In this document: in pieces, positions 1-64,000 of the stretch
Layout of the letters: each line of letters begins with the position of its first letter
Position numbering within the stretch: the stretch's first letter is position 1
Origin: Vitrella brassicaformis CCMP3155
Taxonomy: Eukaryota; Protista; Chromerida
NCBI GenBank assembly: GCA_001179505.1
Contig: CDMY01000027.1
Span: forward strand, 124,001 to 188,000
DNA: 64,000 nt
Direction of reading: 5' to 3'
Program-made: the position numbers and the translations under genes
Notes under the pieces: model-generated
The model's input: only the letters and a program-made list of their open reading frames with translations
The model's database searches: none
Told to the model about the DNA's origin: nothing

Positions 1-630
1 CTCGGCTGACATGTCACGGGCTTCCTGACGGCTTGATGGCTCATCATGATCCCGAGCCCTCTTCTTGCCTCGATGAGCGGTGGCCCTATCGTCATGAGCT
101 GGAGAGTGGTGTTCCACTGGTGCATCATCTGGGGCATCGGGCTCGGTCTTGTCGACGGTTGCTGGTGGATGGGGAGGGGTGTGGCGGCCCTTGGGGTCGA
201 GAAGGCGCCGCTCATAGTCCTCCTCGAGCTCTTCCAGACTCGCCGCAGAGAACACCTGACACCCAAACACACCAGTCAGAAACCGATGTGCATGAGTCAA
301 CCAACAGCCAGATTGATCATCGTTCGTGTGTGGATCTGATCTGCTGCTGACCTTGTCATAGAAGCTGGCAGAGGCCTTGCTCGTCGATGCATGTGTCGTG
401 TCGGCAGTGGACGGCACGGCCTTGTGTTTCTTGAGGGCCCTGAGCGCCTTCTTGGCCTTGAAGTCCTTGATGCTCTTCTGCACACTGCTCTGGGAAACCC
501 ACTTGCCGCGGCTCTTGGCTGTTGGCTTCTGGTACACCACCTTCGAACTGCGGCTGGAGCGCATCTTCGCCGCTGCCTTCAGATCGCCACCGCGAGCTTC
601 ACGCCGATCGCGCGCTGGTGAAATGTTCAT
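1..630 (-). CDS. Lys/Arg-rich hypothetical protein, 3' end runs off the window
   Basis: Stop-free minus frame from ATG at 630 (MNISPARDRRE...QKSIKDFKAKKALRALKKHK) to base 1, with a probable in-frame GT-AG intron near 256-351. It is absent from the ORF track because no stop lies in the window. The true start may be the second Met (MRSSRSSK, ~564). Confidence 0.55.
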   Translation of the reverse strand, partial: MNISPARDRREARGGDLKAAAKMRSSRSSKVVYQKPTAKSRGKWVSQSSVQKSIKDFKAKKALRALKKHKAVPSTADTTHASTSKASASFYDKVSSRSDPHTNDDQSGCWLTHAHRFLTGVFGCQVFSAASLEELEEDYERRLLDPKGRHTPPHPPATVDKTEPDAPDDAPVEHHSPAHDDRATAHRGKKRARDHDEPSSRQEARDMSAE

Positions 631-647
631 GTAGAAATGCAGTAGCC

Positions 648-2238
648 ATGGCGCACGCGGACGATGGTAAGCATTCATTGTGGAATTTTGCAGCACTCCG
701 TCAGTCCACACCACCATGCACTCATCGCTCTCATTCTGTGTGGATTTGGTGCATGGGATGGCTGCAGGTTTGGTCAAGTTGGTGGTGGGGTGCAAGCAGG
801 AGGTGTTCTACGAGAAAAAGTCGCTGTTGGTCGGGGCATCGCCGCACTTTGAGACCATGCTGCAGGTGAAGTATGCGGAGCGGCAGAGGACAAATGAGTG
901 CGTGCGCATGACGTGCACTCAACGTTGCTTCTCGATATGCTGCAGGGCGATATGGCCTGCAATGAGAAAAACACCCAGACAGTGGAGCTCCCCAACGTCC
1001 ATCCCGCATGTTTCCAACAACTGAGGGCATTCGGTAAGATAAGCACTTCACTTGACCGAACCGACAAACACGCGTGGGTGGATGGATGGATGGTGCCATC
1101 CTGCCATCCTGTCATCCTGTCTGTGTGTGTGTGTGTCAGTGTACCATGGAGGCGATGACGAGCGGCAGACGGTGCTCAAGAAATACATCGAAGGCTTGGC
1201 AGAGGCCGCCGGCTCACTCACCGTCCCCGCCACCGACCAGTCGGAAACCAAAACGGGCCTGCTGCACCTGGTGGGTCGGTGGGTCGGTGGGGACAAAGAG
1301 AGAAGGCATCCAAGGTCACACACTGACTGTGAGAGGGCATACTATCCTTGTGTGTGTATGTGTGTGTGTGTGTGTATCAGTACCAGATGACGAATTCTCT
1401 GCTGATGGAGGAGCACTCAAACCTCATCCTGGTTGGTACACAGACACACAAACACACTGCTGCGCCGGCACCACCTTCATTAGACTGCAACACACACATA
1501 CATACAACGCGTCCTACCTCTCAATGTGTCGGTTCTGCGTGGCAGGGCCAGATCATGCACCAGCTGCAGCAGCTGCAAGACCCTAGCGAGTACCCGGACG
1601 GCATCGTATCCTTCCTCGTACGTCACCCCACGGCAACTAACACGAAAGAAACGACAGACACACACAGACCTGTTAGCACGAGGGAGGGACGGATGCATGT
1701 GTCGTGCATATTGTGCTGTGTGTCGATGGATTGATCAGCTGCGCGAGAAGCCGAGTCTGAAGGAGACCGAGCCGATGCGTAGTACCATCATCAACTTTGT
1801 CAAGGAGCGGGTGGCCAAGCAGGACTCGCAGGACGTGCAGAAGATCATGCTGGAGCTGGCGCCCACCTGGTGGAATGAAATCATGACAGAGCTCGAGGAC
1901 CAGGCACTAGACATGTCACGTACGTGACGTATGCACAACCAAGGAGGACAGCGCATTTCCTTTGTTTCCTTCTCAACCCCCACCACAGCGTGTGTGTGTG
2001 TGTCCTTGTTTGCTTCATCCATGTGTTGCTTACATGCGTCTGTCGGTCATGCCATGCAGGTCGTGTGGGCGAGTTGAGCGGGCAGATCAGGGAGTTTGGC
2101 CAGAGGGCCAACAAGAGGCGGAGTCAGCAGATGGACCACAACAGAGTCATGGAGATCCAGAAGGGGGACGAACTCCACGCCATGCGCACCAACATGAAGA
2201 AACTCAAGACCGCATTCTTCGAACGAATGGACGGATGA
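648..2238 (+). CDS. BTB/POZ domain protein with C-terminal coiled coil (multi-exon)
   Basis: Spliced exons give MAHADDGLVKLVVGCKQEVFYEKKSLLVGASPHFETMLQGDMACNEKNTQTVELPNVHPACFQQLRAFVYHG, a BTB signature. Later exons run in frame to ...FFERMDG*. Confidence 0.75.
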
Positions 2239-2882
2239 TCCCACCCAGCCGACAACAGTCAGGTGTGTACTGTCAGTGAGTGATGCACTGCCAGTAATGA
2301 TGCAATGCATGTGTTGTCTGTCTTGTCCTTGACACAGGCAGGGTGCGGTGCGCGCGACTGTGGCGGCTTAGCTGCACGCCACGTGCCCTCTATCCATGTA
2401 TCTATGCCACCGATACACAGAGACAAACGGGACAAATATGATGTGTGGTTTGGTCTGGCCGACTGCGTGAGGCTTGTCCCTCCATGGCATGGGAGTGTCG
2501 TATGTGTGTGTGTGTGTGTGTTGGTCTTGTGCAGTGTGTGTGTGTGCATACTCAGTTGCGGTGACGAACCATGCAACTGAAGTTGCAGTGTACATATTAG
2601 ATTCTCTCTGATGACGGTGGCGGAGTGGTTGGTATTCACAGACTATAAAGGTCACTGACACACGTACACGCAGGCACCATGCCATGCACTCACACGGTCT
2701 GTCTGTCATCTCACTCACTCACGACATCCATGCCATGCAGCCAAATAAAGGGGTCTGTCGATCTGCAGTGTCCTCACAGCCATGACTGACTGATTTGAGT
2801 CCGCGCCATCCGTGGGCGCGGGCGCATGAGAGCTACAGCTATGCACACGTCGGTCCACCAGGCTGTCTCTGTCTGTTGCTGC

Positions 2883-5800
2883 TCACGTGGCTGTTGTGAT
2901 GCCGTCGACGGTGCTGGCGTAGTGGGCCTCCTGGTTGCACAGCGGACACTTGAGCTGAGCATCCCGGGCAATGTTGTCGGGCACTCGCCGCTCCAGTGCC
3001 TCCAGGCGGGCTTCTCCTTATTGGCCGCCTCGTGGGCCGCCGCCATGTCGCGCCAGCATCCCTCACACAGGCACTTCTGCACACACACACACACACACAC
3101 GGACAATGGTGGTATGCGACTCGTGTGTGTGTCCACTGACCTGCCGACATGACAAGAATACGACTGTCGGCGTCTCCGAGATGCACATGACGCAGGTGCC
3201 CTCCCCGCCATCGCCATCAGCAGCAGCAGCAGCAGCAGCGGCCATCTCCTCCTTCTCGAGTGCAGTATGACGCACAGCGGCTTCTCTGGCTAGATCTCGC
3301 AGCTCTTGTTTGGCCCTCTTGATGTCGCGCTTGAAGGCATCCACCGCTGCGATGCTGTTGAGCGACTCCAGACGAGTAGGGGTCAGCCTGACCATGGGCA
3401 GACAGGCATACGGAGAGATGCATTCTGGCCCGTCTGTGTGTGTTGGTGGGCCTTTGTTTACCGTTTCTTTGCCTCGTGCTGCAGTGTGTGGTGCTCTTGC
3501 TCGAGCGGCTGTAGTGAGGCCTCTATCTCGCTGTGCTCGTCCGTCATCCGAGAGATCTCACCCTCCAACCTGACAGACAGACAGACAGACAGATCAAGGG
3601 CGATGGGTTCCTTCTGGCTACCATCGGGACCGTCCTCTCTTACTGGTCTATATCGTATTGGATGTGCTGTATGGCCTCGAGCAGCTGACCCTCAGTCGAC
3701 GACTCGTCCAACAACACCCGCATCGCTCCACACACAGGCACCCCACACCTGATTGATGCACACACAAGGGAGCGACACAGAGATGCAACGAAGATCGATG
3801 GCGCGCCTTCCTCACCGTCCCACCCACCCTTCAGCAGCGGATGTGGGCGTGGAGGCAGACGCTGCAGCTGCGGCTGCGGCTGAGGCGCTCTGCTGCTCGG
3901 CTGCGGGGGCCTTTGTGGGTTTGGATGCGCCGCTCTGCAGCCGGAGGGCATGCTGTGCGTCGACGGCCGTCTCCATGAGCTCGTCGAGCCGCTCCTCTTC
4001 GCGGCTGATCTTTGCCTCAAACTCATGCACTTCGGCAGCCGTGGCGAGGGACACCAACACATCGTGGCTCAGGCTGCATCAACAGCACACGGAGTGGAGC
4101 CGCTGGGAAGCCCTCTCCTTGTGTGGATCGCTCACTTGGGAGTGACGTATTTGAGTCGTCGTATGTTTGTCTTGAGCTCCTTGACGCGATGGGCATCCCC
4201 CCGACGGGCAGCCAAGAGATCACTGTACTGATCCTCCAGACTGCACACACACGGAACAAAACACATTGGTATGACACACATGGCCATGTTGTTGTGTTGT
4301 CTGACCTCTCCTTCTTGTCGATGGCTTCGTTCAGGTCAGCCCGCAACTGAGCCGTCACATTAGCCGGGCAGAACCTGCGCACACACAGTCACATTGACAG
4401 TCGCTTGGGGCTATGTTTCCTCACTGGTCTGCTGCGGTCGATGTCTGTGCGGAGGAGGGCCGGTCGGCGGGCGTCGTGCTGACCGTCGATGACGCCAGCG
4501 GGTCGACAAATGAGGACCTGACGGATGGATGACACACACACGCACACACAACAGAGCGAGTCACTCGGTGTGTGGTGGGTCCCTCCGAGCGCCTTACGAT
4601 GAGCTGGACGGCCGCTGGGCAGCAAACAAATGGCTGGCCGGCGCGCCATGGGCAGGGGAGAGAGGGGCAGGAGCGAATGGCGAAGGGCCGACACCAGCTG
4701 GAGGCTCCTGGCTGAGGACATTTCGCTGCTGCTGGTGGTCACTCGGGGCGTCAGAGAAGGCCGGCTCGACACTGTGCGCCACACACACAAGAAGGGCAAC
4801 AGATGGGGGCTACTGGGTAAAAGTGTCGGTGGCGCTGTCTGCACCTGTCGCTGTGTGTGTCTGGCGGGCAGCTCGGCGCAGCAGCTTTCTCCGTCAAATC
4901 ATCTACTTCTTCAGTCTCGTGCTGTGTGTCGTCGGCCTCCTCCCTCTCGCCATCTGCCGCTGACTCGGCCTGCTCAGCCGCCAAACGCTGAAGGCAATGA
5001 CACACACATGCAGTATCCATGTGTGCAGCGGTGCAGGGGAAGGGCACCTTGAGACGCTTCTGCTCGCGCTTTCTGGCCGCCCTCTCCTCCTTCTTGCGGG
5101 CCATCTCCTCCTCTCGCAGCAGATCGGCAGCCGCAGCCTTCTGACGGGCCACCAGATGAGCCATCAGCACGTCCACACACGACTGAACACACCAAACAAA
5201 CAAAGCGGCTGACGTGGTGTGCCTTCATCGTGTCTGCTGACCGTCCGGCCCAATTGGCGGGCGACATCGAGGGGTGTTTCGTTCTTGTTGACGGCCTCAG
5301 CGTCGACGCCCCTCTCCAGCAGCCACTTGATCACCTCGGACCACCCATTACCAGCCGCCAAATGCAGCAGAGACCAGCCCTCGTTGGTACGGCAGTGCAG
5401 ACTCAGCACGGGCCTCTTGCGACGCCCTCCCTTGCCCTCGGTCGGTGTACTGCGCGTCCGGCCGTGGCGTTCGAGCACCTCCAGGGTGGCCACTGCACGC
5501 GACTGCCGGGCCTTCTCCTTCTGCTCCGCCTCCTTCGTCGCTGTGCCGCCGGCCGCCTGCTGTCCCCCATCTTCTGCAAGGCCAACGTTTCCGGCCCCTT
5601 TGCCCTTGCTGGCGGCCTTCTTGCGGCTCTTGCTGCCCACCATGGGCTCGGGAGGGGGCACGGGAGCTGTCGCAACACACAAGAGCGTCAGCGCGCGTCA
5701 GTCTGGCTCAATCGACCAGTCACTCACCGTCGCTATCTTGGTTGCGACGGCAGGCGAGCTGAAGAAGATTCATGCCGTCGAGGAAGTCCCCCTCAGAGAG

Positions 5801-8800
5801 GACTGACGGGTCGGCATGCGGCTGCTGCAGAAGGTAGTCGAGGACCTCATGCTGGTGATAATAAGCAGCAGCACCTGAAGACACCAAGTCAGACTTGTGT
5901 CCATCCGGCATTTCTCTCCTGTCCTGTCCTGTCCTGTCCTCTCGACACTCACCGACAGCCGATGACTTCATAACTTTTCTGTCTTCACAGTCCACAGCCG
6001 CCGGACCGATTTCGTTGACGTCGGCATTATACTCGACCAGAGACTGCAGACAGACAGACAGACAGACAGACAGGCCCATGAGAGGCGGCTAAGTGATCTC
6101 ATGCGGTCTCTCTACTGGCGTACCTTGACGATCCGCGGCGGACAGGGAGCATCAGACGCGACTGCCTCGATCAGCAAAGGCGTCCGCAAATAATCTGATG
6201 CCATCCAGACGTAAACAGACATATCACCCTCCCAGCCCGCTTTGATTCTCCACTTACCGTCCCGCCGAATGCTCTCGCCCTCGAATGGCTCGATGCTGGC
6301 AGGCGAGAGGTCTCGCCACCTGATAACCTCCCCGTCCCTCGCCCGCACCTGTCCCACCGACAGACCCTCGTCGCCGCCCTCCTCCGTCGGCTTGATGAAG
6401 TTCTCCCGCAGCAGCGTGTCGAGTGACCCAGCCGAGCCGTACAGGGCACATGACTGAAGGGCCTGCTTCAGCACGAAGCCGTTTCTGTAGGAGACCATGG
6501 GAGTGGGCAGCGACGACAGCAGCGAGCGGTCCTCCTTGAGATCGACGGGCCTGCGTGGCCCCTCTGGCGTCAACAGGTCGTGTCTGCACGCCTCCCGGAT
6601 CGCTCTCGCCGTGGCCTTCATCTGCACCACTCCCCTGGCCGCCTTCTCACGCAGCTCCTGCCTCTTCCTGTGGTGTGCCGCGGCCGCTGCTGGTGCCTCG
6701 ACACTGCCGCCCTCCTCCATCAGACCAGCTGCAGCTGCCTGCATCCATCCATCCACACAAACGGTGTGGTCTGTGTGTATGCGTGCCCCTGCCATATGTG
6801 TGTGGGGCGGTGCTTCGCTTGCCGTGGGGATGGAAGATGATCCCGTACTGGCTCCTGCAGCAGTGTTGGTGGCCGTCTGCCCCGAACGGGCCGCGAAATG
6901 CTTCAGCAGCACAGCCTCGCACTCCTGTGAAACACGACAGGGCGGACTCACTCACTGTCACGGCTCATTGGACGCCATTCCTTGACAGCTGACCTTCCGG
7001 CCGAATCGACGGGCGGAGTCGAGAGGCGTTTCGTTGAACTGATTGACAGCCCCAGGGTCCGCCCCATTCTCGAGCAGCCACTCGACCAGGCTGCACCAGC
7101 CGTTGCCGGTGGCCATGTGCAGGGGCGTGTTGTCATATTCGTCCCTGCCGTTGATGTCGAAGATGCCGCTGTCTTTCCCGCCGTACTTGACCAGTCCCTC
7201 CGCATCGAGCACCTCGATCGTGGCTAGGGCCTGCCGCTGTTGCGCTTCCGACGGCTGCGCACCCTCGAGGGACGGCGGGCCAATGCACCCCAGCTGAAGC
7301 AAGCAAGTCAAGAGAAAGGTGGATGGGGGGGCCTGGCAAAGACAGAGGAGGCACGAACAGGGATGGAGGTCATTCGTTCAGAGGTGTGGGCTGTGGTACC
7401 TACCGTGTCCGTGCTCAAACGTCGCGATTGACGGGACTGCGGGGTCGGCTCTTGCCTCACAAAGGAGGAAACCGAGGAGATCCGGATGGTGCCACAATGC
7501 TGCCGCGCCTACACATACACGGAAAGCGGACATGCATGAGACAGGGACAATGCGATGAGGCTGTGTCTCAGCAATATCTTCCTTGCCGCTTACCGACGGC
7601 GGATGTGTTGTAGCTGAGCTTGCCGTAAGTCACCTTTCTCTGGCCGCCATAGCCTCGTGCATTCACATCGGCGTTGTACGCCAGCAGCGTCTGCATAACA
7701 CAGACACATGGAGGCTTCCATTGCACGCAGCCAGCACGACAGGCTCAGGACGTACCCGCATGATCTGGATGGGCGCGTTGGCCACGGCTGCCTGCACGAC
7801 CAGGGGGGACGGCACATAATCTGGACACACAGACAAGATCAGAACCAACGTGCACTAAGTGCCGAACCGTCCATATCTCTCTCTGTCTGCCTGCCTGTCT
7901 GTCTGTCTGTCTGTCTGCGGACCTTCAGTGGCTAGAGTGAGAGGTTCGTCACTGTACATGCACGATGGATAGAGAGCATCCAGGGTCAGGTCGTCCCACT
8001 TGAGCACCTTCCCGCCCCTCTTGGCCCACACCTCACCCACAGCCAGCCTCCCCTTGTCCTTCTCGGTCGGCTTGACGAGCGTCTCCCTCAGCAGCGCCTC
8101 GAGCGAACCGGCCGCACCGTGGACCACACACGCCTGCAGGGCGTGGCGGAAGAGCACACCGTCCATGACGAAGGGGTCGGGAAAGCCCGGATTTGGCAGC
8201 GATGAGAGCAGGGATTGGTCCTCCTTGAGATGCACGGCCTTGCGCTGATCTTCTGGCACCAGCTGATCGTGGGCGTACATCTCCCGCATCGCCCGCACCA
8301 TGGCCTTCATCTTCTGGCTGTTCGGGTCCATCCGCTTGAGAGTCTCATCCTGCCAGCGCGCGATAAGCTCGTCCAGCTCCCCCACCAGCCCCGGGAACAG
8401 CTCCTCCACCACCACCTTCTTGGGCCGTGAGTGCCGCTCGTCGGCATCACCCCCGTCCTCACCGCCCGACCCATCGTCGTTGTGCATCCGTCCCCGAGCT
8501 GTCCCCTTGGTGTCCGCCGACCGAGTGGGCCCGCCGGGCGTGCCGATGGCGCTGCGGAGATTGGCCAGGGAGAGGAAGGGCGACGAGCTGCCGGCGGGGG
8601 AAGATGCCTTGCCCTGCTTCTGGGGGAAATCTCTGTCGTGCTTGGGCAAGTGGACGGACGGCTCTTGGCCGTTCTGCTCGTGTGAGTCGCTGAGGTTGTC
8701 GTCTGCCAGCTTTGAGAAGTAGGAGCTCTGCTCGAGCTGCCCCTCGATGGAGTGCAGGCTGGTGTTCTCCTCCAGCACAGCCAGCCGCTTTCGCATCGCC

Positions 8801-10718
8801 GTCGTCACATCCGTGGCCGGGGAAGGCACACCAGGCGTGTCGTCCGGCAGCTCCTCACCTTCCCCCTCGGCCAGCCCGCCCCTCTGCCGGACCATCTTGC
8901 CCATCTGCTGCCTCTCCGCCTTGTCCAGCCCTGCTGCGTCCTTGCTGCCCACCAGTGAGCTGGGGCCGTCGCTGTCAGGACCGCGGTCTCCCTCGAGCAG
9001 ACCAGGACACCAGGCGACCGATGGCCGAGCCGTCGCCGACAAGCACCTGCCCTTGGACGGCTCGTCCTGCAGCTTGGAGGTGAGGATTCCTCTGCTGAAC
9101 TCAGGGGCGCCCTGCTGGTGCCGAGGGGGAGTGGTGGACAGTGAGAGCCGATTGGTCGGTTGGTCGTCACTTGCCGACGCTGGTGTTGGTGGAGGGGCTT
9201 GGGTGGGAAGAGGGGGCCCGGATGCCCACTTGCAGGCCTCCTCGAGCTCTGAGTCGCTCATGCCATGACAGCTGATGGAGGTCGGTATGTCCTCAGACGC
9301 ACGTTCAGCACTGGCACCAGCATCCTCCTCTGTGGCCTTCTGCACCGACTAGTGGGCTGGGGGAGGGGGCGGGGAGGACGGTGGGGTACGGGCTATGGTG
9401 ATGATGGTCGTTTGCGCGTCCGCCGACACAAAAGACGCGCTGCTGTCGGTGATGCTGCTGAGGGGGTTCCATCTGACGAAGTAGAACCACAGGGTCAGAT
9501 CCCCTGGTACCTCCCGCGTCAGTCCCCCTGGTAAAGTGCCCCACTCGCAAGACACCCCGCTGGCGGATCCGGGATAGGACACGTCAGAGGGCAGCAGCTT
9601 CTCGGCTGACAGCATGACGATCGTCTTCGGGTGACCGCCGACCACCACTCCACGGTCCATCAGCTCGTCCACCACCTTCTCCACGATTGTGCCTAGATTC
9701 ACTCTGCGGCTGCCCGTCTCTTGGGGGTGCCCGTCATCCCACCCCTGCTTCAACGTCATGCGGACCGCCGTCTCGAAGTGCCCCTTCTCCTCTGGGGATA
9801 CCGATGTGGTTGCGGAGGGGTCGCCGGCCTCACGGCCGTCGGCCAGACACACACAGAGGGGCTGCACGGAGGCACATGCAGAGAGGCCATGACCAAGTGT
9901 GTGCGAATGATTTGTGTGCTTCCTTACCCCGTGTGTGTACGGCGGACACCAGGGAGCCGATACCCCGAACAGAGTTGTGCGCAGACGCACGCAGAAGCTT
10001 CGCTGATGGGGCATGTGTTGCTTGAGGCCGACAGCGACCTCCTCCCCCCACCCGCCATCAGGCCGGGAAAGCGACCCATGCGCCTGATCGGCGACCTTCG
10101 ACAACATCCGTGCTGCCTCGTCAGGGAGGATGGGAGGAAATGTGTTGCCAAGCTGACTGCGAACCAAGTGGCGATTGTAGTCCTCCTCACTGACGCCCGC
10201 CGCACCGACTAGAGTCCTGTGAAGTTGCTGAATGGCGGGGTGCTGCACACAGACACAACGCATCCACCGCCATTCAGCCCACGGGTGGTGTTCGTGTGTG
10301 TGTGTGTGTGTGTTTGCGTACTCATGCGTGTACGACGCACCTTGACAAGGTCTGCCACGAGTTCCATCGGATCAAAACCGTAATCGCTCCTCCCTCCGCC
10401 GAGGATGGCTCGCCCCACACCGGCTGGTGTGCTCGCAGCCGGGGATGCACTGTTGGCAGGCAGCTGTGCGTGGTTCTCATGTGAGTGCATGGGGCGGTGA
10501 GGGCCGATGGGTGACGAAAGAGAGGCGCTGGTTGCTGTGGTGCCGAGGCCTCCCTTCGCCTCCGACGATGCATAGGTCCTGCTCTTGGACACACGGCGAA
10601 CCTCTCGCAGATTGTCTGCTGGCGAATCACGGCCTCCATCTTCGGTGCTCTTATCCTCGTACAGGGCCTTCTTGCCGCCAGCCAGGCCTTTCTGCAGGTT
10701 CTTGGCGAAGTCACTCAT
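2883..10718 (-). CDS. Large ankyrin-repeat plus C-terminal C3HC4 RING protein (putative E3 ligase), internally duplicated, apparent frameshift in the RING
   Basis: Ankyrin motifs NTPLHMATGNGWCSLVEWLLENGAD and SLLHLAAGNGWSEVIKWLLERGVD; coiled coils; RING CVMC...CRHKCLCEGC, with CPLC in a shifted frame. Exons join by GT-AG. Linkage across 9349 is uncertain, so this may be two genes. Confidence 0.7.
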
Positions 10719-11011
10719 GCCGCCGGGTGAGCGGGATTATGACCTCATGATAGAGATTGGAAGTCACGAGGCCGATACACGCCGATGATGGTTGATGCCA
10801 TGGATGATGCGGCAGATCTGCCGAGTCAGCAACTTGCCCGTGCGTCGAACGCCACTCCCAATGGGCTGAGGAAGCCCTTCGCCATCCATCGTCGGATGTC
10901 CCTTGCTGTCTGTGCTAGGGTGTGGTGGCGTGAAACCACTGATGGATGATACGAGGCTCGGAACGGACTGAAAGAATGACGGGAAGAGCAACACCAGCGT
11001 CAGATCCGACA

Positions 11012-12603
11012 ATGGATGCTTGTCAAGCCTCAACAACAGGCTGCACGAGGAGGCGAAGGTCAGCTGTTCTCCACCATCGGCTGTCGGTGGCTGCGACCGT
11101 CTTCCTCTCATCGTTGCTCTCCATGCAGCTCGCCACCTCCCTCCGCGTCACACAGCTGGACATTCTTCGCTCGAGATCTCACCCGCGGCGGCACCTTCCA
11201 AGAGATCCATTCATCGCCTTCCTGCACTCGCCGCTCACTCTCGCCGTGCCCGCGAGTCCCCTGCCATCATCACGGCATCATCCACAGCACAGCAGAAGGA
11301 TGCGAGCACCCACACTCAGCACAGTCACTCTCAGGATGAGTGCGTCAGCATCAGCAGCAGGGTCGCCAGATGAGGAGGCGATGGAGGACGAGTCCATAGG
11401 GAAGGAGATCATCATGAAGGACCAGGCCACCAACCGGTACCTGCAGGCCACCGTCTACGACGTCCTGCCCGTCAACGACATCAAGTACGTCCTCTGCGCC
11501 CCCAACCTCACGCCCGTGTGCTTCTCGCGGGAGGACCCCGAGAGCGGCATGCAGCTACAGATCGGTGCTGACGAGCCTATAGTGGATGAGCTGTGGGGTC
11601 TGGTGGCGCCTCAGCTGGAGGAGGAGGGCGTGGTGCTGTACCGCACGCCGTTTGTCTTGACGGCTGACGGGGAGCTGGACGCCTTCATGGAGGAACAGGA
11701 GGGCAAAGAGGCGGAGGAAGGAGGTCAGTCAGCACGTGGGTGGGTGACGGAGGGAGGGAGGGACGATGGTAAAGGAGTTCAGACGAATAGGGGCTGAATG
11801 CTTTCTCCTCTGTGTGTGTGTGTCTGTGTGCGTGCGTCAGCGGGAGACGGTGTGTTTCGGGATGAGAATGGGCAGTGGTGGGTCGAGACCGACAGTAAGT
11901 GTTCACACACGTGGCAGCGAGGATACATACCCCCTCACAGCAAGTAGCTGAGTCAATGTGTGTGTGTGTGTGTGTGCGTAGCTGGTAAGGTGCCGATCAA
12001 GTACACGGGCTACAGCCCCACCCTGGGCGTCGAGGACGAAGAAGACGCACTCAGCGGTAAGATGACAGGACAAAGACGGAACCGGGCGGAGGCCATGAGT
12101 GCGGTGAGGTGCATGAGTGTGTGTGTATGTATGTGTGTGTTTGTCAGACTACATGGGGGACTATGAAGAGGAGTGGACGGCAGGAGAGATCAGCGCCGAC
12201 ATGGAAGAAGACGTAACCGACTACCCACACACACACCCGCACACTGAAACAGACGAATGCCGCCCGCCTCATGTTTATGTGGCATGCTATGCATCCACCC
12301 ATGCCATGGCATGCAGGTGACTCCGTTGGCGTCGCTTGAGTACAAGGGTGTGGAGTACGAGCTGTCGCGTCTGCCCGACTCCATCCGCATGTTTGGCGTG
12401 CCCACCGATGAGGTCTTCGATGGAAAACCCGTCTACACATGGCCATCGGACGAAGAGGTATGGATGTATGTGTGTGTGGGTGGGTGTGTATGCATGCTCG
12501 CACACAAACAATCGTATTGTGTGTTGTGTGTCAGATTGAGACTTTGGAGTACGGGCTGGATGAGGACAGGAGAATGCTGGAACAAATACCCAAGGGTATC
12601 TGA
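11012..12603 (+). CDS. DUF3727-like protein, probably plastid-targeted
   Basis: Hydrophobic signal plus S/R/H-rich transit-like leader. Segments YLQATVYDVLPVNDIKYVLCAPNLTPV, LEEEGVVLYRTPFVLTADGEL and VTPLASLEYKGVEYEL resemble cyanobacterial/plastid DUF3727 proteins (recognised from memory). The last exon is uncertain (stop at 12603 or 12845). Confidence 0.65.
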
Positions 12604-13226
12604 GGGGACGGGAGGGGAGGGGAGATAGACGGAAGGCAGATAGATACATAGTCTCTGTGCGCTGCATGGGATGTGTTACTGATCTGTTTGTTTGTCCGAC
12701 TGTCCGTCCACCACTCAAATGTGGTGTGGTGAACATTGTGACCTGTCTGTGTCTCGGATGTCATTCATTCCATGCATGTTTTAAAGCCTCTTGTATCCGC
12801 TCCAAGTCGCAAATGGGCTCACCTAGACAGATCTCCACTTCTTGAGGATCGCGACCTCGGGGGGCGGTCAAGGGGCTTCTTCCGGCGGAGACTCAATGCC
12901 TTATCTGTGTGATCCATGTATTTCAGTGTTAAGCATGGGAATCAATTGTATTCAGGGACAAAGGAGTGATATGTTGTGTTGCGATACACAGGGGTGTCAA
13001 TTCGCAGTCACGCACGCTCACCGGCAGAACACACTACCACGCACGTGCATCCATCGACAACGAAAACAAAACACTGTCAGTCAGTCAGCACAAAAAATAC
13101 AAAGAGGCCGGCGAGCGCCTGAGCACACACACGAAGAAACGCACTCTCTGCTGCATTAATCGATCCCTGCCTCTCTGACCTCGAGTTGGTGTCTCTGCTG
13201 TGTGAGGACCCATGTGTGTCGTCATG

Positions 13227-13353
13227 TCATGCGGGCGGCAGATGGCAGTTCATGACTCGGATGGCCCCGTCCCCGCCGGCCACCGCCACCATCGAACTGT
13301 CACACGAAAAATCAACCTGAGACAGACAGACAGACAGACAGACGGACAGACGG

Positions 13354-13385
<32 letters not shown>

Positions 13386-14893
13386 GGAGAGAATGAGGAC
13401 ACCGAGCGAATGAACGAATGAGGCATCCGTCCACTCCACCGACCGTGTAGCACCCCTTTGCCATCGACGTGATGGTGCCAAGCGGCGCCTGAAACACAGA
13501 CACACACATAGGTGGCATCAATTCAGGCAAAGATTGTTCGCCCCTTTCTGTCTGTCTGTCTGTCTGTCTGTCTGTGTGTGTCGGCCGGCCCATTGTGTGA
13601 TTTATTACGTAGTCGGATTCCCTGTCGAATATCTTGGCCTCGTTGGCCCCGCTGCCGCCGGCGACGATGAGACAGGAGGTGCTGTCCTTGCTGAACTCGG
13701 CGGCGTAGACCATGCACTGCTCCCGGGATGTGCTGTCGGCGGTTTGCCAGGGGATGTCGGTGATCTTCTTGCCGGTACCAAAGTCCCACAGCTGTAGCTG
13801 CTCAGTCGGTCGCCACGAACCCGTCAGAATCGTGTCGCCATCAGCTGTATGCATGGCATGGCATGGAAGGGGAGACAATCGACGTCCGTCCGTCCGTCGG
13901 GAGAGAGGGGTTGGTCCGTCCTTTGCTTGCCTGCGATGTCGACTGCGTCTCCGGCGACGAATGGCCCATAGATGGTGCGGATAGCGGCTTGCGAGCGTGT
14001 GTCCCATACCTGCACGGTGTGGTCCCAGCCGCCCGTCACCAGCAGGTGCTTGGCCGTCGGGTTGAACTTGAGCGAGAACACACGATTCGCGTGACCGATG
14101 TGCGCACCCATCTCAGCACCTAACGAGACGAGACGAGACGAGACGAGACAAGGAGAAAAGCAGCCATCCATTTCTTACATACATGTATCACTCGTCTGGC
14201 CATCTGTCTGTCGCGACCGTCGCGTGCAGCCAGCCCCTGACTGACTGCCTGACCTTTGAGACTGGTCGATAGCTGTTTGGTGGCCTCGTCATAGACATGG
14301 ATTTCCCTGTTTTTGCCGGCGACAGCGAATGTGGTTCCGTCCTCGGAGTAGTCGCAGCAGAAGAGCTGGTTGTGGTTCTCGATGATCTGGTGGAGGCACT
14401 TGCCTGAGGCAATGTGCCAGTGCTGCACCACACCGTCGCTGTTGACGCTAATCAACACATTCTTGGTCTTCGACACGGCCTTGTTGGGACGCCAACGCAC
14501 CTGATGGACGCGTGGATAGATGGATGGACACATCGTCCGTCCATGAGATGGATGGGTGTTGGCTGCCTGCCTGTGTGGTGGGGGAGCCGCCTGCTTGGTT
14601 GAGCACATACGCCTGCCGCCCCGTGGACGTGTTGAATATCTTGATAGCACCGTTGCTGCACGCAGCTGAACACATATATACACACAGCCAGCGGAGAGAG
14701 AGGGCATGAACGATGGCATTTGTAGTGCCATCGTTGGCTTCTCTTCCTTCCCTTACACCCTTTATCCTCACTCACCCGCCAGGTAAGCGTCGTCAGGCGA
14801 GAAGCGAATGCAGAGAATCTCAGACGTCACATCGGAGAGGATGAACCGAGGCGTTATCTTCTTGCCCGTACGCCGCGATGGAGATACTGCCAT
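13227..14893 (-). CDS. WD40-repeat protein
   Basis: Start MAVSPSRRTGKK...ILCIRFSPDDAYLA; WD repeats GHANRVFSLKFNP...LVTGGWDHTVQVWD and ILTGSWRPTEQLQLWD; ends VAVAGGDGAIRVMNCHLPPA*. Confidence 0.85.
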
Positions 14894-15154
14894 CTTAAGA
14901 CACCCTAGGCAAGGAACCTACAGAGCTTTCGCGAATCCGCCTTCGCAGTCTCAGGGCCCCCAACCCACAGCCCCCCATTCGAGACGCCCTCTCAACTGCC
15001 AACCCTAACTCAGAGTGAAGTCCACGCGCTTCTCCATGTCACTGATTGACTGATCTGCATTCCATTCCTTCCTGCCAGACGGACTGACAGGGCCGAGAAG
15101 CCTCCGCCCTGCCCACCAGAGGGCACCCGCAACCAGCACGGCATACAACCGAGG

Positions 15155-17151
15155 ATGGCGCGTGACATGCGCAGGGTGCAGGACCAGGTGGGCAGCTATG
15201 CCGTCCTGCAGGGCGGCGACCAGCCGCACGACCTCTCGCCGCCGCCGCGCACATTCGCAGACAGAATCGACCGGTTCTTCCACATCACTGCACGAGGTGA
15301 GCCACCTGGCTTCCAAACATACACACGGGAGGGAAGAAGCATGCGTCTTGCCTCAGATCTATGCATGACACGTGACGTGCATGTGGGTGTGTGTCTGTGT
15401 CTGTGTCCTGTGTGTGCAGGTTCCGACTTCAAGACGGAGTTCCGTGCGGGTTTGGTGCTGTTCACGACCATGTGCTACATCATAGTGGTCAACCCCGACA
15501 TCCTCTCGGCCGCCAAGCTCGACAAGACGGCAGTGGCATCGTCCACTGCACTCTGCGCATGCGTCGGGTCCATCGTCATGGGCCTCTTCGCCAACCTCCC
15601 CTTCGGCACCGCACCCGGGATGGGCCTCAACACCTACTTCGCATACGAGCTGGTGGTGCAGGAGCACTTCACGGCGTCACAGGCACTGGCCATCTGCATG
15701 GCCGCCGGGGGCATCTTCCTGTTCCTCGGCCTGACGGGACTGTCCAACATCCTGGTGAACAACATTCCTCTGTCGATGAAGAAGGCGATCGTGGTGGGCA
15801 TCGGCATGTTCCAGACCATCGTCGGGCTGTACTCCCTCGGGTTCATCGAGCCAGGCACCTACACGGTGCTGCAGCTGGGCAGCAACATCGGCACCACGGA
15901 CCAGCTCATGGGCCTCTTCACCATCCTCCTGATCTCGCTGCTCATGCTGCTCGAGGCGCCAGGCTCCATCCTGATCGGCATCATCGCCTCGGTGGGCATC
16001 TCCCTCTCGGCGGGATTCGCCCCCCTCCCCAAGGCGTTTGTGGGCGCGCCGGACCTTGAGCTGCCAACGCTCGACTACAGTGTCCTGCAGACGGGCAAGG
16101 GGTGGATATCGGTGTTCTTCATCTTCCTGGTGGCCTTCATCGACGTGGGCGGGGTGGTGCTGGGCATCGCCGCACAGAGCAAAGAGCTCATCAACGAGCA
16201 TGGCGACGTCCTCGGCGCGCAGAGGGCTTTCATCACTGTGGGTGCGGGCATCTGCATGTCGTCCTTCTGCGGCACCTCGCCCATGATCATGTATGTTACC
16301 CGAGCCAACCCACACAACTACCCACCCCAAAACATGGATTGCCCCTTGCCCTTTGCCTCTCGTGTGATGTGATGATGTCAGTTTCCTGGAGAGCGCAGCT
16401 GCGGTGCAGCAGGGCGGGCGCACGGGATTCGGTGCGGTGCTGGCGGGGGCCCTGTTTGGGCTGTCGATGTTCTTCGTGCCGGCCTTGTCGGCGGTGCCCC
16501 GGTCTGCGACTGCTCCGGTGTTGGTGCTGGTGGGTTCCTTCATGATGGGAGCCGTGATGGCGATTCCCTGGGAGAAGATCAACCACTCGCTGCCGGCCTT
16601 CATCACGGTCTGCATGATCACCTTCACCTGCAGCATCTCTTACGGCCTCATCGCTGGCCTGGCCTTCTACTTCATACTCAACCTGCCGTTCGTCGTCGCC
16701 AAGGTCACTCACCGACGGCAACACACACACACACACATGGGGGGTGTGGTGTTCGTGTGCACACGTGTGAGTGTGTCTTTGTTATGTATGTGTGTGTATC
16801 AATCAGATCTTCAACTGGCGTTGGCTCAAGAAGCGTCTGACGATCGAGGAGATCATCGGTACGCCCATCGAGCGGCAGCTGGAGGTCGAGAGGGAGATCG
16901 AGGCCGAACGGCAACGCACCTCAGTATTCATGTTCAAAATCGACGACCAGGTCAGATCAGACACACACGCAGACGAGAGACAGAGAGAGAGAATGCCTGG
17001 GTGCCTGCCTGCGTGTGTGGCTGTGTGGTTCATTCAGTTGTTGCACGACACGGAGAGGTCTCTGCCGCTGAAGATCGGCCGCCGATTTACGGAACCGATC
17101 GATCCGGCGGGACACGCCAAACACCGCATCTCTGCCCTCTCGGGCGTTTAG
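15155..17151 (+). CDS. azgA: AzgA/AZG-family (NCS2 superfamily) adenine/guanine/hypoxanthine permease
   Basis: Motifs TEFRAGLVLFTTMCYIIVVNPDIL, ANLPFGTAPGMGLNTYFAY, GRTGFGAVLAGALF and ATAPVLVLVGSFMM, with many TM helices across spliced exons. Confidence 0.9.
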
Positions 17152-18289
17152 ATAGACACGACACCCACCCACCCACCAAACCCGCCGACCCACCCACCCT
17201 CACCCCACACACAGAGTGAGTATACGTAGCAGCCCGCCGTCTCGCTCCCCGTCGCTTCCCCCGGGAGCCTCGCCCTCCTTTTGCCGAAACACCCCTTTGC
17301 CCTTCTGTGCGTTGCAAGTCTGTCTGTCTGTCTGTCTATCTATCTGTCTGTCTGGCTAGGGAGAGAGGCCGTAGAGCAGTAGCGCGCGACACACAGGGCT
17401 GTGTGGGTGGGTTTGATGGATCGATGAGTGGCTGGGTAGGTAGGACGTACGCACAAGGGAGTGATCTATAAGACCATCGCCAGACGCTCGAGAGAAGAGG
17501 ACACTTGAGAGCGGCCCATTTTGCTTTGCTGCTGCTGCTGTGTTGTGTTGTGTTGTGTTGTGGGTTCCTTCCTTTTCACAAAAGGGGTTGCGGTGGTGGC
17601 GGTGGGTGTGTACAGTGGCTAGGTAGCTGCCTTGGCTCATCTCTCTCTCTCTCTATTTCTCGACCCAGTGACAGCTGATGGATAGATAAACGGAGCTTGT
17701 GCTGTGTCTGCTCTCTGCGATGGCGGACTTCATCTCGCAGCTCGGGCATGGCAACAGCTGCCCGAAACGCACGATGCCGTACGCCGATTAGGAAAGCAGA
17801 CACACGCAGGTCAGCGGCAGGGTGGTGGCAAAGTGGATTGGGGGTTTTCAAGACGAAGAGAGACAAGGGCACTGGGACAGTGGGTAGCGAGTCCGGGTAT
17901 GTGGGTAGCTAGCGAGTTTTCGGAGACGGTTTCTCTTTATGGATGGATGGATGAACGGATACATTGTTGCCTCGATGGCGTCTGTAGGTATCGGTCTGAG
18001 AGACATCCCGTTTTCCATACCGCCTCATGCCATGCCCCACCGACCCACTGACTGACCCGTTGCGCTGCCTGGATGTGTGTGCTGTGTGTACATCACCCAC
18101 CCACCCACTACCTTCCTCTCTCCGACTCTCTGTCTGTCTGTCTGTCTGTCTTTCTGCCTTGTGGTTTGTTGGTCTGGTGTGTGTACTCGTGTTGCACACT
18201 CGTCTATTTGTACCTTTATGTAGGGGTGGGTGTTGTACGTGCGTCGGTCGGTAAGTGCGTGCGCCATGGATGGATGGATGGATGGAGTA

Positions 18290-18714
18290 GATGGCCATAG
18301 TACAGTGATGCACAAGCGTCTGGATGCTGCCTGCATCTTGACGACGAACGGAGAGACGGACGTGTCTATACAGTTACTCGACAATGAACTGTCACACGGC
18401 ACGTCACGTCTTTGTCTCTGTCACATCACAGCCAATGTCGGTCGACATGTAACCAACCAATAAATAAAGGAGCAGGGCGTCATAGCCAAGAATAGCACAG
18501 CACAGGCCACTCGCTGTCGATGAGAACCACATTTCACGAGCCTGCTTGGGCAGATGCATGCGAACGAGCCCATGCCGCCACGTGGGACAACGGCAGACTC
18601 GCTCGTCTCCGTTGTCCGACGTGGCAGCAGTGTTCTTCACATCCATCAGCTGGCCAAGGCAGCTCGAAAAGAGATCGTTGCAAACAACAGAGCTCTCTCA
18701 CGTCTCTTTAACTA
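18290..18714 (+). pseudogene. Decayed coding relic of an unidentified family
   Basis: One frame reads ...MHKRLDAACILTTNGETDVSIQLLDNELSH...NQ*IKEQGVIAKN...RCR*EPHFTSLLGQ...VLHIHQLAKAARKEIVANNRALSRLFN*: protein-like text with two in-frame stops. Confidence 0.3.
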
Positions 18715-18776
18715 ACCAACACGTGCATATGATATGCAGCACCTCTACACCCAACGAACGACACGCCCTTACTCCC

Positions 18777-20582
18777 TTAGTGCTCAGCAGCATGGTGGTC
18801 CTCAGGCTCCCCCTCCCCCTCGTTTGCACACACGATCTGCACCTTGAGCACGCCCTTACGCTGCGCATAATGCAGGGCATCAAGGGCTCGATCCAGGGGG
18901 TACTCGGCCTCGAGATACTTGCACACGTCTATCAGACCTACACGCACACGCGCACACGCACCACCAACAGAGAGAGGGAAGCGATTCCCACGCGTCTCAC
19001 TCACGTCGGTGTGTGTGCATGCGTGTGTACCAGCTTCGAGTACGCCGACAGCGACGCCCATCGGACCACACCGAGAGCCCACCTGACAGACACACACCAG
19101 CAGACATGAAGGAATCAATCAGTCGAGATGCGCCGGCGTGTGAGTGGTGCCTACCCTACCAGCTGGACTTCCTTGACGACCAGAGGTGCCATGTTGAACC
19201 CTTCGTCCTCCACACCCACCGCACAGGTCGTCTTCAGAAACAACACACCCTGCGGACGCACCTGCACACGGTGGCCACACACAAACGAAACGGCGGCACG
19301 CGTGAGATCATCATCAGTTGCCCCATCTACCCCTTTCTCTCTCGGTCACTGACTGACTGACCATGTCCATGGCCAGCTTGAGGCCATTAGGGCTGCCCGT
19401 GGCCTCTACGACAATGTCATAGGCCGACTCCTCCTTCTCACGCCACTCGTGATATCTGTCGCCGTCCCGGCACTCGCACATGGTGTCGATGGGAGGGTGA
19501 ATCGACACATCAGCGGCATCAGACGCCTGCTGCTGCTGCTGCTGCTGGCTGGTGTGGGTGTGGGTGAGGAGGGCGAGCTTGGACGGGTGGCGGCCGACGA
19601 TGGTGACTGGCGAGCGGTTGCGCATCGTCTTGGACTTCCGGAGAGGCGTCGGAGCGTTCTGACTTGCCCAGAACTCTACATGGCATGAAGGACACACAGA
19701 AGAGAGGAATCCACTCCACTGATCCATCCATCCATCCATCCATCCATCCATCCAAATGTGTCGTATGTGCACACAAACATACCCACCCTGGAAGGCCTGT
19801 GTGAGGTTCCATCCCGACTGATGCTGCCGCAGCACCTGATGGAACCGCTCGTCAAAGACAAACAGCTGCAACACCTCAGCACACAGCAGCCCCAGCTTCC
19901 CGTCCCCGATCACCAACATGCGGTCCTCTCTTCGCAGCCGCCCCTGCTCCACCAGCCGGCAGGCCGCCGCAAGAGGCTCACAGAAGGCCGCTGCCGCATC
20001 GGACACCTCATCAGGCACGAGATGCAGATTGGCGAGCGGCACTGTGACGTAATCGGCAAAGCAGCCGTCCCTGTTGATAATGCCCAAGCAGGTGCGTGAG
20101 GGGCAGTGGTTTCTCCGCTGCACTGGGTCTGGGGGGGTCTCGGGGTGACATGCGGGGCAGGTGTCCTGGTCGCAGGGGAGGTTGATCTCTGCGACGACTC
20201 GCCTGGACAGGTATGGGTGAGAGGGGTCATCCCGCCCGTCGACGGCCGTCACGCTGACCACCCGGCCGACGAACTCATGGCCGAGGATGCAGTGGAAGCC
20301 CTCCTTATAGCCCTTGAGGATCTCCTCGTCCTGATGACAATGGATGACGGACGGCAGGCAGATACACGCATACACAGAACAGAAGCATCATGATGCGATG
20401 CATGACAATGAGCGGCTCCATCTGCCCGACTGACTGACTGACTGGATCTTCGCCCGTGCGCTCACCGTCTTGCAGATGCCTGCCCTGAGCACACGAAGGA
20501 GGGCTTCGTCTGCCTGTGGGGTGGGTACTGGCAGATCTTCTCTCAAGACAGCTCTGCCGTCATCTACCTTGACGCCTCGCAT
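18777..20582 (-). CDS. Zinc-dependent medium-chain dehydrogenase/reductase (alcohol/polyol dehydrogenase-like)
   Basis: Catalytic Zn motifs RAGICKTD and ILGHEFVG; four structural-Zn cysteines (LPCDQDTCPAC...NHC); NAD-binding IGDGKLG; DIVVEATGSPNGL; C-terminal GVLKVQI. Confidence 0.9.
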
Positions 20583-20963
20583 TGGCCGCAGCAGTTCTGT
20601 CCTTTCCCCTTGAAGTTCTCCCTCAAAGCGGTGGGTTGCCTTGCATCCAATGCTTCCTTCTTCTGACTTGTGATTTTATCGACGTCACACAGATTCGTTC
20701 GTTCGTCAGCAAGGTCCCCGTGAGGTTAACGAACGAACGAACCCTCTTTCTGACGCGAGCTTGATGACGATCGTGACCTCGTCGCAGTTTCTTCATCCCC
20801 CGAGCCTCCCTGTTAGCCTGCTGCCACGCTGTGCTGTCGGCCTATTGATCGTGAGCCCCGATCTGCGCAAAACCATCCTGTCGATACTGCACAAGAAGAC
20901 ACACAAGTCTTCGAGGTTGATGTGTTCAGCGGTCCTGTCCGGGGCGTGTCTGGTGTTCAGGGG

Positions 20964-21984
20964 ATGCTGCTTTCTCTATTCCTTTCTCTGCTGTGGGCTG
21001 CGAAGTGCGCCATCTCGGCCTTCCACGGGACGCTCCCCGTTGGGTTGGTTCTGCATCCAGCCAGTTTCCTGCACCAGAGACATCTGCAGCTGCAACGTCG
21101 CCTCTCTGCCGACTTCTCTGCCCTTTACCACAGAGAGAGTGTACAGTACGTCAGAGTTTCACTGTGTCACACGCCATTTCTTGTATCATCCGTTTTTACA
21201 GGGCGACGAACGGCAGCTACGGGCGCTGCCTGACGAGAAGGCGGAACTGGCCCCTGATCTGGCCCCTGATGCCAACCGATATACGGACGCAAAGCTGAAG
21301 GCGAATTGGGCGGTGTGTCATTTTGTGTGTGTGTGGGTGGGTGGGTGGGTGGGTGAGTGCTATGTGTTGCTATATCGTATACCCACTGTCTGTCTGTCTC
21401 TGTCTGTGTCTGTAGGATGGTTACCTTCGAATGGACGCCTATCTTCGACAGCGAGTTGAAGAGAAAACAAGAGACCGAGATCTATATGAGGCACAGCTGG
21501 CGCAGTTGAATAAAGAGATGGCCGCCACACGAGCAGAAGGAAGGCTGCCATCACTTAGCGACACTGAGAAAGAGAAGCGGCTGTTGAAGCTCATAGACTC
21601 CTGCGATGCGCAAATCATAAACGTCGATGACAAACGTACAATCAATTGGTCCCAGCGGGTAGTTGGTCATCTTTTATGTTTTTCTCATGCAGGGCGTGAG
21701 CTTGTGAAGGTCGCAACAGAAGAATCAGCTCAGCGTTTGTCGCCCCTGTATCGGGCACAGCTAGGAAAAGGGGTGCGAGACAGAGCAGTGCCAAAGACAT
21801 GCCAGGCACAGCTGTCATAGAGGCGTGAGTATGTGTGTCTGTGTGGGCAGAGCAGGCAGAGGTGCAGAAGCTCACCTCAGAAGCACAGCTGAATGCCGCA
21901 GAAACAAACCTCATATACTTCGTCTCTGCGGTCATCATGGTCGCCGTCCTTGCCTACGCGAATCACGTCCTCCGGGTGCTCTAA
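20964..21984 (+). CDS. Hypothetical protein with bipartite plastid-type leader, coiled coil and C-terminal TM helix
   Basis: MLLSLFLSLLWAAKCAISA-FHGT (signal peptide followed by Phe); exons to MDAYLRQRVEEKTRD...; last exon ...NLIYFVSAVIMVAVLAYANHVLRVL*. One join needs a GC-AG intron at 21301. Confidence 0.55.
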
Positions 21985-22305
21985 GTCCTGTCAGGCGCTG
22001 CAGGACCTAGCAGGACCTCCAGACGTCAAAAGAGGCGCCCGCCGCCCAGCAGACAGACAAGACGAATACACACAACTGGAAGCTGACCCAAGGGAGACAT
22101 CGTGGACGGCAGCGGCACACCGACCTTGGAGCGAGAGCTGTGTGCGGCGTCCTGGATTGAAGCGCACCCTTCGCACGCCTGACGGATTGGGATCTGTCAG
22201 AGTATTTGCCTGCTGCTACTGGTTTTGCGTCGCGCCACGTCATGGCCTATTGTCACACTAGCGATCGTTTCATCCAGCTGGCTGTGTGTGGTTGCATCGA
22301 GGCAG

Positions 22306-22410
22306 GCAGGGAGGCAGGGATGGATGGATGGATGGATGGATGGAGGGAGGGAGGGAGGGAGGGAGGGAGGAAGGGATGGAGGGAGGGAGGGAGGGAGGGA
22401 TGGAGGGAGG
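22306..22410 (+). repeat. Compound (GGAT)n/(GGAG)n microsatellite
   Basis: Directly visible ggatggatggat...ggagggagggag tract between convergent gene ends. Confidence 0.9.
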
Positions 22411-23099
22411 CAGTGCAAAAATACCATCCACTCCAGGAATGGGGGGTAGGAGTGGGGTGGGGTGGGTGTGTCTTGTCTGTGTGACCTTCGTTCGGCTCAT
22501 TGAATCTGCACGTATGGATTCAATATGTATGTCATCGGGCAGACACATACGTACACCGCACACAGGGTGTGGTCTACTCTGTCTCATCAGCAATTCATGT
22601 AGTCTCACTTGTCCGTCCGTCACACGCACGCACACGGAGCGATCGATGGATTAGTCAGTCAGTCTGGGCTGCACAAACGCCTCGACCACTGACTGCATGC
22701 GCACATCACATCCTCTCCGACTGACAGTGACTGACAGCTCTTGTTCGATCCCTGACCGACAAACAGATAAATACTGTCTACATGCACACACAACCAAAAC
22801 AGGCCAACTGCAAAGAAAGAGTCCCGTCTAGCCTCCTTTCTCGTCCATTCAGCTTCAGCCTCCGCTGCATGTCAGTCAGTCATTGCCCTCCCTCCTCCAC
22901 ACATCCCATCATCAGCGTCTCGTCCAGCTCGTCTATGAAGCGACAAGACGAGCTAAGGGACGATGCACCACCCACAGTGGCAGCGGCACCGCCACAGCCG
23001 TGTGCACCGCTTGCGTCACCCTGTATCCGCGCATCACAGAACCAACACACAATGACGCCACCAAGGCACTCGCTAGCCGGCCGTCGCCGGCCTCCCTTA

Positions 23100-24981
23100 T
23101 TATGTACCTCCGTTTGCACATCGGCGCCATGTACAGGTGCGGCGAAGATCTGTGCCATGCGATAGTGGTGCGCGTCTCGAGCCATGAGCACCTGATCGCC
23201 TGTCTGCTTTCCCCTTGGTGTCGATGCTGCCGCCTTGGCCTTGGCCATCTTCTTGCTGCCTGCCTGGCGCGAGAGTCTGTCGCGGACCTGCTTGTGGACG
23301 GGACTGAAAGGGAGGCGCCGCATGTGCTCCAGATGGAGACGCTGGACCAGGTCCCACAAACCGCTGGTGGACAAAGAAGGAGGCGACAGAGAGAGAGTGG
23401 GGAACAGGTATGTAAAATAGTCGATCGACGAACCATCGGTACGCCAGACGGAGGAGCTCCTCATTTTTGAGCTCACAAACGCGCGTCCCTTGCTCATCAC
23501 CTGCATGACACAACAGACAGAACATCAGCCCCATGGCACTTGTCAACCAACCGCATGGAATGCATTGCTGGCCCGCCCACCCACGCACCGACCTGAGCGG
23601 CCTTTGAGGCGGATGCATCGCCTCAGCATTTCTCTCCCGCCGTCACCCAGCGTCAGGGTCATGCCGTCTTCATACTCAAAGCGCTGCACCCACACATGCA
23701 CAGCACATACAATACAGAAACACGAGCAGAGCACGGGACGTTCATTCATGTACATAAATGTACCGACCCACCGACCGACCGACCAAACTCACTCACTCAC
23801 CAATTTGGGCGGTATGGTCGAAGCGTCGGAGAGCCGCAGCAGGTCGTCCTTGCGGATCTTCAGCCCTTGTATGGTGACCTCCTCCACGCCCGTATCCCTT
23901 GTCCGCAGGTATCCCTCCACCTTGGCGTGTCGCGACTTGCCGGGCGGCGGCCGATATCGGCCGCCCTCCTCTATTATCATCTCGCCCGTTGTGGCCACCT
24001 CCAGCAACTTGGGCACCCGCGGACCTGTGGGCACCCCTCGTTGTGGCACGGGCTCGTCGTCGTCGTTGTCCTCGTCCTGATCGTAATCGTCATCCTCATC
24101 CCAGCTCCCCTCACCGTCGTCGGCACAGGGGTCCTCAGGCATCATGATGCCTGGGGGAGTAGGCGTCACCGTCGTGCTGCTGTAGGCTTTTGCCTCCTGT
24201 TTGACGGCAGCTCTCGCTCTCTGCCGTGCCAGCTCATTCAGGGCAGCGTCGCGTTGAGCTTCGACCTGCATGCAACCATCCATCCATCCATCCATCCATC
24301 CAGTGGCCACAGAAAGGAATCCACGTGTGTGTTGTGTGCGTCAGGCAACACCTGTTGGCAGCGTCGCTTCCATTGGTCTCTCTGGGCTTCGAGCTCAGCG
24401 ATTCGTTTCCTCGATTCGTGCCGAGGAGTTCCACGATATCCAGGAAGCATGGAACCTCGGCTGAGGTCTGCAGGCAACAAGGAAGCAAGGCAGCGTGGAA
24501 GTAGCAGACAGACACACGCAGACGCACGAAGGATGTGCGCACCATTGAGCGGTTGCTGACAGCAGCGACTCGTCCTGAGCAGCAAACGCACACACACAAC
24601 GCCAGGTCGATGAACCATGAACACACACGAGCGATGGTACCTGTAGCCCCTGAGGAAATCTAGCCTCTGAGGATCTCCTCGTTCTGCCTGCCTTGAGGAT
24701 CTCCTCGTTCTGCCTGCCTCAGATACACACAGAACAGCATTCACTGACTGACTGACTTTGACTGACTGGATCTTCCCTCCTGCACAGATCTCCCTTCTCT
24801 GCTCACCGTCGTGCAGACGCCTGCTCTGACCTGACGAAGTAGCCACTCGACTCGAGGTGGCGAGCTTGAGACTGGGGCGTCGTGCCCCCCCGCGTCTCGT
24901 CAAACGCATAACGACCGACCGACCCAGGGAGAGGGATTCTATCATCTTTTCAGGTGAATGCGATGCACATAAATCTGTCAA
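23100..24981 (-). CDS. Hypothetical protein: coiled coil, acidic tract, unassigned globular region
   Basis: In-phase splicing gives ...RIAELEAQRDQWKRRCQQ/VEAQRDAALNEL...DEDDDYDQDED...IRKDDLLRLSDASTIPPKL/RFEYEDGMTLTL.../GDEQGTRVCELKNEELLRLAYRWFVDRLFY. Both termini are uncertain. Confidence 0.5.
24668..24719. repeat. Perfect 26-bp tandem duplication
   Basis: tgaggatctcctcgttctgcctgcct at 24668-24693 and 24694-24719. Confidence 0.9.
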
Positions 24982-25281
24982 GTGGCTCTCTCATCCCTTT
25001 CATGCAGCAACACAGGCCTCCTATAGCTACATACATACATCGCCGGTGCCCTCCGCATTTGAGTCAATCAGTGGCTAGTCGTTGCTCGGCTCGGCCCTTC
25101 GGGCCTCGCCTTCGCCACACATATACATCGATGGAGCCGAGTGCAAGTAGCTACACACATCGCATGACCAGAACTTTCACGGCCTTTCGCACAGGCAATA
25201 GAGAAATACAAGCAACAACCTCTGCGATTCCTTGGTACTGTATGTCAAATGTAAGTGCCTGGAACAGGGTGTTGCTGGCAC

Positions 25282-28200
25282 TCAGTCATCATCTTCTTCG
25301 TCGAGGGTGGTGATGTTCTGCAGCGCCTCTCGATGACACCTCAACCGTTGGTGTATCTGCTCCACACGGTCGTTGAGCGTGTTGAACGACTCCAACCGAC
25401 GGGCCTCCTGTGTCATCAAGGACCTGAAAGAGACACACAAGACAAAGACGGTGTCTCCAGTGACTCGACATCAAGGCGGCAGCTCACTCGAGCGCCCGTG
25501 CGTGTCGTCGAATGCCCTCCGGTTCGTCCCCCTCCCTCAGACGAGCAAGTCTTAGCGCAGGGGGAGGCGGCGGAGGCGTGTGAGACCGACGCGGCTGGGG
25601 CACACAGGTGGACTTAGGCCGACAGGGCGGCGGCTCCCAATGTGGCGCAGGGTTCGTCACGCTGGGAGGTGGGGCGGCCAGATTCGGTGGCGACATGTTC
25701 TGTTCTGTCCTGGCGTCGTTGCGCCAGCGAGTGCCGCTGCCGTACAGACGCGTGTCTCGCTCGCCTGGCTGGCCCCGAAAAGTGGTCGATGTCGACTCGA
25801 CCTGATCAAACTGATAAGACGAATGGGAAAGACTGTATGTGACGCTCCCACTTGCACTTCGCGACTGTTTCCTTACCTGTTCTCGGACGTTTCGGCGGAG
25901 GTCTTTCTGTGCTCGTTCCATGCGACCCTGTCTCTGCAACTGCCAGTCGCGTTCACATGGTTGTGGGACGGTCACTTGACACCGCCTGTAACAGCACATC
26001 AAGGCAGAGCATGTCGCTTTCGTGTATCGTTCAAAGGGTGCTCACCTTGCTTTGCATATTTCGCTTTTGAGGAACGAAAACTCCGAGTTCATCTTGTCGA
26101 GGTCAGCCCTGACCTGCTCCCTCTGCTTCAGGGTCCGCCGAAGCGCCTCGTCCAGCTCCGAGACGGCTGACGCATACTTGTGCACTTTTGCGTCCGTCTG
26201 CTGTCGCTCGGGAGGCGCCTCTGCCGCAGGCAGAAGGGCCGCTGCCTCTGAGCCCCGCCCTTTCCCCTCTGTCTGCTCTTTCAGCTTGTTGACGCACAGC
26301 AGGGCTCCATGCAGGTCTTTGTTCGTCTGATCCACCAACTCCTGGGCCTCCCGCAGGCACCCATTCAGCCGATCAGTGACCTCCTGCAGCTCGCTGCCGC
26401 CCATCGTCTGCTGCCCTTTGGTCTTCATACGGTTGAGCACTGATGTCTGCATCTCCTGCAGAAGCCGAGACAGATGCTGCTGGTCCGAGGCATGGCCACG
26501 CAGCCGATTTCTGAGAATGTCGGCCAGACGATCAGCCTCAGTGATGCCGTGTTTCAGGCGCTGAGCTTCGTCGTCCGAGATTGCTGCTTGAGGGCTGCCG
26601 AGGCAATCCAGCGCCTTGCTCATCCGCTCAAATAGTTCGGCGCCTGCCTGTTTAGCATCCTCCATTTCCCGCCGCGCCTCGCTGAGAGCGCTCCGGTGGT
26701 TCTTGAGCACACTGCGGACTTCCCTCAGACGTACCTCACCATCTTGAGAAACAAGCAAATAGATGCAATTTTAATTCCATGCTCATCGTATCAGTAGAAG
26801 ATTTGTTTCACCTTGAATGGCGACTGCCTCCCCGACGGGTGTGCCTTTGTCCTTCTCAAGCTGTGCAAGCTTGTCAGACAAGACATCCCTCTCATGAGCA
26901 ATCGCCTCCATGCCCTCCTCGGCCTTGCGCAGAGCCTCAGTGGCGCTCTTTACCTCCTTGGTGAGCTCCTCAATCGTGTCAGCGGCATCCTTGTGCTGCC
27001 CGGCCAAGCGGTCCCTCTCCTCTTCGGCCTGATGAAGAGCCCTTTCTGCCGCAGCGACGCCCTCAGCCTGCTTGTGGAGCTTCTCTGTCATCTCCGCAAG
27101 GGTGACGGCATTTTGTGCGTCCTGACTGAGAAGCTCTTCTTGTCTTTCCTTGGCCGCACGTGCCTCCTCTCTTGCTTCCTCCAGTGCGGCCGTCTCTCCC
27201 TCCAGCTGTGCCTTGAGGCTGGCCATCTTGGATGATGTCTCGATGTCCTTGGCCTCCACTTCAGCCTTCTCTCGCCTCATTTGGTCAAGCTTAGCCCGAG
27301 CCGACTCCAGTGCACTTGTCTCGTGCTCCAGCCTCTCGGCCAGCTGGTTGCGATCGCGCTGCAGGTCGTCCTTCGCCTTTCTTGCGGCTTCTGCGGCTTT
27401 TCGTTCGCTGCCCAGCTGCTCAGAGAGGGTCGTCAGCCGGTTGGCGGAGTCTTGATATTGCTGCTCCAGACGAGGAATCTCGGCGCTCTGTGCCTCGAGG
27501 CGATGATTGGCGGACTCCAAGCGCCTGATTTTGTCGCGTTCTTCGTCAAGACATGCTTTCTGCTTGTGCATGGTGGCGGTGAGGGACGCCACTGCTCGCT
27601 CCTTCTCCCTCTCCGCGTCCAGCTTGGCTTCGTTGGCCTCTTGCATTGCCTTCTTGGCCGCCAGCACCTCGTCGGCCTGCTTGCGGAGGTTCTCGCTGAG
27701 GGTCGACACCGACTGGGCCAAGCTGTTTCGTTTGGCAGCCTGGGTGTCGCTGTCGTCCCTCAGGCGCTTGAGCTCACGCTGGGCGGCGGCCAGGTCAGCC
27801 TTTGCCTTCTCTGCTTCTTCCGACAGTGTTGCCGTCTTGGCCATGGCCTCGTGCTGACGCTCCTTCCAGAACCCCGCCTCACGCTGAGCCTCGGTGAGGT
27901 CGTCTGTCTTGGCCGCGAGAGCCGATGTCTCCCTTGCCAGCAGCGCCTCTAGTCGCGTTACTTTCTCAAGAATCTCTTGCTGGGTCGACTCGAGCGCGAC
28001 GCACTCCTCTTCGGCCTTTTCCGCTCTCTGAGTCGCCTCCGTGAGGGCAATCGATCCTCGTCGAAGCTCTTGCGCAAGCCGTCCTGATTGTTCCTCAAGA
28101 TCGTCTTTCTCTTTCTGTAGCTCCTCGAGGTATCGCTGGCCCGACTCTGCTGCTTCCTGGGCAATCTGGAGCTCTTTCTCGAGGCGCTCTTCTTCGCTGA

Positions 28201-31200
28201 CTGCCTTGGTGTTCTCTGTCCGCAATTTCTCGACCTCGGCTTGTGTCTCGTCCTTGGTAGCCTCCAATCTGCTGTTGAGCTGGGCCACCTCATGTTCCAG
28301 GTGCTCGATGCGCTGCCGCGCTTCATTGAGCGCCGTGGTTCCCTTGGCAAGAGTCTCATTCAGGTCCTCCACTGTAGCCTCCGCTTCTGCTTTTTCTTTC
28401 TCGAGTCGCTCTATCTTGTCTCGTGCCTCGGTGAGTGCCGCCGTTCCCTCCTCGAGGCGACGGTTGTACTCCTCATCGGCCGACGCGAGCGCTGCGCTGC
28501 CCTCGGTCAGCTTCTGCTTGAGGTCAGATATCGTCTCGGACATGCCCTGGCTGGACTCCTTCAGTGCAGCCTCGCTGGCCCTGAGCTTCTCCATCTCCTC
28601 CACGGCGGCGGCCTGGGCGGCGGACTCTTTCTCAAGGGCACTTTCGAGCTCTTTAGCACGCGCCAGCACCTCATCATGACTCTTTGCAGCCTCCTGTCGC
28701 TGGTGCTCTAGACCCTCGATAGTCTTCTTGGCCTCCTCAAGTGCTGTGGTCTTCTCTCGCAGCTCCTCTTGCAAGGCAGCGAGACTCGCGGAGGCCTGCT
28801 GGGAGCTTTCCTTCAACTGGGTCTCCAGCGTTGCGATCCGTCCCTGAGCGGTAGCTAACTCCTTTGACTCTTCCTCCAGCTCTGCAACCACCGTTTCCAG
28901 CTTCTCTGTGAGCGTTTGCACTGATCGCTCCGTGTCTCCCTCGCGTTTCTCAAGGGCCTCCTTGATCTTGTTGAGGCTCTCCAGCTGGTCACGCACAGAG
29001 GCCAGCGCAGAGGCGTCCTCCAGCCCTTTCTCGGTAAGCGCGGCGATCTCGTCTTTGAGGGACTTCTGCTCCCTCTCCAGCCGATTGTTTTCCTCCCGTG
29101 AGGCCTGCAGGTCCTGCAGCGCTTTGGAGAGGCTGCCCTCGCCCGTGGTGGAACGCTGCAAGTACAGACACACAAACGGATGCAATTGGACGGATGCGTA
29201 CATCTGCGCACCTCTTCGAGACTCTTGACAGCGGCGGTTGCCAATTCTAGCGCTTGCTTGGTCCTTTCCTGCTCATCGAGAGCCTCTGCCAGTTTCTCAC
29301 GGGTTTCCGTCAGCGTCTCATCCACCTCAGCTTTCTCTCTCTCGAGTCTGTCCACCATGGCCCCGACCTCAGCCCTTTCCCTTTCGAGCCCATCCAGCGT
29401 GACATCCGCCTCCGCCTTTTCTTTCTCTAGCCTCTCTATCTTGTCTCGTGCCTCGGTGAGTGCCGCCGCTCCCTCCTCGAGGCGACGGTTGTACTCCTCA
29501 TCGGCCGACGCGAGCGCTGCGCTGCCCTCGGCCAGCTTCTGCTTGAGGTCAGATATCTCGCTCGTCATCTGCTCATTTGACTCTGTCAATGCCTCCTCGC
29601 TTGTTCGCAACCTCTCCATCTCCTCGATAGCGGTGCTGAGGGCGGCGGACTCCTTCTCAAGGGCAGTCTCGAGCTCTTTTGTACGCGCCAGCACCTTCTT
29701 ATGATCCCTGGCTGCCTCCTGCCGCTGGTGCTCCAGACCCTCGATAGTCTTCTTGGCCTCTGCTTCAAAGCTGCGAGCGGAAGCCTCTTGTGTCCGGAGT
29801 CTGTCGATGAGCGCCCGCTTCTCTTCATCGAATTGTCGCTGCATCACATGCCTCACAAGCTGCCCGACCGTGCGGATAGCCGTCGTCTCAGTGATCCAGC
29901 GGGTATTCTGCGTCTCCATCTCACTCTTCAATGCGGCGATGCTTTCATTGGCCTCTTCAAGCTGTTCTTCGCATCGAGTCACCTCCGCCCGGAGCCTCTG
30001 GACTTCTTCTTTGGCGTTTCGGAATGTGCCGTCAGGCAGCGATCGCACCGAGCGCGCCGACACTGGTGTTGCCGCGCCACCTTCCCAGTCGCCCGAGTTG
30101 CCTCCATAGATGCTTCCCAGCTCAGCCTCCTCAAGTTTCTGCGTCAGTGCGCGGCTCACAGCGGCACTCACGGCCTTGCTGGCCTCCATCCGCCTCTTTG
30201 CGTCATCGAGCTGTTTCAGGTAGTCTTGCTGCTGAGCGTAGAGGTTGTGTCGGAGGATGCTGAGGGCTTCCTGTGCGTCGAGGAGGGTCGATTCCATGAT
30301 GGCGCTGTCTCGCTGCAAATCTGCGATGTACTTGTTTAGCTGCTCATTCTCCACGTTGAGCTCGACGACTTGCGCAGCTTGGCGTCGCATGAGGAAGGTG
30401 TTCGCCTTCAACAAGCCGTGCTGGACAGCGCTCGCGACCACGCGGGCTGCCTCTGCCTTGATCCTGTTGTTATCAAGGTCTTTCTGCAATCGGCGATGCT
30501 CCTCGGGGTCCACCTCAGGCTCTTTGGATTTCTCCCTCTCAAGGATCGTCTCCAGACGCTGAGATTCAGCAATGGCATACAGCTTCGCCAGCGTCAGTTT
30601 TGCCGCAAAGATGGCCGTGTCTCTGCCTTGCTGATCCGAGGTCTCCTGCAGGAGGGCCAAGGCGGCATGGGCATCTCTCGCCTGCTTGCTTGCCGTGGCT
30701 GCGAAGGCTTGGATGGTCTCGGCGTCTCCTTTCATCTTCTCGATCTCTTTGACGAGGGTTTCGATGTTGTCTCGCAGTTCCTGGACCATTTTCCTCTCAG
30801 CAGCCTGCTCGAGCCGCTTGTGGCCCAATAGGTCGACCGCTCTCTGCAGCTCCTCCAGAAGGCGCTGCTCCTTGCCTTTGTGCGTCAGGATGTCGTCTTT
30901 CAGATGCTGGATCTGGTTTTCGAGGTGCTGGTTGGCCTCGCCGACACCCCAGATGTTCTCGATCGCTTTGAAGAGGCCCTTTGTGCGTGTCTCCATCTCT
31001 TGGCGAAGTCGCCGCAGCTCTGGGTCTTCTTCGTGATCAACTGGAAGCGAAGAGTTTGTGGGGTTGTCAGTAGGGTTGTCCATCACCACCATGACATTTC
31101 TCTCCAGCTCCTTCTCCTCCGCCGCCCTCAGCTCTTCCGAGATACCGAAGAGAGCTGCCAGCGCATCCTCGAAGGTCGGAGGCTTTTTGTCGTCTGTGTC

Positions 31201-34200
31201 CTGTCTTTCAGCTGGCTTGACGCTCTGCAGCATGTTTTTTATCTCCGCGAAATGGTCTTCGCCGTGTCTCTTGGCGAGCTCCTGGAAGATCGAGCGGATG
31301 GCAGCTGACTGGACAAAGGCTCGGGCGTAGGCGGCGGCATTCAGTCGGCGATTCTCCTCAGTTAGGTCGCGGCACATGTTGCGCCAGTACCGGCGCAGCA
31401 CTTCGAGGAATCTCCCGCGATGCGTTTTGGCCTTGTTCAGCCTTTCCAGGTTATCAGCTCTGCAGAGGCACACACCCGACTCAAAACGAGCGTCTACCAC
31501 GGTCCATTCTCTGCCTACTTACTTGTCGATCAGGGTTTGCAAGGTGCCATCCTTCTCCGTCAAGGCCCGGGACCACGCCTCTATTTGTCTGTCGGCCTCA
31601 GAGAGGGCGTCCTCCTTTGCCATGTAAAGCCGCTCGAGCTCGTCTCGGTCCATTACCGCCTGGTTGAAGTCAGCCATGCTGACTCGCTTAGATTCTCGGC
31701 GAATAAACTCCTGGATCTTCTGCTCCTTGACCTCAACAATGCCGCGCAGCCTGATGACGCAAGTCAATATCTCATGTACTTGATGCGTCCCGTACAGAGG
31801 ATGGCCTTCACCTTTCAAGTTCATCTCGTAATCTGTTGAGTTCGTCTAGTGTTGCAAACTGGAGCTGCGCTTCGAGCGATGAGTCGTACCCACCGCCCTG
31901 TCTTAACCGTAGCTGCTCGAGCTAACACACACACACAGGATCGAAGACAGTCACGCAGATTGAGAAATGAAAGTTTCTGTTGCACCTCTTCTTCTATCTG
32001 TTTGCGGCGCTGCTCCGAGTGCTCCTGCAGAGACAAGACGAGATATGGTGGCTGCCCGTCTTTCCTTTCTACTTGTGGCGAATCATGCCCGACCCAGAGA
32101 TTGCGTGTGTCACTGAGGGCAGATTTTGCGTCATCCTGCGCCATCGTGAGCTCGTCTGAACACAGACACAATCTTGTATGTTCAGTGAACTTCGATCTGC
32201 CGCGTTGACTGACTTACGCAGTTTCTTGTTTGCCCTCCGTGCCCTGAACCGCTCGACAATTCTCATGAAGGCATTGACCTGATTCAGCCGCTTCACCTGA
32301 CGTAAGCAAAACACACGTATTCACACCCACTCAAGCCTCCTGCCAATCGACCGATTTTCCTGCCTTGTCATAGTTGGTTTTCAGCCTATTGACGGTCAGC
32401 TCCTTTTCGTCCAGCCGTGACAGCAGCTGCTCCTCTTGGTGGCCTGATGAATGATTCACACGAAGGAACATACCTGTGCAGGCAGCACGAATCGTGTCTC
32501 ACTCAAGCCGCCTTCCTACCAAAAAGGTCCTCGTAATCGATCCGCCTCATCTCATCGCTGCTCGTGCCGGCACGCGAGAAACCACCGCTGCTCGCAACGC
32601 GCAAAGAGCCTGACAGGAGACACGACATCTCCGCTCACCCACATGCTGACCAGCCAGCGGCGTGTGTGAGTCATGTGTACGTCCGCTCTTGGGTCGATTT
32701 TTGGAGAAGAGTTCCTCTTCAAGCTCCTGGACACGACCGCTCAGACTCGTGATCTGGTCCTCCGCCTCGGATTGCTGGCCGCGCAGAGAGACAAGAGCCA
32801 GTGACATTGTTCTGTGGTCGACGCAAAGACTGAGCTTTTACGTTGACTTGCAGGGTCCCAACTTTGGTCTCCGTTTCGGCGAGCGCCTTTTCCACTTCGA
32901 CAAGGTCGTCCCGCAGCACCTCATTCTCCCGCTCTGTCTCAAAGAGCTCCTCGTAAATCTCCTCGTTCTCCGCCACGAGGGACTCCATCTTCTGCTGCAG
33001 CTTCTGGGCACCCTGGAAACACAAGTAAAGGCATCAGCGAAAGGAAAGTGGAGCAAGTGAGTCAGCGTACCTGGATGAGGAGGTCATTCTCTTTGATGAG
33101 GTCTTTGTTTTCCTTCTCCAGCTGCAGCATCCTATTCTCGAAGTCAAGGTTGGTCTCCTTCAGCAGCGCATGCCTGCCAGCACAAAGGAAGACCCGACCG
33201 ATCGGTGAGCTCGCTCTGATACATGGACACATACCTCCTCTTTGTGGTGTGGCTGAGGCCCGATCTGAGCCTCTGGAGCTTCTTGTGCAGTTTCTTCTTT
33301 GTGCTCTCCGACAGCCCGCCAGTGGTCTGGGCGAACCTGGCCATGGATGCAGCCATCGAGGGAGACACCCGGCTGAGCCGCCGGCCGTGATCGCCGAAGA
33401 GCCCAGCTTCCGAATGGAATGAGCAGTGGGACTCCTGATATGACAGGCCTCCCTGCCACGTGGGTGAGGCCTGACCCGACTGGTCGCTGCGATGCGACAC
33501 AGGTGACAGCTGATCGGACACCTGGCTCAGCAGACGAGATGGACCCCGCGAGACAGTCCTCCCACGGTCAGCCCCATCCGCCATCGGCGAGGTCCCCGTG
33601 CTCTCGGGGATCGTCTCAATCGGCGCTGTGGTCGTGATCTCCATTAGGCCGGGCAACCTTGACTGTCTGCGCGACCCTCTGCTCGGTGACCGGCGCATGA
33701 CACCCCCAAAGGCCTCCGATAGAGTCAGGCCCTCAGGTTCAACATGTGGCGTTTTGATGGACATCCGGCGAGCGGCAATGCTGATGAATGGCTGAGGGCC
33801 TGCATAGCCATCGGCCCCTTCAGGCGGAGGAGCCACAGACAGCCGACGTGCCCTTGCCCTCGCAGCCGAAAGGGGCGTAATTCCAGGTTCCTCCGTCGTC
33901 GGCACAGCTGCTGTCTCGCCCCCTTCCTGACTGATCCGTCTCATCACGGCCATCGACACCCGCCGCGCCCGCATACGGGCCATGGACAAGGCGTCGCTGG
34001 GCTGGTCCTCTCTGCCAGCCGTCTCATTATCTCCCTCTTGGCTCGGAGTCACCCTTCGCATGACAGACGTCCGCCTCACCACACTTGGAGATGCGCCCAG
34101 GCCGCCTGCAGTTGGAGACTCTTCCAGCAGATGGGGCGCCAGCGACGTGCGGCGAGAGGGAGAGATCCTGGTCTGCGTCTCGGCTTGCTGGGCCATCAGC

Positions 34201-34652
34201 CCTTGGAAGAAATCGACGGCCATCGACACGCGCCTGCCCGTGTCGCGAGCCGGTGAGACAGGCAGGTGTTGTGAGGGAGAGGGCTCGGTGACTGGCTCCG
34301 TGACGGTCACAGCCGTATGCGTGGGGGAGGTGTCCTGCCCCTCCTCCTCGAGTGTTGTGGAAAGCTGCTGGGGCGGGCGGGACTTGGACGTGTCGCTTTG
34401 AAGGCTGGCAGCGCTGCCCCCGGCCGACTCCCGGAAGCGCACGCTTCTGCTTTTGCCCATTTCATGCCTTCTCCTTCGCGCGGCCTTGCTACCAGCTCCC
34501 TTGGCTGTGAGGTAGTGTTGAGACGGCCCCGAGATGCTGCCGGTGCTGACAGCGATGAGGACACGCGTGTCCTCCTCCCCCTCCTCGGCCGAAGAGATCT
34601 TGACGTCAGAGACGTCCTCCCAGTCACTCGAATGATCAGAGTCCGTCTCCAT
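25282..34652 (-). CDS. Giant coiled-coil protein with Ser/Arg-rich disordered N-terminus
   Basis: Exon ORFs of 513, 881, 806, 238 and 172 aa join in phase at GT-AG sites (for example LEE/RSTTGEG and AIQ/DGEVR). Long E/A/K/L-rich heptad text; final exon ...NITTLDEEDDD*. Confidence 0.75.
28380..29780 (-). repeat. Intragenic ~120-codon duplication within the coiled-coil gene
   Basis: EAKKTIEGLEHQRQEAA...SDLKQKL(A/T)EGSAALASADEEYNRRLEEG(A/T)AALTEARDKIERLEKEKAEA occurs at about 29410-29765 and 28385-28740. Confidence 0.9.
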
Positions 34653-34971
34653 TGCACTATGGTGCGCTACCTGATCATGTGACACAGGGGGAATAGTTGT
34701 CTTCCGTCTCGGAGCCCCATGTACTCACCTTCGCTTATCTGCCGCTTCTGCGGCCCTTCATGTCCGTGGGTTTGCTTGATAGTTCGCTCCTTGTACTCAT
34801 CACACTCGAGATTCGACGTCGAAGTTCGCGTGCCCCCCCAGAAGACGCCCCCACCCCTTGCAGTAAAGCTCGCAGACCGGTCGCAGACGGAAGCCACATC
34901 AAAGTTGAGAGGTGAGGGTGTAAAACACCCACCGGGGGGCTGCGAGTCAGCAGTTCGAGAGAGATCTTGAG

Positions 34972-37900
34972 ATGGCTCGTTGTGTGGAGGCTGTGAAGGC
35001 GTGGGAAGTCAAGTCAGGCCTCCGCTTCCCGCATGAAAAGATGGAGGAGGAGTTCGTACTGTGGCAGGTCAGTCAGAAGGGGCAAGCAACAATGAGGCCG
35101 ACAGGGGCAACTTCAACGCTGATTGGTGCCTGTGTGACTGTCTGTCTGCAGGTGTTTGAGGGGCTTGCCTTTTATCGATTATGCCTTTGGGTCACTCTGG
35201 TGGCCTGCGCCATCGGTTTCTTCAGGCAGGCTGCGCAGACGGCTTTTCGGTTTTGGGATATCCACAACCTCGTGTGGCTGGCGTGTTCCGCTGGGAGGTG
35301 CTGTTTTCAATGGTGGGTGGCCCGCAGTGTGTCCTTGTGCATGAAGACGCAGGACGCGGCCAGCTTGCGCATCATTCGCCGAGTGCTGCTATTGATGGTT
35401 GTCTTTGCGGCTCTCAACCAAGTGGTGGGAGCCAACGATTTGGTCCGGCGATTTGTCAACATGTACTCATTCAGTACACCGATGGGCGTGTCCTTCCCTG
35501 TCGCGACGTCGCTGCTCGTGCTGTCCGCTCCTGGTGAGCATGATGACAAACACATGATAGGGCAGTGAGTGGGTGGGACACACACGTACGTGTGTACGTG
35601 TGTGTGGGTCCCTGGTGCTCTGGTGGTGCACTCACTCAGGTCTCTTCTTTCTGGAGCGCATCTTTCTGTTCACGTGTGCGACTGCTTTGCACATGGTGCT
35701 GGGCCTGCTGATGCTGCATGGGTCTCCGACGACGGACTACGGCGTGGGAGGCGCAGCCGGCTACTCTCTCGTGACCCTAGTTAGTCTGCTCTTCGCCCCA
35801 AGTGAGTGAGTGAGTGAGTGAGTGAAGGATACGAAAGGACGATGCGTGCGTCTTTGCAGCCGTCTTCTACTCCTGGTTTCACCACGAGCGGCTGCAGCGC
35901 ATTGTGTGGGAAAAGCAGTCGAGCTCCCAAAGCCACTTGGTTGGCATATCGCACGACGCTTACGCGACCGACTTCCCGCTTTCTGTATCTGTGCCCATCT
36001 CAGCGTCAGCTCTCAGACGTCACAAACGACCTCGTCTGCGAGGTAGACGATCAGGGCCACATTCTCTACGCCTCCCCTAACTTCGAGAGCGTCCTCGGGC
36101 CGTCAGGCGGCGCGGGCGGCACCAAGACAGGCGAGAGAGACGGGCTTGTCACGAAGGAGGGGCCGTTGCGGTCCACTGACGGCGAGAGCAGCAGCTACAT
36201 CGGCACCAGGCTCGTGGATCTCATTCTGGAGGAAGACAGGCACTTGTACGAGGGATGCTTCCGCAATGCAGACTGCAAAGAGGACACAGGTGGGTAGGTG
36301 CATTGGTCCACAACAGACACCGCAGCACGTTGGTTCCGTCCATGCGTGTATGTGTCACGGGTTGCCTTCAGGTAGCGATAGCACGCATGACGGGACCAGC
36401 GAGACTCTCAGCAACACGAGCCGATCCCCCAGCTGCAATACCCCACAACCTCCAGGCGTCAGCGGCGCTTCATCGTCCTTCTCGTTCAACTCCCACCTCG
36501 GGCAGCGGCTGACCAAGGACACCTGCAGTGCCGGCCCGCGGACTGTCTTCAGCCGGGTATCCAGTGCCGAGGAGGGCGGTGGAAGGTGGAGGTGCTGCAT
36601 CCTACGCCTGAAGAGGCAGCGAGATGGCCACGAAGAGCCCTCCTACCTATCCTGCGAGCTCTATGTGGCCGCGCAGCTGGCGGACTCCCAGTCATCATCC
36701 CGCCGCTTCATCTGTGCGATGCGGGACGTCACTGAGGTGCAGCGGACCATGGCCAAATTGTCCTCTCTTCTGGAGGGGTGCGCTCAGCAGATGGACCTGT
36801 CCATATGGGGAATGGACACTCGCACAATGAAGGCAGTAGAGACCCAGCACCGCACATGCGGCGGGCTGCACACCCAGCAGCACCAGCCGGCCTCCAGCAC
36901 CCAATCTACCTGCTGCCAGCAGCCAGTCCCCCAACAGCAGCAGCAGCAAGACCAGCCGTCCCCCCCTCCCGAGTCGCTTGTGCCCCAAGCAGGAGATGCC
37001 GATGGTGGATCTTGCTATTCGTCATCGGACAGCCGCGCTCACACCACCGACCCACACAGCACCGACAGCACATCCACCAGCCACCACTTATCATCGCAGG
37101 ACAACAGCCATGGCAATGGCCTCGCCATCCATCGTCTGACCACAGATGACATCAAGGCCTGTGGGAAGGCGCCTGTGCGGCTGGCGAGTTCTGGAGTGAG
37201 TGGGTCCTTCTCGCCCACCTGCTCGCCCACCGATCCCGCGTGGATGCAAAGTCTTAAGGAGCCGGAGAGGGAAAAGATGGAGGCGGCCATGCGCGATTTG
37301 CTGGAGGGGGGGAAGTCCTTCCAACAGGAGGTGCAGTACGAGCAGGCCGACGGGGCGATCAAGTGGCTGAAGGTCGCAGGCCGGCTCGCCAACGGTGTCC
37401 CTGACTTAGTATGGGGTTTCGTAATGGATATCACTGTGTAAGCATACACCAGGATCACATATCACCCACTCATCCATCGCTTTTGTGTGTGCGCGCGCCA
37501 CAGAGAGCGTTTACGTGAGAGTGAGACCGGTTCTCGGGCCGAGAAGCTGCAGTGGCTGGCGGATGCCTCCTTTGACGGCTGGGGGGTCGCCGAAGTAATG
37601 GACTCCAAGTGAGGACGAGACGAAATGGCTGACAGAGGCACGGCAGCGTGCAACCGACTTTTGCACCTCTGTCTGCTCCCAGGTTGATATTGGAGAGCTC
37701 ACCAAGGCTGAATATCCTTTACGGAGCGTCCCTCGAGGTACGTGAGACAGACCAGCAATCGATGCTCTAAGGACCGACCAACCACCGATGACGATTGCAA
37801 TGTCTCGTGATAATGATGATTTCAGGGCTGTCGTGTGGAGACGATCCTGCCCGTGGACGTGCTTCAGACGATCATGCAGAGGGGATCATGCAAGGACGTC

Positions 37901-39142
37901 CTCATTACTGTAGGTCACCTCGGCCAGCCAGCGGCACTCACTCATCTGACCGACACGGACACATGTGATCTCTCTGTGTGTGCGCGTTCCCTCCATGGCA
38001 GATCCATCCGCAGAAGTTCGTCGCCCGTCCGCCTCAGTATGTCTTCTGCTCGGCCGTCCAGGACCCGCTGGACCCAGCTATGGTGCTCTTCGCCCTCCGC
38101 GACGCCCCATACATCGAGCAGCCGCCCACCGATCCACCCACCGACAACACAGACGACCACCCGGGCGACCTTTGTCGGTCGTCCTTCACGGGCCTCTGCG
38201 AGTCGCACATCCCGCAGCACAAGTCTTCCTTCCCCCCTCAGTACTGCGCGGCGAGAGACTGCTACAACGGCGACGATGAGAGCAGCGTCAGCGTCAGCGT
38301 CAATCGGCCTGCCTACGAGATGGCGGTGAGGCGAGCCATGGAGTGGTCCTCAGACGGGCCTGCATGCCCACCACCGCCGTCAAGAGCGCCCTGTGAAGCG
38401 ATGGCGAGCAACGGAGAGGGGAAAAGGGAGGCGGAGAGCATATGGGAGGCGGAATCGGAAAGTGTTGACGATGAGTACCAGCTGCTGAAGCAGCAAGTGC
38501 TATCCAGCTTGCCTCGTGGGGCCAGCCCCCGGGCCAACGAGACGGAGCCACACCCTCCAATGAGCATGAAGTCCAACATGAGAAGAGAGGCGCCACCGAC
38601 CACGGGGACAGAAGACGGCCTCAGGCGGCGAGTGCGGCCCAGGAGCGATGCGTCCTTGGACGCCCATTCCGTGCCCTCGTCCACCAAGTCTGATGACGGC
38701 CCCGTGGCAAGGCCTGACCACACCGCCCCCCTGACCACCCGTACGAGGATCGTGCGTCCGTCCTCTCCCCCCCTGTCGGCACCATCTGAGCTGCGAGCCG
38801 ACGACGACGACGCTCATGGGAAGGATGATGGGGGGAGCAAAGGGAGTGGTGGGAACGGCAATGGCTCGTCGCAATGGGGGCAGAGGGGGGCCGTTGTCAC
38901 GCAGAGAAGGTATGTTGCGCACACAGGCAGACAGACAGACAGACAGACAAAAAGTGTGTGTACATGTGGCTATCTGCCTGTCTGCCTGTCTGCTTGTCTG
39001 TGCGTGCAGGCGTGTGTCTCATTCGTGGGCTGGTGGCGGCTCGACAATGCAACGGCGCTTGCCGCCGATACAAGAGGAAGACACTCACCACCAGAACCAC
39101 CACCAGCAGCACAGTGCTGCTCCAGACAGAGAGGAAAGGTGA
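34972..39142 (+). CDS. Multi-pass membrane protein with PAS/PAC domains
   Basis: N-terminal TM helices; PAS start DLVCEVDDQGHILYASPNFESVLG; PAC ends RRFICAMRDVTE and DGAIKWLKVAGRL...VWGFVMDIT; low-complexity C-terminus ending ...APDREER*. Confidence 0.75.
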
Positions 39143-39223
39143 CCGCGGTGGTCAGGTCTTGCATCCTCCGTGCATGTGTAGATGATGTGTAGGTGACTTA
39201 GTATGGTTCAGATTTCATTGATT

Positions 39224-39472
39224 TCATGTTGCGTCACTCTTTGAAGGTTTTGCGGCTGCGCGTTGTGGGCATTTTGATGTTCCCTTCATAAGAGAGACAG
39301 ACAGACAGACAGACATGGGGATATACTGCAGTTCTCCCCGTGACCCCCTCAGTACGTACGTACTCTTTTTCCCTTTCAATGTCGTCGTGTGTCGTATCCA
39401 GCGCATGACATCATATGTGCATTTATCGATAGACGTCTTCGCCTGCGCTGCCTTTTTCCGGCGTTTGTGCAT
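39224..39472 (-). CDS. Possible small spliced basic ORF
   Basis: MHKRRKKAAQAK...KGKK is followed by a GTACGT donor, a (TGTC)n tract and an AG acceptor, then GTSKCPQRAAAKPSKSDAT*. No family recognised. Confidence 0.25.
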   Translation of the reverse strand: MHKRRKKAAQAKTSIDKCTYDVMRWIRHTTTLKGKKSTYVLRGSRGELQYIPMSVCLSVSLMKGTSKCPQRAAAKPSKSDAT

Positions 39473-40048
39473 GCAGAAGAAGTTTGTATCATGCCTATGT
39501 CAGTATTGCGCGTGTCTTCCACTCATGCCAGTAGGGAGGAAGTCGATACGACTGCCTGATCAACACGGAGGCCGACAGACAGACGGTCATGAAGAGACAG
39601 GCGTTTTTGCGTTTGACTGCTGGCTTGGTGCGTCGAGAACGTTACCCGCCGTGACCGACGGCTGCATGGGTCACGACGACATGACGTGCACATGCAGTCG
39701 TGCGAGAGTGAGACATCGCAGTCGTCTGTGACATGAAACGCACTGAGTCACAAACCGATCACAACCATTGTCAGTACCTCCAGACGATTTCATTCCGTCT
39801 TTATTTGGATCTTGCGTCGCAGAAAACAGAGAAACAGTGTGATGTTTCTCGTGTAAGCAATTTGTGAACCTCATGCAGGGTTTGAGTGCAGGGTTCAGTC
39901 TTAAGCTCGCACATCCGAATTAGTCAAGTTTCCCTTTCCTTCCTTCCCTTCCCTTTCCTTTCCTTCCTCTCTCCCTCCTCCCAGGATCCCCTCGGGGTTA
40001 CAGACACGAGTCTCGTTAAACACACTAACCAACCAACCTCCCCTCTAG

Positions 40049-41199
40049 ATGGCGTCCAAGCCAGTCGTCGGTGTGTGTGCGACCTGCGGCTGCCCCGCGA
40101 AGCAATGGTGTTCCAAGTGCAACTCCATTTATTTCTGTGGCAAAGACTGTCAAGTAAGCGCCTCATATACGGCACATACAGCCCTTCTCATTGTCCCCAT
40201 TTGTGTCGCCCGTCAGCGTCAGGCGTGGCCGGAACACAAAAAGCTCTGCGCTGCGCTTCAAGAGGAGTATCTCAAGACTCACCCGCCCAAGAAACAGCAG
40301 GAAGGGACGAAGCAGCCGCAGCAGAAGCCACAGAAGCGACAGCAGGACGTGAACCTTAGAAGCAAGTGGTGGCGTCTGCGGTACGTGTGACATTGTGTGA
40401 CATAGTATGTGTGACTCATTGACTTCCCTCCTTGCTTCATCACTCAGGGCAGGCGCATATCGCACCAAAGAGGAGTTGCTGCAGCTGATGGAGCCGTTTG
40501 ATTTGCCAGAGGGCCTGTCAGAGCACGAGGAGAACGCACGCATCAAGAGAATGTTTGGTCTATGTGACATTCAAGAGACACTCAAATTCTATCCCCCCCA
40601 GGGCGATAACTGGTAACACTATGCCTGGCATATGGAATAGCTCTCAGAGCAGAATGTGGATGCACTGCACTTGCAGGTACCACTATGGCCTTGCCGACCC
40701 GACGAATCGCTCCGGACCTGTGAATCAGGTGGCCTCTCGTACCACCCATCGGAACTTGGCCAGACCCATCCATGGAGATGTGTTCATCGTGTGAGCAGCA
40801 AGAGGGAGGGGCAGGGAGAGCAGTGTACGACACATGCATACACCATTTCCATGTGTCTGTTTTCGCTGCAGTAAGAGCGGGCCAACTTGGACGGGCCACT
40901 TCCCAGGTATCTCCTCGTGTGCTTGAAAGCGGTGACGCATCTTCATCCGACTGTTGTCCTGTGTGCAGGCTCGTGGGAGGCGGAGCCACTGCTGAAGAAA
41001 GGCGACCTTGCCGATGCCATAATGTGGTATGAGACCCAGGACGGGCACCAGACATTTGTCCAGCGGGAACACTCGGTGAGTGAGTGATGACACATCAGCC
41101 AGCAAAAGATGTGCGTGATCTTTGTCTACTTGTCTGCAGCGGGCGTGCAGGCGTTTCGGTGTGAACGTGCCGCCCGACGTCTTCACTGTGCTGGCATAG
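40049..41199 (+). CDS. MYND zinc-finger protein
   Basis: CATCGCPAKQWCSKCNSIYFCGKDCQ/RQAWPEHKKLC; six further exons join in phase to ...PDVFTVLA*. Confidence 0.85.
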
Positions 41200-41407
41200 C
41201 GGTCAAGATACGCAGAGCACAGTTGCCGTGCGTGTCCCTGGTCGCGTGTGGTCCTTTTCTGTACTTATGTCTTTCTCGTCTTTCGTCCGTAGCTGCTTTT
41301 TCATGAGTAAACGTGTGATGCGATCCTGTGGATGTAGAAAAGCAGCGAGAATTCGAGCAGTCGTGACTGAGACTGGGGGCGCATGCATGCGGTGTGTGGG
41401 TTGAAAC

Positions 41408-44397
41408 GTGTACGTACTCGTCCGGCCTCCCATCAGCCAGCTCTTCTTTCCGCCACGTATGTACGGCAGCTGTCCCTCCATCGCCAATCAGGTGTTTGGA
41501 AGCGGTGTTCCGCGCCTCCCAACGAGCGCCGCAGCCCCTTCAGAGCCGGAGACCTTTGATGCCATCATCCGCTCGGCAGAGTCTAATATCCGCTTCGTCA
41601 GCCAGCCGATGGACCCTCCCGTGATCCCTCTGGGTGGCGATTCACGGCTTCTGCTGACAGAGCTGAGAGGAGGGCGACCCTTTTTTGTCTCGCCCGTCAG
41701 CAGTCGCCACTATCAGACAGCACGCTCGCCGCCCTCCCCTCCCCCGCACGCGCATCAAGACGAGCAGGCGAAGGGCTCCGCTGGACAACATGCTTTCTTG
41801 ACGGCGAGGGACGGCAGTGAAGGTGGACCGACGCCTCGTATGCCTCATCCAGCGACAGTGTCTGGTCAGGGAGCCTCGGGGGAGACGGGAAGCGTAGATC
41901 TCGTCACTGTCGCGGCCAATGCCGTTGCCCTGCAACACCAGTACGCTGAGCTGGCCTCTCATCTGCAAGACATGAATCAAAACTACGCCGAGGTGAGACA
42001 GGAACTGTTGGGGCGGCTGGAGACGACCCAGCTGGAGCAGGAAAAGCAAATGCACCGAATGGAGGACAATATGACGGAGAAACTAGAGAACCTCAAAAGT
42101 GAAGACACAGAGACAACAAGCAACCCACGCACGGGATGGATGGGGTGCACGATGTCTCTGTGCGTGATGCAGGTGAGCTGGTTGGCGTGCTGAAGCTGTT
42201 GAAGGACACCATGGATGGAAAGGGCCGCAAGATGGATGACCAGCTAGCTCTCGTGCGACAGCAAATCACCGACCTCGACCTGCGCCTCTCATCCCTCAAT
42301 GAGAAATGCGCGCGCCAAGCCTCTGACATCCACACAGTCCGTGACGACGTGCGGTCTCTCACGGCGGCCGTCGACGGCAAGATCAAGAAGATTGTAGACG
42401 AATTGACGGATCTCTTGTACAAGAAGGTGGACGCACTCGAGACCAAGCAACGGGAGCTCTCTGCAGACTTGCAGGTAGCGAAAGAACATATCACTGTTTG
42501 TGTCTGTGTCTCTTCTCATTCATGTGTCTCTGAGGTGCAGGAGCGTCAATCGAAAGCGCTGTTGGAGGTGGCTGAGGACCATGCAAAGCTGATCCGGCTG
42601 ATGGGCGAGAAGGAGGACAGCTTCAAGAACCAGCTGAGCGACACACAGAAGGGCCTCAAGACCACACCAGTCATCCGAGACATCGAGCGCACCATCGAAG
42701 GCTGTACGGCGCGGCTGGCTGTCTGTGAGGCGTCGATCGATGAAATGGAGAAAGAGAAGCTCGCCGACAGTGGAGGAGTGTCGACGGCTGACCTCTCTTC
42801 GCTCCGCGCGGCGCTATCGCACGAGATCGCAGCTCAGAACCAGGCTTTGCGGGAAGAGATGTACAACATCCTCTATGCCTTGTTTCAGCGACAGCCCGGA
42901 CCATCCGGGCTCACATACCCCGAGCCGCCCCCGCTGCCTCTTGACGGCAGCCTCAGCGAGCGTGGGCAGAAATCGCAGCACAGCGAGCAGTGGGCCAGGT
43001 TTGCCGAAGCGTTCCTCAAGGCGGCCAGTGAGAGACAGCCGAAAACCGGTGCCGGAGCGAACGCCCTCTTCAGCGAAGACAAGGAGCCAGAAGCTCGAGG
43101 ACGGTCGCCTGTATCCCTCTCTCCGTCACGCTCGCCTGCCCCATGCCCCTTGTCCCCCATCTACTGCGCCCGCGAGCGCGACCCGTTCCTCATCTACGAG
43201 AACCACATCGCCCGACTCAACTCGACCCTTTTTGATTTGCAGCACCGCTTCGACCACCAGACAGACCTACTCGAGAAGCTTGTGAAGGCCACACCAAGGG
43301 CTTCACCCCCACAGCCGCCGCCAGCCGTTGGCGGGGACGGCATGACGGTGGTGCGCCTGCCGCCGCGCGTCTTCCCCTCCGCTTCCAGCGATTTCGACTT
43401 CATCATTCCTGACGGCAAAAGCAAAAGCGGCAGGCACATCATGGCCAAACCCAAACCGATGGCGGGAAAGACACAGCAGGAAGGGGAAAAGGTTCCCACG
43501 ACGATCAAGGAGGAGAGCGAGAAGGAGAGAGAGGAAAAGGTCAAGGAAGAGAAGAAAGCACCCCCACCTGTGCTGCATGAAGACCTCATCGCACCAGCAC
43601 CAGCACCAGCAGCACCAGCAGCAAACAAGGAAGAAGCCCTGCCGCCCACACCATCATTTGAGGCAGCGGCAAAGGAAGAGACCCCTCCAGCCCCTCACCA
43701 CGAAGATCACGACATGGTGTCTCACCGGTCAAAGGAGAGCGGCCTTGAGGACGTGCTTGACCTCATTCGTCAGTCGGAGCAGGCTGACAACAAAGACAAA
43801 GAGAAGGCCAGCGAGAGCAGCTGGGACGACTCGCCCGCGGCGGCAGTGAGGGAGCCGCAGACCAAGAAGGAGACACAAGAGGAGACACAGGCTCCCCCAC
43901 CCAAGCCGAAGCCGTTTGAGCCGCCCCCTCCTGTGTCGCAGACACACGACGAGAAGGCCCCTTCGCACAAAGATGACATCGACCTTGACGACGATGAGCG
44001 GCCGGATGTCTTCATGTCCATGAGGAAGGACGACATTCCCTCCCCAACCATCCCCAAAGCAGCCGAGCCCAAGGCGAAGACGAAGGCTTCACCAGCAGCA
44101 GCCGCGGCAGAGGAAGATGATGATTCTGACATCGATATGCCGATCGATGACCTCTACACGCCACCAGCCCCCGCACCGGCACCCAAGAGAGAGCCACTGC
44201 CGCCCCTCGGAGGCAGGCCGGCAGGCACATTGCCCCCCCTCACCGGCGCTGGTGCACGGCCCAAGGGTGGTGAGGCGGAGGCACGAGAGACCCGCGACTT
44301 CCTGAAGAGCCTGTACGACAACGACAAGAAGGACGACTACGGGGATGACACAGACGAGGATGAGGACGACACGTGGGGGGTCAGTGAGGGCAAGTGA
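41408..44397 (+). CDS. Hypothetical coiled-coil / Pro-Glu-rich protein
   Basis: 261-aa and 753-aa ORFs linked by an intron; coiled-coil middle and low-complexity acidic C-terminus. Start codon uncertain. Confidence 0.6.
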
Positions 44398-44812
44398 GTG
44401 AGTGGGTGAGCGAGTGAATGGCGGACTCGGGCATGGGCATGAGTACAATGCAATGGAGCCTCATTGAAGGCAGGTGTGCGTCGGCAGAATGGGTTTCGTC
44501 ACATCTGAATGTACGCAGCATTGATTGTGTCGTAGAAGTCTCATCACGGGTCCATGAGTGCACCACCAGCCCTTTCGCCCAAGAGCTCAACAGAGACTCC
44601 CGCACGCACATGTACAGAAGTTTAGCTCTGTTGGGTGTCGGCATGGCATGAGAGGGGAGAGAGAAGACATGCACACATTCAACCGTCACACCAGCACTGA
44701 CGTATGCTTGCATACAGACAGATAGACAGGCCCGACCCACCAAAGAGAGGTGCACCACGATCACACATCGCGGCTGCAGACACCAGCCAGCTGTCACGCT
44801 CCCGGCTGCTCA

Positions 44813-46371
44813 TCAGGAGGGGAAGGTCGGCACGAACTGCATGTCGTTGTCGACATCGATGGTGTACTTGACGATGTGCTCGTCGATGTACTCCTGCATG
44901 CCGCCCTGATAGAAGCCGATGTGATCGACGTCATTGCAGCAGAGAAAGGCACGGTGCCCCTTGGCGAGCTCCATCATCAGTTCGATGTCTGAACAATCGT
45001 TTAAACACGCATACACACACATGTGTGCGTGAGTGGGCGCGCGTGTGTGGGTGCGGTGCGCATTTCACCGGATCCTTTCATCCTCGTTCGGCCGATGCTG
45101 ATGGTGGGGTGGTACGTCGACTGCTCGGGCGCCACGTGAACATGCACCTCTTCGCTCAGGTGCATCTCGGTCACTTTCTGACACACAAGACACACACCCA
45201 CATTTACTCAGACAGACAGGCATCACATCACACGGGTCCGACGCATGGTTTGCTCACGTACCTGCAGTACTTCCATGTTTTCCTCATGGGCGGTGGGGCA
45301 GAGATCCTCACATGCGCGCGTGTCGTTGTACAACCAGTGGGGGAAGAAGACCTGCACACGTTTTTGATCCACTTGCATATTGGGCAGCCGCGTGTGCTTT
45401 GTGCGTGTGTCGGTCGTCGTACGATGGGAGTCAATCCCCGCCGCCGCATGACATCGATGGCCCTCAGAACGCCGATCAGCAGCAGCTTGTCCCCGAATGC
45501 AGCATCTCGCTGCCTGACGTTCTGCGCGTAGTTGTACGCCACGTCCGCAGCGTCAATCACCACATGCGTCACACTCATACCCTCATCACCCTGAACCGCA
45601 GCAAAAGGACATTGAGCCCACAAAAATGGCACCATTGAGTGGCGTTGGCTTACTGAAGGCATCGGCTGCCTCAGGTCCACTTGAGGAGTTACCTCATTGG
45701 CCGCTGCTGCTACCGCTGCCGCTGGTGGGGGTGTATCTGGTGGTGGCTGGGAAGGGATCACGTCATTCGAGGCGTCGTACCACTCCTCGTCGAGGGCGTT
45801 ACCAGCGCTGCCACCGCCACCACCACCAGCACTGGAGCAGCACAATACACGCACACGCATATCCTGATGCCGTCTGTTCGTCTCTTTCCTCTTTCGCACC
45901 TCTCGGCGTTGCCAGGATGCGGCACGTCGTAATCTAGGGGCAGCATGATTCTCCTGCACGACAGCAGCCAAAAGCGCTGCTTTCGCGACGGCTCCTTCGC
46001 ACCATCGTAGCCTGAACGAACACACACAGCGTCACAGATCAAACGCATGGTCAGAGTTGTCCTCTGCTTACCCACTGCAATGCGCTCTGGCCAGTGCATG
46101 CGCATATCGACTCCATGGAGCTCGAAGTCCGCGTGGCCCTGCTCCTCCTGCTCAGCCGACTCGATGATGGTCGACTCCAAATCGCTGAGAAAAACACACC
46201 GCACACAGCAGTGAAGAGAGCAAGATGATGGTCTCGGTGGATGATCAGGAGCTGCGTCACGGTGTCGTGTGTGTTGCTGGGAGCGCGGCCCATGCAATGC
46301 TCATCTCTGACTGACCCGAAAGGATGCCATGTCGGTCCTCCGTCGTACGAATACTGCCACTGCACCGTCAT
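44813..46371 (-). CDS. WWE domain fused to Zc3h12a/Regnase-type NYN (PIN) ribonuclease domain
   Basis: Spliced N-terminus MTVQWQYSYDGGPTWHPFGDLESTIIESAEQ... (WWE pattern). C-terminus HVVIDAADVAY...RRGLTPIVFFPHW...GSDIELMMELAKGHRAFLCCND...IDEHIVKYT parallels Regnase VIDGSNVA/VFVPSW/YDD/SND. Confidence 0.75.
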
Positions 46372-46509
46372 GCTCACGCCTTTGAATGCAAATAAACTTC
46401 AAGTTGACTCCCTTCCCCCCAACCAACCAACCCCGCAATTCTGAGCTCGCACCCGATCGTTCCATGAACTGAAGGCAGATCTGAGCAGCAATGCATGCAT
46501 TGGTCAACC

Positions 46510-48136
46510 ATGAGATGCATCCTGTCGGTTTTATTCATAACTTCTGCACCCGGAGCTCACCTGTTGCTCAGGCGGAGAGGCAGCGGCATGGAAGATCAGC
46601 GCAGCTATGGGCGCATCAGCGGCTTTGCCGAAGCCTATTTGCTACCCAGGACTGCGGCAAGAGCACGTGGCAAGCATCGCAGCTTGATCCGAGGGCAGCT
46701 TCAAGACTCATCGCGAGGCGAGAAGGGGCCGACGAAGGCGAGCATCCTCTGTGATGACGGGCCGGCATGGCAGCCGGCGCTGATCGATTGGATATGTGCG
46801 AATGGAGGGCGGGTGGGCGATGCTGTCGAGTGTCGCACTGAGGCACTCAACGACGGGAAGTCCTTGCGAGGTGCACTGAAGCCATGCCTTTGACCGCTGT
46901 GTGTGTTTGTGCCATTGTTGTGCCCTCTGTTCAGGGTTGATGGCCATGCGACCAATCGAAGGCCAACGGGTCATTGCAGAGGTCCCGCTGACGTGCTGCG
47001 TTAGCTCTGATGAGTCGATGTTTCTCGAGACGCCCCTAGCTGCTGCCGTGGTCGAGACGAGCTCAGAGAAGCTGAAAGCCATGCCTTGGCACAGTCGGTA
47101 AGGCTGGTGGAGAGATGGTTTCCTCGTCTGTCTTTTGCTACGCCCATGTGTGTGTGGCTGTTCTGCATTCAGTATGGCCATTGCTCTGCTGTACGAGAGG
47201 CGGAAGGGGCCGGCATCGATGTTTGCTCCCTGGCTCGAGTCGCTGCCCGAGCCGCCCACACTGCCGGTAAGTAAGATGCAGGAGTGTGCGTGGACAAACG
47301 AAATGCATTTCGAGACGATGGGCCAGTCGTGATGTGTGCTCTTCTTCAGGTTGATTGGCCTGAGGAGCTGGTTCGCCTGGCGGGGTCTGAGGAGCTCGAG
47401 GTGATGGTCGACGAGCAGTCTGTGTACACAGCCGAGCTCTACATGGACATACAGGTGAGTGGGTGAAGACGGGCATGGGAATCGATGAAAAGAGGATTTT
47501 CATGGTCACGTGATGCAGGATCTGTTTGAGTCGCTTCCCCAGCAGCTGAGGTCGCAGGTGAGGCAGCGAGGAAGAGAGGCAGAAGGCACCATCGATCGAT
47601 TGGCCTTTCTCACTGTTTGGCAGGTGGAGTTTCCTGAGGAGGAGTTCCGAGCCGCCCACCGCCTCGTCACCACCCGCACCATGAGGCTGCCACTAGACCG
47701 AGAGCCGCTGAGGGCAGTGGTGCCGTTGATAGACCTCGCCAACCACAACGACAAGCCAAACTGTCACTTCCAACTCAACGATGCCAAAGACGCCGTGCAG
47801 CTCATCTACACTGGTGAGGTGCCGCTGCAGCCGCCCTGTCAGCTGACCATCGACTACGGCGTTGAAGGAGGGGAAGCTGAGTGTCTCGGCAAGTACGGCT
47901 TCTTGCCGCCATTGGGCGAGAGCGAGGGACATTGTGATGATGTGCTTGGCCTTGGTGAGCTGTTTCGGTTGTGTTGTGGTGCCGATTGGCGGAAGTTGGA
48001 TGAGAAGAGTGTGGCTGACCTGCTGGATAGGCTGGAGGCTGTAGACAGTGTCAGTGGGGATGATGAGTGTGGGGAGGCGAGAGACTGGCTGCTGAGATGG
48101 TCACGAAGACGGATACGCCGTGCCTTTGTGGCGTGA
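46510..48136 (+). CDS. SET-domain lysine methyltransferase, Rubisco-LSMT/SETD3-like, possible organelle leader
   Basis: LIDWICANGG, RGLMAMRPI, FAPWLESLP, LVTTRT, VVPLIDLANHND and IDYG...KYGF motifs; all introns join in phase; hydrophobic N-terminus MRCILSVLFITSAPG. Confidence 0.85.
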
Positions 48137-48672
48137 AGGACGTCTCTCGGAGGGCGTCTTTGCGATGTCCAATGCCCCAAAACCCTCCCCCTCGACTACG
48201 ACAGACAGCGGATGTCGGTTCCCGCAAGCAAACTTGGGGGAGGATGACGCATAGGCTTCCGGGGCCGCCAACATATTCAAGTCATTTCCATGCGGGCGTG
48301 ACTACTGACTACCCAGATTTGTAGGTTTGAGCCTTTCTGTCAGTCAGTCAGTGTGTCAGACCGCGTCTGTCTGAGCGATCGTGGCGTGTTTCATGTCATG
48401 TACCTTTACCCACCTGTATATCTGTCTGTGTGTAGCTTTGAATGAGTGTGACACGCGGGGATGAGGCGTGTTGGACGGGTGGAGGGCTTCAGGCAGGGAC
48501 CTTGATTGATTGTGACTGACATCCGTCGTTCTCTGTCCACTTGTGCTGCTTTCCCCGCTACTCCCCGACACACATGTATCCTCTATGGATGGATTCGCCC
48601 GCCCCCTGTCATGCACATGGAGGCACACCTGTGTTTCAGGCGGGCGGGGCGGATAGCTGATGGACTGACTGG

Positions 48673-48825
48673 TCAGATTCTGCACATGCATTCCTTGTCG
48701 ACGATCGAGTAGAAGCACGTGCCGTTCTTCTCCCCCTCGACACACTTGTTTGTTCTCATTTCCGCGTGGGGCTGCCAACAATCACCGTATTCGCCACACC
48801 AACACGTACAATGGTATATGCGCTG

Positions 48826-48859
<34 letters not shown>

Positions 48860-49304
48860 ACACATAACCACGAGGTTGGTGTGGATGGGAGAGATCAGTG
48901 CATGTGTGCATTGGTTGTTGGTTGCGGTAGACTCACCTTGCACTCCTTCATTGTGTCGAAGTAGCTGCATGTTTGGTATTCCCAGGGAGCCTCAGGGAGG
49001 GTTGCCGTAGCAGGTGCCGTGTCGTTGCGGGAGGCTGTCAAGGTGGCCATGCGGTGCAGGAAGGGACGGGCCTTAACCTGGCCCAGGACACCGGCCGACA
49101 GAGACTTTGAAGCTGCATGAGACACACACGCACCGTGACGGAGACGGGCGGTTCTGCCGCCCTTCTCCTTTTCGACACGCACCCACCCAGGTTGGTGGCA
49201 TTGATGCGTTGCTGGTGGGCTTGCGCAGGTTGGTTGACCGACAGGCACATTACCAGTGCAATACCGACAGCCATCATGATGAAATTCAGCGTCTTGGACA
49301 GCAT
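48673..49304 (-). CDS. Small secreted cysteine-rich protein (three exons)
   Basis: MLSKTLNFIMMAVGIALVMCLSVNQPAQA signal; in-phase GT-AG joins; C-terminal ~60 aa contains 10 Cys and ends ECMCRI*. Confidence 0.7.
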
Positions 49305-50323
49305 CGTTCGTCTAGGCGTCTCTCGAACGAAGAGATGATTCAGCTGTATCAGGATGGGGCAGACAAGGAATGGCTCAAAGCAGCGTTCCTCTCGCGTCTC
49401 AAATCCGAGACGGGGGGCTAGTGGGGGCGAATTTGGGGCCATCATCCATCGGCCCTCTCTCCCCTCCATCCCCCGCGTCCCTAGGTGGTTCTTTGCTCGT
49501 CGCTGGTTGCGCTGCTGCTGCCGGAGCGGCCCGCCTTGTCCGCAGCCATGACCTCTACTGAACCCATCCCCCGCCGCGGAGAGCTCGAAGTCACTGCGGA
49601 AGGTGGGTTCGTCGATGTGAGCCCCCTGCTCCACAGGCAGCTGCTGCTGACGAAAACACACGTACACACACATACACATAAGTACCAGCAAGGTGATGCG
49701 GGCGGGCACTCTCCTCACTTTGATGACATCAAAGTGAGCGGATTTCACGCAATCTGACCTCATCTGCGGCAGCGGCCATCCTCTCTGCTTCTGTCTGCCT
49801 TCTGTGGCCTCCCGTCGTCCGCAGAAAGGCGCGGCGAGATTTTCGCGCCACGAGACGGAGACAGACTCGCAAACCCTGATTTGCGTACGAGCTTGCATCT
49901 TCACATTTTCTCTCACGTTCACCTCTTCTACTCAGGCCACAGATCCTCCATTTCTTTTTCTTTTCGGCTGGTCGTTGGCTTGTGCTGTCCGCCTCATCTC
50001 CATCTACCCCTCCCGACTCGTCCGGATCCCATCGGCCACTTTTTTCCTCCACCGCCGCGCCCCGGGCGAGACCTCGCCTGGTGGCGCCCTGCTTTCTGAG
50101 GAGCGGCTGGCGACTGTCTGGCATCAGCTGAGTGCGCAGGCGCCTTCTTCTCGCATATACCGATCTCCATATGAGTGTGGCCTCGTGTGTCTCTTGCCAA
50201 TGGGTGTGTGATGGTGTGGTGTCTGGATGATTCGTAGGAATGAAGGCATGGTGCATCTCGTTGCCATGGGTGTGCTCAGATGCCTGCCCTTGTCATGTCT
50301 GTGTGTGCAGATGAACTGGTGGT

Positions 50324-50990
50324 TTATTCTTTTTGTTCCCGTCTCATTTTCTCGACGTTTCTCTGAAGGTTGGTGAGGTGGGTGATGGCCTCCCTCAGTC
50401 TCATGTTCACGCTCACATCGGATTTCCTATCTGCCCCTTTCCAGAAACGAGACAGATTCAAAAATTCATCTGATTCATCTTTGTGCCTTGCAGCCTGCCG
50501 AGAGGTTTTCCCAGCGAACGAGACGCCCTCATGGGGATCGCGATGCCTGAGGACGACTCCCTCCCGACCCCGCCTCTCAAGGCGAGCTGAGGGACGGGGG
50601 ATCAACCTGACTGTGACACAGAATCAAGCAGGAAGACATACATGTGTCTCGTCTGTGTGCAGTCTATTCATTCACACACCCGCAGGATTGTGTGGAGTGG
50701 ATCCATGGGTCGGGGCTGCCCATCACGATGCCCATCACGATGCCCATCACGATGCCCATCCGGAGAAAAAGGGTGCGGCATTGCTGATCGAGGCCCTCCG
50801 CCCCTCTCGCATCGCCCACCCCCCCTTCGCCCAAGACCCGGCGGCCCTCCAGCTGGTCTAGGACCGGCAGAGCGGGGTGGAGCTGCTGGTTGAGACTCCC
50901 GAGACATGGGTCACAGTGCGGTCCCTCTTCCATCTGCCCATCTCGGTCAACAGCAAGGTGCCAGCCCTCATGGCCGTGGAGCTGTCCAGC
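50324..50990 (-). CDS. Small hypothetical protein
   Basis: Terminal exon ...VNMRLREAITHLTNLQRNVEKMRREQKE* and an upstream exon with DGHR repeats. Splice phase and start are unresolved. Confidence 0.3.
50717..50760. repeat. 12-bp tandem repeat, about 3.7 copies
   Basis: (tgcccatcacga)x3 plus a partial copy; reads DGHR repeats on the minus strand. Confidence 0.85.
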
Positions 50991-51358
50991 CGAGCAGAAA
51001 AAAGTAGCTGGTGTATTGCGCTGAGGGAAGGAACAGCAGAACGGGAGAAACAGAGGAGGTCACATGTGTTTGTGTGTGTGTGTGTCTGTGTGTGTGTGCA
51101 GGCGTGTTGGTAGGCGCGAAGCTGGTCTGTCGAGGGCAGGTTGCAATCAGGCGTGTGAGATGCTATCTGCGACTGGAGAGTCGAATAAGAGGTCGCCTCC
51201 ACCGGACGTCCAGCGGGGCGGGGAATTTTTATCTGCTGCCGAGGACTCTTTCGTGGGATTGCAAAAAGAGATACGCCGTACGGCGTCCACGTGCAGTTTT
51301 CATAGGGGCAGGAATGGCTTAGTTGGGATACTTCATTTGGACGAAATCTGCGTCGGCC

Positions 51359-52205
51359 GAGGACCGCACAAGTGAGCAGGGAGAGGGGGACGCAACTAGG
51401 TAGGCCGGGAGGAACGTGTGTGGGTGCATCTTGCACTCTTGCGTTGTATTGGCTGACATCTTCTGTGGCGTGGCATGACCTGTCTCTGGTCCGTCAGAGA
51501 GAGGGGCATTCATCTGGCCACACGGCAGCGGCAGGACAAGGGCCATGGTCGCGGCGCCCGAGAAGAACAACCTCAACCACACGAAGAGGACACGCCGCAC
51601 GGGGAGCCGCCATACGAGAAAGTGCTGTGTTGGAGCGGGCGACGCCGAGCCTCGACGATTACGAGAAGGGCACCGACGGGTGGGTCAGCTCAGCCAAATT
51701 GGCTGGCTGGCTGCACAGATGTCTGTCTATCTGTCTGTCTGTCTGCCCCTTGTCGGGTGCGGATGACGAGTTGCCGCCAGCTCGGGAGGCCGGCAGAGGA
51801 CCGCACAAGTGAGCAGGGAGGCAGGCAGCCAAGGAGGGAAGGTGTGGGCGCATCTTGCACAAGTGCATTGCATTTGCGTGAGATCTCATCTTCTGTGGCG
51901 TGGCATGATCTGTCTGCTCTCCGTCAGAGGGAGGGGCGCTCAGCTGGCCGCACGGCAGCGGCAGGGCGAGGGTTATGGTCGCGGCGCCGGAGGAGAACAG
52001 CCTCACCCACACGATGAGGAGCCGCCATACGAGAAGGTGCTGTGGGGAGCGCTGGAGCGGGCGACGCCGAGCCTCGACGAGTACGAAAAGGAGGCCGTCC
52101 TGGGAGAGGGCACAGACGGGTGAGTGGGTCAGCTTAGTCAGGTTGGCTGGCTGGCTGAACGGATGTCTGTGTCTCTGTGTGTCTGTGTGTCTGTGTGTCC
52201 CCTCC
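51359..52205 (+). repeat. Imperfect ~437-bp tandem duplication of CDK 5' exons and introns
   Basis: gaggaccgcacaagtgagcagggag at 51359 and 51796; downstream shared blocks such as ttctgtggcgtggcatga, gagccgccatacgagaa and cgacgccgagcctcgacga. Confidence 0.85.
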
Positions 52206-53770
52206 CAGGACAATATATCGTGCTCGCCACAAGCCCACCGGCAGACAGGTCGCCATCAAGACCCTCAGCTACGACGACTGCACCGTCGGTAGGCACAGAC
52301 GATGACCGACGCGCAGCACCCACTCAGTGTTATGTTGTGTGTGCAGTTGCCCTGAGGCCCACATCTTATCCTTCGTGGCAAGGACGTCAAGGAACCGATA
52401 CCATGGTGAAGAGGTGAGCAAAGCTCAGGAAAGCGTGCGATGTCTTCTCATCCCGTTCGCCTGCCTGCGTGATTTGTTGTGTATTCATATGCAGGTCGAA
52501 AGCGTACTCTCGACGATGACGACGGGACACCAGTGGCCGTCTCAAGATTATCCGTCGTCGTGGGGTCGCCGTGAACCCACCAGCCCAAGAACACTCCCAT
52601 CCCCGGCCGCATCCAAAATGTCCCGCCCTGCGACGGCAGCACCCCAACGGCAAGTCCACCCACACACTGATCCAGCACGCACTCCCACATCCGTTTGGAC
52701 TCTGTGTGTGTGTCTTGCTTGTCCCGTGCGTGTGTGGGTGCAGTTATCCAGCTGCTCGACCTCGTCATCGAGCATGCCCCCGGCGGCAACGGCAGGGCCA
52801 CCGCACACCTTATCTTTGAGCTTATCGAGCAGTAAGCAACACACCAGCCAGCCAACACGACGTAAGCCAGCCGGCTGTTTGCACTCACTGCATCATGGCA
52901 CTCGTGGCTCTTCGCAGCGACCTGTTTAGTGCGTGCCGCAAGCGCGGACACGCCATGGTGGGTGCCAACACAGGGAGAGGGAGAGAAAAGACTGACAGGC
53001 GCGCACGAACGTACACGTGTGTGTGTGTGTGTGTCTGTCAGCTCGACACTAGGGAGGTCAACAGCATTATGCAGCAGCTGCTGGCCGGGCTGGTCTACCT
53101 CCACGGCCACTTGGTGCTGCACAGGGACATCAAACGTTGAAACCCACACGACGGAATACTAACACGTCTTGTGTGTGTCTATGTACGTCTTCGTTCGTTC
53201 GTTCGTTCGTTTCTTCAGTGTCGAATCTGCTGATGGGGCGCGATGGCCAGCTAAAGATAGCAGACTTCGGCCTGGCCCGCAGCACACGCAACGCGGCGCC
53301 CACATAAATCGTACGTGCCCCCAGACAGACAGACAGACAGACAGATGGACAGACAAACGGTCACAGTATTACGTACCAAACACTCACCCCTGCGTGCACT
53401 CACTTGATGCAGATGACCAACGACGTCGTCACCCCGTGGTACCGCTCCCCAGGTGGGTGACGCAATCACGCCGTACTGACAGCTAGGACACACACACACA
53501 CACACACTTTACACACACTGGCTGTCGGTCCAACAGAGCTCCTCATGGCTTCTATCAAGTACCGGGGCGAGGTGGATATTTGGTCAGCGGGGTGTGTGCT
53601 GGGCCAGCTGCTGTCTAACACAATACTCTTCCCTGGAAGTACGGAGGACGCACACTCACACCACACGCACACACCATGTCTGTCTGTCTGTCTATCTATC
53701 TGTCTGTCTGTCTGTCTGTCTGCCATCTCAGCCTCAGAGATCAACATACTCGCCTACATACACACCGTGA
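51359..53770 (+). pseudogene. CDK-like Ser/Thr kinase with in-frame stops (probable pseudogene)
   Basis: DEYEKEAVLGEGTDG/TIYRARHKPTGRQVAIK, HPNVIQLLD, HRDIKLSNLL...KIADFGLAR, VVTPWYRSPELL and DIWSAGC are present. TAA at 53305-53307 follows the DFG motif, and TGA at 52517-52519 lies in the in-phase N-lobe reading. Confidence 0.7.
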
Positions 53771-54309
53771 GTATCAGTCTTTGTTGTCGTCCGTCTGGCT
53801 GTTTCGTTTCTTTGCGAGAGACCGGAGGGGAGCAAGGGGTGGGTTGGGGGAGTTAGGTGTGTGGTGTGCGCAGCGTGCAGCCCAAAGAGGCGTGGAGGGA
53901 GAGTGAGGAGGTAGCGCTCAATGCGGATGTAGCAGATCTCGATCCTGCAAGGCCGTGTCTCTGTGTGTGTGCTGCAGTCATTCATCGCTGCTTACATTTT
54001 ATATCTGTGGGTCGGTGTTTCTCCTTCCTGCCGTGACGCACTGTGTCAGTCGATGTCACGTACATATCCGGTAAGGGCGGGCGGCAAGGGATGGTCAGAA
54101 GTGAGACGCACATGTGATGCCCATCTATCTATATGCCTGTCTGTTTTTGTGTGTCCTGGCGTGACAGTTAGGCTTGTCTGCAGCAAAGGGCAGGTCGAAG
54201 ATGCCATGAATTCGGTCTGAGTACAGCGAAGCAGACAGAACACACAGTGTCACACACATGAATAAAGACATCGGTCTTTTCTCTGTGTCTTCGCTGCAGT
54301 CGACCGTGC

Positions 54310-54700
54310 CTGACGTGGCTGCGCCGACCTCAGCCCCCAGCCCCCATGGTGGCAGTGGGCGTCGCTGCGAATCACCAAGAACATTCTGCTCGCCCTCGTC
54401 GGCGTGTTCGGGGGCCTCTTCGTCGCCTCCGTGTGGTGGGAGAGCATATGTTCGTGCCTGAGTATTTGGTTACCATCGGCTCACCCAGACGCTCGCCTTC
54501 ATGAGACTGTGCCCAGTGACGCAGCTCAACTGCTACGCAGCCATGGGGGGGCTCACCGCCCTCCTAGGCTCATGCTGCTGCTCCTGCTGGTGGCTGCGGT
54601 ATTCATCCTCTTCTACGACATCCAAGCACACATCCGAGGCTGCAAGCCGCTGCTGCTGGACGATGTGGCCGATTTCTTCCAGGGTGTGCTGAAGACTCGA
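54310..54700 (+). pseudogene. Membrane-protein-like fragment, possibly decayed
   Basis: Frame ...WWQWASLRITKNILLALVGVFGGLFVASVWW...LMLLLLLVAAVFILFYDIQAH has two hydrophobic helices but an upstream TGA and no clear start. Confidence 0.25.
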
Positions 54701-55300
54701 GCGCGCTGGGGACAAGATGCCTGCCTGCCTGCCTGGCTGGCTGGCTGTGTGTGTATGTGTGCGCGTGCGCAGCAAAGAGGAGAGAGGCACGGAGGTCATG
54801 ACGGGTTCGTCCCTTTGTGTCTCTTTCTGCTGCGTGTGTGCAGGCAGTGATCGATGGATTGCTGCTTACATTTTATATCCAGACGCTCGTTTGTTGACTT
54901 TGTTGTCCCGCTCAGTCAGTCAGTGCATTGTCACTCAGTCTGTGACAGACAGATGGCCATGTTCAATGAACTGTGGACGTCCCTTTCCATGCAGGAAGGC
55001 ATATAGGCACACAGCAATCTCTGCCTGCATTTTATATTTCGTGTGTTCTTGTCGATGATGGTTGGTGGACGTTGACGTGTGCGTGCGGCCGTTGCAGCTC
55101 GGGAGGGATGTTTGTGACTGACAAAGATTGAAACAAACCGACACATGACAAATACGCACGCACAGGGTCCACCCATCGTCAAACGAAAACCATGCAGGAA
55201 CGAATGGAACAGTTACCGAAAAACCTCGACACTGCAGTCAGGCCGATTGCACCACTTCACACATCGACTGCTTCGTTGCCAAGCCAGATCAACCCAGCTA

Positions 55301-57806
55301 TCACTTGCTGCCCCCCTCACTGCCCTCCCCTTGGTCGTTGCCCTCGTCAGTCTGCCCGCCCTGCTCTTTGCCCTCTCCCCCAGCATCATCTGGTGCTGGC
55401 TGTGGTGCCTCGGACGGCGCCTCGACGAGCGTGCTGTCTCCCCCGAAGTAGAGGTTGCCCTTGCCCTTCCTGTCGTCGCTTTGCAGAATGCCCGAGCTCC
55501 ACAACGTCGCCTCCTTCTTGGCTGCTGGTGATCGGCGCAGCTTTGGCCGTCTTGATGGTGGTGGTTGTGACGGTGATGTTGACTCATCCACTGCTGTCGC
55601 TTCCGCACCCTCCGCTTGCTCTTGTCTTTGTCTGCGGAGCATCGCTGTGCGCCGCAGGAAGTCGCTGGCGTCAGCTGATGATGGCTGATGCTGCTGCTCG
55701 TCTTGTGTGGCGGGCAGCGGTGTGCCGGTGCGTGGTCGGCAGACGCCGTCGGTGCCGCACTCCATCTGCTGAGAGGTCCCTGCAGCAATCGGCATCGGCT
55801 CAGGAGTCGTCATGACGGCCGGGGCAGCCGGTGCTGTGGGTGTCGTCTCTGGCGGATGCTCCTCCACGTCTACCCCTCTCTCCTCCTGCTGATACTGCGC
55901 CCTATGCCGGTGGGGCAACGGGATGGGCATACCCACGACGTCACCCGACACCTGCTTCGCCTTCCATGCGGTGAGGGTCTTGTACGCCGCCGTCACGGGG
56001 GCGAGGTTCCTGCTCTCGTAGGACATGGCAACCGGGGCGCCAGCAGAGACGTCAGCAGAGTCCTGGAAGCCCACCAGTCGGAGGATGGCGAGTGCGGGTG
56101 GATAGGGGGCGACGGTCTCGGCTGCTTTGGCGTTGAGGAGGTTGATGCGCCTGTACTTGGGGTCTTGTGGGTGCCGGGCGACGTTCTTGAGATAGATGGA
56201 CAGAATGCGCACCGTCTCCTGTGCCTTGTCAGACGTCATGCCGGGCGCCTGCATCCACAAATCAATCAATCAACACAGAGAGAGAATGGTGCAGTGCAAC
56301 ACTAGAAAGAGATGTATGCGATGCGCGTCTCTGTGGCTCTGTATGTGACCTTGAGGAGCTGATCGAGCTGTTTCTTGATGTCATAGTCGAGCTTCTCACT
56401 CTTGGCGAAGCCAAAGGCGGCCCTCCCACACATGGACGAGAACCGCCTGCAGGCCACAACAAACACGCATATGACACGTGCGTCCATCCACCCAACCATC
56501 CATGCTGTTGACTTACTTACCGGCTGACTGGCTGCAGTTTCTCCTTCTGTGAGAGTTCCGGCTGCCTCTGGGCCAGCCGTGTGATGAGCGCCTGGAGCTG
56601 GTCGCTGCCGCCGACGCCAGTGGACTTCTCGACGATGTCGCCGTCGATGACCGATAAGAGTGTGGGCAGCCCCTCCACCTCCAGACACTGAGATAATGAC
56701 TTGTGCTTGTCGCTGTTGATCTTGACCAATCTGAACAGCACATTACACACACACACATGGATGTGATCTTTCTGCCTGTGGGCGAGAGGCCTTTCAGGAC
56801 TGACCTGAACATGCCCCCAAATTGCGTGACGACGTCTTCGAGGATGGGTTTGAGCTGCTGGCAGGGGCCGCACCAGTCGGCATACACGTCAATCAGCACA
56901 GGCACCGGCGACTCGATCACCAGACGCTGCAGCTCGCTCTCCTCCGGCTCAAATATCACGCTGTTCTTCTCCGCTGGCTCGGGCATCCTGCCGCCTCCAG
57001 ATGCTGGTGCTGCCGCCCTGCCTTTGCCCTTGAGTGTGGCTGTGGTGCGCCCAAGGCTGTCCTGACCCTCACTGACGAACGAGCGATAGTCGGGATCACT
57101 TGTGGTCCTGCGTCTGATCATGGCCATGACGCGCCGGGTGCTGACGCCCCCCACTCCAGCCGCCGTCTGCCATGCCTTGATGACGCCTTCCCGAGCCGTC
57201 TGCTCGTCGACGCCTCTCCTGACCTTCCGCGTCACCTTGTCCTCAAAGACTCGCTGCAGCTGCTGCTCCTGCCTGGTCAGGAGGCTGTCTGCCTGCTGGC
57301 CTATCGCCTCGATGGCTTCACGCACAGCTACGTCCTGCGGCCGCTTGGCGATGGCCGCATCCTGAAGCGAAGTGAGTGCCGGCGCGATGCCGATCTCACG
57401 GACGGCAGCGTCGACCACAGATGGAGACCAACCTGAGACCACACACACACACACATGAAAGGTACACAAAGAGATGATGACATGGGCTTGTGGGTGTCTG
57501 TCTGTCTGTCTATCTACCTTTCTGTCGCAGCCAGTTGGCAGCCGCCAGCGTCAATCTCTCCATGGCGATCTTCTCCATGGCCTGCTGCTCTCCCTCCTCT
57601 ATCAGATCTTCCCCCTGCGTGTCAATGGCATAGTACCCCGCCTGTATGGATGGGTCGATGCGGCCGCTGCTGCCCTCCCGTCCCTGCAGGGCCATCGGCA
57701 CGCCCCATGCCCGCTGCCGAAGGGGCACTGTGAGGGTGCCGGTCTCTGACGATGCCTTGATGAAGGGCAGCAAGGAGATCAAGAGGCAAACAGAGGACGC
57801 ACGCAT
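55301..57806 (-). CDS. Signal-peptide-bearing thioredoxin (WCGPC) plus PUB domain protein
   Basis: MRASSVCLLISLLPFIKASS leader; PVLIDVYADWCGPCQQLKPILE; PUB motif ILSIYLKNVARHPQDPKYRRINLLN...ILRLVGF. Confidence 0.85.
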
Positions 57807-58090
57807 GCCGTAGACCAAAGGTTGATGAATGAGGCTCCAGCGTCCAGATCTTGAGGTCAGATAAGCTCGCAAAAAGCCACCGTGAAACCGCTCTCTCTCT
57901 CCGAAGATCGCCCGCGAGAAAGAAGAGAAGCGCCGCCATCTCTCTCAGTAATCAGGTATGAAAGGGCAGAAAGACCACAATGAAAGGGCAGAATACAACC
58001 AACGCACTCACTTATGATGGCATGTGTGACCGTTCTGTCCCGTGTCACCGACTGGCCCTTCGTGAGCCAGTGACTCATCAGCTTCCCGTG

Positions 58091-59471
58091 ATGGATGCCC
58101 TGACGCGTCACGGTGTCCTCTGTGATCTCGACAGCACCATCGTCGGCCCCTTGGAGGACCTGGCAGACCAGCAGAGAGATTTGTCGTCGGCGTACGACAT
58201 CATCGCCTTGCTGAACGACCATGGCGCCAATCAGCTTTCAAGGGCCTCGGGCGACGAGATGCTGCAGCTCAACGTGGGCGGCAGCCTGTCGAGTGTGCAG
58301 CGGCGGCACCTGACGAGGTGTAGTGGTTCCCTGCTTAATTACTCCCCTGCTTACATACTTGTGTCATGTGCAGCGTCGAGGGGTCGCCCCTGTCCATCTT
58401 GTTCAGCGGCAAGTGGGATGGCCGATTCATCCGGGACCAGGACAGTCGAGTGTTCGTCGACATGGACCCCCGCGCCTTTGAGCAGGCGCGCAACGCCCTG
58501 TTTGAGGGGCAGGAGGGCGTGGACCATCTGCTCTGTGAGGCCCACAAGAGACAATTCACTGGTAGGGAGGGAGGGATGGGTGTGATGTTTGCACTCACAC
58601 ACATGCATACGCCGGATGTTTTGTTCAGGAGTTCATGACTTCTGGTTTAAGCTGCTGCTGTCACCGCTCCCGCCGGTCGTAGAGGAGAAACGGTCCGCAG
58701 AGAGGCCCCAATTGACGGCCACAAACATCCCTCCCGAGTTGAACGCCTTCTGGGCGGCTGTCAAGAAATTCATAGAGGGCTTCGCTGCCCGCAAGGGAAG
58801 GCTGGCGCGAGAGCGGCAACCAAGAAGGCGGCATACGACAAGGTCATGGCCGAGATACAGGTGACCCACACGGACAGACAGACAGTGCTATGCATCAGCA
58901 AGCATGGAGCTGTTTATGTGTATGTGTGTCATGGATGGATGTATCAGGCGGTGCGGCCCTTCCTGGCTCCCCTGTCTGCCGCCCATCCGTTCCTGCCACA
59001 CGTCCGCAAGGGCTACGAAATCCGCTCAGTGGACTTGTGCGGAACGACTATCGCCACCACTCAGGCCACCCTGGACGACATGGGCGACATTCCTCTGCGC
59101 AATCGATTCGATATGTGTGTGAGGAGGGAGGGGCAGAGAAACAAATGCAACGAGTGTGTGTGGATGTGTGTGCATCCAATCAGGTGGTCGGGCGCTGTGC
59201 ACGGAGTTTCTGACGAACATTTCCGCCGTCTGGTGGACTTCTATCGCCGCCAGCGGCACACTGCGGCCGGCGCACAGCTGCCTCTGGCCTGTGTGGTGCT
59301 GCGGGGGGCCAACGCGACAGAGCAACGATTCCTGGACAAGACCGCCCGGATGTACGGCGTCATTGAGGGTGGCGCTGCCGCCAAGGGGAACGCCATCACA
59401 CAGGCACTCCAACAAAGGTATGCAGGCGCACGTACGCGTCATGAAGGCAGGTTTTTGTTGACTGACAGTGG

Positions 59472-59506
<35 letters not shown>

Positions 59507-59844
59507 TGTGCAGTTTGTCCCGTTTGTGCCGGGCGAGTGGCGAACCTGATGATTGCTTCTGTGGGAGTGTGTCGCCGTCCGGTGTGCGGTATCAGATTGT
59601 GGAGGAGGGGACGGGATTGATGCCGCTGAGACACCAGGTGGTCACATACGACTGCACGTACTGGCGGGACAAGTTTAATGGCAGCCAGAAGGTCCACGAG
59701 GCCCGACGGTACGAGTATCCTATGAGCAGTGTGCGAGCCGAGTGGTTCCGTGAGGCGCTGATGGCCATGAGAGTGGGCGAGACCAGACGTGTGATAACGC
59801 CCTTTAAGATGTACGTTGAGCTGCGGCTCATTAGCATCATGTGA
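58091..59844 (+). CDS. KCTD-type BTB, second BTB-like unit and degenerate FKBP domain; 1-nt frameshift near 58816
   Basis: LQLNVGGS...VEGSPLSILFSGKWD...VFVDMDPRAF; IRSVDLCGTTIATTQATL; SGVRYQIVEEGTG...WFREALMAMRVGETRRV. The exon at about 58630-58860 changes frame. Confidence 0.7.
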
Positions 59845-60218
59845 CCCATGCGTGCTGACTTGGTTGGTGAGATAACGGCCACATCGTATTGATGGATTTT
59901 GTTGATTGATGACTACCCGATAGATGCGGTCTGTAACCGATTTGGTGCACCCCTGTGTCTGTCTGAGAGAGGGCTCGCCAGCAGCACAGAAACCACAGGC
60001 GGGGGCAGAAGTGCTCTGCTTTAGCAGACGCGGCATGTAGAGTCGCGTCCCTTCTGTCTTGTGTGCGTCTCTCATGGAGAGAATCCCTTCGAGAGACACT
60101 CGAGCTCGCAATTGCGATCGGGAGGAAGATCCCCTCGTTGACGGAGGAAAAAGGGAACACAAACACCACAGCAAAGCAGATCAGAGACGAACTGAATGCC
60201 AAGCATTCGTCAGCAGCC

Positions 60219-61884
60219 ATGACGTCGGCTGCCTCAGGCTGCATTCTTCTTCTCTTGGGGCCCGTCTTGTTGAGCGCCGAGGCCGTCGATGACGCCGTCC
60301 TTGACCTCTACAGGACACCAAGGGAGGGCTCGCTGTCTTATTACTGGAATCTGAGCGAGTCGCAACGCGGGACGTGCTTCCAGTGGCCTGAGCCGGCCGC
60401 CGGCAAGAATGGCGTGTGGACAAGGTGGGAGACACACACATTGTCAAGGATGTGCAACCAAGGCTTCTGGACTGCCCTATATGGCCAATCGACGCTGTCT
60501 TCTGCCTTTTTGTTGCAGCGTAGCGTTACCTGTCGTGTCGTCGCAGACCTTTTACGACGGGAGGACTTGCGGCATGTGCATCGAGTTCCTCCACACGGAT
60601 GTCGGCCGGGGGCCGCGCTACTTGGGGTCCAAACATGGAGGGCCAGAGGAGCACCAACCGCCAGCCAACGAGCGGACTCGTCTGTTTGTCAACAATGCGT
60701 GAGCTGCCGGCTGATACGTCCATGGAGACACACATCTGTGCCTGTGTCTGTCTCCATCTGCCCATGTTGCCGGCAGCTGTGGCGACTGCGAGTATGAGAA
60801 TCAGATGGACGTGTCGCTCAATAGCAGGTCGGCCTTGCACACACACCTACACACACACATATATGAGCGCACTCAGCAAAGGAAGACACAAAGATGACCA
60901 TCTTATGTCTTGTGTCGATCGGCAGGAAGGGGCTGTGGCAAGCGACCTGGGTGGCTGTGGACTGTGAGCCAGACACCACTCCCGTGCAGTTCATCTTCGG
61001 CCGTGGCTCCTCGGAGCACTTCATCGGGGTAGCCTGACTAACAGAGACATGGCCCAAACATCACGCCCATGTATTGTGTGTTAGTCTATCTCTTGGATGC
61101 AGTTGCAGGCCCGCAATCTGCCGATACCCGTCAAGGGTATCGAATACTACCATCCGATCAACGACAAGTGGTATACGATGAGCCAAGGCTTCACAGGTCT
61201 GCTCATATCGGCCGGCCATGCAGTGGATGAGAGAAAGGGTACATACTGACATGTGTTGTGTTATATCCGGTATGCATCACTCACTGGACGGACGCAGGCA
61301 TGTTCAAGTTCCAAGCGACAGAGACTGGCCTTGGCTGGCCCGACGAGCTCTTGAAGCCTCCATTGCGGGTTCGAGTCACCTCACTCAAGGCAAGCAACCA
61401 AGCAAGCCCCCTCAACCACCACTTCCCACATCCATCCCTGTCTCCCCCCTGTCCTGTTTGCCTTCAGGGGCAGGCTCTCGAGACAAATGTCTCCCGCATA
61501 GGGGAGGCCTTCGAGGTCATCGACTCTGATCCACCCATATTTTTTGAGGGCATCACGGGCGACGCCCCCACCGGCTCATGCACCGCAGTTGAAGAGGCCA
61601 GCAGGACGCCATGCGGCCCCTCAGACGTGAGTGAGAATGGCTGTGCGCTGCTCCACTGCTGCTGGAGTGGAGAGGGAGAGGAAGGCCCGTCGTGTTACCG
61701 CCGTGAGGGGGATGAGAGGACCGATTTGTCATCAGGTGGCCAACGTGTTACGGATCAGTACGACTCGAGTGCATGGAAGCCACACAGGAGGCTGCCGTGG
61801 CTGCTGGTTGGTGTGTTGGTCTGCGTCAGGTGGCTAGCTTGTCAACGACCCACCATTGCGCTGGCTGATGTGGTGATGTGGTGA
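60219..61884 (+). CDS. Expansin-like protein (DPBB plus CBM63-like) fused to a trefoil domain with C-terminal hydrophobic anchor
   Basis: Signal peptide; RGTC...VALPVVSSQTFYDGRTCGMCIEF...FVNNACGDC...MDVS...WVAVDC...QFIFGRGSSEHFIGLQARNLPIPVKGIEY...KWYTM; trefoil RTPCGPSDVSENGCALLHCCW; tail LPWLLVGVLVCV. Confidence 0.8.
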
Positions 61885-62377
61885 ATTTTTCCGTCCTATT
61901 TTTCGTCGACCGCAGGATGATAGGCTGGGTTGACTGGTGTGTGGGTGTGGGTGTGGGTGTAGGTTTGGGTGGATGTGGGTGTGGGTGGACGTGACGACTG
62001 TCCTTTGCTGTCTTTGGCAGTTTTGGACCCTGACTGAACTGTGAGCCTGTCTGCACTTGAAGCCTCTTCGTGTGTTGGTAGGAACACATGACACACGCTT
62101 TCAGAGGATCGGTCGTCTGTCTGTCTCTGTCCAGAGAGAGGGAAAAAAGACACAAATCACATGCACGCATCCCATGCACCCACCTAACCAACCAGTGCGG
62201 TCATTGTAAATCAGTTATTGTCCGTCAAGGCATTGCACGCACCCACATATGCACAGCGTATGCATGTTCATGCACACACAAGCGTCTCACTCATCGGCCA
62301 CGCCTGCCCGCGCCATCGCCTCCGATCCGACAGTTGTCCTCCAGCAGCTCAACCTACACTCACACATCAAATGATCA

Positions 62378-64000
62378 CTATACATCCACTGGTGCCGTGT
62401 GTCTCTTCTGTCGTGTAATGTTGTGTATGCTGACCTTGAAAAAGCATATGGACGCGTTCTCCACCACAGCCACCAAATGACCCATCCGGGGGGCACCGCC
62501 TGCGCCATCCTCACCCCCGACGCCACACGCACTCCCCGCCTCTTCACCACATTCACCACCACCACCACCATCAGCAGCAGCAGCGGCTGGAGGCACCTGA
62601 CGGGTGTCATCTTCCGCCGTTGTCCTGGCCTTCTTGGCCGGCGGGATGTCAGATGGCTCAGCTGGCGGTGATGAGGCGGCATGCAGGTCGTGGAGCACCT
62701 CAGGGTCCTCAAAGAACTCACACAGAGGCTCGGTCCACCTGACACGCACATACACACACACACACACACACACATACACACACTCACATATCCAGACAGA
62801 CCTCATCATATCTCTCACTTGGCCACGTGCAGTACGTAGTCCGGCGCTTCGTCGAAGCTGGGCCGCCTGTCGCAGGGCATGAACACCCGCCACACACGCT
62901 CACCGGCATCGCACTCGACCTCCTTCACAGCACTCATCGCACCGCCACCACCATCACAATCACCCAGCCGACTCAACGCACTCGACAGCACGTCGGGGGC
63001 CTCTCCAGATGCCTTGTCTGGTTCAGTCGGGCGGTCGCTTTGTGCACTGCGCTGGAAGTTGGCGAAAACTCGTCGGCTCATGTTGGTGGATGGGTGGGGT
63101 GCGGGCAGCCGGGCCATGGCTTCCTCAGGACTCGGCAACGAGTCGGTGGGCAGGGCCGCTGGGTGCCTGGAGAGAGGAGAGAGAGAGAGAGAATGTGTGT
63201 GTAAATGCATTTGTGTGTGGCATGGACTTGGCGGCGTACCTCCGTTGCAGAGCGTATCCTGCCCTCTTCATGTGGGCGTAGACGATGTAGCACGTCAAGC
63301 TCACACTCAGCGGACGACCCGCCTCATCTAAAATACACACACACACACACACAAGAAGAGTAGGAAGGACGGAAAGGCGATATATGATGCGTGGATGCAA
63401 TGTGTATCTATGGCTGGCTGGCTGACCGACCCTTGAGTTGTCTGTCGTGCAGGTCCATGAGGGTGTCGTATGCGTCCTGCACCGACCAGCGGCGGCCTGA
63501 CTCGTCCCACACATCCAACGAACCTGTCAGTCACGTCACACACACATGACACCCACACCACACCCACAGGCATTTCATTTGCAGCCCAGTGAATGCAATG
63601 CATGTGCGGCATCCATCTTAAGATATACAGGTAGGCTAGGCATTTACCTCTTTCCTTGAGGTAGAGGACCTCTTCCACATGCAGCATCTGCCGGCCGGGG
63701 GGGATGTTCCACCCCAAACTCTGCACCACCTTGCCGCGAGGACGCACCACCATTCCCTGAATGAATGGAATGAACCAACACAACACACAGAGAGAGAGAG
63801 AGAGAGAGTGTGGCTGGCTGGCACTTCTGTTCACCGTGTTTGCTCACTCACCACGCCCAGGTCATTCATCCAGATCACCACCGTCCCTACACACATAACA
63901 CACACACAGACAAGGAAGGCACCCATAGGCCCGGCAAGATGGGAGCTACCGATGTTCTCCTCCATGTGTAGCCCACTCACTTTGTGAGGCGTCTGGGTCT
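62378..64000 (-). CDS. TSEN54: tRNA-splicing endonuclease subunit Sen54, 5' end probably at or beyond the window edge
   Basis: VVRPRGKVVQSLG...LHVEEVLYLKERG, YIVYAHMKRAGY, PDYVLHV and LVAVVENASICFF match Sen54 conserved blocks. Confidence 0.75.

What the first reader, a model, noticed from the sequence alone, without database searches (positions are those of the whole stretch)
60219..61884. Expansin-like cell-wall loosening protein fused to a trefoil domain and membrane anchor in an alveolate
Seen: hand-spliced exons give a signal peptide, a Cys-rich DPBB-like domain (GTC...VAL...CGMCIEF...CGDC...MDVS...WVAVDC), a CBM63-like domain (FGRGSSEHFIGLQARN...PVKGIE...W), a trefoil at 61579-61698 whose R-x2-C-x-P-x3-S-x3-C-x4-C-C-W spacing fits the P-type signature, and a hydrophobic tail. 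Known: expansins loosen cellulose networks non-hydrolytically; the Asp in the xDLS motif is essential in Bacillus EXLX1 (here MDVS); trefoil domains bind glycans in mucins and glucosidases. Inference: a surface-tethered wall-remodelling protein for sporangium hatching or attachment to a host or substrate. I do not recall this fusion being described. Several introns show it is long established in this genome.
Basis: partly seen in the sequence, partly recalled or inferred. Interest (0 to 1): 0.8.

Follow-up and report, generated by a model that had tools for sequence, protein, structure and literature searches.

The report
Expansin–trefoil wall protein of Vitrella
A spliced, transcribed gene of the coral-associated alga Vitrella brassicaformis encodes a secreted expansin-type (cellulose-wall-loosening) protein with an added trefoil module and, in one mRNA form, a hydrophobic anchor; expansins were already reported in this species, but I found no description of this fusion.

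Summary
Window 60219-61884 (+) is a multi-exon gene of Vitrella brassicaformis; its public model, P0001, is named 'Expansin-like EG45 domain-containing protein'.

**Expansin part.** Pfam's own expansin models miss it. A profile of its 94 relatives matches Bacillus EXLX1 over both domains (E 4e-39). An AlphaFold model (pLDDT 85.5) superposes on expansin crystal structures (3D30: Z 20.0, 189 residues, 2.4 A). The key Asp of EXLX1 (D82) is conserved as D140. The aromatic cellulose-binding triad is only partly kept.

**Trefoil part.** It passes Pfam's cut-off (33 bits against 21) and has six Cys at canonical spacing.

**Transcript.** One spliced RNA contig joins all expansin exons to the trefoil. 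It corrects three things:
- Exon 5 starts at 61085, not 61103.
- Intron 6 is GC..AG.
- The public model's last intron (61627-61829), which destroys the trefoil, is not seen.

The hydrophobic tail lies in a 94-nt terminal intron (61736-61829). That intron is retained in RNA contigs of two runs and spliced in one. The closest paralogue has a homologous tail.

**Context.** Four paralogues share the expansin-trefoil layout. Vitrella expansins were reported by Chase et al.; the trefoil fusion was not. The scan's second note on this stretch (s1-233436) agrees. Function is inferred. This is a new variant of a known kind, of moderate interest.

The parts
60196..60222 (+). Short upstream ORF (8 codons) inside the transcribed 5' leader. 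Its TGA stop overlaps the main ATG (ATGA).
   Evidence: Read from the sequence. The RNA contig X6 record 8 starts at 60124.
60219..60424 (+). Exon 1: start codon, signal-peptide-like N-terminus (about 60219-60284) and the beginning of expansin domain 1 (GSLSYYWN motif; S40 aligns with T12 of EXLX1).
   Evidence: (joint 60424|60519).
60519..60698 (+). Exon 2: domain 1 core (CGMCIEF), plus a loop of low model confidence at residues 100-104.
60777..60827 (+). Exon 3: CGDC...MDVS motif. D140 is equivalent to the essential D82 of EXLX1.
   Evidence: Asp in 88 of 94 relatives.
60926..61028 (+). Exon 4: end of domain 1 (WVAVDC) and start of domain 2 (GSSEHFIG). H177 and F178 sit at the positions of W125 and W126 of EXLX1.
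61085..61196 (+). Exon 5 as seen in RNA.
   Evidence: joint 61028|61085, GT..AG, X6 record 8.
61298..61389 (+). Exon 6: rest of domain 2 (PLRVRVTSLK).
   Evidence: joints seen in X6 and X1.
61390..61467 (+). Intron 6, 78 nt, GC..AG. It is in frame and has no stop, so only RNA shows that it is removed.
   Evidence: X6 joint; the X1 loose end reads GGCAGGCTC, the start of exon 7.
61468..61735 (+). Exon 7: end of domain 2, a linker, the trefoil domain and an acidic stretch.
   Evidence: X6 record 8 runs unbroken from 61466 to 61740.
61579..61701 (+). Trefoil (P-type) domain with six Cys spaced C-x10-C-x9-C-x4-CC-x10-C.
   Evidence: 33 bits; spasmolytic protein, E 0.006; six of the seven listed fold matches, including the top four, are trefoil-bearing proteins, but not significant.
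61736..61829 (+). Terminal 94-nt GT..AG intron, alternatively retained. If retained, reading continues into the DQYDS motif and the hydrophobic tail (386 aa, stop 61882-61884). If spliced, the protein ends ...SSGG (339 aa, stop 61835-61837) with no tail. A 9-nt direct repeat, TCAGGTGGC, sits at both ends.
   Evidence: the spliced contig has depth 35 and a shorter side of only 21 nt; the retained form is seen in X6 record 9 (61711-61855) and X1 record 2 (61545-61749)..
61792..61842 (+). Hydrophobic C-terminal segment (LPWLLVGVLVCVRWLAC), a candidate transmembrane or GPI-signal tail.
   Evidence: Kyte-Doolittle 2.14; helix at residues 110-125; aligned with the tail of paralogue P0096/P0006.

Best explanation
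The gene encodes a secreted, non-hydrolytic, EXLX-type expansin of Vitrella brassicaformis. It has a signal peptide, a double-psi beta-barrel domain 1 with the conserved groove Asp (D140), and a CBM63-like domain 2.

A short linker joins this core to one C-terminal trefoil (P-type) module. In the mRNA form that keeps the last intron, a hydrophobic tail follows, which would hold the protein at the cell surface as a transmembrane or GPI-type anchor.

The most likely role is loosening of the alga's own cellulose-rich wall while cells and sporangia grow or open. In this reading the trefoil acts as an accessory binding module, taking the place that CBM1 or CBM2 holds in other microbial expansin fusions and making up for a weakened aromatic platform in domain 2. 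Splicing of the last intron would release a soluble form.

Shown here: domain identities, one transcript, expression, and a paralogue family with the same layout. Inferred: the target polymer, wall-loosening activity, the trefoil's ligand, the anchor type, and any regulatory use of the two mRNA forms.
For: **Identity.** P0001 is 100% identical to exon 1 and comes from V. brassicaformis CCMP3155.

**Expansin membership.**
- phmmer finds 94 relatives. Their profile hits EXLX1 (2bh0/3d30) at E 4e-39 over profile positions 26-229, and five other solved microbial expansin chains, plus plant EXPB1 and Phl p 1 more weakly.
- The AlphaFold model has pLDDT 85.5 and pTM 0.83.
- Foldseek's top 12 hits are all two-domain expansins.
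- VIA-align gives Z 20.0-20.6 to 9ms5, 7wvr and 3d30 over about 190 residues at 2.4-2.5 A. GH45, barwin, kiwellin and loosenin score Z 9.2 or less.
- D140 aligns with D82 and is Asp in 88 of 94 relatives.

**Trefoil.**

**One transcript.** X6 record 8 joins exons 1-7 and runs through the trefoil.

**Anchor.** The retained-intron form appears in RNA contigs of two runs from different studies. The tail aligns with that of paralogue P0096, and a transcriptome-derived ORF of that paralogue, P0006, ends in the tail.

**Family.**
- Paralogues on C625, C98, C368 and C77 carry expansin-like exons followed by a trefoil.
- The Vitrella copies (the C625 copy was not in the tree) form one clade, SH-aLRT 97, which also holds one metagenomic protein, P0005.

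**Substrate.** The wall of the sister chromerid Chromera velia is mostly cellulose and lies outside the cell (PMC9293442).
Against: - No biochemical or localisation data exist, and Vitrella's own wall has not been analysed.
- The domain 2 aromatic triad of EXLX1 (W125, W126, Y157) is H177, F178, T211 here, so cellulose binding may be weak.
- D71 of EXLX1 is Asn here. This is common in the family: 38 of 94 relatives have Asn.
- The RNA-supported exon 5 adds six residues inside domain 2. Their structural effect was not modelled.
- The trefoil lacks the Trp of the PWC[FY] motif; it reads GPSCY. Its ligand is unknown.
- The spliced, tail-less form rests on one contig with only 21 nt on its shorter side and a 9-nt direct repeat at the joint. 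It could be a reverse-transcription or assembly artefact.
- Contig depths cannot give isoform ratios.
Confidence: 0.6

Rival explanations
1. Adhesin reading. The protein mainly tethers the cell, or its wall, to foreign glycans such as coral mucus glycoproteins, or to other algal or substrate surfaces. The trefoil would be the working lectin and the expansin core a carbohydrate-binding scaffold rather than a loosening agent.
For: - In animals, trefoil modules occur in mucin-associated peptides and in egg-coat proteins; the matches were TFF1, TFF3, spasmolytic protein and ZP/choriogenin.
- Vitrella was isolated from a coral (PMC9293442).
- One isoform has a surface anchor.
- The domain 2 aromatic platform is weakened.
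Against: - The groove Asp needed for loosening in EXLX1 is conserved, which argues for retained expansin function.
- The trefoil lacks the Trp of the PWC[FY] motif.
- The genome has about 30 trefoil matches, so the module is a general building block there and not evidence of mucin binding.
Confidence: 0.2
2. Inert wall-component reading. The protein is a structural or binding-only part of the wall with no loosening activity, one member of a diversifying paralogue family that is drifting in function.
For: - Aromatic triad only partly kept: H177, F178, T211.
- Six-residue insertion in domain 2 in the RNA form.
- Paralogue P0008 has lost the key Asp, showing relaxed constraint in the family.
- Long branches in the clade.
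Against: D140, S40 and all the family's nearly invariant Cys residues are kept in this copy. The gene is transcribed and correctly spliced.
Confidence: 0.15
3. Hydrolase reading. The N-terminal domain is an active GH45-like endoglucanase or another single-domain DPBB protein (barwin, kiwellin, cerato-platanin, RlpA), not an expansin.
For: - Shared DPBB fold. GH45 structures appear at Z 6.4-8.2, and kiwellin, papain inhibitor and barwin at Z 8.4-9.2.
- The YYWN motif near the N-terminus recalls, from memory, the YWD motif of GH45.
Against: - Two-domain expansins score Z 17.6-20.6 and cover both domains.
- The profile match to EXLX1 spans domains 1 and 2.
- The residue after YW is Asn here, not Asp.
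Confidence: 0.03

Closest known systems
Bacillus subtilis EXLX1 (YoaJ; PDB 3D30, 2BH0) and other microbial expansins (9MS5, 9MS4, 7WVR, 4JCW)
   Same: The same two-domain fold (Z about 20, about 190 aligned residues, 2.4-2.5 A). Profile homology over both domains. The conserved Asp equivalent to D82. Secreted.
   Different: About 20% identity. Cys-rich domain 1. An extra loop at residues 95-120. H/F/T in place of the W/W/Y triad. Intron-bearing eukaryotic gene. C-terminal trefoil and hydrophobic tail.
Microbial expansin fusions: swollenin and CBM1-expansins of fungi; CBM2-, CBM32- and GH5-expansins of bacteria (Chase et al., bioRxiv 10.1101/637728)
   Same: An expansin core extended by an accessory carbohydrate-directed module.
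   Different: The accessory module is a trefoil (P-type) domain, which that survey does not list. It sits at the C-terminus and is followed by an anchor-like tail.
Vitrella paralogues P0096/P0006 (C625), P0002 (C98), P0003 (C368), P0004 (C77) and P0008
   Same: The first four have an expansin-like core followed by a trefoil. P0096/P0006 also has the DQYDS motif and a C-terminal hydrophobic tail. The paralogues in the tree form one clade; the C625 copy was not included.
   Different: 39-53% identity to P0001. P0002 ends straight after the trefoil. P0003 has an N-terminal hydrophobic segment that looks like a signal anchor and a long extension. Pfam scores one trefoil in P0004, but a second trefoil-like Cys stretch precedes it. 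P0008 has no trefoil and has Ala at the key Asp position.
Animal trefoil factors (TFF1-3, spasmolytic protein) and trefoil modules of GH31 glucosidases and ZP egg-coat proteins
   Same: Pfam Trefoil above the cut-off. Six-Cys spacing. A predicted short helix plus beta hairpin.
   Different: The Trp of the PWC[FY] motif is Ser. The module is fused to an expansin in a protist. The ligand is unknown.

Membership tests
Expansin (microbial EXLX type) | Two tightly packed domains: an N-terminal double-psi beta-barrel (GH45-like) and a C-terminal CBM63 / group-2 pollen-allergen-like beta sandwich | tested here: met
   AlphaFold model pLDDT 85.5. 3D30: Z 20.0, 189 of 208 residues, 2.4 A, model range 26-270. 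Phl p 2 on residues 163-262: Z 12.5. Foldseek's top 12 hits are all expansins.
Expansin (microbial EXLX type) | Sequence homology to characterised expansins | tested here: met
   A profile of 94 phmmer relatives of P0001 hits EXLX1 at E 4e-39 and 9ms5 at E 2e-41.
Expansin (microbial EXLX type) | Match to Pfam DPBB_1 (PF03330), EXPB1_D1 (PF22514) or Expansin_C (PF01357) | tested here: not met
   No Pfam family up to E 10 on P0001 or on the exon pieces. The own-genome six-frame scan with PF01357 found nothing, and its controls were silent too. Only 3-5 of the 94 relatives reach these models. The models are insensitive to this clade.
Expansin (microbial EXLX type) | Conserved groove Asp (D82 of EXLX1), required for wall extension | tested here: met
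   D140 in the MDVS motif aligns with the lDl/ALDLS column. Asp in 88 of 94 relatives.
Expansin (microbial EXLX type) | Other groove residues: T12 and D71 of EXLX1 | tested here: inconclusive
   S40 for T12 (conservative). N128 for D71; that family column is D in 51 and N in 38.
Expansin (microbial EXLX type) | Linear aromatic triad on domain 2 (W125, W126, Y157 of EXLX1) that binds cellulose | tested here: not met
   H177, F178 and T211 at the aligned columns. Only one clear aromatic is kept. The RNA form inserts SISWMQ next to this strand; that form was not modelled.
Expansin (microbial EXLX type) | Non-hydrolytic wall loosening (creep or filter-paper weakening without sugar release) | not testable with these tools
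   Needs recombinant protein and biomechanical assays.
Trefoil (P-type) domain | Pfam PF00088 above the gathering score, covering the whole profile | tested here: met
   33 bits against 21, E 5.3e-8, profile positions 1-42 of 43. The own-genome scan gives 34.9 bits at this place.
Trefoil (P-type) domain | Six Cys with canonical spacing, and the PROSITE-type signature (pattern recalled from memory) | tested here: met
   Cys at residues 38, 49, 59, 64, 65 and 76 of the last-exon translation. The pattern occurs once in the six frames of the window.
Trefoil (P-type) domain | Three-loop fold with 1-5, 2-4, 3-6 disulfides | tested here: inconclusive
   Model pLDDT about 76 over the domain, with a helix and two strands. 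The Foldseek top four are TFF1, spasmolytic protein, TFF3 and intestinal trefoil factor, but at E 0.47 or worse. Disulfide pairing was not examined.
Trefoil (P-type) domain | Conserved Trp before the last Cys (PWC[FY]) | tested here: not met
   The alignment to spasmolytic protein puts GPSCY against VPWCF. The paralogues have P[KQ]C[YF].
C-terminally anchored surface protein (transmembrane or GPI) | A C-terminal hydrophobic segment that is present in mature mRNA | tested here: inconclusive
   The segment exists (Kyte-Doolittle 2.14, predicted helix) and aligns with the tail of P0096/P0006. It lies in an intron that is retained in contigs of two RNA runs and spliced in one. The anchor type was not predicted; no such tool was available.

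The most novel reading that the evidence does not exclude
A chromerid-specific family of expansins took on an animal-type trefoil module. In this gene and its closest paralogue it also took on a C-terminal anchor. Retention or removal of a 94-nt terminal intron would switch this protein between a cell-surface-tethered form and a released form. That would give the alga a way to direct wall loosening either to its own growing wall or to the enclosing sporangium wall at hatching. A related intron-less copy on an AT-rich metagenomic contig hints that a large DNA virus may have captured a member of the same clade.
Probability: 0.2. Interest if true: 0.65.

Novelty: new variant of a known kind. Interest (0 to 1): 0.5.

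Why it matters
Expansins are the only known agents of irreversible cellulose-wall extension, and their roles outside plants are poorly understood.

Chromerids are the photosynthetic sisters of apicomplexan parasites and build an extracellular cellulosic wall. Here they turn out to have a small family of expansins with a module combination (trefoil, with or without an anchor) that does not appear in the published survey of expansin fusions.

That gives concrete candidates for the machinery that lets walled cells and sporangia of these algae grow and open. It also gives a natural test of what a non-CBM accessory module adds to an expansin.

Practically, the public gene model is wrong at its 3' end and hides the trefoil, so domain-based surveys will miss this member.

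Tried and rejected
**Searches that gave nothing useful**
- Pfam on single exons and on P0001: nothing for the expansin part.
- phmmer of exon 2, exon 4 and P0001 against PDB sequences: only chance hits or none.
- Own-genome six-frame scan with PF01357: no match, and the control genomes were silent too, so it is uninformative.
- Word-index protein search with P0001: only itself. The exhaustive search was therefore used.
- IMG/VR scan with the clade alignment: no relative.
- Atlas search with a 723-aa neighbour of P0005: no usable hit.
- Pfam on flanking ORFs of the window: nothing.

**Readings rejected**
- The public model's intron 61627-61829. RNA contigs of X6 and X1 run straight through its donor.
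- The trefoil as a separate gene or untranslated region. It is on the same spliced contig and in the same frame, and paralogues share the layout.
- Bacterial contamination. The gene has seven introns and spliced RNA.
- GH45 hydrolase, barwin or kiwellin. Z is 9.2 or less, against about 20 for expansins.

**Not done**

Full report
**What is there**

The window is contig C27:124001-188000 of a 72.7-Mb, 1064-contig genome. A search seeded with exon 1 returned one protein, P0001 (307 aa). It is 100% identical to exon 1, comes from Vitrella brassicaformis CCMP3155, and UniRef names it 'Expansin-like EG45 domain-containing protein'. Vitrella belongs to Alveolata.

**Transcript evidence**

Contigs of four public runs were laid on 60100-62100. 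Run X6 holds a 1112-nt spliced contig (record 8) with this structure: 60124-60424 | 60519-60698 | 60777-60827 | 60926-61028 | 61085-61196 | 61298-61389 | 61468-61740. Five of the six joints are GT..AG. The sixth, 61390-61467, is GC..AG once the cut is shifted within the tool's stated ambiguity. A second run, X1, shows the 61196|61298 joint and a loose end that reads into exon 7.

Three points follow:
- The trefoil (61579-61701) is on the same mRNA contig as all the expansin exons.
- The public model's intron at 61627 is not used. X6 record 8 and X1 record 2 both run through it.
Contigs show presence, not absence, so the 61103 acceptor may also be used.

Introns are 56-101 nt long.

**The C-terminus**

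One X6 contig skips 61736-61829 (GT..AG, 94 nt). After that splice the frame ends two codons later (...SSGG, stop 61835-61837), giving 339 aa with no tail.

X6 record 9 (61711-61855) and X1 record 2 (61545-61749) keep the intron. Reading then continues through DQYDS and a hydrophobic stretch to the stop at 61882-61884, giving 386 aa. The other introns have no depth in X6, so this is not general genomic contamination.

Two cautions apply. The spliced contig has only 21 nt on its shorter side, and the same 9-mer, TCAGGTGGC, stands at both ends of the skipped part. That is the pattern left by template-switching artefacts.

The tail itself looks real. The closest paralogue (C625; P0096, and the transcriptome-derived ORF P0006) has the same order of trefoil, acidic stretch, DQYDS and a 20-residue hydrophobic end in one open exon. 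A protein that ends right at a hydrophobic stretch preceded by small residues is, from general knowledge, as typical of a GPI signal as of a transmembrane anchor. I could not test this.

**Is it an expansin?**

Pfam's models do not see it, and neither does single-sequence phmmer against the PDB. The exhaustive search found 94 relatives at E 0.001 or better. A profile built from them matches:
- EXLX1/YoaJ at E 4e-39,
- five other solved microbial expansin chains at E 2e-41 to 3e-27,
- plant EXPB1 at E 8e-13 and Phl p 1 at E 2e-10.

The EXLX1 match runs end to end over both domains.

The AlphaFold model built with that alignment has pLDDT 85.5 and pTM 0.83. Foldseek's first twelve PDB matches are all two-domain expansins. 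VIA-align gives Z 20.0 to 3D30 (189 residues, 2.4 A) and 20.6 to 9MS5. Single-domain DPBB proteins and GH45 enzymes stay at Z 9.2 or less.

| EXLX1 residue | Role | Here | Family column (94 relatives) |
|---|---|---|---|
| D82 | Essential groove Asp | D140 | Asp in 88 |
| T12 | Groove | S40 | Thr in 64, Ser in 9 |
| D71 | Groove | N128 | Asp in 51, Asn in 38 |
| W125 | Domain 2 aromatic | H177 | Tyr 44, Trp 28, Phe 8, His 6 |
| W126 | Domain 2 aromatic | F178 | Tyr 64, Trp 12, Phe 9 |
| Y157 | Domain 2 aromatic | T211 | Asp 67, Tyr 10, Trp 3 |

Membership in the expansin superfamily is secure. Full conservation of the cellulose-binding face is not.

**Is it a trefoil?**

- Pfam PF00088 scores 33 bits against a cut-off of 21, over positions 1-42 of 43.
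- Six Cys are at canonical spacing, and the recalled signature occurs once in the six-frame translation of the window.
- phmmer against the PDB finds spasmolytic protein at E 0.006.
- A shallow-alignment model has pLDDT of about 76 over the domain. Six of its seven listed fold matches, including the top four, are trefoil-bearing proteins, but none is statistically significant for so small a domain.
- The Trp of the PWC[FY] motif is Ser here and Lys or Gln in the paralogues. I therefore make no claim about the ligand.

**Family context**

Six-frame searches of the genome find expansin-like exons followed by a trefoil on C625, C368 and C77. C98 also has expansin-like exons, and the protein annotated there (P0002) carries the trefoil. 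The annotated proteins P0096, P0003, P0004 and P0002 are named 'P-type domain-containing protein'. P0008 (945 aa) has the core but no trefoil, and has Ala at the key Asp position.

In a tree of 73 relatives the Vitrella copies form one clade (SH-aLRT 97) on a long branch, together with one metagenomic protein, P0005. The nearest named outsiders by phmmer score and tree path are from a heterolobosean, an amoebozoan and a rotifer. The rows left out of the tree had under 75% coverage of domains 1-2 and are listed. The fusion is therefore a lineage-specific innovation that predates several duplications. The genome has about 30 trefoil matches in all, so the module was available locally.

**What is known**

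Chase et al. (bioRxiv 10.1101/637728) list V. brassicaformis as the only alveolate with Exlx homologues, call its sequences extremely divergent, and list fusions only to CBM1, CBM2, CBM32 and GH5. No paper in the library pairs expansin with the P-type trefoil, or Vitrella with trefoil domains, in a relevant way.

The wall of Chromera velia is mainly cellulose, lies outside the cell, and also contains galactan-, xyloglucan-, xylan- and mannan-like material. Vitrella's wall has not been analysed (PMC9293442).

**Mechanism proposed**

The signal peptide would send the protein to the cell surface or wall. Domains 1 and 2 would bind and loosen cellulose junctions without hydrolysis, through the D140 groove. 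The trefoil would add a second binding site for a matrix glycan or glycoprotein, as CBMs do in other expansin fusions. The tail, when present, would keep the protein at the plasma membrane under the wall. Everything in this paragraph is inference.

**Left out**

The RNA-supported protein (with SISWMQ, the whole trefoil and the tail) has no stored reference. P0001 served for domains 1 and 2, and the last exon was used by reference for the rest.

**Verdict**

The expansin is known for this organism. The trefoil fusion, the anchor isoform and the corrected gene model are new but incremental.

Noticed in passing
window 60196-60222: An 8-codon upstream ORF (MPSIRQQP) lies in the transcribed leader. 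Its TGA stop overlaps the main start codon (ATGA), an arrangement that could couple or damp translation of the expansin ORF.
   Followed up: no
L021/L022 (ENA ERZ893782:k147_820274, 18,230 bp), gene at L022:10001-10810; also L023: P0005 is 40% identical to P0001 and is sister to Vitrella paralogue P0002 in the tree. It is an intron-less ORF on an AT-rich contig (24-46% GC) of densely packed short genes that mostly lack Pfam hits (one NUDIX, one weak AP2). The nearest Atlas cluster to P0002 by features is 100% Nucleocytoviricota (score 0.86, a lead only). A large DNA virus may carry a chromerid-type expansin. The IMG/VR scan was negative.
   Followed up: partly
own genome, e.g. C395:192163-192609, C249:55167-57280, C336:235142-235664, C414:60432-60536: About 30 matches to the trefoil profile, most of them over Pfam's cut-off, some in tandem arrays. 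That is a large set of a module best known from animals. I found no paper on it for chromerids.
   Followed up: partly
L017 (C625) about 2636-2866, minus strand: The genome encodes an ...ECD..FDVSDGSRGGKFQATWVAVDC stretch for the C625 paralogue. The public model P0096 lacks the part with the key Asp, so that model probably skips an exon.
   Followed up: no
paralogues P0004 (C77) and P0096 (C625), N-terminal motif: These two read YWD where this gene reads YWN. From memory, an Asp in a YWD motif is the catalytic base of GH45 endoglucanases, so some paralogues might retain hydrolytic potential. This was not tested.
   Followed up: no
P0008 (CEM30540.1, 945 aa, another contig): This sixth paralogue has Ala at the otherwise conserved groove Asp, a long Ser/Thr/Pro-rich extension and a weak PAN-like hit. 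It looks like an expansin-derived protein that has changed function.
   Followed up: no
window 60837-60874 and 61932-61995: A CA-rich repeat lies in intron 3 and a GTGGGT-type repeat just downstream of the stop. The reads tool skipped both as repeats, which explains the contig breaks there.
   Followed up: no
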